Source of the DNA: Blepharisma stoltei ATCC 30299
Taxonomy: Eukaryota > Protista > Ciliophora
Assembly (NCBI GenBank): GCA_965603825.1
Contig: CBFDEM010000016.1
Coordinates: 248,001-312,000, forward strand
DNA: 64,000 bases
Reading direction: 5' to 3'
The notes under the pieces are model-generated. The model did not search any database, was not told where the DNA came from, and worked only from the letters and a program-made list of their open reading frames with translations. A program made the position numbers and the translations under genes. Position 1 is the stretch's first letter; each line of letters opens with the position of its first letter. This document shows positions 1-64,000 of this stretch, piece by piece.

Positions 1-16
1 AAGTAATTTGCTTAAT

Positions 17-1636
17 TTACTTCCATATCATTGCAGATGTAGAAGAGGGCCGTTTAGTAGGGTTTGCAACATCTCCAGACGTTTTTGATGGTTGTGCTTG
101 TCTAGAGCTTGATCTATACTTTAAAGAATTATATTTTGATGAATGATTTTTTGTATTCTCTTGGTTGGCTAAAAACTTTGCTTCAATATTATGAGATGCT
201 GCAGGCTTAATTGAAGTGGAGAGATTGTTTATTGATTTAATTGGAACGGGTTTTGATTTAAAATTTAATTCAATAGGATTTTTGAGCATAAGTTTATGAA
301 TTGTGCTATTTAAATTTCTTGGTGAAACTAATTCTTTTTCGATGAATTTCATAACATTATTGCTGATTTCGCCCTTATCTTCAGGTTTATTTCTGTTTTT
401 TACATAAGAAACATTTTTGACCTCATCTTTGTGTTGCAAATTGTCAATTATAATTGTGCCATTAAAGTCTTTTGTTGTATAGTGCTCTTTTTCGGTAAGT
501 TTCACAAAAGTATTTCAAGGAGCATGTGTAATCTCACCTTTGAGTTGTTTTGGTGATTGATTTTTCTCAATAGGTAGTGGCCCAATTTTATTTATTTTCG
601 AATTATTCCTATTCCTTTCTCCAGGTGCTAAAGATTTGCTTCTATTGTTTTTGTTATTGTCTATATTATATGTTAATTCTTTTTTTTTACGATTGTCTTT
701 GGTGTCATTTTCTTTAATCCTGTTAGTAATGCTTTGGAATGATAAATTATACCCTGCTCGTGTTTCAGCCTTATGTGCAGAACTTGAACGTCTAGGGAGA
801 TTTTCGTCCTTATTCTTAAGATTACTTCTTGCTTGATTCTGATTCAAATATGATTCATACTTACTTTTCATTTCAACTGGGCTTTCAGTTTTATGCAATT
901 TTATCTTTTTTATCAGATCGATCTCATATGTATACAAATTGGAGTTGCATTTAGGGCATTTTGTAAAGAAAGTATCAATAGTTTCTAATTTGCATCCACA
1001 TGAAAGCGTTATGACTCTAGACTCTTGAGCTTTTTTCTCAAAATCATTATTATTCAGATGAGCCAAAAGTTTTTGGAATGAGTCAAGAATCAAGAAAAAT
1101 ATATTATTTTCCAATATAACTAGCAAAATAATGTTAGCTGCATGAGAAGTCATTTCAATTACTCTGTAGTTCCTATCTCTTGACTCAGCAGTAATTATTA
1201 TCATACGGATCTTGAAATTCGAAAAATATGTTCTAAATGATTTCATGTTCTCATAAATGCTGCCTTTAATGTTTGCTGGTTGATTATCATACATTATTCT
1301 TGTTACTAAATTTTGTAAAAACGTAGAATACTCCATATAGTCTGGTTTATCAAACATTGATGATAAACTTTGTTGATGCTTCAATTTTAGCTCCTCGAAT
1401 TCATCTAATAGTCCAATTTCAAATACCCTTTCTTTATCTACGTTTATGAAGGATTTAGCTAAATCGTTCTTTTGTAGCTGTTGATTTGTCAAAAAGATGA
1501 GAAGCCCATTCAATCAGACTTCATCTATATTTCTTAAAACACAAAACTCAGTAATATTCGCTTTAATAAATCCTAAATGATCTTCAATGAATTTTTTTAG
1601 AACTAGGTCTGCTTCATTGATGCTTCTACGATTCAT
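17..1636 (-). CDS. hypothetical protein with degenerate Cys (RING-like) motif and low-complexity C-terminus
   Basis: ORFs 1514-1717, 515-1513 and 17-505 are one frame joined by TGA at 1514 and 515; TAA at 17; first in-frame ATG at 1636; LSCGC...CPKC motif. Confidence 0.75.
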
Positions 1637-1774
1637 AAATTTATTATCTATACATTTTAAACAATAACTACCCAGCAAAAGTGCCAAGCAATATTTAAGT
1701 CTTTCAAGAAGAAACAATAATTTAAAGCCAATTTATAAATTTCTCACTTTAATATACGCAGTTAAAACATTAAA

Positions 1775-2437
1775 ATGCTTAACATGGAAGAGTTTTCACG
1801 AGCTGAATTTTGAAAATATGCTTCTCAAAAGATACAGAATTTATTGGATTTTTCTTTAAGAGTCAACAATGAAGATCTCCTTTACAGCGTTAATGACCCT
1901 GGATCTCATCATCTTTATACTCCACAACCTTCAACAAAAATTAATCTCAAGACTTCCAAATTTTGTAGGAATTACAAAATATATAGCCCTCTGTCGGATA
2001 AGCTTTTTGAAAGGTTAAGTTTGTATGAGCCTATTAAAATGAAAATTCAGCCAAAGACTAATCAGTCATCAACAACATCATCAGCCAGAGCGATTAAAAA
2101 GAAAATTGACTTTCGGAAAAGCGTTGAGTCTCCAATCAGAGGACTCAGAGAAAGTTTGAATGAAGACGGGCCTGATCTAAAAATCGCAGGGAATAAAGCA
2201 AATATATCGCTGCCTCCTTTAAAGACAAAATTGACCAAACGCTTAAAAGAAGACCCTCAAAAAAGAGAAAAAATCAGAGAAAGCACCGAAACAATAGTCG
2301 AAAGCCCTCTATATTATATCAATAAATCTTTTACCGCAGGATACCGACACAATATCAACTCCTCAATAAAAAGGGACAAAACGCCATTTTCAAAAAGAAA
2401 TACCTGTAAAAAACAAAATTTAAGATTGGAAATATAA
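1775..2437 (+). CDS. hypothetical basic protein
   Basis: ATG 1775/1784 in frame with ORF 1844-2437 through one TGA; TAA stop. Confidence 0.65.
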
Positions 2438-2528
2438 TCCTTTTTTTCTATCATTTCTCAAACAGACCCCGAATTCTTAAGAATAAAAAAACCTGTAACT
2501 TCTCTCTATAGAAATAAACTTATATAAA

Positions 2529-3782
2529 ATGGCTGATAATAATAGGTCAAGGAAACTTGCTCCTCATTACAAGCAGGAAACAGTATGGAAGCCTAAGCAG
2601 CCTGCCAAAAAGAGAGTGCTGAAGTATTCCCGAGAGCAAGTCCTTCAATCTTACCATGATTGCCCACCTCCTGAGATTTTGATTTCTGAAATACTCCAAA
2701 CAATTTATTCAAGCAAATCTCTTCCCCCATTACAAACCCCAAGCTCTGCTTTTCCAAATGGGATTGGTGAAGATCTTAACAGCCGCAAGCCAGCTCCTCG
2801 AGAGCGAAAATCTGAGCAACTTCCTGAGTGATACAGTGAAGAAACAACCCTAGCTCTCGAAATCATTCCGCCCAAGCCAGCTGTAATTGAAGAACCCAAA
2901 CAAGAGTCCCCAACTCGGGTGGAAAACGCTGGAGAAGTCGTAATTCTTGTAAACAAAGGCAAAGTGAAGAACCTGACTGAGAAGCTAGAAGAATGCGAAT
3001 TTAAAGAAAATGAATTTGAAGAGTACAGCAAAGTTGATGTAGAAGTCGAAGAAAAATTGAAAAATCTGCTTGATGAGACTGAAGAGGTGCCTGATTGGGA
3101 TGATCCGGATCCTATTGATTTGGTAATGAAAGAAGAAGCGCCAGTAGCAGTGGAGGTCGAAGAAGAGTCCGTTCCAGAACAGCCAAAACAAGAACTACAA
3201 GCTGAGGAGGCCCCAAAAGTGCCTATAGCGCCTGTTGTCCCTTCATATGACAAAACACTGCTGGACTACCATCTTGCTATTGGGAACCCTTTTGCAACAA
3301 CACTTATTAGTTTCGGGATTCTTGATGAAAATAATCGCTACTTTTATCCTCCAGATTCAAAGCCATTCGAAAAGATTTGGTTTTACAAAGATCAAGAAGC
3401 AAAAACCCAGGGGCCATTCAGCACCATCATGATGTTTAATTGGACAATCAATGGCTTCTTCCCTCCAGACTTGGAAATTGGGATTGGAAATACAGGATTT
3501 TTTGTCCCAATGAATCTGTTTAACTCATTGCCACCACTGCCAGAGCCTGTTATTTATTCACGAAATTGGTCTCAGAATCAGAACCGAGGCCACAACCGAG
3601 CGAAAACTTTGGATGAGCCTGAAAAAGGAGACAAAAGAGCTGACAATCGAAATAAAAGATACTCAAATGCTGGATATAAACAAAAAGATGAAGCTGCAAC
3701 GGAAAATCTGAAAAACTTGCTGGGCTTGAGTCGAGAAAATAATCCAAGGAATGACGGAAGAGGCAAGAGGGGAAAGAATTAA
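2529..3782 (+). CDS. GIGYF/Smy2-like GYF-domain protein
   Basis: ORFs joined by TGA at 2829; GYF domain WFYKD...QGPFS..MFNW..GFFP; N-terminal KYSREQVL and LPEW motifs. Confidence 0.85.
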
Positions 3783-3858
3783 TATAAATCTTTGTAAGAA
3801 ATCTAACGATTTTAGATGCATAATTGTCTTTTGATTTGAAAAAGAAACTAAAAAGTTG

Positions 3859-3864
3859 AAAAAA
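3859..3864 (-). terminator. Pol III oligo-dT terminator of tRNA-Glu
   Basis: T6 run 3 nt downstream of the tRNA 3' end, followed by a T5 run. Confidence 0.7.
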
Positions 3865-3867
3865 GAG

Positions 3868-3940
3868 TTCCGCATCCGGGACTCGAACCCGGGTCTTCAG
3901 GGTGAAGGCCTGATATCCTAACCAGCTAGACAAATGCGGA
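3868..3940 (-). tRNA. tRNA-Glu (UUC)
   Basis: Acceptor stem TCCGCAT/ATGCGGA, anticodon stem TCAGG/CCTGA, loop CCTTCAC, T-arm CCGGG-TTCGAGT-CCCGG, no encoded CCA. Confidence 0.93.
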
Positions 3941-4301
3941 GTGATTATTAAATAAATGATTTGATTTAATACAGCAGCTAACTTTATTGATTATAATTAC
4001 AGACGAGTTAGATTTATAAGTATTTGAGTAATAAATAAAATACATATTAAATATGGAGTCTATAATACCACAAATCAACTCTTAGCATTTTAATTGAAAT
4101 TGAAGTAAAATATTTTATTGAGAAGGAATTAGCAAGAGCCTTCTAAAACTATAAAGATTTTTAAAAATTATAAAAGCACTTATTAAAATTAATTCAAGAT
4201 TATTTTGTTAATAAAATATTATTTAACTGCTGAGCAGCTCTAAAATTATATAAATTCAGTCTTATATATGATTTTCAACATTTGTATGTATTGTTATAAG
4301 T

Positions 4302-5510
4302 ATGGCAGACTCTCAAATCTCGAAAAGGCTTGAAACTAGTCCTAGTAAACTTCCTCCACTTCTCGATAAATCGTTTCTAACTGAGCTTACTAAGCCGCCC
4401 AAAGAAGCAGACAATCAAGACAAAATTAACGAATATTATTCAGCTCTCAAAAGCCAAATGTCCTCATTAAATTCTCATATCGATAATGTCCTTCAAAGAC
4501 ACGAGCAGGACTTTCTAAACGCATTTAAATGTCAAATGTATGGAATGTATGCTGAGCTAAAAGAACTAAAGAAGAAAACCAATGAAACTGAAGTCAAAAT
4601 GAAAAGAGATGAAGAAATTAATCGTTTGCAAAGCTCTGTGAATTGGTTTAGGGAAGAAGCCGTCAAACTTGGAGAAAATGCACAATTTTACAAAAAAGAA
4701 GCAGATAAATGAAAAGCAAAAGCGGAGAGCTTAGAAGACGATCGTAGATTTTTAGAAGCTCAACTAAGGGCTGCGAAAGCAAAACTGAAAGATTTTCATT
4801 CGGAATCTCATCGAGATCAAGCGTCAGAATCTTTTATAACACAAAGAGATGCCTTTACTCCTGCTCCTTTTCGAAGTGCAAGAAATTTTGTGCCAACTAG
4901 TCGATGCGGTCTGATTATTTTTGAATTAATGCAGAAGTACTCTTTGAAAGATGGCTATTTTTTCATAGAGCTCGAAAAATACATGAATAATCAAGAAAAG
5001 CTGTATAATGAAGCAATAAAACACTATAAAAATACAATTGATAACGAAAAAAAGAAATTCAAAAGTGCTGCTGCTCAGCAGTCATCAATATATTTAGAAA
5101 AAGTGGACTCTGAAAGTTTGTTTTTAGAATGCGTAGAAGAAGTCAGAAAAGAAGTCCAAAGGCGAAAAGCAAAAAGCATGTCACAGCAAAAGTATGGAAG
5201 GAGAACAAAATCATCTGAAAGAAAAACAAGACAAGACGCTTTCACTCCTGGAGATAAAAGAAAAATTTTAGAGCTTTTGATCTCTAACGAGCAAGTCCTT
5301 ATAATGCTCTATGAAAGACTTTTCCCACATAGAGCAAGTCAATTTTCAGCATCGCCAAAGATTGAAAAAGAAGACAACCCTTCTGGTGAACTACCTCCAA
5401 TTGAAGAAATGATGCACCAAGTTTCACCTAAAAAATTAGAAGACATACAATCAGAAAGTTTTCAAAGTAAAACAGGAGACATGTCTACTTTAACCCCAGA
5501 AATGGTCTAA
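4302..5510 (+). CDS. coiled-coil protein of unknown function
   Basis: ORFs 4302-4712 and 4890-5510 joined in frame via TGA at 4710 with no TAA/TAG between. Confidence 0.85.
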
Positions 5511-5546
5511 AAGATTAATAAACATTTATAATTTTAGGATTTATCA

Positions 5547-6341
5547 ATGATTTTAAACTCCTTCTTTCCAAAGAAAATAGAGCAAGAGATCCTATATCTA
5601 CTAAATGAAACCAAAGATCCATCAGTAATTAGAGATAAGCTTACAGAGAAATTTCCAAATCCCTGAATCGTAATCAAAGGAACAGCTTTTTCTTTTAATA
5701 TATCAAGAGGACCTAATAGTGGAGGAGTATTTGAAACAGAAGAAGATGGCTATAGGACAAGGTTTATTATATACTGTCCACCTTTTAAAGAAAGTGCACC
5801 TCCAGAAGAGGAAAAACAGCTGAATAATCATCAAGTTTTGTGAACTATTAATGTTCAAAAGCCTTTTAAAGACGAAGAAGGCTTCAGTGATTATCTAAAG
5901 AAATACATACAAAGATTGGATTGCTCAAAAGGCTCAGAAACTTGTGATGCTATTAAATCAAAACTCCATTCTTTGATGCCTAATTTCTGGCATGTCATCG
6001 TTGGTGAGGATTTTACATGTGTGCTGTCTAAGCCTCCACCTGAAAGTGTTTTTTATGCTAAAGCTACAAGAGAAGGGAAAAAAATCGATATTGTGGCTTT
6101 TAGACAGCAGGGACTTGAAAAACAAATAAAAGCAGAATATAACTGGGACTGGATTCTATTTCTTGCTATGTCTTTATGCTTATCTGTAGGATTAGCAGGG
6201 TATTTTGGCTGTGATGCTACACAAAAGTCATGGGTTTGTGAAAACTACCAAATGCTGCTATATACTGCTATATCTCTGGCTGTCATTAAAATAGCTGGAG
6301 AGAGTTTCAAGATAAAACAGGCAAACCGAAGGCAAAGTTAA
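5547..6341 (+). CDS. protein with two dynein-light-chain (LC8)-like repeats and two C-terminal TM helices
   Basis: ATG 5547 open through two TGA into ORF 5916-6341; IRDKLTEKFPNPWIVIKG and IKSKLHSLMPNFWHVIVGEDF resemble LC8 IKKEFDKKY..TWHCIVGRNF. Confidence 0.65.
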
Positions 6342-6527
6342 TTAATAATGCCATCCTGTTTTGGGCAGCCCTTTCTTTATTTATTAAGTTGTTAGTATTG
6401 AGTTGCGTTATGAGATAAACGCCTATCATACAAAAAATTAATATGTCCAGCCTCTTGATTTTTTTATAATGCAATATAGGATTACTGCGCATTTTATTTA
6501 AATTCTCTAAAATTCAGATATAATTAA

Positions 6528-7430
6528 ATGGATTGGCAAAATGCAATGCATACTGCATCTGACTACTGGGATGCAAACTTGCCAGAAATCGAAAACATAT
6601 GCGAATCCAACCTCGAAGCACATGAACCTCTGGCAATAATCAATGATGATCCCTGGCTAAATCTAGATTCTTGATCGCCAGTTCCGCGATCTCCAGCTCT
6701 ATCAGAGCTGGATGAGTTAAATCAAGTATCAAAAAAGCACAAAAACCAGTGAAGTTTTGAAGAAGACGAGTTTTCAGGAAATGACGAAACTCCTCGAAGT
6801 GGCATTATCCATCTAAACCCAATTGAGAATTCACAAAGTAACATTGAACAAAATTCAAATCCAATTCACAATAAATTACCTGAAGGCGGACACAAAAAAT
6901 GAAAAAACAAGCACGACTCAGCGTCGAAAAAAAATAAATGAACACATGAAGAAGACTGTTTAATAGTCAAACTTTACAATACTTATGGAGGCAATTGGAA
7001 AAAAATTGCTGGATATTTAAAAGGAAGGCCTTCTGTAGCGGTTAAAAATCGGTATTATGGCACAATCAAAAGGAAAATGTCATCGATTAAGAAGGATCCA
7101 GAGAAAAAAAAGCCCGCTTTACTCGAACCCAAGGATCAAGTAAAGTATATGGGAAAAGCATGGAATGAGGATGAACTTATAGACAGCCTACTTTCAGAGC
7201 CTGGAAAAACACCTCCAAAGCCACCGACTGTTGCTAATCTTTCGGTTTCCCTTGAAAGTATGAATTTTATAAATGAAATTAAAAATGTGAATAGTGAAAA
7301 TTTATCTGCTGAAGAGAAAAGAAGAAGGTTACAAGAACTTTATAAGAAAATGGCTACTTTAGAAGCATTTGTAAACCAAACTAAAATGCAGATAAAAAAT
7401 ATTGAGGAATTGAAAACTGTTCATAATTAA
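6528..7430 (+). CDS. Myb/SANT DNA-binding protein
   Basis: Open from ATG 6528 with four TGA; KWTHEEDCLIVKLYNTYGGNWKKIAGYLKGRPSVAVKNRYY, first Myb Trp is TGA. Confidence 0.88.
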
Positions 7431-7745
7431 ATAATAAAAATCAAGAAATCAATAGAAGAAAATTAATTGCAATTTAAGCCTTTTTCTATTCTCTGGCAAG
7501 CCAAAACTCATCAGACAAGTGTAAGCTCGATACTGAAATTTTTAAGAGGTATGTTAAATTTTAAATTGCAAGATGAAAAATCTATATAATTTATTTAATA
7601 AAATGATCACTATTAAAACAAAAGATTTTTTAAGGAATTTTTTAAAGCTTTAAAACACACAGTTAGCAATTAAAGCTGATATTATTTAACTTGATATGCT
7701 AGACTGAGAGCTTGCCCATGGTCTACGTTAGTACATATAATAATC

Positions 7746-8030
7746 TTACATTCCATCTTCTTCATCAAGTTCTAATTATGAAATACCGTTTTCTTCATTA
7801 TCCTCAGATACAGCTGTCAATAATTCATAAATTGACATGTTGTATAAAGGCTTATAAGAAAGTTTGACCAAGTTTTCTTTGAACTGGTTGCTAAGTTTTT
7901 AATACAATTGCGCCACAGATCTGAATTGAGTTTTTGTATGAACTTTAGGAGTAGTTATTAGTGCTCGGCACCTGAATATCAGCTACTGCTTGAAAATGAA
8001 AAAGCTAGATCGTCGAAAAGCAGTGTTCAT
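7746..8030 (-). CDS. 79-aa microprotein with three 15-nt introns, probable mitochondrial presequence and acidic tail
   Basis: Splicing 7972-7986, 7891-7905 and 7772-7786 gives a clean ATG-TAA frame MNTAFRRSSFFIFKQCRAL...ELDEEDGM; absent from the ORF track. Confidence 0.8.
7772..7786 (-). other. 15-nt spliceosomal intron
   Basis: GTATTTCATAATTAG. Confidence 0.7.
7891..7905 (-). other. 15-nt spliceosomal intron
   Basis: GTATTAAAAACTTAG; contains in-frame TAA. Confidence 0.8.
7972..7986 (-). other. 15-nt spliceosomal intron
   Basis: GTAGCTGATATTCAG; contains in-frame TAG. Confidence 0.8.
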
Positions 8031-8228
8031 TGCCACTAATTATAATAATAAATGGATTTTAGTTAATTCAAGAACTTAAGTCTTGAAAGTAATTTTTTTA
8101 GTTTAAGCCCAGATAAATAGATTCTCAATTAAATTTGTGCATTATTAAATTCAGTAAATTCCAACTAAATTGCTAAAATTTGCTATTAAAAGAGAGAGCT
8201 AGACAATTAATTACTGTTTTATTTTATT

Positions 8229-10532
8229 TTAAATAATAATTCCAACTAGCTTATCTTCTAACTGTCTTGCTCTAATGTATTTTATTGTGTTAAAATAATA
8301 TGTTTTAATTTCATCTGTATCAAATATTTCCTCATGGCCATTTTCAATGCTTTCCAGTTGATCTTTTATCAATTGAATTATCTTATTGATTGAAGAGCTT
8401 CCAATTGAATCAACACCCAAATTGTGATAATAAATATAAGTATTCAACAAAACAACAAAAAGAAACACATTTTTTGGATTGAAAATGCAAATACTCGCTG
8501 TTTTAGCAGCTCTGTTCAAGCATTCAAGCACTCTTACTTCATTTTGATAATATTTATTGTAAAAAAGGTGAGTGCATATTGCTACGCCTTTGCACTGATC
8601 TGCTTTCTTTAGTTGTCTAGCTGAAAATTGTGTACATTTGAAAACCAGTGTATCAAAATTTTCTTCTTCAAAGCAATTACTTCCAACTAAAGTTCCTGCA
8701 ATCATGCTGATTGCTGAAAATTTTGATCTTGAGTTTGCAAATTCATCAAAATAAACGCGAAATGCTTGGCTTACAAACTCAAAAGCATATTGCTCAAACT
8801 CTGCCTTAGATTTCAAAGAATTAATTGCCTGCATGCATTGAAGATGATATTTCAGTGAAGACTCAGGATCGATTTTGAATATTTTTTTGATTATTTCTGC
8901 CATAATTTTAAGAATTGAGTCAATAGCGTTTATATCATTATTTGAGTCAGCAAATGGTAAGAGTTTGGCATAAGCAAAGAACAATGCAGGAAACGTGAAT
9001 TTAATTCTGTTGTCACCTCCTGATGAAAAATTTTTCTTAAAGACTTCTAAGATTTTAAAAGTAGCATCTAAGCTTTGAGACTTCACTAGATGTACTAACT
9101 TCGCCATATTTTGCTGCTCTTCTTCAAATTCATAATCATCTATATCATCTTCATCACTATCACACGCCCACAAAGGAGTTGCAAAGTCAAAAAGTTCATT
9201 TACGACTGACAAGCTATCTAATATTTTCCGGCAAGAAATCGCAGCCTTTACAATTTTAAATGAAACCTGTTTTCTTGCAGAAAATGCTAAATAGGATAAG
9301 AGCTCAGGATAATGATTCATTGATAAAATTGCCAATGATAGCGTTTCTAAAGGGATTGATAATAGTTTTACTATATGTTTTACAGAATCAGCATCAACTT
9401 TTTTGTCTGGGCAATTTTTGGCAATTATATTGACACAAGAATTTAAAATTGTGTTTACATGGTCAGTGCTCTTTGGATAGCATTTTATAGTGAAGCTTAA
9501 AAAGGATACTTGAAGCTGCAAAAGCTTTTTCAGGTCTGAGCTAGGGTTTTCAATTATTTTATTTAGATGAGCTTCAATTAATCCAAAAATATCGACTTCA
9601 TTGGCAATCCCGATTTCAGACTCTCCAATAAATTCAGAAAGTCTTGTTAATAGATTGACCAAAATTGAATTTATATCTACACTTGGCTGCAGCTCAGAAA
9701 AAGCTTGCAGCAAGGTGCTTAGAGTGTGAAGATGAAAAGCATCAGGAAATGCTTGAATGATACAGTCCATTAAATATTGCTGCGAAATAGGATCCTTGCT
9801 TGATGTTATCACTTCAAGAATCTTCGGTAGCACTGAAGTTTGGTACAATTCTTGATTCACCCCTTGTAAGCTTGATAGCCTATTGATATTTTCTCCTACT
9901 GTGACCCTTAAGTCATTTCTTTCTTTTTCCCTTTTGCTCTTTTCTTGTGTATTTGCAGTATTTTGAAGCCTGATTCACAATTTATTCATTTCTGCAAGAT
10001 TCGCTAACAAGAAATCAACAGAATCAGCCACAGTACCATCTTGCTCATCAAGATCAGAATCGCTGTCAGGTAATTTGTCTTTGCATAGTTTATTCAAGTA
10101 ATAACGAAGGAAAAGCCCTCTAATTGGAAATTGAACGCCTTTTACCATTTCTATCAAGTCCCTAAGAATTTCTTTTGCAGTAGCTTCTTTTGTTTGTATG
10201 CATGCTGAGCCAACTGTAATTAATAGATAAATTCTAGGTAAAACTGCTGGGGTTTGTTGGACTTTTTCATATAAGCTCATCATGCTGCGGCCTTTTCTTT
10301 GTGCATCTAAAAAGTAGGTTTCAAGCTTATTTAGCTCATCAAAAATTTGCATGTAGAGTTCATAGTAAGTTTTTGGAGATAGCAGAGATGTCTTAAGTTC
10401 ACTAATCATGTTGTTTGCATGCTTAAGAGCTTCTTTTAGATTGCTAGAATCGAGTGCTTGATGCATTTCATAAGCTTCTTGTTTAACAACAGCTATTGCA
10501 TCATCTAAGTATTTTTGTTGCTCTTCGTCCAT
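8229..10532 (-). CDS. VPS35: retromer subunit Vps35
   Basis: PRIYLLITVG, LFLRYYL, EMNKL[TGA=W]IRLQ, QYLMDCIIQAFPDAFHL. Confidence 0.97.
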
Positions 10533-10649
10533 TTATAAATATTTTCTTTTTAGAATAACGAGTAGTTTTTGCTGGAATTTCTCTGAATAAGTCAATGATG
10601 ATTAAATTAAAATATTTGGATGTTTAATTAATTGAATTTTTAATTATAA

Positions 10650-11423
10650 TTACGCTTCTTCTGCAATCTTAGGAGCTAAGAAGTATTTCAGCTCTCCTAA
10701 ATCAAAACCAAACTGCAATACAACTGGAACCTCTGGTGACAAGCTTAAAGTGACTTCATCTGAAAGGCTGGCTGCTTTATTAAACAAGTTGAGATATCTC
10801 AAAGCAAAAGCCATGCTTACTGGCTCAGTCGCTCTCAAAAACATTTTTTCTTCAGCTTTATCTGAGTCATTTGGCCTCATAGTAATTGATCCTGCTCCAA
10901 TATCTCCAGACACTGCAAACTTAGCGGCTTCTTTATCAACAGCTAAGTTAAGGGTATCTGTAATTTGAGTCAGTTCTCTGCAAATTCTTGAAAATTCAGC
11001 GCTTGACATTTTCATGACTGCAGAGTAATCTTGTTCAGGAATACCAAGATGCTCAGAGTCCAAGGTCAATAAATTAAGATTGAATTCGCTGACTCTTTCG
11101 TTATTTTTCCCAGTGAATGTCAAAGTTAAAATATTGGCATCGTCTTCTGCTCTCAGAGTGATGGAATCATCGTTTCCTGCAATTTTCATAAGTTTTGCAA
11201 GGTTTCCAATAGAAACTCCTAAGGTTTGTGGGCGGTCGCAGCGGTATTCTTCAAATTGCTCAGCTCTTAGGCTGAGGACTACTAATGCTACATGTGAGGC
11301 ATCCATTGCTTGAATGCTGAGCCCTTCACTTGTGACTTCAAGATTAACTTCAGAGACAAGCTCTTTTATGGCTTCAATTATCTTCTTGAGGATCAGTCCA
11401 TTACCTAGCAATGCTTCGAACAT
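10650..11423 (-). CDS. PCNA: proliferating cell nuclear antigen
   Basis: MFEA..., QAMDASHVAL, YRCDR, LKYFLAPKI; 257 aa. Confidence 0.98.
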   Translation of the reverse strand: MFEALLGNGLILKKIIEAIKELVSEVNLEVTSEGLSIQAMDASHVALVVLSLRAEQFEEYRCDRPQTLGVSIGNLAKLMKIAGNDDSITLRAEDDANILTLTFTGKNNERVSEFNLNLLTLDSEHLGIPEQDYSAVMKMSSAEFSRICRELTQITDTLNLAVDKEAAKFAVSGDIGAGSITMRPNDSDKAEEKMFLRATEPVSMAFALRYLNLFNKAASLSDEVTLSLSPEVPVVLQFGFDLGELKYFLAPKIAEEA

Positions 11424-11824
11424 TTTTATTATAACCCGCCAAATGCATGTTGCCGGTAAATGGGCTAAAATATGCCCTGAAATTAATTATTTTATTTTTG
11501 ATTTATTGAGATATTTTTATATTTTCGAATGATTTTCAATTCAAATTATATGATGAAGGTGTTTTCTCGAACTCTCAAATAATAGATTTGCTAATATAGC
11601 CTCTTTAATCTCACAAAGTCACTAACTTTATAATTAACATATTTTATTAAGAATTTGAAGGAATTTACTGCAAATCCCATAGTCAGCTATAAATATCAAG
11701 GCATTAATATAATTAAGATAAAATATGTTGTTGGGTAATCTTTAATAGCTTTTTTTGTAAAACTAAAGCTTTTGATAGAAGTAATGTTTGATCTTATATA
11801 AATAGCATCAGAGAATCAATAATT

Positions 11825-12343
11825 ATGGGCTTATCAAATTCCAAGAAAGACTCAATGCTACGAAAAACGATTTACGATTTTATTGTAAATGATATTGACG
11901 AAAAGCCAATTAAACTCTCAAATTATCAAGGAAAAGTTCTTATAATTGTTAACGTTGCATGCAGCTGCCCATTAACAAGAAGAAATTATAATCAATTGAA
12001 CCAACTGTATTCAAAATATAACGAAAAAGGTTTAGAGATTTTAGCTTTTCCATGCAATCAATTCTATAATCAAGAAGCTGGCTCTAATGAAGAAATAAAA
12101 GATTATGTTAAAAACGATTTGAAGGCAAAATTCAACTTGTTTAGTAAAATTAATGTCAATGGAAAAAATGCATGCGATCTCTATATTTATTTAAGATTCA
12201 AAAGTTCTTTGGCTGGTAAAAATATCGATATGAATTTTGGGAAGTTTTTAATTGATAGGCAAGGAAACGTTATAAATTATTATAAGTCAAATCAAGACCC
12301 ATTATCATTCGAAAATGATATATTAAGTCTTCTTAATCAATAA
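11825..12343 (+). CDS. Cys-type glutathione peroxidase family protein
   Basis: GKVLIIVNVACSC, ILAFPCNQF..QE, NFGKFLIDRQG. Confidence 0.93.
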   Translation: MGLSNSKKDSMLRKTIYDFIVNDIDEKPIKLSNYQGKVLIIVNVACSCPLTRRNYNQLNQLYSKYNEKGLEILAFPCNQFYNQEAGSNEEIKDYVKNDLKAKFNLFSKINVNGKNACDLYIYLRFKSSLAGKNIDMNFGKFLIDRQGNVINYYKSNQDPLSFENDILSLLNQ

Positions 12344-12522
12344 AATTTTGATCACATTAAAAATAGCAGACTCATTTTATAAAATTCAGTAAATACAAGC
12401 TAAGATATAGATTAGACAAACAATTTGGGAATTTGAAATTCCTTTGCATGATGGCCTTAAAGCAAAGATATAACAGTTTATTAAATTATTTATAATTTCA
12501 TCAAAACATTTGCATAAATGAT

Positions 12523-13863
12523 TTAGCTTTCATGTCTTGAAACAGCCGTCAATGCACGTACAATTTTTCGCTTATGCTCTGTAGATTTAGGAGCTTTTGA
12601 ATATTTTGACAACATATGATTTTCGATTTCAGGTGTTTGAAACGAATAATTTCTTCTCAGAACATTATCCCCTAGCGGAATTGTTCTTTTTGCGCTTGGA
12701 ATTCTTTCAGAATTTTTCGCATAGCCAGAGCTCATGAATTTTTCTACTAATTTTGGAACTGGTTTCTTTTTCTGTGTTGGGATTGGAAGAATTCTTTTCT
12801 TCCTATCACGGGTTTCTGATTTAGCTAAATCTACTGTTTCTTTACTTGGAATGTGCTCAGGAGTTTTATCCATACTTTTCGAGATATTTGCCCTGCTCTG
12901 TTCTCTTTTACCTATTTCAGGATCTCCAGCTAAGCAGGCAAAAAAAATTGCAAATGAAATTCCTTTCATTTTCAATAGCTCACTGTATCTTTTAAATTTT
13001 TCAAATGATGTTAAAGGCACTTTCTTTTTATTTCGGCCAATTCAAGGGTGAGCTAATGCTTGGTTGGCTGTATATCTATCAATAGGGGACATTTCTGTCA
13101 ATTTCAGAAATAGAGATTTAGCTCCTTCAGGAAAATTGTCTGGAAATTTTCATATAGGATTTTGAAGCTTTTTTAGATAGGAAGATGCAGATTCATGAGC
13201 AGCTGAAAGTGGATGCTTATTTTTAGTCAACAGCATTCATAAAATAATCCCACAGCTTCAAATATCAATGCTTTGGCTATAAAATTTGCTTTGTGCCTGC
13301 TCAGGAGCCATATAAAGAAGTGTTCCACACTTATCATTTTCTCTTGGCTGCATGGACGAGGCATCAAATTGAGCACTTAACCCAAAATCAGCAATTTTAA
13401 TTTGGCTTAGATCTCTAAAGTCAGGAAGCAGCATGTTTTCTGGCTTCATATCTCTGTGGATGATATTTTTTGAATGAATATAGGCGAGTCCTTGTAAAAT
13501 CCCTTTCATTATTTGAGCTGCTTGAGAATCTGAGATATCATGCTTGTCCATATACGCTTTCAAAGTTCCACCATAAATCATTTCCATGACAATAAACAGC
13601 TTTGTATTAGTCTCTTTCAGATGCTTAAATTTGATGACATTTGGATGATCCAAGGATGCTAAAATTTGTGCTTCTTGTTTGAGCTGTAAAATTCGATCAG
13701 GCTTTAAACTGTGCTTTTTGATTATTTTGACTGCGATCTCTTCTCCAGTGAACCTATCGATAGCATGCACAACTTTTCCGAACGATCCACTGCCTATTGT
13801 TGCTACAAAGATATAAAAATCAGAGAATTTATCTGAGGTGTCTCCTTGATCAAGTTTATCCAT
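12523..13863 (-). CDS. CAMK-group Ser/Thr protein kinase
   Basis: GSGSFG, AVK, HRDMKPEN, DFG, APE, DI[TGA]SCG, HP[TGA]; frame continuous into ORF 12523-13020. Confidence 0.93.
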
Positions 13864-13973
13864 TTATGATTCAAATCAAGTTCAACAAATTACTAGATTT
13901 GAAAAGCTGTTAATTTAACGCATCACTTTTTAAATAATGTTTATTTTTATAATGAGTTAGGAATATATGTATA

Positions 13974-14795
13974 TTAATTAAGTGTTTCATTTGATAATGT
14001 TTCATAGCCTGCCCCTTTAAAGATGATTTCGTATATCGAGAAGCCTATTCAATAAAGAAGAAAAATAAGCCCAGGCGTAGCAATAACTATTGCTGGAATT
14101 GATGAGCTCACGGCTGTTCGGAGAATAATAAGAATTTCTGTAATAATCAATATAAAAACGATGAGAACCTCTGAAGTAATCAATTTGTCTGGGCTCTCAC
14201 TGTTTCAGGTTTTGTATTTTGATATTCCCCATACTGTTATTTGGATTGAACTTGCAATTAATATTGGAATAACCACAACTGCAAAAGAGTCAGGGCTGTC
14301 TTTGTCCAGGTAAAATGTGAGCATAACTAAAAAACTGCAAAACGCAAAGAATCATAGAAAAAGTAAAAATGCTTGCCTTTGCATGTTAACCTCAGGATTA
14401 AGTAGACCAGGGAGCATAAAGCAAATAAATAAAAAATAAGCAATTAGCCCATATCAAATTGGAATTAACGCTATAGACCAAGAAATATCGACATAATCAT
14501 CTAGTACTAAAGACCCCAGAATCACAAAAATAATAAAGGAGATCGCTATGTTATAAATGATTATCAGCACAAATTGTCTTGATTTGCCTCTAGGGCATGT
14601 CATATCAAAATAGCAGTGCATAGCAATAGGGCCAATCCCAATTGAAACTATCAATGGTATCATGACTGTTATTCAAGCAGCTTCTGTTCATTCATCAGCT
14701 TTAATTGTGCCAAGAATAATTCCAGAGAAAAATGAAATTAAGCCGCCAAGAGTCAGTATTTGTAAACGTTTTTCATTGTCAATGCCTAAAGTCAT
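13974..14795 (-). CDS. multi-pass membrane protein, TMEM185/TMEM60-like
   Basis: Open 273-aa frame with TGA=Trp; repeated helix-D..W..vfIP motif (DEWTEAAWITVMIP, DDYVDISWSIALIPIW). Confidence 0.72.
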
Positions 14796-15398
14796 TTTTA
14801 CTAATTATTCTCAATAAACATTTTTTAAGCGATAATAGGCGTTTTCTAGCATAGGCTTGAAAAAGAAAATCTAAGCAATAACAGAGCACGCAACAAAAGC
14901 ATCAAAAGTTAGCTTAAATCTTATAAATCTACGATATTATTAAAAATGAATTAAGATATCGAAGTGATTATAGAATGAATGACACTTATACTGAATCATC
15001 AAGTGCTAGACGAAGCTGAGCTATCAAATTCTAGAAAATTTAAACAAATTAATTATTACTTCTTCGTCAAATAGCATTTTCTTTAAGTTCTCAAAACTAT
15101 ACAAAATAAAAGCAAATCCATATCCTTTTAAAAAAATAAAACAGAATTTATTTTATTTCCCATTTTTATATTATGATGCTATAATTTTAATGAACTTTAG
15201 TTTAATTAATCAATTCTTTTAAAGACCATTGAATACTTAACGAAAAGAGGCATGAAAATTAATAAGAGGCTTAAACAGCTGAAGTTTTGTATTTTATAAT
15301 TATTATTTTTTTTCTTTTTCAAAGTTTATTTAATATTTTATTCTAAAAATAAAAGCATAAATTAACTAAAGGCAGCTTTTTGCTAATAATATTATTAA

Positions 15399-16817
15399 TT
15401 ATTGACTTGATTGATGATCTTTTGCTTCTTTGGACATTGATATATACTTTTGAGTCTCTATTTCTGGCTGCCTCAGATATTTGACAAGAGATAAAAGCAA
15501 AATCGCCGAAACCAAAGTAATTGTGAAAATAATAAGTCAAACAAGCCTGCAATCATTTCCCTGTCCATTAAAAATATTCGCAGGGTTACAATATTCTTTA
15601 ATAGCTCTCCCTGACTCTCCTCCAGCAATAATGACATAAATAATCATCGGAACTGTAGCGATTAAGAAAAATGTGGCCTCTTTTCCTTTTGGAGCAATCT
15701 GAATTGCATATTCTATAAACCTCGGTGCAACAATTGCTTCACCAATAGAAAGGAAAAACACAAAAAGACACACCCGGAAATAGGTTGGATCTTCATACAT
15801 AATTATTGGGGCAAATGATAAAGTTGTTATGGATGATCCAATGAGTACCAAGTTAAAATTGCTAATAAAATTGACTAAAAATGTCAATGGGATAATCGCT
15901 ATCAAAACTGTCATCTTATGAACTATAAAGGCATATTCAATGTGAGCGTCAAATTCAATTGTTACATTGAGATATAGAGGCATTGTCACATATACATGTG
16001 AATATGCTGCTTTCATAAAGGAAACCAGAAGGGCAAATCTGACTAGTCTTCAAAATGATGATAAAATCAGTACGCTTCTAACAAATTTTCACATATTTCC
16101 ATGATCGTCATCTTTTACAATTTCTGTTGTCCCAGAAACCTGGAAATCGAGTTCTCTCAAAAAATAAGGTAGGAATCAAGCTACTAGTAAGAAACAAATG
16201 GCAACTCCAAAAATGTATCTAAAAGTCAAAATATCTTCGTTATCAAGTGGATTGCAAATCCAATCTTTAAGAACTTTAGCAATAATTGATGAAGTTATGA
16301 GAACCATATAGAATAGAGAATATCCAAGACTTCTTGCAGCTTCTAAGGTATAATGTTTTATCCCGACTTTGAAACAGCCTAATAGTAGTGCTGAACTAGG
16401 AGCGTGAAATAGCAAAATTATAGTCTGTACAGCATACTTATTAGTTACAGCACAAAGCAAGACAAAGCCAAAAATTCCAATAAAAAGAGACACCTTTATT
16501 GTGTTTTTTACTCCAAACCTGTCAATGCAATTCCCAAATACAATGCAAATAATGGCTGACATGAAAATGAAAAAAGTGATAATTAACGCAACTTGATTTT
16601 CTGTTAAACCGATTGAGTCTTCTAAGTAGGTTTTCATACAGATGATAATTAATTCCATGCTGGTCATTGAGAATAACTCAATTGTATATAAAATTCATAA
16701 ATCTCGGGGAGAATGGTATAGAGAGTTTAAGCTTCGAAGAATTGATCCTATTACTGTGGTTTGAGGAGGCACTGGCCCTGCAAGAGGCTCAAGCTCAGGA
16801 TCTGCATGTTCTTTCAT
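15399..16817 (-). CDS. MFS transporter (POT/PTR-like)
   Basis: Continuous 472-aa frame via TGA; G.CIDRFGVK MFS motif A; IGEAIVAPRFIEYAIQIAPKG. Confidence 0.88.
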
Positions 16818-17020
16818 TTAAAATGGCCGTTAATTAATTTTCTTTTCTAATATGAAAATATTAAGCTAATTAAATTTCTTCGCAAAGTTCCGAAAACTTT
16901 TGACATTGCCGAATCGGATATTTTGTTCCATATTTTCATTTGAATTTTCCAGCTTCACTGCTTCTGTATAATTTAAAATTTTTTATCAAAATTTGTAAAA
17001 TTTATATGTGTATATAAATT

Positions 17021-17605
17021 ATGTACAGAGACATTCTGAAAAACTGTAGCTATGAAGAGCTTGAAAGAAATAAATTAAGGTTTGAAATGATTATCCAAGA
17101 TCTTTTACAATCGCTTAGCAGTGCTTATGAAGAAAATGACGAGCTTAAAGCCACAAACTCAATGCTAAAGTCTTCAATAGAATTTATGAAATCTGAGAAA
17201 AGTCTGGTGGCATGTTCTCAAACTCTAGGGTTTGAAAGATCATCTGTTAGAAGTTTAAGCACCCAAAGCACAGAAATTAATGAAACCATTGAGGATGATA
17301 TTGAAGAATCTGCAGCGTCAGCTATAAAAGTTTTTCCCTCTTCTCCAAATAAGCTTCATTTTCATTCATCTTCAAGTGTTCAAGGGGCTTTCACACCAAT
17401 TATATTCAAGAAAAGCAAAAGATTGATTAATAACAAAAGCTATGAAAGCTCGGAAATTCCATCAGAAAAGGCAAAGACAAAAAGAGTATCTGTAATAATT
17501 TCTGAAGATATTCCATTGCCAAGCCACTACTACAAAACCATGAGTATGAAAAATAGTTTATCATTGCCATATGCGCCTAAAAAGAGCTTAAGACCATATA
17601 AATAA
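17021..17605 (+). CDS. hypothetical coiled-coil/Ser-rich protein
   Basis: 194-aa ATG-TAA ORF in typical AT-rich start context. Confidence 0.7.
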   Translation: MYRDILKNCSYEELERNKLRFEMIIQDLLQSLSSAYEENDELKATNSMLKSSIEFMKSEKSLVACSQTLGFERSSVRSLSTQSTEINETIEDDIEESAASAIKVFPSSPNKLHFHSSSSVQGAFTPIIFKKSKRLINNKSYESSEIPSEKAKTKRVSVIISEDIPLPSHYYKTMSMKNSLSLPYAPKKSLRPYK

Positions 17606-17820
17606 CTAAATGAGAAGCTCTAATTGAAATCTAATAATTCTAAAATTGATTCTTTATTTATTTAAAATCTCAAAGTACTAATTAGTTTAGTTTTTATAAT
17701 TTGAAGTATAAAATCAATTCCAAAAATAAACTTTGAATAAATAGTTAATAAATTATTTCTGATTCAAAATAGCCCACTTTTCATGATAATGCAAAAGCTT
17801 AGTATCAAAATATTTTATAA

Positions 17821-18054
17821 ATGGAAGGAGATGGATCCAATGCTCGCCCTGCAGTTAAAGCCACAACGAACTTCCTGCAAGGTGATTTAATCGGGCATTT
17901 TGGCTTAAAAGAGATCTTCAAAGAAACAAAAAAGAAAAAAGAAAACAGACCCTTAGCAATTTCATTTCGAGAAATCATTAAGCGAGAGCTTGACGTTAAG
18001 CTTCATGATTTCAAACTAACTGATACTCAAAAAAAGCTGCTTTTACAAAATTAA
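17821..18054 (+). CDS. small protein, possibly Mediator MED19-like
   Basis: 77-aa ORF with TATAAATG start; DLIGHFGLKEIF loosely resembles MED19 NLITHYNL (product tentative). Confidence 0.5.
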   Translation: MEGDGSNARPAVKATTNFLQGDLIGHFGLKEIFKETKKKKENRPLAISFREIIKRELDVKLHDFKLTDTQKKLLLQN

Positions 18055-18079
18055 CTAAATCTAATCCAATGAGTTTACA

Positions 18080-18892
18080 TTATTTTTTATTTTTTGTGTA
18101 GTTTTTTAGATCAAGATTCTGAGCATTCTTAAGTTTTTCTACTATTTCTTCTTGCAACTCTTTTGTAACAACAATTTCATGAATTAGCTTCTCTTTATCC
18201 TCTGCAGCATCAAACTTTTTCTTAAATTCAGGATTTTCTTTATACATTTGTGCGAATATTTTTTTATCAGCTTCCATCTTACTATTGTATTCTTCTATGA
18301 CTTTCCCCATTTCTGTCTTTTTGAACTCTTGCTTTTCTTTTCACCTTCCTTCAGACCTTGACAAATTCGTAATTAGTTCGCCTATAAGGTGGTCACATTC
18401 GTGCTGAAAAACTCTGGCCTCAAATCCATACAATCTTTCAGTCACTGTCTCTCACGAGATATTTGTGTATTCAACATCGATTTTATTTGTTCTGTATACT
18501 TCTGCGATGATATTGGGGCAGCTCATGCATTCTTCTCCGTATAATTTTTTTTCAAACTTTCCTGAATAGGCTGGATTGAAATAAATTTTGTAATCATCAG
18601 GGGTTGCGATATAGCCATTCCATTTGTCGTCAACTAAAACCTTAAGAACTGCAAAAAATGCATAGGGGTAGCCTATTTGGACAGCTGACAAGGAGGCAAG
18701 CCCATGATGAGCAGCTGTCATGCACAAACTTGGGATATAAAAGTTTGTGATTTTTTTGGATAAAGCGTTCACCTTGAAGCTTTTGTTTTGAAGAGGATCG
18801 CTTTTATTGCTTTTTCTGCAGACCAATATATCTTGTACACTTGGTGCAAGCTTCTCGGCGAGTCTATCGGATAACTTTTTGAGATGCGACAT
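18080..18892 (-). CDS. PDF: peptide deformylase (probably mitochondrial)
   Basis: LSAVQIG, EECMS, and ARVFQHECDHLIG found in the TGA-bridged segment 18311-18451. Confidence 0.88.
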
Positions 18893-19103
18893 TTCCGATC
18901 CTCAAGTTATATAAATAAATATAGAGTAGATTTAATGTAGTTTTTGTGCAAGCTTTAATTGAATTTTAAGTTTATTTAACCATAAACCTTTCTTATTTTG
19001 TTTAATTGATATTAAAATTTAATTATATATTTTGAGTTTTATGGATATCTAGTTATCATTAAATCTTTATTTTCCTTAACATTTTATTCATTAAGATAAC
19101 ATA

Positions 19104-21344
19104 TTAACTACTAAATATTGGTGTAAGTCTTGTTCTAATAAGTAAAAATGTATTTGGCAAAATAAAGAAGTGCTTCCCTATTAGAGGTATTACTCTATAT
19201 CCATTTCGAACACAATTTATTGGAATTGCAAACTGGCAAAGTAAACGGTTTTTAAAAGATGATTTTGAATAAACCCTGAAAGAAACCATTGACATTTCAA
19301 GCATTCTTATAGAAAAGGTAAACTCCTCATTTCATATAGGATTAAAGCCATTGTTCTGAATCACAGAAGTTAAAGATGTGGCCTGATCTTTTTCGATCCC
19401 ATGAATTTTAATTTCGACATAAGGATTTACAATTTGTCCTAGCTCCTTACCTGACTTTGGCAATCCGTGCGCTGATATTACTTCTACCTCAAATGTAAAT
19501 AGTGGATTTTCCATTCCCAAACCATTAGGATCAAACAATGTATTTGCATCAGTCAAAATATTAGGCTTTAGAACATAGCCCGTTCCTCCATTTATTTGAA
19601 ACCAGCCATAATTTAAGAGCATTCCCAGGTCTCCTTTCTGGTAATTCAAAGCACAAACTTGACAACCAGCAAGCCAAAAATCAACCGGATTATAATTAGT
19701 AGAACTAACTCTAGACCCTGCTGGATATATCCTTGTTAAGTTCTTTTTATGGTACTCTATAATGGTTTTTGACCCATACTTTTCAACCATTTTTTTCATT
19801 TTTGTTTCGGTGACTGAAGACATTATTTGATAAGGCCTATCACCAATAGCCATTTTTTGCCCTTCTATTGAAATCAGAGATATTAACTTAGGGTTCAGCT
19901 TCATAGTCCTTGGCGATCTTGTGGAGGTTCTTCCTATTTCTTCTTCCTCTCCATCCATTTGTGTGTCAAAATCATTCGGCTGAGCAGACACTTTACCTTT
20001 GATAAGGATTTTATATTTCAGCTCTTCAGGGGACGGAAAAGAAGTAGCACCTGGTTCTGGTATATAAATTTTGTCGCCAAAAATCCCTAAAAATATGTCT
20101 GCCATCACTCCTTGCTGCTCAAAAGAGCAATGATTTTCAAGAGACAAGATAATCGGGTAAGGAGAAGAGTTAAAAGCTGACATATTGATTGTTTCAACTA
20201 CGCTTCGAAATTCAATATGATTGACTAATGTCCTCCCATGCGTAACTTTGGGGTTTCCATTAGGTCCATCCCAAATGTCAATTTCTACACATCTGCATCC
20301 ACGAAAAAGAGTTTTGGAGTATTGCTCGACACTGGAAGTCCCTGTTAACTGATTTCCTTCTAGGTATGTATTATGAGAACTATCAATATAATAATTTTGC
20401 AGTGGCTGAGTCATATCCATGTGGACATCAAACTTATCTTGTGAAAAAATTGAGTTATGGTTAGGGCTAAACATATAAAGCCTAAATCCTTTCTTCGAAA
20501 TAAACTGAATCCCTTCAGGGGTTTCTTCACAAAATTTTTGAAAAATGACATCTGAGTCCTGCTTTGTTATATTTTGCATCCTTTGAGTTTCTTTCAAAAA
20601 ATTACAAAACGATCGTCTAGTAATACCGACCTGATTTGCTATAGTAGAAGCAAAACTCATGTACAAATCATCAAGTTCTGGTTTGTTTAATAAAGAGTCC
20701 ATTAGCATATCAAACTCTTGTTGATCGATTATTCCATTTTTATCAGCGTCACAGCCTATAAAAAGCCTTTGAATAATATCTTCATTTGCATAAATATTTA
20801 ACGCAATCAGTGATTTTCTTACTTCATCAATATCTAATCCTCCACTTAGATCTCTATCTGCTTGACTCCATACATGCTGGATATTCATGACCTCTCTTTC
20901 CTTATCAGTTGTATCCTTTTCTTTGATTTGGTCAATCAGATATAAAATACCACTTAGCCATATCATCATTTCTTCTTCAGATTTGAAAATGAGGTCTAAT
21001 ACATTGCTACCATAATAAATTGACGCAGATTTCCCTTTTGCTTTTGGTTTCGGTTTTTTTCTGAATTTAGTTGAGCTCTGGTTAATTTCTATTTTTCAAA
21101 TGTGCTGGATGTGGACTCTAGATTCTTGAGGAGGCTTTTTTGGAGATATTCATTGAAGAATGTGGCTGTTATTTTCTAGGAGATAAAAACGTCTTGGGCT
21201 TGGATTACCTCTGGAATTAAGTTTCAAAATTGATAGGCCGTATTTTACTTTGCTTATTGCTATCCTTTTATCATATTCGGTGTATTTGAGGTCACAATGA
21301 ACGCTTCTTATCCCTGTTTTTCCTCTAGTAGGTTTAGTTTCCAT
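19104..21344 (-). CDS. phosphoinositide phospholipase C, delta-type (PH-EF-X-Y-C2)
   Basis: SSHNTYLEGNQL, RCVEIDIWDG, RIYPAGSRVSSTNYNP, NNGFNPI[TGA]NEEF; three ORFs in one frame. Confidence 0.96.
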
Positions 21345-22242
21345 ACTTATTTAAAATTTAGAAAGAAAATTACTGAAATTAGATTTAACACTAAAAGCAA
21401 TAGTACTTCTTAAAATCATCAAACTCTTATAAGCTACTTGCTTAAATAGCAGCTTATTGATAATTAAAGATAGTAATAAATAATCAAGCAAAAATAAAAA
21501 AAAATCATTTCAACTTCATCGGGTTTAAATTTTAATTGACTGATTAATTTTCTTACTTTGAAATATAGCAACTAGTATTTAAAAAAAAATATTTTCATTA
21601 ATGGGGATAGATTCATAATTTTAATATATTTATAAAATCTTTAGGAATTTTTATAAATATCTTTTATCGAAAATACTATATAAACTTAAATTATTCTATA
21701 TATAAAATAAGTGCATTTCTCCAGCTATGTGATGACTTTTCTTAATGCTCATATTTATTGAAATCCATTTTTTTTAAATTGTTTTAATATGGGATTTGAT
21801 CGAAAAATTATTAATCCTTATAAGTTTAAACTGGCTAATAATTGTCAGAATTCTTTCATCAATTCTAACACTTCAATTAAGCAGAAAATTATATAAAATT
21901 GATTATACTTATTTTCACTGAGAAAAAGTCTAAATCACATGGAAAAGGGTGAGACATTTTGCTTATCCTTTTTCAAAACTGATTTTATACTTTCAATATT
22001 TTTAACTATTTAAATATTATTTTCAGCTCAAAAGGAAATGACCCTCTTTCTTAGCTTATTGCTAAAGCGCTTTAAAGTAAAGCCTGATATAATTTCAAAT
22101 TATGGTGAAAGCTCATGTGAGTACATACTATTCCTGTTCATAAATGCGCCATATTCATATTTTTATCTCAAAATTTATATAATTAACTATATTTTCATGC
22201 AAGAGACACATTTATTTCTAATTCTTCTACAGTTATATAAGC

Positions 22243-24033
22243 ATGGCTGAATATTTTATTGACATCCCAAGTGATTATTGCTGCCCGATAACCGGTGAGC
22301 TAATGGAAGATCCAGTTTTAGCTCCAGACGGACAAAGTTATGAGCGAGCAGCGATTACCGCTTGATTCCAAAGACAAAAAACCAGCCCTTTAACCGGTGA
22401 GAATTTAAAAAGTACATTCTTAATTGATAACCATAGGCTAAGGGCAATAATTCAGAGTTTCAAGGAAACAATGCCCGAAATTCAAAGGGAAAATCAAGTT
22501 AAAAGGGATTTATTAGAGGCTATCAAAATAAGAGAAAATTACTTTGAAGACCACATTAGAAAAGGGCAAGAACAGATTGAAAGTATCAGCGATTTGCTAA
22601 GAGTCGAAAAAGAAAGAAACCTTTTATATGAAAGTAAGCTAGCTGCATATAAAATGACTATTAAAAGCCAAAATAATCAGATTGAGTCCTTGAAGGCAAA
22701 TTTAGAGCATTATGCCAAAAGATTTAAAGAAAAATACGATGAAGTAAAATGGCTAAATGAAGAATTGAGAAAAGCTCTCGATAATAAAAGTTTCCTAAAA
22801 GAAGAATTAAGCATTAAATCTGATGGACGAGCACAAATTAAAACAGAATCTGAAGCCCAAGATACTTGCAAAATGATTTGTGGATTGAGCCCAGAAATTG
22901 AGAAAATGATTGACTGTTTGATTAATGTTAAATTTAAAATACTTATAGATGAACTCATAAAAATAGAAACAGTTATTGGAAGGGATGATGATTCTAGAAG
23001 TCTGACTGTGTATCAGCTAAGAGAAATTAAAGTGTCCCTTTTTGACTTAAAATTAAATATTGAGAAGAGCAAAAGAGAGCTTGAGAATTGAAGGGAAGAG
23101 CTTCAATGAGAAACGCAAAAGAAATTCCAGAATTCTTCTGGAGAATACAGTAAAAACCGCCTATCCCTCCAAGAGATAAATGCAATAAATTTAGGCTCAG
23201 AAACTGAGCAATATTTAAGGAGATCTTGGTCAGCTGATATTTCTGCTTTTGATTTATCAACTAGTAGAGTTGATCAAATGATGCCTATTTATCTTATTGA
23301 GAAGGATAAGAATAGCAGGATCAATCTGATTGTTTATAATACAGAAAATCGTATAGAAGAAGCTAAATGAGTAAATCCTCCAGAATGAATAGATGAATGC
23401 TCATGTGCAGCTCAGCTTCCAACCCATGAAATCTTTTGCTTTGGTAAGGGCTATCCTCCCTCTGGTGTTTCACTAATAATTGATGTAAATCTGGGAGTTC
23501 GAATGCTCCCATCTGGAACTCCTTGCTCCTATTCTTCTGCTATTTATTTCAATAAAAATATTTATTGTTTCGGCGGAATAGATAGTTATAGCGACTTAAC
23601 TCTTTCAGAGAGATTTGATTTGAATGAAAATCGATGAATCAAATTGAGGCCATTGCCAAATTCCGATTTCTCTTGCAATTCTATAGTCTTTAATGGGGAT
23701 ATTTTGATTTCTGGAGCGATGTCTTGCAATCTTTTGCGATACTCAATTAATAACAATTCCTTCACAAGAATCCCTTTTAGATTTTCTGAAAATAAAAGAA
23801 AGATTTTGATAGATTTGGGAAAATTATACCTGATTGAATGTGGTAATGGGAAAATTTATGAAAGCAAATTTTGAGATGAGACTGTTTGGGAGCAGATAGG
23901 AAGCTCAATAATTAGTATGAAGTATAGCCAAGTGTATTGCTCATACAACAGAAGAGCTATCTTCATTGGATGCAGAAAGCCTGACAAATATTATAAGTTT
24001 AGTTTAGATGATAAAATAATGGTTAATCTTTAA
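22243..24033 (+). CDS. U-box E3 ligase with coiled coil and C-terminal Kelch-like repeats
   Basis: [27 protein letters not shown][W]...SPLT; IYCFGG...ERFDLNENR[W]; continuous 596-aa frame with TGA=Trp. Confidence 0.9.
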
Positions 24034-24388
24034 GGAATAGTGAGTGGATATAATCTAAATAAAATTGTTAACAGCAGAAAGTGCAATTATCCATGCAAGC
24101 GTAAAATTATTATGAAATGAAACATATAAAAAAATCATAAGATAAAGGAATAAATATTAAAAAATGTATTAATTTATAGCTAATTTTTTCTTTTAAGATT
24201 TTTCTATGCCTAATGAACTTAATGTGAAAAAACACTCAAATCTGCAATTTCAATAAATTAAGAAGTTTGTTTAAACTTTTAGGAATTCATATTTGCATAG
24301 CTACATTGGGAATTCTCACGAGTAATTTTTTTTAAGCAAAGTGGAAAAAAATTTTAACATTAAACTTTGGGAAATTTTTTCGAATAAA

Positions 24389-24922
24389 ATGCACCATATA
24401 AGCAGTGTAGCTCAAACTCCAACAATAGAAAATACAATCGAAGATGCCTATATAGATCAAAACTATGCATCTTCTTCTAACAAAAAAGAAAGATTTCATC
24501 ATTTCAACAAAGCTTCTCAGAGGTATGAAGTTGGGAGAGAAAATAAGATTTCAGCAACAGAAAATGCACATCTAATAAGATTTCGCAAAATTAGCGCGAT
24601 CTTACCCTGTAATGATGAACTAGAGCAAAATGCCCAAGATTTACCGATATTTACCAAAGCCTCTGTAGATCAAAATACAGAAAATTTGATAATAAATTTG
24701 GCTGACCTCAGAAAGAGAAACAAAGATAAAAAATGAATTTATAAACAGCAAACTCAAGGATCTAAGAAATATAAATTAAAGACTTGCTCACAATGCAAAA
24801 AAAGCACATACCACAAAAGTGGTTTCTGTACGATTTGCAAAAATAGAAAGGCAAATTTAACAGATAAATGCTGCGTTACATTATCAACTTTTTGCTGTTG
24901 CATTATGAGTGCTTTAAGTTAA
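24389..24922 (+). CDS. small protein with CxxC-CxxC zinc ribbon and Cys-rich hydrophobic C-terminus (copy 1)
   Basis: Frame continues past TGA 24734: CSQC...CTIC...CCVTLSTFCCCIMSALS*. Confidence 0.8.
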
Positions 24923-25601
24923 ATTAAATTAATTTATTAATAACCTCAAATTTTCAATAAGATCGCAAATTCTCATTTTTACCAGAATTTTTTTCAGCAG
25001 GCATTTCGGGAGCTTCAGGTTCTTGGTAAAATCTAAAAAAATTAATACTTTTCACTATCAAGCGTACGATATCTGAGGAGACTTTTTCACTGTAAAGAAA
25101 TTAAAAATGTTCATTTTGCAGAAATTTTAAAAATAAATGGAATTTTTCCAAATTTTACTTTATGAAAACTTACTTAAATTGATCTCCTTTGCTTTGCACT
25201 AAATTAGGAATTTTAACTGCGATTTTAATATAGAAAAGTAATTAAAATTGTAAAAACAAAAATTCTGCAAATTGATATCTTGCAAGTGAATACTGGAATT
25301 AAGCCTAGATAGTATTATATTACTATTGATGCATTATAGCCAAACTGAATACTAAATAGAAACAATTTTTGGTTATTTATATTGATTTTGAGGATAAAAT
25401 TCTTAGGGAAAAATAATTAAAATTTTCAAAATGAATAAGTATAAAAAATTATAATTTGATATTACAAATTAAGATTGCTGTCATTGAAGCTAAATAATTA
25501 TTAAATACAGCTTGGCTAGAGCCTCTATTTTTTAAGATTACAGATGAGTTAAAAGTAAAAGAGATTGAGCTCGAATATATTTAGAAAATAAATAAGAAAG
25601 A

Positions 25602-26342
25602 TCAAAAGAAAAATTAAGTTAAAAGGGATTTATTAGAGGCTATAAAATAAGAAAAAATTACTTTGAAGAGAACAAGTTGACCCTATCAGCGATTTGTTAA
25701 GAGTCGAAAAAGAAAGAAACTTTTTATTAGAAATTAAGCTAGCTGCATATAAAATGGCTATTAAAAGTCAAAATAATCAGATTGAGTCCTTGAAGGCAAA
25801 TTTAGAGCATTATGCCAAAAGATTTAAAGAAAAAGACGATGAAGTAAAATGGCTAAATGAAGAATTGAGAAAAGCTCTCGATAATAAAAGTATCCTTAAA
25901 AGAGTTATGTTTCGCTAATAATTGATGATGTGAACCTGGAAGTTCGAATGCTCCCATCTGGAACTCCTTGCTCCTATTCTTCTGCTATTTATTTCAATAA
26001 AAGTATTTATTGTTTAGTGGAATGGATAGTTATAGCGACTTAACTCTTTCAGAGAGATTTGATTTGAATGGAAATCAATGAATCAAATTGAGGCCATTGC
26101 CAAATTCCGATTTCTCTTGCAATTCTATAGTCTTTAATGGGGATATTTTGATTTCTGGAGCGATGTCTTGCAATCTTTTGCATACTCAATTAATAGCAAT
26201 TCATTCATGAGAATTCCGTTTAAATGTGGTAATGGGAAAATTTATGAAAGCAATTTGAGATGAGGCTGTTTAGGAGCAGATAAGAAGCTCAATAATTAGT
26301 ATGAAGTATAGCCAAGTGTATTTTTCATGCAATCGAGGAGCT
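25602..26342 (+). pseudogene. 5'-truncated, deleted and frameshifted copy of the U-box/Kelch gene
   Basis: Matches 22482-22802 then 23466-23959; lacks the U-box; frameshifts and a premature TAG. Confidence 0.88.
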
Positions 26343-26399
26343 AAGCAAGTGGAAAAAAATTTTAATATTAAAATTAAACTGTGGATTTTTTCGAATAAA

Positions 26400-26936
26400 A
26401 TGCACCATATAAGCAGTGTAGCTCAAACTCCGACAATAGAAAATACAATCGAAGATGCCTATATAGATCAAAACTATGCATCTTCTTCTAACAAAAAAGA
26501 AAGATTTCATCATTTTGACAAAGCTTCTCAGAGGTATGAAGTTGGGAGAGAAAATAAGATTTCAGCAACAGAAAATGCACATCTAATAAGGTCTCGCAAA
26601 ATTAGCGCGATCTTACCCTGTAATGATGAACTAGAGCAAAATGCCCTTCAAGATTTACCAATATTTACCAAAGCCTCTGTAGATCAAAATACAGAAAATT
26701 TGATAATAAATTTGGCTGACCTCAGAAAGAGAAACCAAGATAAAAAATGAATTCATCAACAGCAAGCTCAAGGGTTAAAGAAATCTGATTTAAAGACTTG
26801 CCCACAATGCAAAAAAAACACATACCACAAAAGTGGTTTCTGTACAATTTGCAAAAATAAAAATGTAAAGACAGCAGGTAGATGCTGCGTTTTATTATCA
26901 GCTTGCTGCTGTGGAATTATGAGTGCTTTAAGTTAA
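26400..26936 (+). CDS. zinc-ribbon/Cys-rich-tail protein (copy 2)
   Basis: Paralogue of 24389-24922, one codon longer, intact frame. Confidence 0.8.
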
Positions 26937-28210
26937 ATTAATTTATTAATGGCCTCAAAATAGATTAAATTCTCTTTTTACCAAAATTTTTTTCTATAGG
27001 TATTCCCAGATCTTCAGGTTGTGAGGTAAAAATCTAAAAACTTTAATATTTTTCACTATCATGCATAAGAAATCTGAGGAGACTTTTTCGTTTTATAGAA
27101 ACATAAGACTGCTCATTATGCAGAAATTTTAAATTAAAATGGAATTTTTTTCAAATTTCATTTTATGAGATCTGAATTGAATTCATCTCTTTTCTTTTGC
27201 AGTAAATAAGAAAATTTTACCTGCGATTTGAATTAGAAAAACAATTAAAATTGTGAAAACAAAAATTCTGCAAATTGATATCTTTTAAGTAAATATTGGG
27301 ATCAAAGCCTAAATAGCATTATATTAATATTGATGCATTATAGTCAAACTGAATACAAAATAGGAACAATTTTCAAATATTTATATTGACTTGGAGGGAC
27401 AAAACTCTAGGAAAAAAAATTAAAATTCAAAAGGAATAATTAACTATACCAAAATAATTTTTAATAAGTGGATAAATGTTTGGCAACTAATTGTTCACTT
27501 AGATCATTTCTAGCAGGGAATGTATAAAGGTTGTTTAAGAGTTATTAATAATTATAAAAAATTATAGCTTGATACTTATAAATTAAGATTGCTGTTAGTT
27601 AAGCTAAATAATTCTTAAATAAAGCTTAGCCGAGCACGTCTATTGTTTTAAAAATTACGGATAAGTTAAAAGTAAAAGAGATTGAGCTTGAATATACTTA
27701 GAAATTAAATATAAAAATCAGATCCGTAAAAAGATCAAGAAATTTAAATGCTCAATGATGAAGATAAACTAGCCAACTATTGATTAAATTTGCCATTATT
27801 TTTAAGAAAATTGACCCAGCTGTTTTCTGAAAACTTAACCACTATTCAGAATTCTTCACTGTATTTTTAAGGCAGCATGGATACTTGCCTAAGAGATTAA
27901 GCTTAAAAATCTTATTAGGAAATTCTTCTTTAATTATAATTTAAATCTGCAAATATCAGGAGGAGTATTTTAATATATGATGCAGCTCCAATCTCTAGTT
28001 TAATCTTGGCATCTTATTCTTTTCAAATTTAGAGTAAATAAATATTTGTTACTTATTTTGGAGAAATGATGAGAAAAATATAAAACGAAATGTGAGAGTA
28101 TAGCATTAGTTAAAAGCTGAAAAGAAAGAAATTGCATTTATCCATCATATTTTCTTTATATATTTGAATTATCAGGTTTCTTGATTTTTTTAAATTTTTA
28201 TTTTAAAACA

Positions 28211-31200
28211 TTACTTATATAGGTTTAATTTCTGAGGAGTAATTTTTGAATGTAGCACCTGTGATTTCTTTCCAAAAGAAAATGCAAACTTGAATAAAGT
28301 TGAAGTATCTTTGACTTTTTGTCTATATAGCAAGCTTGGATATTTCTTTCTTTGAACAATCAATCCTACTACAACTATTAAAAACCATCCAGATAAAATT
28401 AAAGGCAGATAAGGGAAGCTAGAATTCCCATCAATAGCGCATGCGGTTGATAAAAGCGTTATTCAAGCAACCCCAATCAAACTTAACTGCTGCCATCAGT
28501 TAAACCTTCCATAATTATAAGCTTTGAATTTCCATATAAATCCTGTATATAGAATGATTAAGACTGTAAATACGCATCCATGGGCTATTTCGTTACTTCT
28601 TTTCAAAGTTTTATGCATCACCACCAATATTACCTGAATAACTGTTTTTGACATAAGATACAACGGAAGTGATTTAACATGCAAATTAGATTCTAATTCT
28701 TGCCATAAAGGCCTACAGAACACTGCTAAGGGCTCATAGCAAAATAGTGCAAAGATGGAGAGCACAACATAAATAATATGAGAGCCTTGCCAACAAAACT
28801 GATAGCAATCTTTAGAGAGGAAGCTTTTAGTAAAACTGTTACCTATTGACTCATCACATACAAAAATATCAAGGAGGGTTGATATAAATGGGATAAAGCA
28901 TAAGTTTCCTAATATTGGCATTAATTCTTCAGCCAAAAATCCTAAAACTCTGAAAAGAGAAATATACTCATATTTTTCGTCGATTCGAAACAGTACTATA
29001 AGACATAGGAATAGTCAAAGCCCGCAGAGACCAATGACTGATGTTGAAAGCCACCAAAACTTGCCGTTTTCAAGCTTTAAAAATGATTCAAGATCTAAAG
29101 ATACGAGATCTCCAATATCAGCAATAAAAGAATTTAAAGGCCTAATGTCAGGCCCCATAGAAAGAAGCTGGAAAAATTCAATTATAATACTGGCACCAAT
29201 AATAAAATCTTGGATCGATATTTCTTGGGGTGTTTTGAGCTCCTCAATCTTTATGTTCCATCATTTCTTCCAAATTATGAAGGTTATAATAGCGGTTATA
29301 GCAGCTACAATAAAGCAAATTCCAAAAACCAGAGCTCGGCCCATATAAAATGTTTGCTTTAGCTTGTTATCAAATGGACAATTATTATTAGTGCCCCTGA
29401 AATCTGGAGGCTTAATTGTGGTTCCATCTGAATAGACAATAGGGTGAATTATGGTTAGGAATTCAGAGCTAGAAGGTTTAAGATAGCCTACTGTGTAAAC
29501 TGTTACACCTGCATTAGGGCTATAAGTATTTGCTCTAATAGAAAGACTACTTATAGATCTATCATTAGTATTTTTTTGAATATAAACTGTTCCAGTGCAC
29601 CCTATAAATTTGACATCTCTTATTGATTTTTGAAAGACTGCTGGGTTTTCGTAGTCAAGCCCACGATTGATTGCCCAATCCAAGGCTGAACCAATCAAAT
29701 ATGCAGCATCAAAATAAGGGCACGCAAATAATCCTGGCTCAGTATTATTATAAGTGGAATAAAACTCATCGTAAATTTCCTTACCTTTATTCCCTATGAA
29801 AATTGACTGCCAAATACTCATTAATGGTATTCCAATTTCTATCCTCTTGTAAAGAAACTCATCATTAGTCCCCACTGAGTTAAGGTGGTCAAGATAGCCT
29901 GTATAAAATAAAATATCCCCTTTTCTTAATCCTAAATCATAAAAAGCTTCTACTGCATAATTACACACAGGAGCATTTAGTGTCATTACTACTAACCTAA
30001 CCTTCAAGTCTATAATCTCTTGGAAAACACTTGTTCAATTTTTATTTGTTCTCGAGTCATTGAAGCTGGAATGGCCCTATTAATATTGAGGATATTTACG
30101 TTTTGCTTAGCAGCAGCTTGCGAGACAATAGAGTTAAAGTTAATCCCTATACTGTTATTTTGATATATAAGTGCTATATTCCTTCACCAATAGTTTTTAA
30201 AAATAATGGAATTTGAGCTGCTAAGTCATAATTATTCAAATTCACTCTAGAATAGTAAGGGTATTTCGTAGAGTTCCCGAGAGATACTTCAGTATTTGTA
30301 GCACTGACAAGAGGGGTAGTTCTATTCAATTTTTTGAATGTTATCATATCTCCCATAGCCATACTAGAGCTTAAACCTCCAATATGTGCTAAGCCTAATT
30401 TATTAATATCTTTGCCAAAGCAAGACAGGCAGAAATCAGGATTATATATATTAACTCCACAATCGAACCCGCTTAGCTTAATTTGAAAATTTTGCAGTAT
30501 TTCTGTTCCTGTGTTCATATGTTTAACAGCCAAAGCAATCCCTCTTGTATTTATGGGTACCAGTGCTACTGGATTTCCACCAGGATCAGTTGACCCATTA
30601 CTAGCACTAAAAAAGAGCACTTTTTTCTGCGAAATAGGTATATTTGTAGAACTTCCAGGAAAAATAATTGGAAAATTTAAACTCAATTTGCCATTTTTGA
30701 TTGATCCAACAATCTTTCTCTTAGCTTCTTGAATATTTATTAGCGAAAACTCTGTTACACAATGTCTATTTATACATCTTTCTTCAAGCACCTTTTGGAT
30801 ATTATATGAACTTGAAATATTGCTAAGAGTATCAATCATTTCAGAAATTATATCAATTAAATAATTTTCTTTTGAGTCTGTTAATTCTTTGCCTTTATCC
30901 ACAATTGCGAGAGCGCCTTCAGTGCTCGATCCGTAGCTGCCATCTTCTATGAGCAGAATTCCTGTTCCATTAATAATTAATTTTGAAGAAACCAAATTTT
31001 TCTGAAGTTCAAGAGAAAGCTCTTTATCCAGATATAGATAAAATAGAGAGGAGCCTAATTTCATGATTTCTCTTCCAATCAGATCATGAAAAACGGTGTT
31101 TGAGCCAACTGAATATAAATTAATATTTGATGAATATCCTGAAGCCATCGTGCATAAGCTTGCATACCTTTCTACGTCAGAAATTGCTACTCCATCAATT

Positions 31201-31616
31201 CAGTTGAAATATGTCAAAGTTGAAACTATGGCTTTGCTTAAGTCTTCTTTAGAGCTTGAAAGCAAAAAGGTCCACTTGCTTTGATAAGGCAAGCTATCAG
31301 AAACTAAAAAATGTGCCAGTAAATTGAATTCACAAACTTTCGCAATCTCAAATTGAGAGTTCAAATTATTTGTAATGTCGAAAACTGCAATCAGATTGGG
31401 GTGATTTGATATTTCTTCATCGAAATATGAATCATTGCAATAAAATATTTCGGTTGAGTTTTTATTGAACAACTCTGTACTTGTGATAAAATTTTGCATA
31501 ATTGCTTTTGTTCTATTTGAAAAAACGATTAATACGTCAAAGGAACTTGATGTCACAAAGAGAATCAATAAACAAAGTCAAGCCCAAACTCGGTTGTGAG
31601 AACTGAGATTAAGCAT
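28211..31616 (-). pseudogene. frameshifted copy of the Venus-flytrap/multi-TM receptor-like gene
   Basis: 3406 nt versus 3408 nt for copy B; single-base deletions near 30187 (GGG>GG) and near 30040 (A6>A5) give a premature TAG at 30174. Confidence 0.7.
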
Positions 31617-32048
31617 ATTTATTAAAAAAAAAATAACTTCATAAATCAATATAATTAAGATATTTAAATATAATTAAAAATTCCTTTCCAGCATGCATAC
31701 TTGCTATTGAAATTCTTCTTTAATGACAATTTCATTTCCAAATATCAGGAGGAGTATTTTAATGTATGATACAGCTCCAATCATTGTTTAATCTTGGCAT
31801 CTTCAATTTTTATCAAATTTAGAATATAAAAGCTGCAAGAATAATATATTTATTAATTTATTAATATTTTTTAATTCATGCCATTAATAAAAGTGATATG
31901 GTTTAAATAAATATTTATAACTTATTTTAGAGAAATGATGAGAAAAAATATAAAACGAAATGTTAGAGTATACTATTACTTAAAAACTGAAAAGCAATAA
32001 ATTGATTATTTTCTTTTCCCAATTGTTTTAATTTTTTATTCTAAAACA

Positions 32049-35000
32049 TTACTTATAAAAGTCTAATTTTTGAGGAGTAATTTTTGAATGTAGCATCTGT
32101 GATTTCTTTCCAAAAGAAAATGCAAACTTGAATAAAGTTGAAGTATCTTTGGCTTTTTGTCTATATAGCAAGCTTGGATATTTCTTTCTTTGAACAATCA
32201 ATCCTACTACAACTATTAAAAACCATCCAGATAAAATTAAAGGCAGATAAGGGAAACTAGCATTCCCAAAAATAGCGCATGCGGTTGATAAAAGCGTTAT
32301 TCAAGCAACTCCAATCAAACTTAACTGCTGCCATCAGTTAAACCTTCCATAATTATAAGCTTTGAATTTCCATATAAATCCTGTATACAAAATGATTAAG
32401 ACTGTAAATACGCATCCATGAGCTATTTCGCTGCTTCTTTTCAAAGTTTTATTCATCACCACCAATATTACTTGAATAACTGTTTTTGACATAAGATGCA
32501 ACGGAATTGATTTAACATGCAAATTAGACTGTAATTCTTGCCATAAAGGTCTACAGAATACTGCTAAAGGCTCGTAGCAAAATAATGCAAAGGTGGATAG
32601 CACAACATAAATAATATGAGAGCCCTGCCAACAAAACTGATAGCAATCTTTGGAAAGGAAACTTTTAGTAAAACTGTTACCTATTGACTCATCACATACA
32701 TAAATATCAAGAAGGATTGATACAAATGGGATAAAGCATAAGTTTCCTAATATTGGCATTAATTTGTCAGCAAAAAATCCTAAAGCTCTGAAAAGAGAAA
32801 TGTGCTCATATTTTTCGTCAATTCGAAACAGTACTATATAGCATAGCAATATTCAAAGCCCACAGAGACCAATGACTGATGTTGAAAGCCACCAAAACTT
32901 GCCATTTTCAAGCTTTAAAAATGATTCAAGATCTAACGATAAGAGATCTCCAATATCAGCAATAAAAGAATTTAAAGGCCTAATGTCAGGCCCCATAGAA
33001 AGAAGCTGGAAAAATTCAATTCCAATACTGGCACCAATAATAAAATCTTGGATCGATATTTCTTGGCGGGTTTTGAGCTCCTCAATCTTTATGTTCCATC
33101 ATTTCTTCCAAATTATGAAGGTTATAATAGCGGTTATAACAGCTATAATAAAGCAAATTCCAAAAACCAGAGCTCGGCCCATATAAAATGTTTGCTTTAG
33201 CTTGTTATCAAATGGACAATTATTATTAGTGCCCCTGAAATCTGGAGGCTTAATTGTTGTTCCATCTGAATAGACAATAGGGTGAATTATGGTTAGGAAA
33301 TCAGCGCTAGAAGGTTCGAGATAGCCTAGTGTGTAAACTGTTACACCTTTATCAGGGCTATAACTATTTGCTTTAATAGCAAGACTGTTTATAGATCTAT
33401 CATTAGTATTTCTTTGAATATAAACTGTTCCAGTGCATCCTATAAATTTGACATCTCTTATTGATTTTTGAAAGATTGCTGGGTTTTCGTAGTCAAGCCC
33501 ACGATTGATTGTCCAATCCAAGGCTGAACCAATCAAATATGCAGCATCAAAATAAGGGCATGCAAATAATCCTGGCTCAGTATTATTATAAGTGGAATAA
33601 AGCTCATCGTGAACTTCTATTCCTTTATTCCCTATGAACATTGACTGCCAAGTGCTCATTAATGGTATTCCAAGTTCTATTCTCTTATAAAGAAACTCAT
33701 CATTAGTCCCCACTGAGTTAAGGTGGTCAAGATAGCCTGTATAAAATAAAATATCCCCTTTTCTTAATCCTAAATCATAAAAAACTTCTATTGCATAATT
33801 ACACACAGGAGCATTTAGTGTCATTACTACGAGCCTAACCTTCAAGTCTATAATCTCTTGGAAAACATTTGTTCAATTTTTTATTTGTTCTCGAGTCATT
33901 GAAGCTGGAATGGCCCTATTAGTATTGAGGATTTTTACATTTTGCTTGGCAGCAGCTTGCGAGACAATAAAGTTAAAGTTAACCCCTATACTGTTATTTT
34001 GATATATAAGTGCTATATTCCTTCACCCAATAGTTTTTAAAAATAATGGAATTTGAGCTGCTAAGTCATAATTATTCAAATTCACTCTAGAATAGTAAGG
34101 GTATTTCGTCGAGTTCCCGAGAGATACTTCAGTATTTGTAGCACTGACAAGAGGAGTAGTTTTATTCAATTTTTTAAATGTTATCATATCTCCCATAGCC
34201 ATACTAGAGCTTAAACCTCCAATATGTGCTAAGCCTATTTTATTAATGTCTTTGCCAAAGCAAGATAGGCAGAAATCAGGATTATATATATTAACTCCAC
34301 AATCAAAACCGTTTAGCTTAATTTGAAAATTTTGCAGTATTTCTGTTCCTGTATTCATATGTTTAACAGCCAAAGTAACTCCTCTTGTATTTATGGGTAC
34401 CAGCGCTACTGGATTTCCACCAGGATCAGTTGGCCCATTACTAGCGCTAAAAAACAGCACTTTTTTCTGCGAAATCGGTATATTTGTAGAGTTTCCAGGA
34501 AAAATAATTGGTAAATTTAAACTCAATTTGCCATTTTTGATTGATCCAACAATCTTTCTCTTAGCTTCTTGAATATTTATTAGCGAAAACTCTGTTAAAC
34601 AATGTCTATTTATACATCTTTCTTCAAGTACCTTTTGCATACTATATGAGCTTGAAACATTGCTAAGAGCATCAATCATTTCTGAAATTATATCAATTAA
34701 ATATCTTTCTTTTGAGTCTACTAATTCTCTTCCTTTATCCACAATTGCGAGAGCACCTTCAATACTCGATCCGTAGCTGCCATCTTCTATGAGCAAAATT
34801 CCTGTTCCATTAACTATTAATTTTGAGGAAACCAAATTTTTCTGAAGTTCAAGAGAAAGCGCTTTATCTAGTAATAAATAAAATAGAGAGCAGCCTAATT
34901 CCATGATTTCTCTTCCAACCAGATTTTGAAAAACGGTGTTTGAGCCAACTGAAATTAAATTAATTTTTGATGAATATTCTGAAGCCATCGTGTATAAGCT

Positions 35001-35456
35001 TGCATATCTTTCTACGTCAGCTATAGCTACTCCATCAACTCAATTGAAATATGTCAAAGTTGAAGCTATGGCTTTGCTTAAGTCTTCTTTAGAGCTTGAA
35101 AGTAAAAATGTTCACTTGCTTTGATAAGGCAAGCTATCAGAAACTAAAAAATGTACCAGTAAATTGAACTCACAAACTTTTGCAATCTCAAATTGAGAGT
35201 TCAGATTATTTGTAATGTCGAAAACTGCAATCAGATTGGGGTGATTTGATATTTCTTCATCGAAATATAAATCATTGCAATAAAATATTTCGGTTGAGTT
35301 TTTATTGAATAACTCTGTACTTGTCATCAAATTTTGCATAATTGCTTTTGTTCTATTTGAATAAACGATTAATACGTCAAAGGAACTTGATGCTACAAAG
35401 AGAATCAACAAATAAAGTCAAGCCTTAACTTGCTTGTGAGAACTGAGATTAGGCAT
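32049..35456 (-). CDS. receptor-like protein: signal peptide, ANF-receptor/Venus-flytrap ectodomain, ~9 TM helices
   Basis: Continuous 1135-aa frame with TGA=Trp; IGGLSSS, PLVSATNT...KYPYYSRV, IG[W]RNIALIY, PYFDAAY, FIGCTGTVYI. Confidence 0.85.
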
Positions 35457-36099
35457 ATTTATTAATAAAAAAAAACAGCAGCTTCTAAAGAAATATTATT
35501 AGATTTAAATATAATTAAAAATTCCTTTCCAGCGATGGATTTCAAGTATTTCTTAATTCTATTAAAATAGAAGGGCTTAATAATTTTATTCTAATAGTTC
35601 ATTATCTTATAAAATTCACTCACTTAAAATTGCTGAGTGAGTATCTCCTTTTCTCTTGTCATAATTCAGGTGAAAAATCCAATATAAAGGTTTTTAAAAT
35701 ATAATATTATTAAAAGAAAATAATGCAAATATCATTATTTATAGATTTATAAGTATTAATTTAGTTACAGTTGAATTCTTTACTTAATTGCTATAAGATA
35801 GAATTCATCAAAATATAAACATAAAATGGAATTTTTACCCTCGTTAAAACTTTTAACTATAAACAAATTAATTTCTAATATATTACGTATATTGATCAAA
35901 TTTCTATTGAATTGTAAAATAATATTTCCAAAGTGATAAAGAAAACAATTCATATTTTTAGTTAGATACCAATAAAAAATTTTAGTCGAGTTTTTTTGTT
36001 TTCTTGAAAAATTTCATCAATCCATGAAAAGGCCATTAGCTTACTGGCTCGATTATAAACAATGTACAATATTATATCATAATATCTGGTGACAATTCC

Positions 36100-36367
36100 A
36101 AACTAAATATCATAAATTATTGTTTTTCCATCCAAGGGCTTTGAAAATATTTGCATTCCTCTTTGAGTATTAGCGCAGATGATGTTTTAATTCTTTTTGG
36201 ATATCTTAATTTTCATCTTCTAACTTTTTACCAGCAAAAATGAGTCCTTGTGAGATGGAGGAATCCCTTCTTTATTTGATTTTAGCTTATACATTATCAA
36301 TAGTGTCTGAAGATCCAACGCCGAAGGTGGTAGTTTTTCCAGTCAACATTTCATAGAAAATTTGAAT
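36100..36367 (-). pseudogene. decayed (poly)ubiquitin gene, one full and one partial unit
   Basis: IQIFYEMLTGKTTTFGVGSSDTIDNV*AKIK / KEGIPPS / LIFAGKKLED / DIQKE, then RG-MQIF..LDGKTI; no start ATG, stops and frameshifts. Confidence 0.85.
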
Positions 36368-36632
36368 ATTTAAAGTTTAAATTTGATATTTTAATCTCAG
36401 TTATAATTTAATTTAAGTCTTCTAACGCTTTAAGCACTTCTCAATGGTGAGTAAGTCAAAAGGTAATTATTTATTAATGCCTAATTTATTTGATAAATTC
36501 TGAATGATTCAAGTTTGTAATTTTTTTTAAAGGCATTAAAAATTTATTTTTTTATTTGTCTTAATTTTAAATAGAGAAATATAAATGTATTTAACGATAA
36601 TCTTAAAATATAAAAATTAATCATTTTACCGA

Positions 36633-37655
36633 TTAATTATGGCTAAGCTTTTCATTTACCAAATTTTCGAGTTGCTTCAATTCCTTTTCTTGCAAGTCTA
36701 TTAATTCTTCTCTCTCTGCTAAGCACACTTTTATTTGCTCCAATGTATCATTATTCATAGTCCAAGTCAACACAATATCAGCTACGCTAAGTGCAGCTCC
36801 AGCTGCTCCAAGTATTTTTGCCCCAGGTCCAATCCTCATTAATTTAGGAAAGTTTATTGCCTTTGCAGCATTTGCAGTTTTTGCCGAATTATAAGCTGCG
36901 TTTGCCGCTCTCGCCGCTTTAAAATGATTATAAGCTTTGATGAAAATCGTCGTATTCTTAATTTTACTAGTCATCAATAAAGCTTGTGCAGCTCCTTTTG
37001 TAGCTTCAATAGATTTATCAAGTCTTATAAGCGTAAAATAAAATTTATTAGCAGCGTTCTCTTCATTTTCTAATATTTTTTTCATCTGGGCCAGTCTGTC
37101 TTTTTCTATGAAATGCTGAGCTATTGAGGTTCCTATTGATGTAAGACCTCCAGCTACTAATGCTAAGGCTCCAATCCAAGGAAAAGGCGTAAAAAGCAAC
37201 GCTGTTCCTATGACAGTTCCTGCATTTCCAGAAGTATTAGAAATTTTACAATTCAAGAGATTCTGCTCTAAATCATATTTTAAGCTTATAAGAGCGTCGA
37301 TAGATTTTCTGATGCTGCTTATATAGTCTTTTCTTGAGGCTATGTGCTCATATAAAGAACTCATCAGGCGCTCTAGCAGCTGATTGTTGCCATTTTCAGG
37401 GCGACGATTTAGGGGTTGATTGCGGATTTGCTCTTTGTAGTCGCTAATTAGAGCTTTTATATTGTAGTTTGGGGTGAGATTTCGGCTTGAGAGCTCTTCT
37501 CCTGTTAATGGGTTGGCATTGCTTATTTCCATTCATGCCGCAATGGCTGCTCTCTCATAGGTGTGACCATCTGCTGCAATCACAGGGTCATCCATAAGCT
37601 CTTGAGTTATCGGGCATAGATACTCATTTGGCATATACTGATCAGACCCTTCCAT
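36633..37655 (-). CDS. U-box E3 ligase fused to an apolipoprotein-L-like helical/membrane domain
   Basis: EYLCPITQELMDDPVIAADGHTYERAAIAA[W]...NPLT...PNYNIK (U-box); NCKISNTSGNAGTVIGTALLFTPF...GGLTSIGTSIAQHF and GAALSVADIV + C-terminal zipper (ApoL-like). Confidence 0.8.
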
Positions 37656-37834
37656 TAACAATTTATTAAGTATATGCATAAATTTATTGGCAAGATTAGT
37701 TTAAAAAATACTTATAATTTTTAGCCATTTATTTTGATAATCCTAATAATTTAGTAAGATATAATAAATTATTTTTATTTTCTCTTTTATGATTAATTAT
37801 GCAGCTTGAAGAATTATTATAAAACACTTTGACT

Positions 37835-38467
37835 TTAAATCATCATTATTGTGCTTAAATTCTTGACATTATATTGCGAAATCCGTTTATGACTATCATT
37901 CAACTCTTGTAAAGTAAAAATAAGCCTTTCACTTTCAGATGGAATTTTTTTAAAGATTTTTCGTTTTAATTCTTCTACTGTAGCATTATCTTTGATTTTT
38001 ATTTTCTCCTTTTTTCGACTGGTTAAGTCTTGCAAATAAACATAAAAGGCATTTTTGTCTTCTTTTTTTGGCTTTCTGGATTTTTCTTCTTTCGAATCAC
38101 TGATTTTTTCTTTCAGAGTTTCATTTTGTGTTTTTAATTTTTCATTTTCTTCAGTAAGGCTTGTGTTTCTTTTAAGCAACTTTTTCACCAATTTTTTCTC
38201 TGAAGTTCTCCGTTTCATTATCATTGGAAGTGTTTCAGAATTTTGCTCTATGAAATTACTATTACGTAATTTCCGAGCAAATGGATCCTCAAATTCAATC
38301 ATTTTATCACGCTTTTTAACCCACTTAGAAATAGTGCTATGAGCAATATTGTATTTTTCAGCTAAATCTCTTAAAGTTGCGTTTGTATCATTATACTCGT
38401 CAACTATGCTAAGTTTATCTGCAATTGTGAGTCACCTCCTTGGATGCTTTAAAGGAAATAGATCCAT
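37835..38467 (-). CDS. CENP-B/Pogo-type HTH - coiled coil - ubiquitin-like domain protein
   Basis: ATG 38467 in frame via one TGA; RR[W]LTIADKLSIV...LRDLAEKYNIAHSTISKWVKKRD; C-terminal FYVYLQDLTSRK..IKIKDNATVEELKRKI...ERLIF..QELND..ISQYNVKNLSTIMMI. Confidence 0.82.
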
Positions 38468-38640
38468 TGGTCAATCACGATTGTATTAAATATAAATAAT
38501 CCCCCTGGTTTGAACAAATAATTTAATCTGCTTTAATTTTATTTTTAATTAAATGATAAAAATTTCACTTTAAACCATGGTAAATTCATATTACACAAAT
38601 AAAAAGCATTAATAAAATTTCTAATGAAAGTATTTATGGC

Positions 38641-39834
38641 TTAGTTTATTACTCCCGCGTCCATTAGGTACCCAATGCAGTCATCATAAGTATTATATCT
38701 GCTCACTGCTTTATAAAGTTGCATTTTAGCAGCCACTTCTGGGTATTCCCTCTTTATCATTTCAGCTAACTGTATTTTAGCTTCTCCCAGTGTTACTAAA
38801 GCTTCATTAACTTTTTGGATTGCTGGGTCAATTACTGGAGCTCTGAACCCTGGAAAGGGACATGACATTGATAATCCTTTGCTGTTCTCTTCATTTTTTT
38901 CCTCTTCTGACCCCTCATCTTCCTCATCTTCATCTAAATTCAATAATGAATATGCAATGCTCACCACATCATGATCCTTCATCACTCTTATGCTAATGCT
39001 GCTCAGGTTCTCAATAGATATCTCCAACTCGTGGGTTTCTCCAGGCTGCAGGGTTTTCCCAACAGGATATGACTGAGAAGTTTCATTACAAAATACATAG
39101 AGATTATCTAAGTTCTCATTCGAAGAATTAGCAATTGTGCAGCACAAATTGTCGTTGTCTCCCAATTCTGCACCCTTGAATTCAACCTTCATTATTGGAA
39201 ACAGCTCGGAGACTGGCCTTCCATCAACTTTTGCAATGATGTGATTTCCATAGTAATCAAAACTGGGGTTAAGTTTACCTAGATGCCTTTTTATGTTAAT
39301 TTCTGGCTCGAGCAGTCTGATTTCAGCTATTTTTTCGTTCGATTCTGATATGAAAAATTCGACTTTTCGGAAATAATCTTGAGTTGCATTTTCTACACAA
39401 AGGACCCAATTGAGATTGTCTTCATCGTCCTTTTTACAGTAGAATCTAAGGATGCTGACTTTAGAATTCTCGTCTATTTTTTCTTTTGGAAAAGCTACCT
39501 TTGCCTTAGCCTTCAGCATATTTGTAGATTCATGCAACTTTTTGAGTGCCTCAATTGCAGGAGCTAGGATAGAAGGATCTGAAAAGTCTGAGTAGGCTTG
39601 GCCCTGCGTGCATTCAAGTTGGCAATTCAAGGATTGCAGCATCTCTGACAGCTGGCGATTGACAAAGCTAGCGTGCTCATTAAGGTTATTTGATTCATTT
39701 ATAGCAAGCAGGGAAGAATCCTCATAAAGCTGATCAAGTGCTAATTTAAATGCAGACTGCAGTTCTGGTGATAGCTCATCAAATAATCACTCAGAGTATT
39801 TTTCAAGAATTTCGGGATTGACAGGTTGAGCCAT
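38641..39834 (-). CDS. hypothetical protein, beta-sandwich-like middle, acidic linker, possible CUE/UBA-like tail
   Basis: ATG 39834 in frame via TGA with ORF 38641-39642; domain guesses are by eye only. Confidence 0.7.
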
Positions 39835-39848
39835 GTTAATTATAAAAT

Positions 39849-41363
39849 TTAATTATTTGGGATTTTTTCAATATAATCTTTCCATAGAATTCTTCCAGGC
39901 CTATGAAGTTCATTGGGCGGATAAGCTCTTTGTGCATTAACAACTGGAGTTTCATACTCATCTTTTTTGTTGATTAAGTTGCTTGCTAAGCATTTGTAAG
40001 CTTGAACAAGCCGCTCTACTTGATAATCGCCTTCTTTTAATTGATTTAGCTCATCCATATCTATCTTTTTAGCTGTGTTAAGCTTATATGTAAAATCGAT
40101 TATCCCTTGTAAAGGCTCTGTTATTGTTCTAGATTGATGATGGATTAAATAAATGATTAATATTGTAGTCACTAATGAGCAACACAATGTAATTCCTATA
40201 AACAATGACCCTTGCTCTTTTATTTTGGATTTTGCATCTTCTTTATATATCATGATGTCAGCCTCATTTACCAACAGCATAATTATATAATACCAAGTTC
40301 TCCCTTCTGTCGCACTTTCTTCATCAGAAATATCAATTGTTGTTTCTAATGATGTAGAAGCTACTCTGTAGATATTGTCATTTTCTATAAGATAGTTAAC
40401 ACCGCTTGCATTCTTTTGAATATCGCTTCAAAAATTTTGATAAGCAATATCATCCATGGACTTGTAGCTGTATTTTCAAAACCCGTACTCACCGCTTCTG
40501 AAAATATCTCCATTTCAATATATAATTGATACGTCTCCATGGCCTAAATATTGTAAATCAAGCTTTTTAAACATGGCTAAAATTGCTATGTCTACTGACA
40601 TTGTTCCTATCTTCTTCCCATCATTATCTACAAGAGAATAAACCAAAGACGCGATTGATTGGCCATTTCCTAGCGTATCATTATAAGCTGTAGTCCTTAC
40701 ATCGTTATAATCGTTTTCTGCATAAGATTGATATCAGACTTCATTTTTCGGGTCATAATCCTCTGGGAGTTCTGATCCAGGATACACAATAATAAAATTA
40801 GCATCTTCAAAATACATAAGATACCTTATAGTAGTTTGATTTGCTAAATATCTGATATTGCTTCATAGATAGCTAAGTGTTGATGATCGATTTAACATTT
40901 TTTGATCAACTGTCCCTAATGGAAAATAAGCTGAATACTCAAAGCTTACGTTTCTATTCCCATAAACATCTTCATAAACTTGCAGAGAAGACTCTGGGAT
41001 TTCTTGAAACTGCAAACTTTTTAAGTCTTCAAGAGCGAAAGTTGATTCATGATATGAGAAAATTAGCATATTGTTCATCATTCGTAAGAAGATTTCTGTT
41101 GTGGACATTTCAGCTGCTAATGCAGCCCCACCTGTGTAAATCAGAGAAATTAAGTCAGAGCTGGATTGTGTGTTTCGGGTTTCGTCGATTTGGAGAACAG
41201 TTTGGTTTAGTAGAAGTAAGGTATTTAATAGAACAAGAGTAATTATCATAGCAAGAATCACTGCTATTGAAAAAATATAACAAAAAAGCATTTGTCGCCG
41301 AATTGGTCAAGATTTTGCAATGCTAATTAATTCAGCCCAGAAATTTTTGATCATGTTGCACAT
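39849..41363 (-). CDS. TM-dCache-TM-HAMP sensor-like membrane protein
   Basis: Continuous 504-aa frame; VYPG...YDPKNEV[W]Y...AYND...IGTMSVDI; TM2 followed by ITEPLQGI...QVERLVQAY. Confidence 0.8.
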
Positions 41364-41811
41364 TTTGGCTTTATTTATAAATTTAACAACAAAGAGGGTA
41401 ATAAATATCAAACGTTCTGACCTTTATTAGAATTTTGAATTTTTGATTAATGGTTTATTTCTGTCACAGCAATTTTATTTTATGCACTTTTCTTCTTTTT
41501 TAGATTCTATAGTTCTTATGTATAAGGATTTCTTCTGAATGATTCATTTGCCTTAGAAAGGTATAATGCTTTATATCTGAAATTTTGATTACGCTATTTA
41601 AATTTATTTATAAAATTAATTTCAAAGTGCTCACAATAAAGCAAATAAAGGAAATAATCTCTCTAAATATCCTTGCTAAAGGCTGGATTGTTAAAAAATA
41701 TATAATTATCTAAAATTTTTATTTGCCTAGCTCCAGCTTCAATTTTATGCAGAAACCCAGCTTATTTCCTTATTATTTAGCTACAGACAAATTAAAGAGA
41801 ATGCTTATCTA

Positions 41812-43089
41812 TTAAGCTCTTCCGAATTTTAAATCCAGACTGATAGGAAGCTGGCTTTGCGTTAGACTAGTCTTGACTTTTAATTTGGAAAGTGTTGAAG
41901 ATGCATCAATAGTCCAATCACTTGTTCTAACTGCAGTACCATCAGCTGTCTTTGCCACTAGATTTCCTACTGTCAATGGTTTGTTCAAAGGATGGGCAAA
42001 ATCAAGCACGAGATATGGGTAGCTAAAGCTGACTTGGAATCCAACAGAATCAACCCTGCACATTCCCTCAACTTTGATTACTGAGAGAGCACACTCATAA
42101 CAAGCTGCGTCTGGCTCACAGGAATTGCAGGAAGCGGTGCAAGCTACATAAAGATTACAAATGCATTCAGTTCCGTAACTTGTATCATGGAGATAATAGT
42201 CTGGGTTGCATTGAGTGCAAACGGTATTTATCGAGCAATCAGCGCAATTAAGTGGACATTGACAGGCTGTGGTACTCAAGCATCCATAGTCTGGGTAGCA
42301 ATAAGTGGAGCAACTGTTTGAGCAAGTGGATGTAGTAGCTGCATAGCTTACTCCATTTGCATCTGCAAGAGTTATAGCAAGATCAGTAGTTGAAGCCCTT
42401 GAAACTGTCTTAAAAACTTGAATTTCATAATAATATCCAGCTACGCTAGATCCAAAACTTAAATAGCCACCAGGCATTACATAAGCGGTGCTAGATGAAC
42501 TTGATGTCTTCTCAACAGTAGCAAGGCTTGGAGTGAATATGCTCCAAGTTACATCGCTTGCTGGCTTTGCCCAATAAAAAGCGAAAAATAGTCACTTCCC
42601 TATGTAAAATTTACCAGTATCTACAGTTACATCGAAGTCTATGGAATTGTCAATTGTAGATAAACTATCAGCAAAGGTGAAAGTTATTTTTCCGTTATCT
42701 GAAGATGAAGATCCCTTGTAATAAGGGGGATTTTCTGAAGGGCCAAAATCAAAAGAGAATGGTTTTGAGTTTAGAGTTGAATCGAAGTAAACCCAAATGC
42801 TGATCCCAAATTCTGAAGGTGATGCACTTACAGCACTTGTGAAGTCTGCGACAATATTATAGGTCTCGGTAGATTTAGCTTGATAAGATGAACAGGTGCA
42901 AGAGGATGAGGTAATCGGAGAACTATCTGAGCGAACAATGTCCGGAGCTGTACCAAGAGAGTCTTTGATTTTTCCACTGTCTAGTCATTTGTTTGTTAGG
43001 ATCCAGCGAGCCCATGGGGAATATGCAGTGTGGCCTAAAGAAAGGCAAAGAATGAGGACGAGAGCACTAAGTTGGTTACACCTTGCCAT
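41812..43089 (-). CDS. secreted LamG/concanavalin-like + Cys-rich (furin/EGF-like) protein
   Basis: Signal peptide MARCNQLSALVLILCLSLG; FGISIWVYF, DTGK[W]LFFAF; CPLNCADC..CTQCNPDYYL repeats; continuous frame. Confidence 0.8.
42600..42614 (-). other. candidate in-frame stopless 15-nt intron
   Basis: GTAAATTTTACATAG; removal restores the LamG-like DTGKW. Confidence 0.65.
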
Positions 43090-44192
43090 TAATTTTATTA
43101 GCTATAAAGCATGGACGAATATTGCATAATTTAGGAGACTTAAGATTAAAACTCAAGAAAAGCTATAGTTGGCTATTAAAAATTATAAAAATTATGTAAA
43201 AAGAAAAAAATATTTGAGCATATTTAATTGCCGAGTTAAAAGGATAACTAATTTTTAGCTAAACATTAATTCAAATTAAAGTCGAAATAATTTTTATTAA
43301 TTATGGAAAGCTAAGAAATCTATATTTAAGCCTATCTATATGATGTAAAAATTCCAAAGTTTAAAATTTGTATTTGCTAAAAAGAGATGCTAAGACAGAT
43401 TGTTTTATGAAATATTGGTAAATTTGAAAAAATAAACTTTAAATGTTTTCGAAAAATTTCGCTAAGAATTTGAAAAGATATATAATAATTTTTTCAACTT
43501 TGTAAAAGCATATTTTAAGCCCTTTATTGGAAGAATATTTTTAAATTGCTTTCAGATTCCAAAATCTCTATATAAATTCGATACTAGTCTCATAATAATC
43601 GAAGTATTAATCTGAAAGCTCAATATTTTTAATCTAATTGAACACTAAGAAAGAAATAGCTAGAGCATTATGATGACCTTCCATAATTTAAATGGCGCAC
43701 ACTTAATTAAATCAAATTCGACTACCAAATTTTAGATCATATGCCACTGGCTACATCAGCTAAAGAGTTTAATTAGCTTAAAGCTTCTTATTAGTTCTAA
43801 TTCTTATATGCTTATTAGTTTTAACATCTAATTGCTTGACAGAGAAAATGCCAAATACCCTTGCATGTGATATCTCTAAATATTCTCTTATTTTTATAGA
43901 ATGTTTAATTTTATAAATCCCTTAACAAGTGAACTCTTTCCTAAATTAAATATTTTTATTGTTTTCTCTACGCATATATTGAAATTTAGATTCATTAGAT
44001 TTATTTCCTATGCCAGATCTCAATATCTTAAAATATGAAGAAAAAGTAAATTAAAATTGTTTTGAGATTCAACAAAAATATTTTATTTATTTTTATCACA
44101 AACAATAACGACAGATCTTAAAGCATCATTAAATATAATGCCAAATTATCAAAAGAATAATTATAAAACCCTTTTAAAATTGCTATTTAAAT

Positions 44193-47100
44193 ATGACTCA
44201 AGTTATCAGCTTTTCAGGGGAACAAACTCAATTGAATTCCCCTGTTTCTTTCTCAGGCCAAAGCACAGGATTCTTAGAAATTAGCACCACATATCGATCA
44301 TTTACAGGGACAAGAGTAGGTTCCGCTTCAGTAACTGGAAAAAGAATTCTTTCACAAAGTACACTATATCGGCCAGAAAGTGACAATTTAAGCAAATTTC
44401 CTATTCCTGTCCAAATTTTCACAAAATCAAAAAAACCATATAAAACACTAGAAAGCCAAAATGACAATTCAAATCTATCACAAAAATTTTTGTCAAAATC
44501 AAATACTGAAAGAAAATATTTAGGAAAAGTAAAGCAAACACCGCCTATCCATCCTTCTAAAACAAAACTAGCTAAAGAAGCAACGAAAATGAGCAAAAAT
44601 TTGATTATGAATAGACATCTTTCGCAGAGCAAGTCTCAGAAAAAGCTGTTTGAAGTTAAAACTCCATTTAGTAAGTCATTTTCGACTCCTGAAATAAAAA
44701 CAAAAGAGGTTGGGATAAAACCTGAGATCGCCAAAAAAATTGATGAAAATAAGCCAAGAGCTGTCACAAAAATCGACGATATTGTTAAGAAAACATTATT
44801 TCAAGAAAAGGCTAAAAAAGTCAGAAAAATCAAAGCGGAACAAGAGCTTAAAGCTAAAACAGAGCGAAGAAAAATCGAATTAAAAATCCAAAATAACCAA
44901 ATTCGCCAAGAAAATTCAATAAAATTTAGACAAGAAAAATTCCAACCAAAAATAGCTTGGGGCGCTAACGAAAAAAAAGTTTTAGGTTTGGACATGGTCG
45001 AGCTTCAAAAAGAAATTGAAGAGCAGCGCAAGCATAAAAGAGAAATTCGAGCCCACACAAAATCAGCTGAAAAAGATCGAATTGGATTGGAGTTTCTTGA
45101 AGAACTGAAATTAGAAATAGGAAAAGAGCCTCGAAGTAAAAGTGTAAACCAAGATATGATAATCCCATTTAAGGCTGTTAAAAAATCAGACCCAAAAATT
45201 CAAGCTTTTATAAAGGTTCAAAAAAAATCAAGAAAAGAATCAAAAGTTCAGGAAATGTTGCATCATCAAGCTGAAGAGGCTAAAAGGCTCACACAACTAA
45301 AACAATTAGATATTTTTGCAAAATCACAGATTTCTCAGCTGAAAAAGAAGAAAAAATCAAAAACAAATAAGAAAAAGAATAAAAAAAAATCGACAAAAAC
45401 TTGGATAGAAGAGTCTCCTATCAGTGAAATTGAGGAGCAGACTTTTCAGCCATTAACAACCAGAAAATTAATTAACGAGCACTCCGAAAGTAAAGACTCT
45501 TTCCAAGAAAATCTAGTTAGCACAATTAGTTATAAACCTAAAGAGGATTTAAAGCTCCAAGACAGCTTAAAGATATATATTGCTTCAGATACAAATTTAG
45601 AAGAAGGCGAGCCAAGTAGCAATATAAACTTTCAGGATTCATCTCCAACAAATAATCCCAAATTATTAGATAGTTCTTTATCAAATGGAAAATTTATTTC
45701 AGATTCGAACATTTCGATAGAAATAAGAAAAAATGATATCAAAAAAAGAATTGATGACCTGAAAAATCGTATAGGAAGAGTCAAAGAAAATTTCAAAGAA
45801 CCCTCTCCGAGTTCCAAAAATAAAGCAGCTGCTAAAATTCAATCCTATGTTAGGAAATTTCTATTGCTAAAAAGACTAGAGAAAGAGACTTTTACTAACG
45901 AGGATAATGAAGTTCAACAAATCCTATCAAAAGAAAAAAAATCCAAAAAAAATTTAGAAATTCAAGTAGAACCATCTCCTTATTCTTCTTCAGAAACAAG
46001 CTCTGAAATTCCAGCTGAAAATTTAATTGATATTTTAAGCCCAAAAATGAGCACAGCACATCTAGAAGACCGCTTAATAGAAGAACTTAAAAATATAGAA
46101 GAAATCAAGCACCAAAAAGATGAATATAAAGACATTTTAAAAGACCAAATAATTTGGCAAGGAAACCAAAAGCAAAATCTTCAAAAGTTAAAAGAAAAAG
46201 AGCTTAGGGAACTCAAAGAAATCACAGAAAAATCAGGCCTTGGAAAAGACATTGAGAAAATGTTAAGAAAAATAATAGAAGATAGATATATGCATCTAGG
46301 AAATTTAATAGAAGAAAATATAGAAAATGTCCAGGAAGCTTTAACCAAAGATCATGAGCATATTTCAATTCATAAAGAAAATGAAGAAGAAAATATGAAA
46401 GAATATACAGAAGATAGCTCAAGTGGAAGCAGTTATTTCGAGTCCCAAGCTTCTGATAAATTTATGGAAATGTTTAATAAAAAAAAACAAAAATTCAGTG
46501 AATCAGAAAGTGACAGTTTAAGACCAGTCAGCTATGAAAAAATTTTCCAAGACTTTTGAGAAAATAAAAAGTCTGAGGAAAGTGTAGAGGTTTTGAATAT
46601 TATCGGAAAAAGTGAAGAAAATGATGAAGGAGGTAAAAATTTCAGTGATGTCCCTTCATATTTAAGCAATATTACTGCAGAGCAATCAGAAAAAATAAAT
46701 TTTCCTGACTTTAATCAAGTGGCTAATATAGAAACTGATGAAGGGGATGAAATTTTCAAAAATCTTATTAGTGATGCATCATTTAAAGGCCCCGAAAACG
46801 AACCATTGAAAATTGAAGAAAATAAAGAAAATTCCCAAATTCAAAAAACTAGCTTTGAATGTGTAAATGAATCTGTTACAAGTTCTATCAAAAAAAATGA
46901 AAGTTTATCAGAAATTGAGGCTAAGTCTGAAGAAATATTAAAAGAATTAGATAATGCTATAGACAAAATATTAGAATTTCCAAGCATTTCTACAGAAAGT
47001 CCTGAATTTTCTAAACCAAACTTACCTGCAGTGTCTCCAAATATGAGTGAAGGGCCGTCAATAACCTCATTTGATTTACCAGTAAGCTCAAGCAGTCCTC

Positions 47101-48209
47101 ATCAAGGTGCAATTTTTATTGAAGAAGGGAAATCAACAGAAAATTCAAATCCTGCTAATAATATGACTGAAGAGGATTCTTCACTTTTTGATGAACTACA
47201 ACAGCTCACTACAGAGCCAGACAACCCTATAGAAAAGTCTCCATTTCAGTATAAGGTTAGTGACAGTGAAGACGAAAAGTCAAAGCCAACCACCCCAATT
47301 CCTGAGCTTCAAGAAGAAAAACCTCCCAGCCCAAAGCTTACTCGTGAAATCACCCCAGAACTTATTTCCCGAATTTCTGAGTCTATATTAGAAATGCTCA
47401 TAAGAGATGAAGTCATCCCTCAACTTTCTCAATCAAGCCAAATAAACTTTGAAGAGCTTATAAAAACCGATGAAAGCTTTCCTGAAGACCTTATGATTAA
47501 AACTGACTCTTTATCAGTCCAAAAATATGTGGAACAAATTTTTAACCTTGGGCTACACAATATTGAAGATTTTCTTAAAAATTTAACACTTCCTTTAAAA
47601 CGAAACCCATTAGATGCATTATCAAGAATGCAAGAAACTGAAATAGGAACTCATGTGGAGGGTGAATTCATTCAGCCACCTCCTATATTTAACGTTGATT
47701 ATTATTTGGAATTAGAACATCAGGACCTTTCATTTTCAAAAAAAAATGTGAGCCCTAGCACCTTGCAGCTATTATCAGAATGTGAGCATATTCATAATAA
47801 AATGATTTTTGATGCCACAAACGAATCTTTACAAAAACATAGGCCTTATGGACTTAAAGGAGTCCCTATGCCTTGGAGTAGCTCAAATAGGCTAATGGTG
47901 GATATGCATAAAGGCTTAGATGTGATTATAGAGGAGGTCAAAAAAGAAACAGAAAAATGGAGTTTGCTGCAAGCTGGGAAAATCCTTACCAAGGATATGT
48001 TTTTAACTGGAGGAGCTTTTGATGAAGAGTTTTTGCAGCAGACTAGAGAAGAAAAGTTAGCGATGCTACTAACAGATGATTTAGTAGAAAAAGATGATGT
48101 GTGGGTTGAGTATGAGTTTGAGGAAACTCAAGTAAAATTAGATCTTGCTGATATGATTTTAGAAGATCTTGTGATAGAAACATTTAGTATTTTAGATGAT
48201 AACTATTAA
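44193..48209 (+). CDS. large coiled-coil protein with IQ motif and CEP350/DUF4378-like C-terminus
   Basis: ORFs joined by TGA 46557; AAAKIQSYVRKFL; HNKMIFDATNESL...WVEYEFEETQVKLDLADMILEDLV. Confidence 0.85.
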
Positions 48210-48475
48210 ATTATGATGCAGAAAATTTATATAGAAATTTCAGTGTGCTTTGTTTGAAAAAAGATGAAGCATGGTGATTTTATTATTATAATCATTTGCA
48301 ATAAATAGCTATAGATCAGCTGAATTAATAGATTGACTCAATATTTTTTCGAATCATAAACCAGCTTAATTATAAATAAGTGCTACATTAAATAATTGCT
48401 CATGTATTCTAATCATCAATTTATAAATCTTGAAAATTTAGCTTGCTAACTATCTGAACTAATATTGTTGTAAAA

Positions 48476-50161
48476 ATGACTGATGCAAATAATCAGATTG
48501 ATGATCTCTTACAAGCTCTTCTATCATTAGATACCCAAAAGTTCAGACAAATTCTCCAAAGCCAACTCTTCGAAATTTGAGATCTAAAAACCTACAATGG
48601 AAACAACAGTGATCTATATTTAGTTTTTCATGAAATTGCGATTTCTCTAGTAAGAGAACCAGTTGCAATAGACTATTTTCAGCAAGCTGTTATAGAAGTA
48701 TTATAAATTTAGATAAATACTCGCTATCCTGACCAAAATATCGTCAAAAAAATGCTTGATCACCCTAATCATGATGATGGGAAAACTCCTTTGCATGTAG
48801 CAATTTTAACTGGCCGAAAAGTAATTTCCAACTAGAAATTAGCCAGAATTTATATTGATAATGGAGCTGATTTTTCTTTAAAAGACAATCAAGGCCAAAG
48901 CGCCACACATATTGCAGCTTCAAATGGCCAGCTAGCACTTTTGGCTTATTTTTTTAAAGAATTGCATATTCCTATAGATTTAAGGGACAATACAGGAAAA
49001 ACACCTTTACACATTGCAGCTTTAGAAGGCCAAGAACAAAGCGCAGGACTTTTAATAGCAGTTACAACTGATATGAATTTAAAAGATGATGAAGGTCACA
49101 CACCCCTTCATTTAGCAGCCATTTCAAAATCATACAGAATTGTTAGACACTTATTAATGAGAGGAGCTTCCAAAGATATAGTAAATAACGCAGGCTCTAC
49201 TCCTCTCAAAATCGCTGAACAAATAGGCTCACCTACACAAATCCAAGAAGTCTTAGAAAAACCTTGCATTTTAGCTCATATAAATCCTATTCGGCCACCG
49301 ATACAGCCTATAAAAAACTCTCGAAAAACCTTTATCTTTTATATAGCTGTTTTTATTATCCGATATTTTTTGATTTTTATGTGTATAGTTCCATTTGTTC
49401 ACATTCCAGTTGCTGCATCATCTTTTTTGATTTTTATGTTAACTTTAATTACTTTCGCAGCGTCCTCTGGTATTGATCCTGGATATGTAAAAAAGGACTC
49501 TGAGATGAGTTTGGTGGATTTATATGAAAAGTATAATGGAGATTTTGTGTGCCCTTATTGCGAAGTAAAGAGACCAAAATCTAATAAGCATTGCCAGCAC
49601 TGCAATCGTTGCGTCCAAAAATTTGATCATCATTGCCCATGGATAAATAATTGTGTAGGAGCTAGAAACCATAAATGGTTTTTTTCGTTTTTGTTTTTTA
49701 TTGAAATTGATTTTTTATTTCATATGGCGATAAGCCTCATGCTGCTTTTAGATGCGTATGGAGATGTGAGCGATGATCCTTTGTATGATAATCTCAATGA
49801 AATCAATCAATTCTGAGAAATTTCTCTAATTATTATTTTTTCTGTATGTGGAATAGCATTTCTATTAGTTTTACCGTTATTTTATGTACAAGTTGTCAAT
49901 CTATTAAGCAATACAACAACACATGAAAGGTTTGCCTTTAAGAAGTCAGCAAGAAAATCAGGAAAAAATCTAGATTCAGATACAAGCTCGATGCTGCTAC
50001 CATCTGAAGAAAATGATCTGACAACAATGAGTGGAATTTCAGCCTATGGTGTAAGTGAAGTCACAATTAAGCACACTACAAGCTGTTGTTTTTGTTTGAA
50101 GAGAGAAAAAACCTTGACGTGGAGTGAAATGAATGAGTTTGAAGAGCAAGAAAAAGTGTAA
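48476..50161 (+). CDS. ankyrin-repeat DHHC palmitoyltransferase (Akr1/ZDHHC17-like)
   Basis: GKTPLH ankyrin repeats, HCQHCNRCVQKFDHHCPWINNCVG, NTTTHE; three 15-nt introns. Confidence 0.94.
48609..48623 (+). other. candidate in-frame stopless 15-nt intron
   Basis: GTGATCTATATTTAG; removal yields ankyrin-like NGNNIFHEIA. Confidence 0.7.
48698..48712 (+). other. 15-nt spliceosomal intron
   Basis: GTATTATAAATTTAG with in-frame TAA and TAG. Confidence 0.88.
48821..48835 (+). other. 15-nt spliceosomal intron
   Basis: GTAATTTCCAACTAG with in-frame TAG inside an ankyrin repeat. Confidence 0.9.
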
Positions 50162-50256
50162 AAAACGATGAATTCTTCATAATTATAAATTTACTAATAT
50201 AAGGCGAAAGAAATAATAAAGCAAAATTATAATTGAATTGCTCTAAATTATAAACA

Positions 50257-51402
50257 TTAATATATAATACACCCTTGTTCTAATTGAGCGATCGTGACAT
50301 GATTTGCTAATTCAGCTAAATATCTTGTTTTAAATATTTTTTCCCTATCTTTAAACTCAGGCCAACTATCAGTAACAATAGTTTTAGCTATGCTTTCTGC
50401 TGACTCTGAAGAGCTAATTTTTTCATCCTGGGGCAGAGGCTGTGGCTCTGTATGTTTTACCTTCTTATGCTTATGTCTTCTATTTCCAGATCTTGAACTC
50501 CCATGCGAAGAAGCAGTTGACTTTACCCAGTCAAATTTAAAATCATTTGAAAATTGCTCATTTGTATTAACAGTCTGGAATAGTCTCCTTAAATAATCGT
50601 AATCAGGTTTTTCCTCAAAATGTAACGATCGGCAATAGCTCATATAATTTATAAATTCTTGAGGAAAACCCCGACAGAGCTGATCAACTGGTGTCCCAAT
50701 TTTTTTTTCCATAATTTTTTGGTATTTTTCTTGCTTTGTTCCTGTGCGGACTCCTTGCCATGGGAGATTTCCTCTATAAAAATAAACAATAGAGTATCCG
50801 ATACTTTCCAAGTCATCTCTACGAGATTGCTCTATACCCATATGAGTATTTATCGACGCATACCTTGCTGTGCCTGTTAAGCTTTTGTTTTCACGATATG
50901 GAATGTGTTGTTTAGTGCGAGGATCTCTATATTTTTTGCTGAGCCCAAAATCAATTATATGAACAATTCCAGATTTTGAGCCTAAGCCCATAATAAAGTT
51001 ATCAGGCTTTATATCTCGATGAATAATATTGTTATTGTGGACAAATTCGATTCTATGCAGCATCTGATCAGCTAGCTTTATTGTGGTTCTTAATGTAAAT
51101 TTTCGATGACAAAAGTTGTATTGGTCCTCTAAAGAAGATCCCAATAATTCCATAACCATGTAATTCCCGTTATCTGAGCCACCATATCAAAAAATCTTTG
51201 GAATTCCAGTGCCTTTTTCTAGAGATCTCATAATTTTTGCCTCTGAAATAAGTTGAGGGGTTTTACAACTTGTCGGCTCAAACTTGATTGCAATTTTTTC
51301 ATTTGTGTTGATATTTATTCCACTAAAAATTTCACCAAAGGAGCCGCCTCCAATTTTAGAGCCGATGATGAATTTTCCTCCGATACGGTTTTCTGTTTCC
51401 AT
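50257..51402 (-). CDS. casein kinase 1 family kinase
   Basis: GGGSFG, PKIF[TGA][36 protein letters not shown]. Confidence 0.96.
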
Positions 51403-51500
51403 TGGGGATTAAAATCTTTATAAATGATTCTTAATTGAAAACGTAAAATATCGAATAAGAAAAATTCTTTTTTTAATTATAAAAAACTTAAATTATCATT

Positions 51501-52385
51501 TTAAACCTTCAAATCCCTGATAATATTCACTTTAAAAATATCACTTGGATTAATAAGCTCAATTTTCTGTACATAAATTTTCCTGATCCATGAAGGCTGA
51601 TTAAAATCCAAATATAATTCAGGACTTTTCTTCTCAGCCTCTTCAATTCTTGGCTCATCCAGTATTTTTTCACAATTTGGGAACCAAGGTTCTAATTTTA
51701 GTTCTAAAATCATTTCATTATTAATATATTGCTTTACCTTCTCCCATTTTTCATAGCAAATTTCATTATGTTTTTGGCTTTTACAGCAGTTAAAATTAAA
51801 TTTGCGACACAAAACATTAGGCTCAAAATCACTGAACAAATACTCGACGTAGTAATAGAAAGACTCCCTTACTTCTAATCTTTGGAAATATTCTGTGCAG
51901 AAGCAAGCATTAAAGCTCTTTGTTAAACTTGGAGTTTTTAATTTATTTTTTTTCTTGCTTGCTATTATTGTATTTTCTGTTCTTGAGAGATCTTTTAATA
52001 TAAATGAATAATTTTTGTAAATTTCGGAAAGCTTGTTTCATAGAGCTATTGATTGAGGGTTGTGATAATTATAGCTATTGAAGGATTTTATTGGGATAAT
52101 ATTTTTTTCTATTTGTCGATTTGCTTTCTTGTGACCGCGAATTAGTTTGCAACGTAAATACTCTTTTTTAGGCTGGCCTGTTGATGAAGCCCGAAAAGTA
52201 TAAAAGTGGGAAAGAATTTCGGTGTCGGAATTTATTTTCCTTCCTATATGTTTTTTCTTTGTTGTGGAAGGAGAGCTGCTTGAGGATGGAAATGAGCATA
52301 AATCAAGCGAGAATGATTCAGGAGAGTTTGAATGAGGAGAAGAATCGCTTGAATCTTGAGGAATTAAAAAGTTAGAAATTTTCAT
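51501..52385 (-). CDS. hypothetical protein (basic, Cys-containing; possibly DNA-binding)
   Basis: Two ORFs joined in frame via TGA 52038; PKKEYLRCKLIRGHKKANR. Confidence 0.75.
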
Positions 52386-52883
52386 TTGCCTTTTTTTATT
52401 AGATTATTGTTCAGAAATGAAGCTTTTTAAAGTAGGAAATTAAAGAATTAGCATTTTTTGGGTATTTTATTCAAATATGCTTCTATAATGTCTTTTTCTT
52501 TATATGGTTTAAAATAATTATGCTTTATTTCTTAGCTACACTTTTTGCTTGAGCTTTTCTATTAAATTTTGGGAAGTTTTATTTATAAAATAACTAATTA
52601 TTTTTTTAGCTTATATTATTTTAGGTAAATAGCATCTATTTTCTTATCGTCTTTGCTTTAAAAATCGTGATTAACTTTTTACTCTTCGATAGTGATTTAA
52701 ATAAATTTTATAATAGTTAAATTATTAAGCTGATAAATATCTAAAATCTCATATTATCAGGACTGGCTATGAATTTATATATTAATTAATTTCTCCTTCA
52801 AATAGAAATATAAATTCTATAGCAAGCACTATAGCAATACTCATTTTTTACCGATATATTAATCTAAAACTATCACAAAAATT

Positions 52884-53858
52884 ATGGCAGCCTCACATTG
52901 ACTTGTCCAGCTTGCCCAAGCTTTTTTTACAATATCATATATCCAATGGAACCAATTATATCTCAGAATCTGCATTGTAGCTGCTCAAACCTGCATATTT
53001 TTATTTGGTCTTATTGTTTTACCATATTCAGTTGACACAATGGTATGGTCTGGCTCCCAAATACTCATCACCCTTATACATATCTTCCTAATTTTTTTCA
53101 AAATGCATAAAGTTCGTTTTGAGCAACATTACGACCAGCTTTACACGAACGTATTTAAAGACGTTATGAATAGATGGGAATTTAAATTATTAAAAGATAA
53201 TTGCATTACCAGAGAACGGGCAAGGGTGGACGGGACACAGATAATTAAAGCTGGGAATCCTTTTGATGATTTAATTATAGTCGCTGATTTAGAAGCATCA
53301 AATTCTCATTTGGAATTATTAAGAGTTACCAATTCAGAAGGGGAAGAAGAAGTTTTAGTCGAAAGAATGGGCAATTGGAGCTGGGTAGGTGTAGTGGAGT
53401 ATGTAACAATGTATGAAAGTGGGTTAAAGAGAAAAGTCACATTCAGAGAAGATGGAAATGGATTAGATTATGGAGTTACTTTAAATACTAAAAAAGCTGG
53501 AAGAGGAGCAGTTTATTATAGAGTCAATGTGAAGGTATATTTTATATAGAATTTGCTAAAACTATATCAAAACAAAACTCATGGACTTTCTATTAAAAAT
53601 GCAATTTTAGCAAGAATGCTTGGTGCTGTCAGCCATACGGTGGTTCAAACTCAATTTTCCTATGCTAAGCTTATGAAAAAAATTGTAAGAGGAGCTAGAC
53701 ATCATACAAAACGAGAAAATTCTACCGAAAATGCCATCCAGCTTGAAATAATTGAAACAAATCGTCCATTGAACTCCCAAGGAAGTGAATCTTCCTCTAG
53801 TGATCATGTGAGTGACCCTGCTATTAGTTCAGAAGAATCCATCGATAATTTAAGATAA
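52884..53858 (+). CDS. Popeye-domain (POPDC/BVES-like) 3-TM cyclic-nucleotide-binding-fold protein
   Basis: LVQLAQAFFTISY...LYLR...VDTMVW, LYTNVFKDVM..WEFKLL; one 15-nt intron. Confidence 0.75.
53535..53549 (+). other. 15-nt spliceosomal intron
   Basis: GTATATTTTATATAG ends in the in-frame TAG separating ORFs 53040 and 53553. Confidence 0.85.
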
Positions 53859-53861
53859 TAA

Positions 53862-56800
53862 CTACGCAAAGAAATATTTACTAGTTAAAACATTTCTCAA
53901 GTCAAAGTTTCCTTTACTTGGCACATCTTCAAAATTCACGCCTGGAAATCTCACTTTGAACCCTTTTAGCAAATTTTCCAATAAAGGCTCACTATGCAAT
54001 TGCACGAATTCTTCTCTTAGCATCCTATTCATTTCATCTAAATCGCAAGCATGTGTCCAATAGGAGTCATGGACAGCTGCAAAGGCAATTCCTTGTTTGT
54101 GGCATCTTAAAGCAGTTCTCATTAAATGTGTACTATCCAATGAATGAACATAGTTTGGAGGAAATGCACTTTTTTGCTTAGGGATATTGACAGGTAAATT
54201 ATCATGATGCCTAATAAGATTCACTTTTTGAAATGCAGTGCTAATTGATAAGTCGAACCTTTCTTGACGATATGGCTGAACTACTGGAAAACCCATCGGT
54301 GTTATCCATGTAACTGGGTAGCCTTGCTTTGCGATTATTCCTGCACAATCGATAAGCCAATCCTTAATCTTTTGAGCATTTTGGAAAAAACCAGTAATTG
54401 AAGAAAGTGTTAATTTGGCTAAATAAATAGCGCAATCCCATTGCTTGTCTTCTTCTACAACTTCTCTTTCTTTCAGCTGCTTTAAAATTTGGTCTCTAGC
54501 CCCTATAAAGGTGACGCCATATACAGAAGTCATAACCGTCTGCTTTACGATTTTTCGCTTTACCTTATCAACAAGGAGTTTTGCAAGCTCATGGCCATCA
54601 GCAGCATCTTTGTTAACCTTTTCTTGGACTTTTATAGAAACTGCAGTGTATAAGTCTCCTGGGACATCTTTATCAACTAAATTGACTTGTTCAGCACCTT
54701 CTATGTCTCTTCCCATTGCTGCATAATGCTGAAGACCGTTACAGCTACCATCTTGATGTATATGGAGGTATGAGATATGTTGACTGGGATCTTTTTTTTG
54801 TAGTGCGTCTGTTAAGTCAAATATTGCGGCTAAAGACTGCCATGGGTCTTCATAAGTAAGTCATTCTGAATACTGTACTGGATCTTTTGCTATTTTGAAA
54901 AAATCGTCTAGCTTTTGCTCAGCAATATCAACCCTTTTATCGAGCTGCAATTTATCAAACCCCATTTTATTGGCTACATGGATTTTCAGCCACCATAAGC
55001 CTTTATTGCCTATTGGTTTTCCGTCTGCAAATTCTAGCAGCCCTCTTGACAAATCATTCCCTAACTGATTCAAATGAGGAGAAATCGGATAAATTCTTCC
55101 TCTGAAATCAAGGTTTAGCGGCATAAAAAATCTTGAAACTTGTTTGAATTTTCTTGCAATCCCTAATTTGATTTCAAAATCACTTAAAAGTGAAAAATTG
55201 TCCCTTCTAGCTTTTTCGATTTTTCCTTTTTCTTTTGGTGTGATTCCAGCTTCAATTCTGAATTTTTCATCAATATTAGTAAATGGGATCTCGCCAACCC
55301 CGCCACCGTTACTATGAAGAGCTTCTATAACGTCAAGGATCCTTGAATTGATTTTTCATGGACATTTTCCCATTAGGTTTAATACTTCAAAGACCTTAGA
55401 CAGATTTCCTCTTTCCATTGCATTTTTTTGTAAATCAGAGCCAGTTGAGCGTACAATAGAGAATCCTTTATGATAATAACCACCTTTATTAGCTGAGGTC
55501 CAATCTAAGGGTTTGCATATCATTGGAAGTGTTTTTTCAAGATAAACAACAGCTTCCGAGTCTCTGCTATCCCCAAGTCTGGATAACAAAGCTTCAATAA
55601 ATTCATGTTTAAATACTAAATATCCGCAATTCCTTATTTCATTTCCAACTTTTATCTGCGAAACTTTATGCTCCACAGCACTGGTATCATTCCCATAATC
55701 CCCTTTAATCTTTGAGCTTCTTATAAACATTTCTAAAATCAAATTGCAAAACGCAATTATAGCTTCTTGCTCTCCCTGATACTTTTCCCTAGCTTTTTTA
55801 ATTTCTTTCGAGCATCTTTTTATCAATTCCAAAGAATCTCTTATAGCTGGGCGTCTTTTTTTTACCTCACTCTCATTAAAAGCTTGAAAAATTTTTTGTT
55901 TTTCTTCTTCAACTAAATGATTTTGCATGTCCTTTTGAAATTGCGAAAGCATTGCAATGTATTTGACTTCCACATCTCCAAAAAACTCATCAGTTTTTGG
56001 TGCCAGCATCCTTGTAATAGAATTATAAGTGACCACGGCAATTTTTTCTGGCTCAATTTCAGTCATTAATTCTGAATATTTTTCTTTTGATCCCTTTTTA
56101 AGAGAATCTGCTTGTTTTGTGCGAATTGCTTCACAAAATTTCGAAAATAAAGTGATGATTTTTTCTTTATATGTAATGGTATTTAGTCCTAAAGCTTTAA
56201 GATTAAATAAATCGAGGTCACTGTCAGAATTTTGGAGCTTAATGATGGAGACATCTTTTTCTAAAATTAGCTGCCTTTGGTAGAGCGCTTTTTGATTTTC
56301 GTGCTGGATTTCTTTGATACCGTTTATTGGCAAAGAGAATTGCTGCTTACTCATAAATTTGCGGATTTCGTCGTAGACTTCGACTGAATTGCTGTTTTTG
56401 CCGTTCCTAAATTTGTTGAGATTGGCTATTAAGATATCGTAAAGTTCAATGCTTATATCTCCAGTCAAAAATCCGACTCCTGATTTATCACAAAATTCAT
56501 AAAATATTTTCAAGGCATCTGATATACCTGCTGGTGTTAAGTCCATTGATTTAGCTTCATTCAAGAGCTTATCTTTCTTATTGAGATCAAATCTATTTAA
56601 AAATATTTGTTTCTCATACAAATAATTGGGCTTGAATTCAGGCAATTTTGCTAAAATATCTTTTTGGTTGAATAGCTCTGCTATTTTTATAGGTATTTTC
56701 TCTCGATTTTCTATTGGAATTAAATGCTCTCGAAAATGATCTAATGAAGAGATCAAGTCTTTTTTTTTTAGCCTTGACAAGTAAATTATCGAAACAACAG

Positions 56801-56906
56801 CAGATTCTGTTAAAGTGCTTCCAAGCCCTACATAAAATTTACATCTAAAACTTTTGTTGTCCGTAGTAAATTCTCTTCATAGATAATGGCATTTAAGCCG
56901 CAACAT
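53862..56906 (-). CDS. POLRMT: nuclear-encoded T7-like mitochondrial RNA polymerase
   Basis: LDFRGRIYP, HQDGSCNGLQHYAA, RKIVKQTVMTSVYG, PPNYVHSLD, AAVHDSYW, C-terminal YFFA; basic N-terminal presequence. Confidence 0.96.
56828..56842 (-). other. candidate in-frame stopless 15-nt intron
   Basis: GTAAATTTTATGTAG, 13/15 identical to the candidate at 42600. Confidence 0.55.
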
Positions 56907-56934
56907 TTTATTAATAAATTTATATTTTAACTTC

Positions 56935-58110
56935 TTATTTCTTTCCTGAAGGGGCTACGTTAAATCTGAAATAAATAATTTCTCCGTCTTCTACCTCATA
57001 ATCTTTGCCGCATTGCCTTAGTTTTCCTTCTGCTTTAACGTTGTTTTCATTTCCTAACTCAACTAGATCTTCATATTTCATGATTTCTGCACAAATGAAG
57101 CCTCGCTCGAAATCTGTATGAATGACCCCAGCTGCCTGTGGAGCTTTAGTGCCTTTTCTGATAGTCCAGCATTTTACTTCATCCTCTCCACATGTGAAAT
57201 AGTGAATTAGCTGCAATGCTTTATATCCTGTTCTCAAAATTCTAGGAATCATTGAAATTGTGTTATGCTCGTGTAAATAATTGGATTTTTGAATCGGATC
57301 CATTCCATGGATGGCTTGTTCAAATTCTATTGAGTAAGGGATGATATCACCACCTCCATGCTCTTGAACCCATCTATTAATATCTGCAAGCCATTTATTT
57401 TTCTTTCTTAAATAGTCATTTGTGCTGAGATTCACTAAATAAACCATAGGCTTTGCAGTTAAAAATAGGCAACTGTTGAGCATTTCGATTTCTTTGCTGT
57501 GCCAATCTCCATCCTTAAGCATTTTACGACTTTCGAGTGTTTCGTGAATTTTTATCATTATTTCTAATTCTTCAGTTAATTCTTTTGTTCTTGCTCTTTT
57601 TATTTGTTTTTCTATTTCTTCTATTCTTTGATTACATCTTTCAAGATCTTTCAGACACAATTCATTTCGAATAATTTCTAAATCTCTAATAGGATCAACT
57701 TCGCCTTCAGTATGAATGACATCAGTAAGTGTAAACGCTCGGACAACGTGGAAAATCCCATCAACAGCATTTATATGAGACAAAAAAGCATTGCCAAGAC
57801 CTGCACCCTCTGATGCGCCTGGGACAAGTCCAGCAATATCGGTAATTGAGAGAATTGCTGGGACCCGAGATTTTGGCTGGTACATTTCACAGAGATGATC
57901 CCATCTTTGGTCTGGAATTGGTACGCGGGCTTCTGAAGGATCTATAGTGCAGAATGGGTAATTTTCAGCGGGAACTGATAAATTTGAAAGAAGATTAAAT
58001 GTTGAAGATTTGCCTACGTTTGGAAGACCTACTATACCTATTTTTAAAGTATTGCCAGGACGTCCGAGGAGGGGCTTCTTTTCTTCAGTAGGCTTCTTCT
58101 TTGCGGGCAT
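56935..58110 (-). CDS. OLA1: Obg-like ATPase 1 (YchF)
   Basis: GIVGLPNVGKSS, ENYPFCTIDP, DIAGLV, APQAAGVIHTDFERGFI. Confidence 0.98.
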   Translation of the reverse strand: MPAKKKPTEEKKPLLGRPGNTLKIGIVGLPNVGKSSTFNLLSNLSVPAENYPFCTIDPSEARVPIPDQRWDHLCEMYQPKSRVPAILSITDIAGLVPGASEGAGLGNAFLSHINAVDGIFHVVRAFTLTDVIHTEGEVDPIRDLEIIRNELCLKDLERCNQRIEEIEKQIKRARTKELTEELEIMIKIHETLESRKMLKDGDWHSKEIEMLNSCLFLTAKPMVYLVNLSTNDYLRKKNKWLADINRWVQEHGGGDIIPYSIEFEQAIHGMDPIQKSNYLHEHNTISMIPRILRTGYKALQLIHYFTCGEDEVKCWTIRKGTKAPQAAGVIHTDFERGFICAEIMKYEDLVELGNENNVKAEGKLRQCGKDYEVEDGEIIYFRFNVAPSGKK

Positions 58111-58394
58111 TATTTAATCTATTTTATATTAAATAAACAGATAAGAATAGAATGAAGTTTTGTTTTTTATCCAGGCCACTAAAATGCCACTGCAAATCAT
58201 ATAAAATATCTAATAGTTATGCTAAGCCATTGCTATGCCGTAAAATATAAAAGCGTTTTAAATAATGCTATTGGCATCATATCTATTATTTCCCCTTCAA
58301 GCTCAAAGAGAAATTATTCTTTTTTCTTGATTAAGCTCGCTTTTTGATTCACTTTCCTCGCCGCTCTTATCTATAAAATTTCATATAAATTTAA

Positions 58395-59393
58395 ATGGAA
58401 AACTACGAGGTAATTGGTGATATTGGTACAGGCTCTTTTGGCTCAGTTACTAAAATTCGTAGAAAAACCGATGGCAAAATTCTTGTATGAAAAGAGATTG
58501 ACTATGGCGAGATGAATGATAAAGAAAAACAACAAGTAGTCACTGAAGTTAACATTTTAAGGGAACTCCATCACCCTAGCATTGTTCGCTATTACGATCG
58601 TATTATTGACAAAAGAGCTGCTAAAATATTCATTGTCATGGAATTTTGTGAGAACGGAGACATGTCCCACGTTATTCGCCGATGTAAACGAGAAAATGAC
58701 CCAATGCCTGAAGACCTCATATGAAAAATTTTCATGCAAATTGTTTTGGCCCTCTATGAGTGTCATAAGAGAAAAGAAGGAAAAATTTTACATAGAGATT
58801 TAAAACCCGCCAATATATTCCTAGATGCAAATATGAATGTGAAACTAGGAGATTTTGGATTATCAAGGGTTATGGGATCTGAAAGTGTATATGCCCACAC
58901 CCATGTAGGGACTCCTTACTATATGTCTCCAGAGCAAATCGTTGAAAGCCACTATAACGAAAAAAGTGATATTTGGAGCTTAGGCTGCTTATTATATGAA
59001 ATTGTTGCATTATCCCCGCCTTTTGAAGCTACTAATAAGCCGCAATTAGAAACAAAAATTCGCCAAGGAAGCTTTCAAAGAATCCCTAGAACGTATTCAG
59101 ACGAATTGCAAAGAGTAATCAGCTGGATGCTTTGTAGTGAGCCTAGCCAAAGACCAGATGTTGAGGAATTATTAAACCTTCCTCAAGTTTCGCTAAGATT
59201 AAGAGAAAAAAGGCTAAGAGAAATACAAGCTTCAATCAGAAAAAAAGAAGAAGAGTTAAAGAAAAAGGAAGAAGAAATCAAAAAAATTGAAGATGAAAAT
59301 GCTGCAAAAGAAACAGAACTCAATGATAGAGAAGCAAAAATTGCAGAATTCGAAAACAATGAAAGGATGAAAACCCACCAAATTCAGATATAA
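58395..59393 (+). CDS. NIMA-related kinase (NEK2-like)
   Basis: IGTGSFG, LV[TGA]KEIDYG, LI[TGA]KIF, HRDLKPANIF, VGTPYYMSPE, coiled-coil tail. Confidence 0.95.
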
Positions 59394-59435
59394 AGTTGAG
59401 ATAATTTAATAATTAGAATATTTATTATATATATA

Positions 59436-59762
59436 ATGTTGCTCGATAATGAAAATTTCTTGAAAAGATTAGAGCAGCTTTACCAGGAAAAAGGAGAAAA
59501 AGGAAGCGTATGAATCACATTTAAGCAGTATGATGAAATTTGAAGAAAAGGAATGCACAGGAAAGGCAAAGATAAAATTGCACGCAAAGAAGATCGGCAA
59601 CGAAAAAACCAAGAAGGCGTCCCACTCATGCTCCTAGTTAGAGCAAAAACAGATACTGAAAAAATCAGCACCAAAGTTCTACCAGAAGATGTAGCCTATT
59701 TTCAAAAAGTCCTCCACAATGCTATGCTAGTTAGTATGGTCGGTAAGAAAAGATTAAGATAA
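59436..59762 (+). CDS. SRP14: signal recognition particle 14 kDa subunit
   Basis: MLLDNENFLKRL...GSV[TGA]ITFK...LLVRAKTDTEKISTKV. Confidence 0.85.
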
Positions 59763-59775
59763 AATACTTAATAAA

Positions 59776-60345
59776 ATGCATCATCTAGACGAACTTAACC
59801 GAAACCGTGCCCTCAATCTTTATCTTCTAACCCCAGAAGACGTTGTACCGCCTATCCAACGAACATTTGTAGTTACAAAACATCAATATAAAAGTATCCT
59901 GGAAGACAATGCTTTCGCACCCTTATTACCGTCCTCTCAAAGAGTAAAAAATAATTCAAGTCCTGGGCAAGAAGAAGAAAAATCGAGAGAAGAGATGCTT
60001 TCGCAGAGAAGAAGAGAAAGACTAAGGTCAAAAAGCAACAAAAAAAGGATGATTTTTAAAGACGGATGCCCGACATGTGGACAAGAGCACATTCCTGTTG
60101 AATATTTCAACCATAGACATATATGCTCAAAATGCAGAGAGTATATAAAAACTCCCGATGGAAGTCCCGTAAAAATTGTGTTGGACAGAGGGGAAACAAT
60201 TTTAGCATTAGCCTTTGATGAGAGGAAAAAGTTGAAGCCAGTTGATCATCAAAATCTTATGATTTTTGATAGGCCTTGCTTTGCAAGCTTTGCAGGGCCT
60301 GGAGAATTAGTTGTGTTGCTGTATGATGAGGGATTAACTTATTAG
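59776..60345 (+). CDS. hypothetical zinc-ribbon protein
   Basis: 189-aa ORF with CPTC...CSKC. Confidence 0.7.
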   Translation: MHHLDELNRNRALNLYLLTPEDVVPPIQRTFVVTKHQYKSILEDNAFAPLLPSSQRVKNNSSPGQEEEKSREEMLSQRRRERLRSKSNKKRMIFKDGCPTCGQEHIPVEYFNHRHICSKCREYIKTPDGSPVKIVLDRGETILALAFDERKKLKPVDHQNLMIFDRPCFASFAGPGELVVLLYDEGLTY

Positions 60346-60858
60346 ATCTTGTAAATAAATCACTATTTTATCTGATTTTGAATTTAAATTTATATGGATA
60401 AGATTGCAATTCGCAAACTTAGACATAGACAGTTATTAATTTATATGAATTATAATTTTTAAAAATATAAAAAAACTCAAAATTATTATGAAAATAAGAA
60501 AATCCTTTGTGGGAAAACTAAGTTCCTATACAAATATCTTTAATAGTGTGAGTTGATATTTTCTTAATAACATTATTTTTACTTTATTAAAAATTATTCT
60601 CAATTATTCCTCGTTTGTCTGATATTTTAAATCAAATTCAGTAGGTTCTAAAATTTTATATACAAGTCAACCTCTATATCAAATTCATTGATATCCAAGA
60701 CACCCTAAAATTTTTGAGAAATAAATGATCTTTATTTAGTGCTAGATTATCTATCAGAATGTTTTGTCGAGCCAGTAAATTTTGATAGTCATTTTTCCAG
60801 TTAAATTTCGGTTTTAAAATTTTCTGATTATAATAAATATAGATAGAATAGCCAGCAA

Positions 60859-61821
60859 ATGAGAATTATGAAAGAAACCTGATTTTTGGCAGAAGATAGC
60901 AGACTAAGAGCTGAGACCTGTGATTATTGCAGTAGTGAACTCCAGATAGGCTACATAACCATTTGGACTATGAACTGCAGGAATTATCATTTATGGTGCT
61001 TTAAGCCAGAACAACAGCAATATATCTATGAAAGTGATCTTACAATCAGGCTAACTCCTCAGAACCAATACATTTTATCTTGCTGATTGGAAACATGGAA
61101 TGAAAAATTCTTACCAAAATACAAACCATTCGATAAACCGCCAAAAATAGTAAAAACTTTGAATTCACAGCTCCCCAATTTAAAGCGAGCTTGAACAGAA
61201 ATTTTAAAATTCATTGATCCATTCGAAACTCTAAATATCATTGCTCTAGTGTCAAAGTCCTTTTATGAGCTTGCATGAAATGATGAATTATGATGTTTTT
61301 ATTGCTCCCAAGACTATGGAATTCACTCTTCTACAACTTCATGGAAAAATTGCTATGCTCTGCTTTCATTAGAAACTTGTGTGGGGTGTAGAAAATATTT
61401 TAGCAATGAGTCGTTTTATCGATGTCCTTTTTTGAAAAAACCTATTTGTAGTGACTGCCGTAATAATAAACCTAAGTACAAACTTTATAGTAAAAAAGAA
61501 ATTTTTCAAAAATATGGGATAAACCCAATTTTTCTAAATTTGAATTTTGCAAGGGCTTATCCTAATCGAGTGGTCACTTATCAATTTATGGCTGAAAAAG
61601 CGATTTGACAATATCGACGAGAAAATAAAAGAAAATTATTGGAAATTTTACAAAGAAATTTTAAACTTGAAACTTATGAATACGTTGAAAATTTAGACAT
61701 TTTCAATATGGAAATAGAAGTCGAAAACATAGATAAGGTAAAGAAAAAGGCGTTTAATTATGTCCGCTCTAGAGCTGGAAAAGATAAAATGCTGAAAGTG
61801 ATAATTAAATATGCAAAGTAA
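60859..61821 (+). CDS. PARP-type Zn-finger-like / F-box / C4 Zn-finger protein
   Basis: Continuous frame with TGA=Trp; CDYC...YHLWCF; LP...[W]TEILKFI...ALVSKSFYELA[W]NDEL[W]; CVGC...CSDC. Confidence 0.78.
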
Positions 61822-62598
61822 TTAAAATGTTTTAATTGGATTTTAAATTAAATAACATTTTTAAAATAGGCAAGGGAAGATGAGATTTAAAAAGAGTATC
61901 TGGTTGAGAAATATGTAAATATAATAAAAGATTATTTAAAATAAAATTCAAAGGTAAATAAAGCAATTTAAAGCTATTAGCATAATTGAGAAAAATAAAT
62001 TGCTCATAGGCATTGAGGCTCTTTTTCAAGCTATATCAGCACAATGTTTCCTTTATATTTTATTACATTAATAATTTAATAAGAAGAGAAGCATTGAGAC
62101 CAGATTTAACCGTAAAAATATTTTGAATTTCTTATTTGAGCTTTTGAGCAATTTTCTCTTTTACTCATCTTAAGCTTTACAACTTCAGAAGTGGCCTAAT
62201 CATGCCAAAATCTTAGAGCAAGCTCTAATACCTGAAGATGCCACGCTTTTCAAATTTTCTTATAATTATATTTTTTTTCAGAGCTTCACTTATACCTCAC
62301 TTTATTTTGATTAATTATTCTCTTAATTATTCTCTTGCCAAGTTTACTTCTTATTTAATAAAATTTATGATTTTTTATTTACCCATATTTATCCCTAAAG
62401 ATAACTTCTAGAACCATTGCTTTAAAAATTTGCAAAATTATTTGCTTTCGCTTCTTATTATTATCCTGTAAAATTTGAGTACCAATTAAATTATTTTCAA
62501 TTTCCGCATGTTCTTACGAACCCAAAAATTTTTTATAACCTATAAAAACCCTTTCACTTGGCATTATAAATAGCATCCATTAAATCTAATAATAAATA

Positions 62599-64000
62599 AT
62601 GCTTGTCAGCCCGGCAGCAAAAGATTCTCCGACAGTCAATTTTCTTCGTAAAGCAGAGATTGGAATCACTGTGACCTTCCTCACATGAATTATTTATACT
62701 ATTTTTTCTGAAGCTTGAATTCTCTCTTCAAGGGTAGCAGCTTCTACAACCATTGATGGCTTAGAAAAAAGCTCAATTTCTAGCAGTGGTTACGTAGATT
62801 TAAACGATGGCCAACTTGCCACATTTCTAAGTAATCTTCCAGCTCTTCTAGTTTTTGCCACCTTATTTGTATCCGGACGCAAATTACTTATAAGTCAAAA
62901 ACTTGAATTGAAGCATCAATTAATTTACTATTTATTTATAGGGATAGGAATGAATATATATTTGCATGGCCCAGGATTTTTATTTTTACTGTTTGAGCTC
63001 TTATTTAATTATCTTTTAGCTTACAAATATGCAGGAAAACGAGGGTTTCCTCTATTAGCTTGGGCTTTTAACTTCACATATTTAATTTTAGCAGAATATT
63101 ATCATGGGTTCCAATTCTCATGGTTTGCTCCATCATTAAAGTTTCTAGATGATTTACCTGTGGAAATGAATTGGTCTGGAGTCAATAAAATGTGCATGCT
63201 TAAAGCCTTAAGTTTTGTTCTTGATTATCATTGGGCACTCTCCAAAGATGATTATATGCCTTTAAATAAGCATAAGCTTGACTGTAATGAATGCAATGAG
63301 ATAAATGTATGCTTCACCTATAGAATGAGAGCACACGCAAGTCATTATTCTTTATTAGCATATGCTGCTTATTTCTTTTATCCACCTCTGTATTTTGCTG
63401 GACCAACTGTGTGCTATAATGCTTGGATATCTCAAGTGCAGAGTCCACAAAGGAGCTATGATACAAAAAAATTAATTATTTATGGATTGAGAATCGTTGT
63501 TGTATTTATAATACTTGAATTATTTATTCATAATTTATATTTTCCAGCCATAGCTGGAAATGATAAAAACACGTGAATTTGGGAATCATTTACGCCATTT
63601 GAGCTTGTTATTGCAAGCTATGTTATATTGAAATGGATTTGGCTAAAATTTACATTGATTTGGAGATTTTTCAGGATGTGGGCACTTTGTGATGGCATAG
63701 AGACCCCAGAGAATATGGGAAGATGCATGTCAAATAATTATTGCTTTGAAGGCTTTTGAAGAATGTGGCATAGGGCTTTTAATCAATGACTGATTAGGTA
63801 TTTATTTGTGCCACTCGGAGGAAGCAAATATAAAATCTTCAACATTTGGATAGTCTTTGGTTTTGTAGCTCTCTGGCATGATTTAAATTTAAATTTATTA
63901 GTATGGGGCTGGGGAATGTGCTTGTTCATAATGCCAGAAGTGTTGGTAAAGAGCTATTTTCAAAGAAGCAAATTTTTGAACTTCAGGAAAACTCTGAAGT
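62599..64000 (+). CDS. GUP1/HHAT-like MBOAT acyltransferase (runs off window end)
   Basis: YFFYPPLYFAGP, ENMGRCMSNNY..EGF[W]RMWHRAFNQ[W]LIRYLFVPLGG, ALWHD. Confidence 0.92.

Follow-up and report, generated by a model that had tools for sequence, protein, structure and literature searches.

The gene at 36633-37655 on the minus strand of the 64,000-nucleotide stretch of Blepharisma stoltei ATCC 30299 DNA analyzed here (the whole stretch is referred to as "the window") encodes an intact U-box, the predicted E2-recruiting module of a ubiquitin ligase, followed by a C-terminal domain (residues 90–340) that is ApoL-like and probably a remote homologue of ApoL. From this combination we favour, with moderate confidence, a membrane-inserted and cytosol-facing E3 ligase as the function of the protein. 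ApoL proteins have been studied almost entirely in mammals, for trypanosome lysis, kidney disease and the killing of cytosolic bacteria, and the family described here appears to be a divergent one from outside this usual animal setting. The original prediction knew of no described U-box-ApoL fusion, and in the literature searched none was found; moreover, no ApoL with a ubiquitin-ligase domain was found there, and full-text literature searches found no paper that links ApoL to ciliates, protists or U-boxes. The fusion of a U-box with what appears to be an ApoL-like domain is thus undescribed in the literature searched.

The coding sequence is identical to database protein P0001 of 340 aa, whose contig is part of B. 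stoltei assembly GCA_914767885.1 and whose start codon is the ATG at 37655. An alternative in-frame ATG at 37679 would give 8 extra residues, and the paralogues begin at the position equivalent to 37655. In the track of open reading frames (ORFs) of the minus strand, the gene appears as a 299-aa ORF at 36633-37532 and, directly upstream in the same frame, a 48-aa ORF that ends at the TGA at 37533-37535, the single in-frame TGA of the gene. The original prediction held that retranslation with TGA as Trp adds 41 codons and completes a U-box that is hidden in the ORF track. Both points are borne out: the 40 codons from the ATG at 37655 and the TGA codon itself make up the 41, with count and coordinates exact, and the read-through protein P0001 gives one match to the U-box model PF04564 (E 2.2e-19, profile 2-71 of 73), with 69.8 bits against a Pfam gathering score of 21.4. 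Each piece is also matched separately, with E 4.6e-11 (profile 2-32) upstream of the TGA and E 0.021 (profile 40-71) downstream, and because these two halves adjoin on either side of the TGA, the codon is placed at the conserved Trp of the U-box. The U-box of P0001 has the usual motifs CPI, DPV, G-TYER, I..W and L.PN..L. In fact, the paralogue at C26:72705-73679 is without any TGA codon and has a Trp at the position of residue 41. Allowing TGA as a sense codon in the window raises the summed length of ORFs of at least 150 aa from 12,433 to 20,450 aa, and UGA as a Trp codon in Blepharisma is reportedly a topic of bioRxiv preprint 10.1101/2023.10.09.561518. The NCBI and UniRef labels for the B. 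stoltei paralogues are only unnamed protein products or U-box domain-containing proteins.

We then considered four runs of one study that cover the stretch and are guessed, not known, to be RNA. Over 35500-40000 the contigs of these runs are confined to three gene bodies, with no contigs in the intergenic bins 35500-36556 and 37765-37915, and their depth differs up to about 100-fold between adjoining genes. Since the contigs lie only on gene bodies and the depth is unequal between neighbours, the runs are read as RNA-like, and the pattern fits RNA, not DNA. The TGA is crossed by three contigs, 37324-37612 of run X1, 37324-37611 of run X3 and 37078-37651 of run X2. The last one reaches from the U-box start to just past the hairpin and joins both halves of the gene, so that the halves are linked by an RNA-like contig, though contigs cannot prove a single molecule. 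The depth at the gene is low, with 5-25 versus 100-1600 in the neighbouring genes. Compared with older paralogues, the gene has a dN/dS of 0.17-0.27 in the U-box as well as in the C-terminal domain; the youngest paralogue pairs have 0.46-0.78. The gene is intact, apparently expressed and under purifying selection. Relative to the window, the RNA-like contigs show A>G at 37404 (4/4 runs) and T>C at 37513 (3 runs), with denser differences over 38700-39800 in the neighbouring genes; allelic or strain variation is a more probable cause than editing.

The joined gene might be an annotation artefact, with the TGA as a real stop that leaves a 48-aa U-box fragment and a separate 299-aa gene, or a pseudogene. 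The frame is indeed split under the standard or bacterial code, but the TGA falls exactly at the U-box Trp, the two halves match neighbouring segments of the U-box profile, TGA behaves as a sense codon throughout the window, paralogues with the same architecture have TGG or TGA at that site, RNA-like contigs cross the codon, and selection on the gene is purifying. We regard such an artefact as extremely improbable, and the gene is treated below as one continuous coding sequence (Table 1).

Table 1. Features of the U-box/ApoL-like gene and its surroundings in the window.
Feature	Residues	Position	Strand	Evidence or remark
Complete CDS, 340 codons and TAA stop (36633-36635), intron-free		36633..37655	-	Identical to database protein P0001
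In-frame TGA read as Trp, conserved U-box Trp	41	37533..37535	-	Pfam on both pieces and read-through; window-wide TGA-sense signal
U-box	9-77	37425..37631	-	Pfam PF04564, 69.8 bits, E 2.2e-19, profile 2-71 of 73
Long amphipathic helix before hairpin, ends in family motif CKISNT-GN	90-143	37227..37388	-	AF2 helix 90-153 (pLDDT 83-96), amphipathicity, motif conservation
Hydrophobic Gly/Ala/Thr-rich helical hairpin, turn at FTPFP	145-180	37116..37223	-	Kyte-Doolittle (KD) peak 1.74, AF2, conservation
Helical linker including Ala-rich stretch, poorly conserved	181-276	36828..37115	-	pLDDT 36-49 over 228-276; alignment
Second hydrophobic helix, near-invariant Asp293 (codon 36777-36779) and Trp298	277-300	36756..36827	-	KD peak 1.60; conservation
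C-terminal amphipathic helix / leucine zipper	303-339	36639..36749	-	AF2 helix 303-339 (pLDDT 78-93); highest hydrophobic moment in protein
Upstream co-oriented neighbour, CENP-B-type HTH and ubiquitin-like domain		37835..38467	-	Pfam
420 extra bases inside CDS in CAJZBQ010000016.1 (L020:8580-8999), flanked by ~10-bp direct repeat		37077..37087	.	

Downstream of the U-box, the features listed in the original prediction are all present. Residues ~90-143 are an amphipathic helix and residues 145-180 are hydrophobic, with FTPF at their centre; these are followed by an Ala-rich stretch at 246-266, the motif GAALSVADIV within the second hydrophobic stretch (277-300) and a terminal amphipathic helix (303-339). 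The hairpin contains zero acidic residues and is rich in Gly, Thr, Ser and Pro. No hydrophobic N-terminus is seen in the hydropathy profile of P0001, hence there is no signal peptide. AlphaFold2 (AF2) was run on P0001 with a 20-sequence alignment and gave a mean pLDDT of 68.9. Helices 90-153 and 159-219 form a long helical hairpin with the hydrophobic stretch at its tip (pLDDT 82-96), followed by a low-confidence helix at 223-264 and by helices 279-299 and 303-339 at pLDDT 72-93. In the 20-sequence alignment A3, T141, G162, G169 and T172 are invariant, and G143, F155, T156, P157, S173, G175, D293 and W298 are at least 90% conserved.

We further focused on whether this domain can be classified with ApoL, for which the Pfam gathering score (PF05461) is 25.9 bits. 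P0001 and all Blepharisma copies have no PF05461 match in Pfam even at E 10, and a PF05461 scan of the six-frame genome gave nothing at this locus and only two unrelated weak matches (E about 0.6). Nine of 29 family members or pieces match at E up to 1; none of them reaches 25.9 bits, the strongest has 19.6 bits (E 6.6e-4), and, the 29 scanned members being related to one another, the repeated weak matches are not independent. The register is identical in all nine matches (six proteins and three exon pieces), with CKISNTVGN at model positions about 85-93, and the matches start at model position about 40-65. Only one match is full-length, and it is weak (E 0.59), with residues 27-243 of P0027 aligned to positions 62-282 of 298. 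No Pfam family other than ApoL recurs in the C-terminal domain in more than two of the 29 members. In the ESM Atlas, 28 of the 30 nearest clusters of residues 85-340 carry PF05461 (score 0.94, 211/256 features), and for P0049, a 25% identical member, all 30 nearest clusters are ApoL (score 0.95, 214/256 features). In calibration, such feature counts meant true family members in 9 cases of 10, and the biased composition of the hairpin can inflate weak similarity in both profile and language-model comparisons.

A family profile compared with PDB sequences found no APOL chain. Foldseek on PDB gave nothing below E 0.03, and Foldseek and VIA-align gave generic helical bundles; the PDB has only the N-terminal domains of APOL1/2. 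Word-indexed protein searches returned almost only kin of P0001 and no bona fide ApoL sequences. Among PDB sequences the profile matched best to the Get1 coiled coil (E about 1.5e-3); this match covers the D..W..N helix and the zipper and was judged to be coiled-coil similarity, not homology. The distant relative P0158 (332 aa, from a Logan assembly) has the same LLFTPL hairpin and SVADxVxSW helix with a longer Ala-rich middle. It has no ApoL match and comes near the threshold of the Senescence domain PF06911, with 24.3 bits versus 24.6 (E 3.4e-5). A Senescence-domain identity was rejected, PF06911 being found in P0158 only and not recurring among family members. The original prediction of an ApoL-like C-terminal domain therefore stands as regards the layout, the sub-threshold PF05461 matches in 9/29 members and the ESM neighbours, and falls short in that P0001 itself is without a PF05461 match; by the Pfam scan, its C-terminal domain is not a canonical PF05461 member.

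[quoted passage not shown] In APOLs, the membrane-insertion domain consists of the first two TM helices, and D348, which lies in the pore-lining region 335-355 and takes part in channel gating, is conserved in all APOLs (PMC8358165). The C-terminal pore-lining hydrophobic helix with this conserved Asp is then followed by a leucine zipper (PMC8358165, PMC8446801). P0001 has helix 277-300 with the near-invariant D293 and then helix 303-339, and a possible equivalence of D293 to D348 is read from collinearity and one weak full-length P0027 alignment (E 0.59). The intracellular human APOL2, APOL3 and APOL6 have helices, TM hairpin, linker, Asp helix and leucine zipper in what appears to be the same order, and intracellular human APOLs also have no signal peptide. 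As in P0001, the hairpin of APOL3-5 is free of acidic residues (PMC8358165, PMC11726835), and APOLs with uncharged hairpins insert without acid pH (PMC8358165). However, the sequence similarity of P0001 is below the Pfam threshold. [quoted passage not shown] Thus the ApoL layout of the original prediction appears to hold for the order from hairpin to zipper, but the N-terminal four-helix bundle is without a counterpart, only helix 90-143 preceding the hairpin.

By its domain matches, the gene is an outlying member of a B. stoltei family of roughly 12 copies. The 12 further domain matches in B. stoltei are all on contig C26 at 71.4-87.6 kb, and this array, read with TGA as Trp, contains 9 U-box and 11 domain segments. 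Five of its genes are intact U-box-domain genes of 322-327 aa, and the remaining copies are split, truncated or with stops. In an exhaustive search of 1.84 billion representatives with the full-length query, most of the 150 matches listed are plain U-box proteins, and at least about 17 among the matches listed are relatives of the C-terminal domain. Only two of these, P0003 and P0002, extend beyond the domain among the matches listed. P0003, which NCBI assigns to B. stoltei, matches in a single stretch (residues 8-332) that takes in both the U-box and the domain. P0002 matches residues 56-334 with 52% identity and is as long as the C26:71479 copy would be if read from behind its TGA; from this length it is taken as a Blepharisma paralogue. 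At least about 15 of the matches listed cover only residues ~100-335, and they are stand-alone proteins of 200-270 aa. As for the predicted U-box-ApoL architecture elsewhere, the two parts are fused only in the B. stoltei family among the matches listed, and the domain occurs alone in other eukaryotes.

The stand-alone proteins of ~240 aa (P0006, P0017, P0027, P0049, P0102 and P0146; loci L021-L036) contain the whole domain with 22-38% identity, share the motifs CKISNTVGN, LLFTP and SxxDIVxTW, and are often encoded in tandem arrays. In contrast to the fused Blepharisma proteins they have no U-box within the sequence examined, some have a GT-AG intron of about 55 nt, and they stand apart from Blepharisma in the tree. 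Their contigs are gene-dense eukaryotic DNA with tandem copies (two on L022, seven on L023 and two on L024), and no U-box was found on these contigs in the sequence examined. The exact CKISNTVGN also occurs at twelve further metagenome loci, whose low-GC eukaryotic contigs reach 602 kb. In at least three of these genes (L026:2743-3699, L028:2686-3717 and L029:308-1312), a GT-AG intron of ~55 nt interrupts the coding sequence after GSATSLG, and these genes were searched against Pfam exon by exon, with the exons unjoined. The source of L022 is closely related, with an MKT1-like protein 69% identical to that of B. stoltei. In this heterotrich (L022:3135-4697), two stand-alone ApoL-like genes and a RabGAP gene lie between orthologues of B. 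stoltei flanking genes. In B. stoltei the same orthologues flank about 2.5 kb without an ApoL-like copy or RabGAP gene (G000:C33:279600-283700).

In the maximum-likelihood tree, whose backbone is poorly resolved, the 15 non-Blepharisma sequences form one group (support 82/78), and those Blepharisma copies that lack a U-box fall within the fused ones. This grouping and nesting fit, and do not prove, a history in which a stand-alone ApoL-like gene was probably fused once in the Blepharisma lineage, with tandem duplication and frequent gene death afterwards.

U-boxes work with cytosolic E2 enzymes. As P0001 has no signal peptide and its U-box needs cytosolic E2~ubiquitin, the protein would be made in the cytosol. 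The hairpin, being free of acidic residues, is predicted to enter a membrane from the cytosol at neutral pH, which is how APOL3-5 are reported to insert. The U-box would then be left on the cytosolic face and could ubiquitinate proteins of that membrane or itself. U-box dimerisation is usual, as in CHIP and Prp19, and together with the leucine zipper it may promote oligomerisation at the membrane. Membrane insertion, topology, ligase activity and target membrane are what we infer here. Like the U-box E3 ligases CHIP, Prp19 and plant PUB (PF04564), P0001 has a complete U-box with the usual motifs. Known U-box proteins combine the U-box with TPR, WD40, ARM, kinase or ankyrin modules, as in P0005 with two U-boxes and ankyrin repeats, whereas the partner module in P0001 is ApoL-like and predicted to be membrane-inserting.

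Two other explanations of the C-terminal domain were weighed. It may be no ApoL homologue at all and instead an unrelated or convergent monotopic hairpin anchor, which would hold a U-box ligase at the ER, at lipid droplets or at another organelle; AUP1 and UBXD8, hairpin-anchored ubiquitin factors in animals, are the comparison for it. Every ApoL match is below threshold, the six-frame PF05461 genome scan is empty at the locus, P0158 gives a near-threshold Senescence match instead (E 3.4e-5), and the structure searches showed no specific fold; these points speak for such an anchor. However, ApoL is the sole recurring family, in one register wherever a range was reported and in members only 22-40% identical, and two language-model queries led to near-pure ApoL neighbourhoods with more than 210 of 256 features shared. 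Moreover, conservation also covers the zipper, the Asp/Trp helix and the motif before the hairpin, which is more than a simple anchor requires, and we consider the convergent origin improbable.

The other explanation keeps the ApoL relationship and makes the protein a regulated lytic effector. The ApoL-like domain would be a cation channel, a pore or a membrane-dissolving module against phagosomal or intracellular microbes, symbionts or organelles, and the U-box would set its dose by self-ubiquitination or coat the membrane with ubiquitin. This is in agreement with the near-invariant Asp293 in the second hydrophobic helix, at what may be the position of the channel-gating D348 of APOLs (PMC8358165), and with the small polar residues conserved in the hairpin. 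It also suits the tandem arrays with birth and death in Blepharisma and the tandem arrays in other eukaryotes, which are typical of conflict genes, as well as the higher dN/dS (0.46-0.78) of the youngest pairs and the low transcript-like depth. Although these points are in its favour, we think a lytic role unlikely, and the membrane-inserted, cytosol-facing ligase is the reading that we retain.

In human cells, a ubiquitin coat (RNF213/LUBAC) and attack by APOL3 are directed at cytosolic bacteria. This system resembles what is predicted for P0001 in that ligase activity and an ApoL-type membrane-active protein meet at one membrane from the cytosol. It differs in consisting of separate proteins of an interferon-induced pathway, whereas in P0001 both modules are in one chain. 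A one-chain effector of cell-autonomous defence, whose ApoL-like module would insert into and permeabilise the membrane of an ingested or intracellular microbe or of its vacuole while the U-box builds a ubiquitin coat there, is a speculative idea with a distinctly small chance of being right. If true, it would mean that a unicellular eukaryote combines ubiquitin and ApoL in the way of human cytosolic immunity, and that the origin of the ApoL family reaches back beyond animals. The mainly mammalian picture of ApoL would be widened by a divergent family of ApoL-like proteins, frequently arranged in tandem, from ciliates and further microbial or small eukaryotes. The fusion of the domain to a ubiquitin ligase in one lineage would be a natural hint that insertion into membranes by ApoL-type domains and ubiquitination take place on one surface. 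Being compact and intron-free, the protein lends itself to a joint study of hairpin insertion, E3 activity and the part played by the conserved Asp.

The genome has a single paralogue of the upstream gene with an HTH and a ubiquitin-like domain; it is found at C26:66116-66742, 4.7 kb upstream of the array, and is likewise co-oriented with the U-box/ApoL-like locus beside it. Since there is only one paralogue and it stands beside the C26 array in the same relative order, this gene and the U-box/ApoL-like gene were apparently duplicated together. Between the paralogue and the array lie an N-myristoyltransferase-like ORF (by reading its sequence) and a 908-aa ORF. CAJZBQ010000016.1, another public record of the same contig, is collinear with the window but has extra segments. 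The insert in the CDS is 420 bp long with 42% GC and a flanking direct repeat of about 10 bp (GATGAAAAAA), and shorter inserts are present in the flanks, e.g. 70 bp at L020:7847-7916. The extra segments are probably germline-limited eliminated sequences kept in that assembly. In run X2, the fit of contig 10 (653 letters) to the window ends at 37078 with 79 letters left over, and because it breaks off exactly at the insert junction, run X2 may contain a molecule that has kept the insert.

The genome has at least 23 matches to the U-box. The window has a second U-box-bearing ORF on the plus strand, at 22222-24033 (about 603 aa, U-box at 22264-22362), and its only tRNA is a tRNA-Glu (anticodon TTC) at 3867-3940 on the minus strand.
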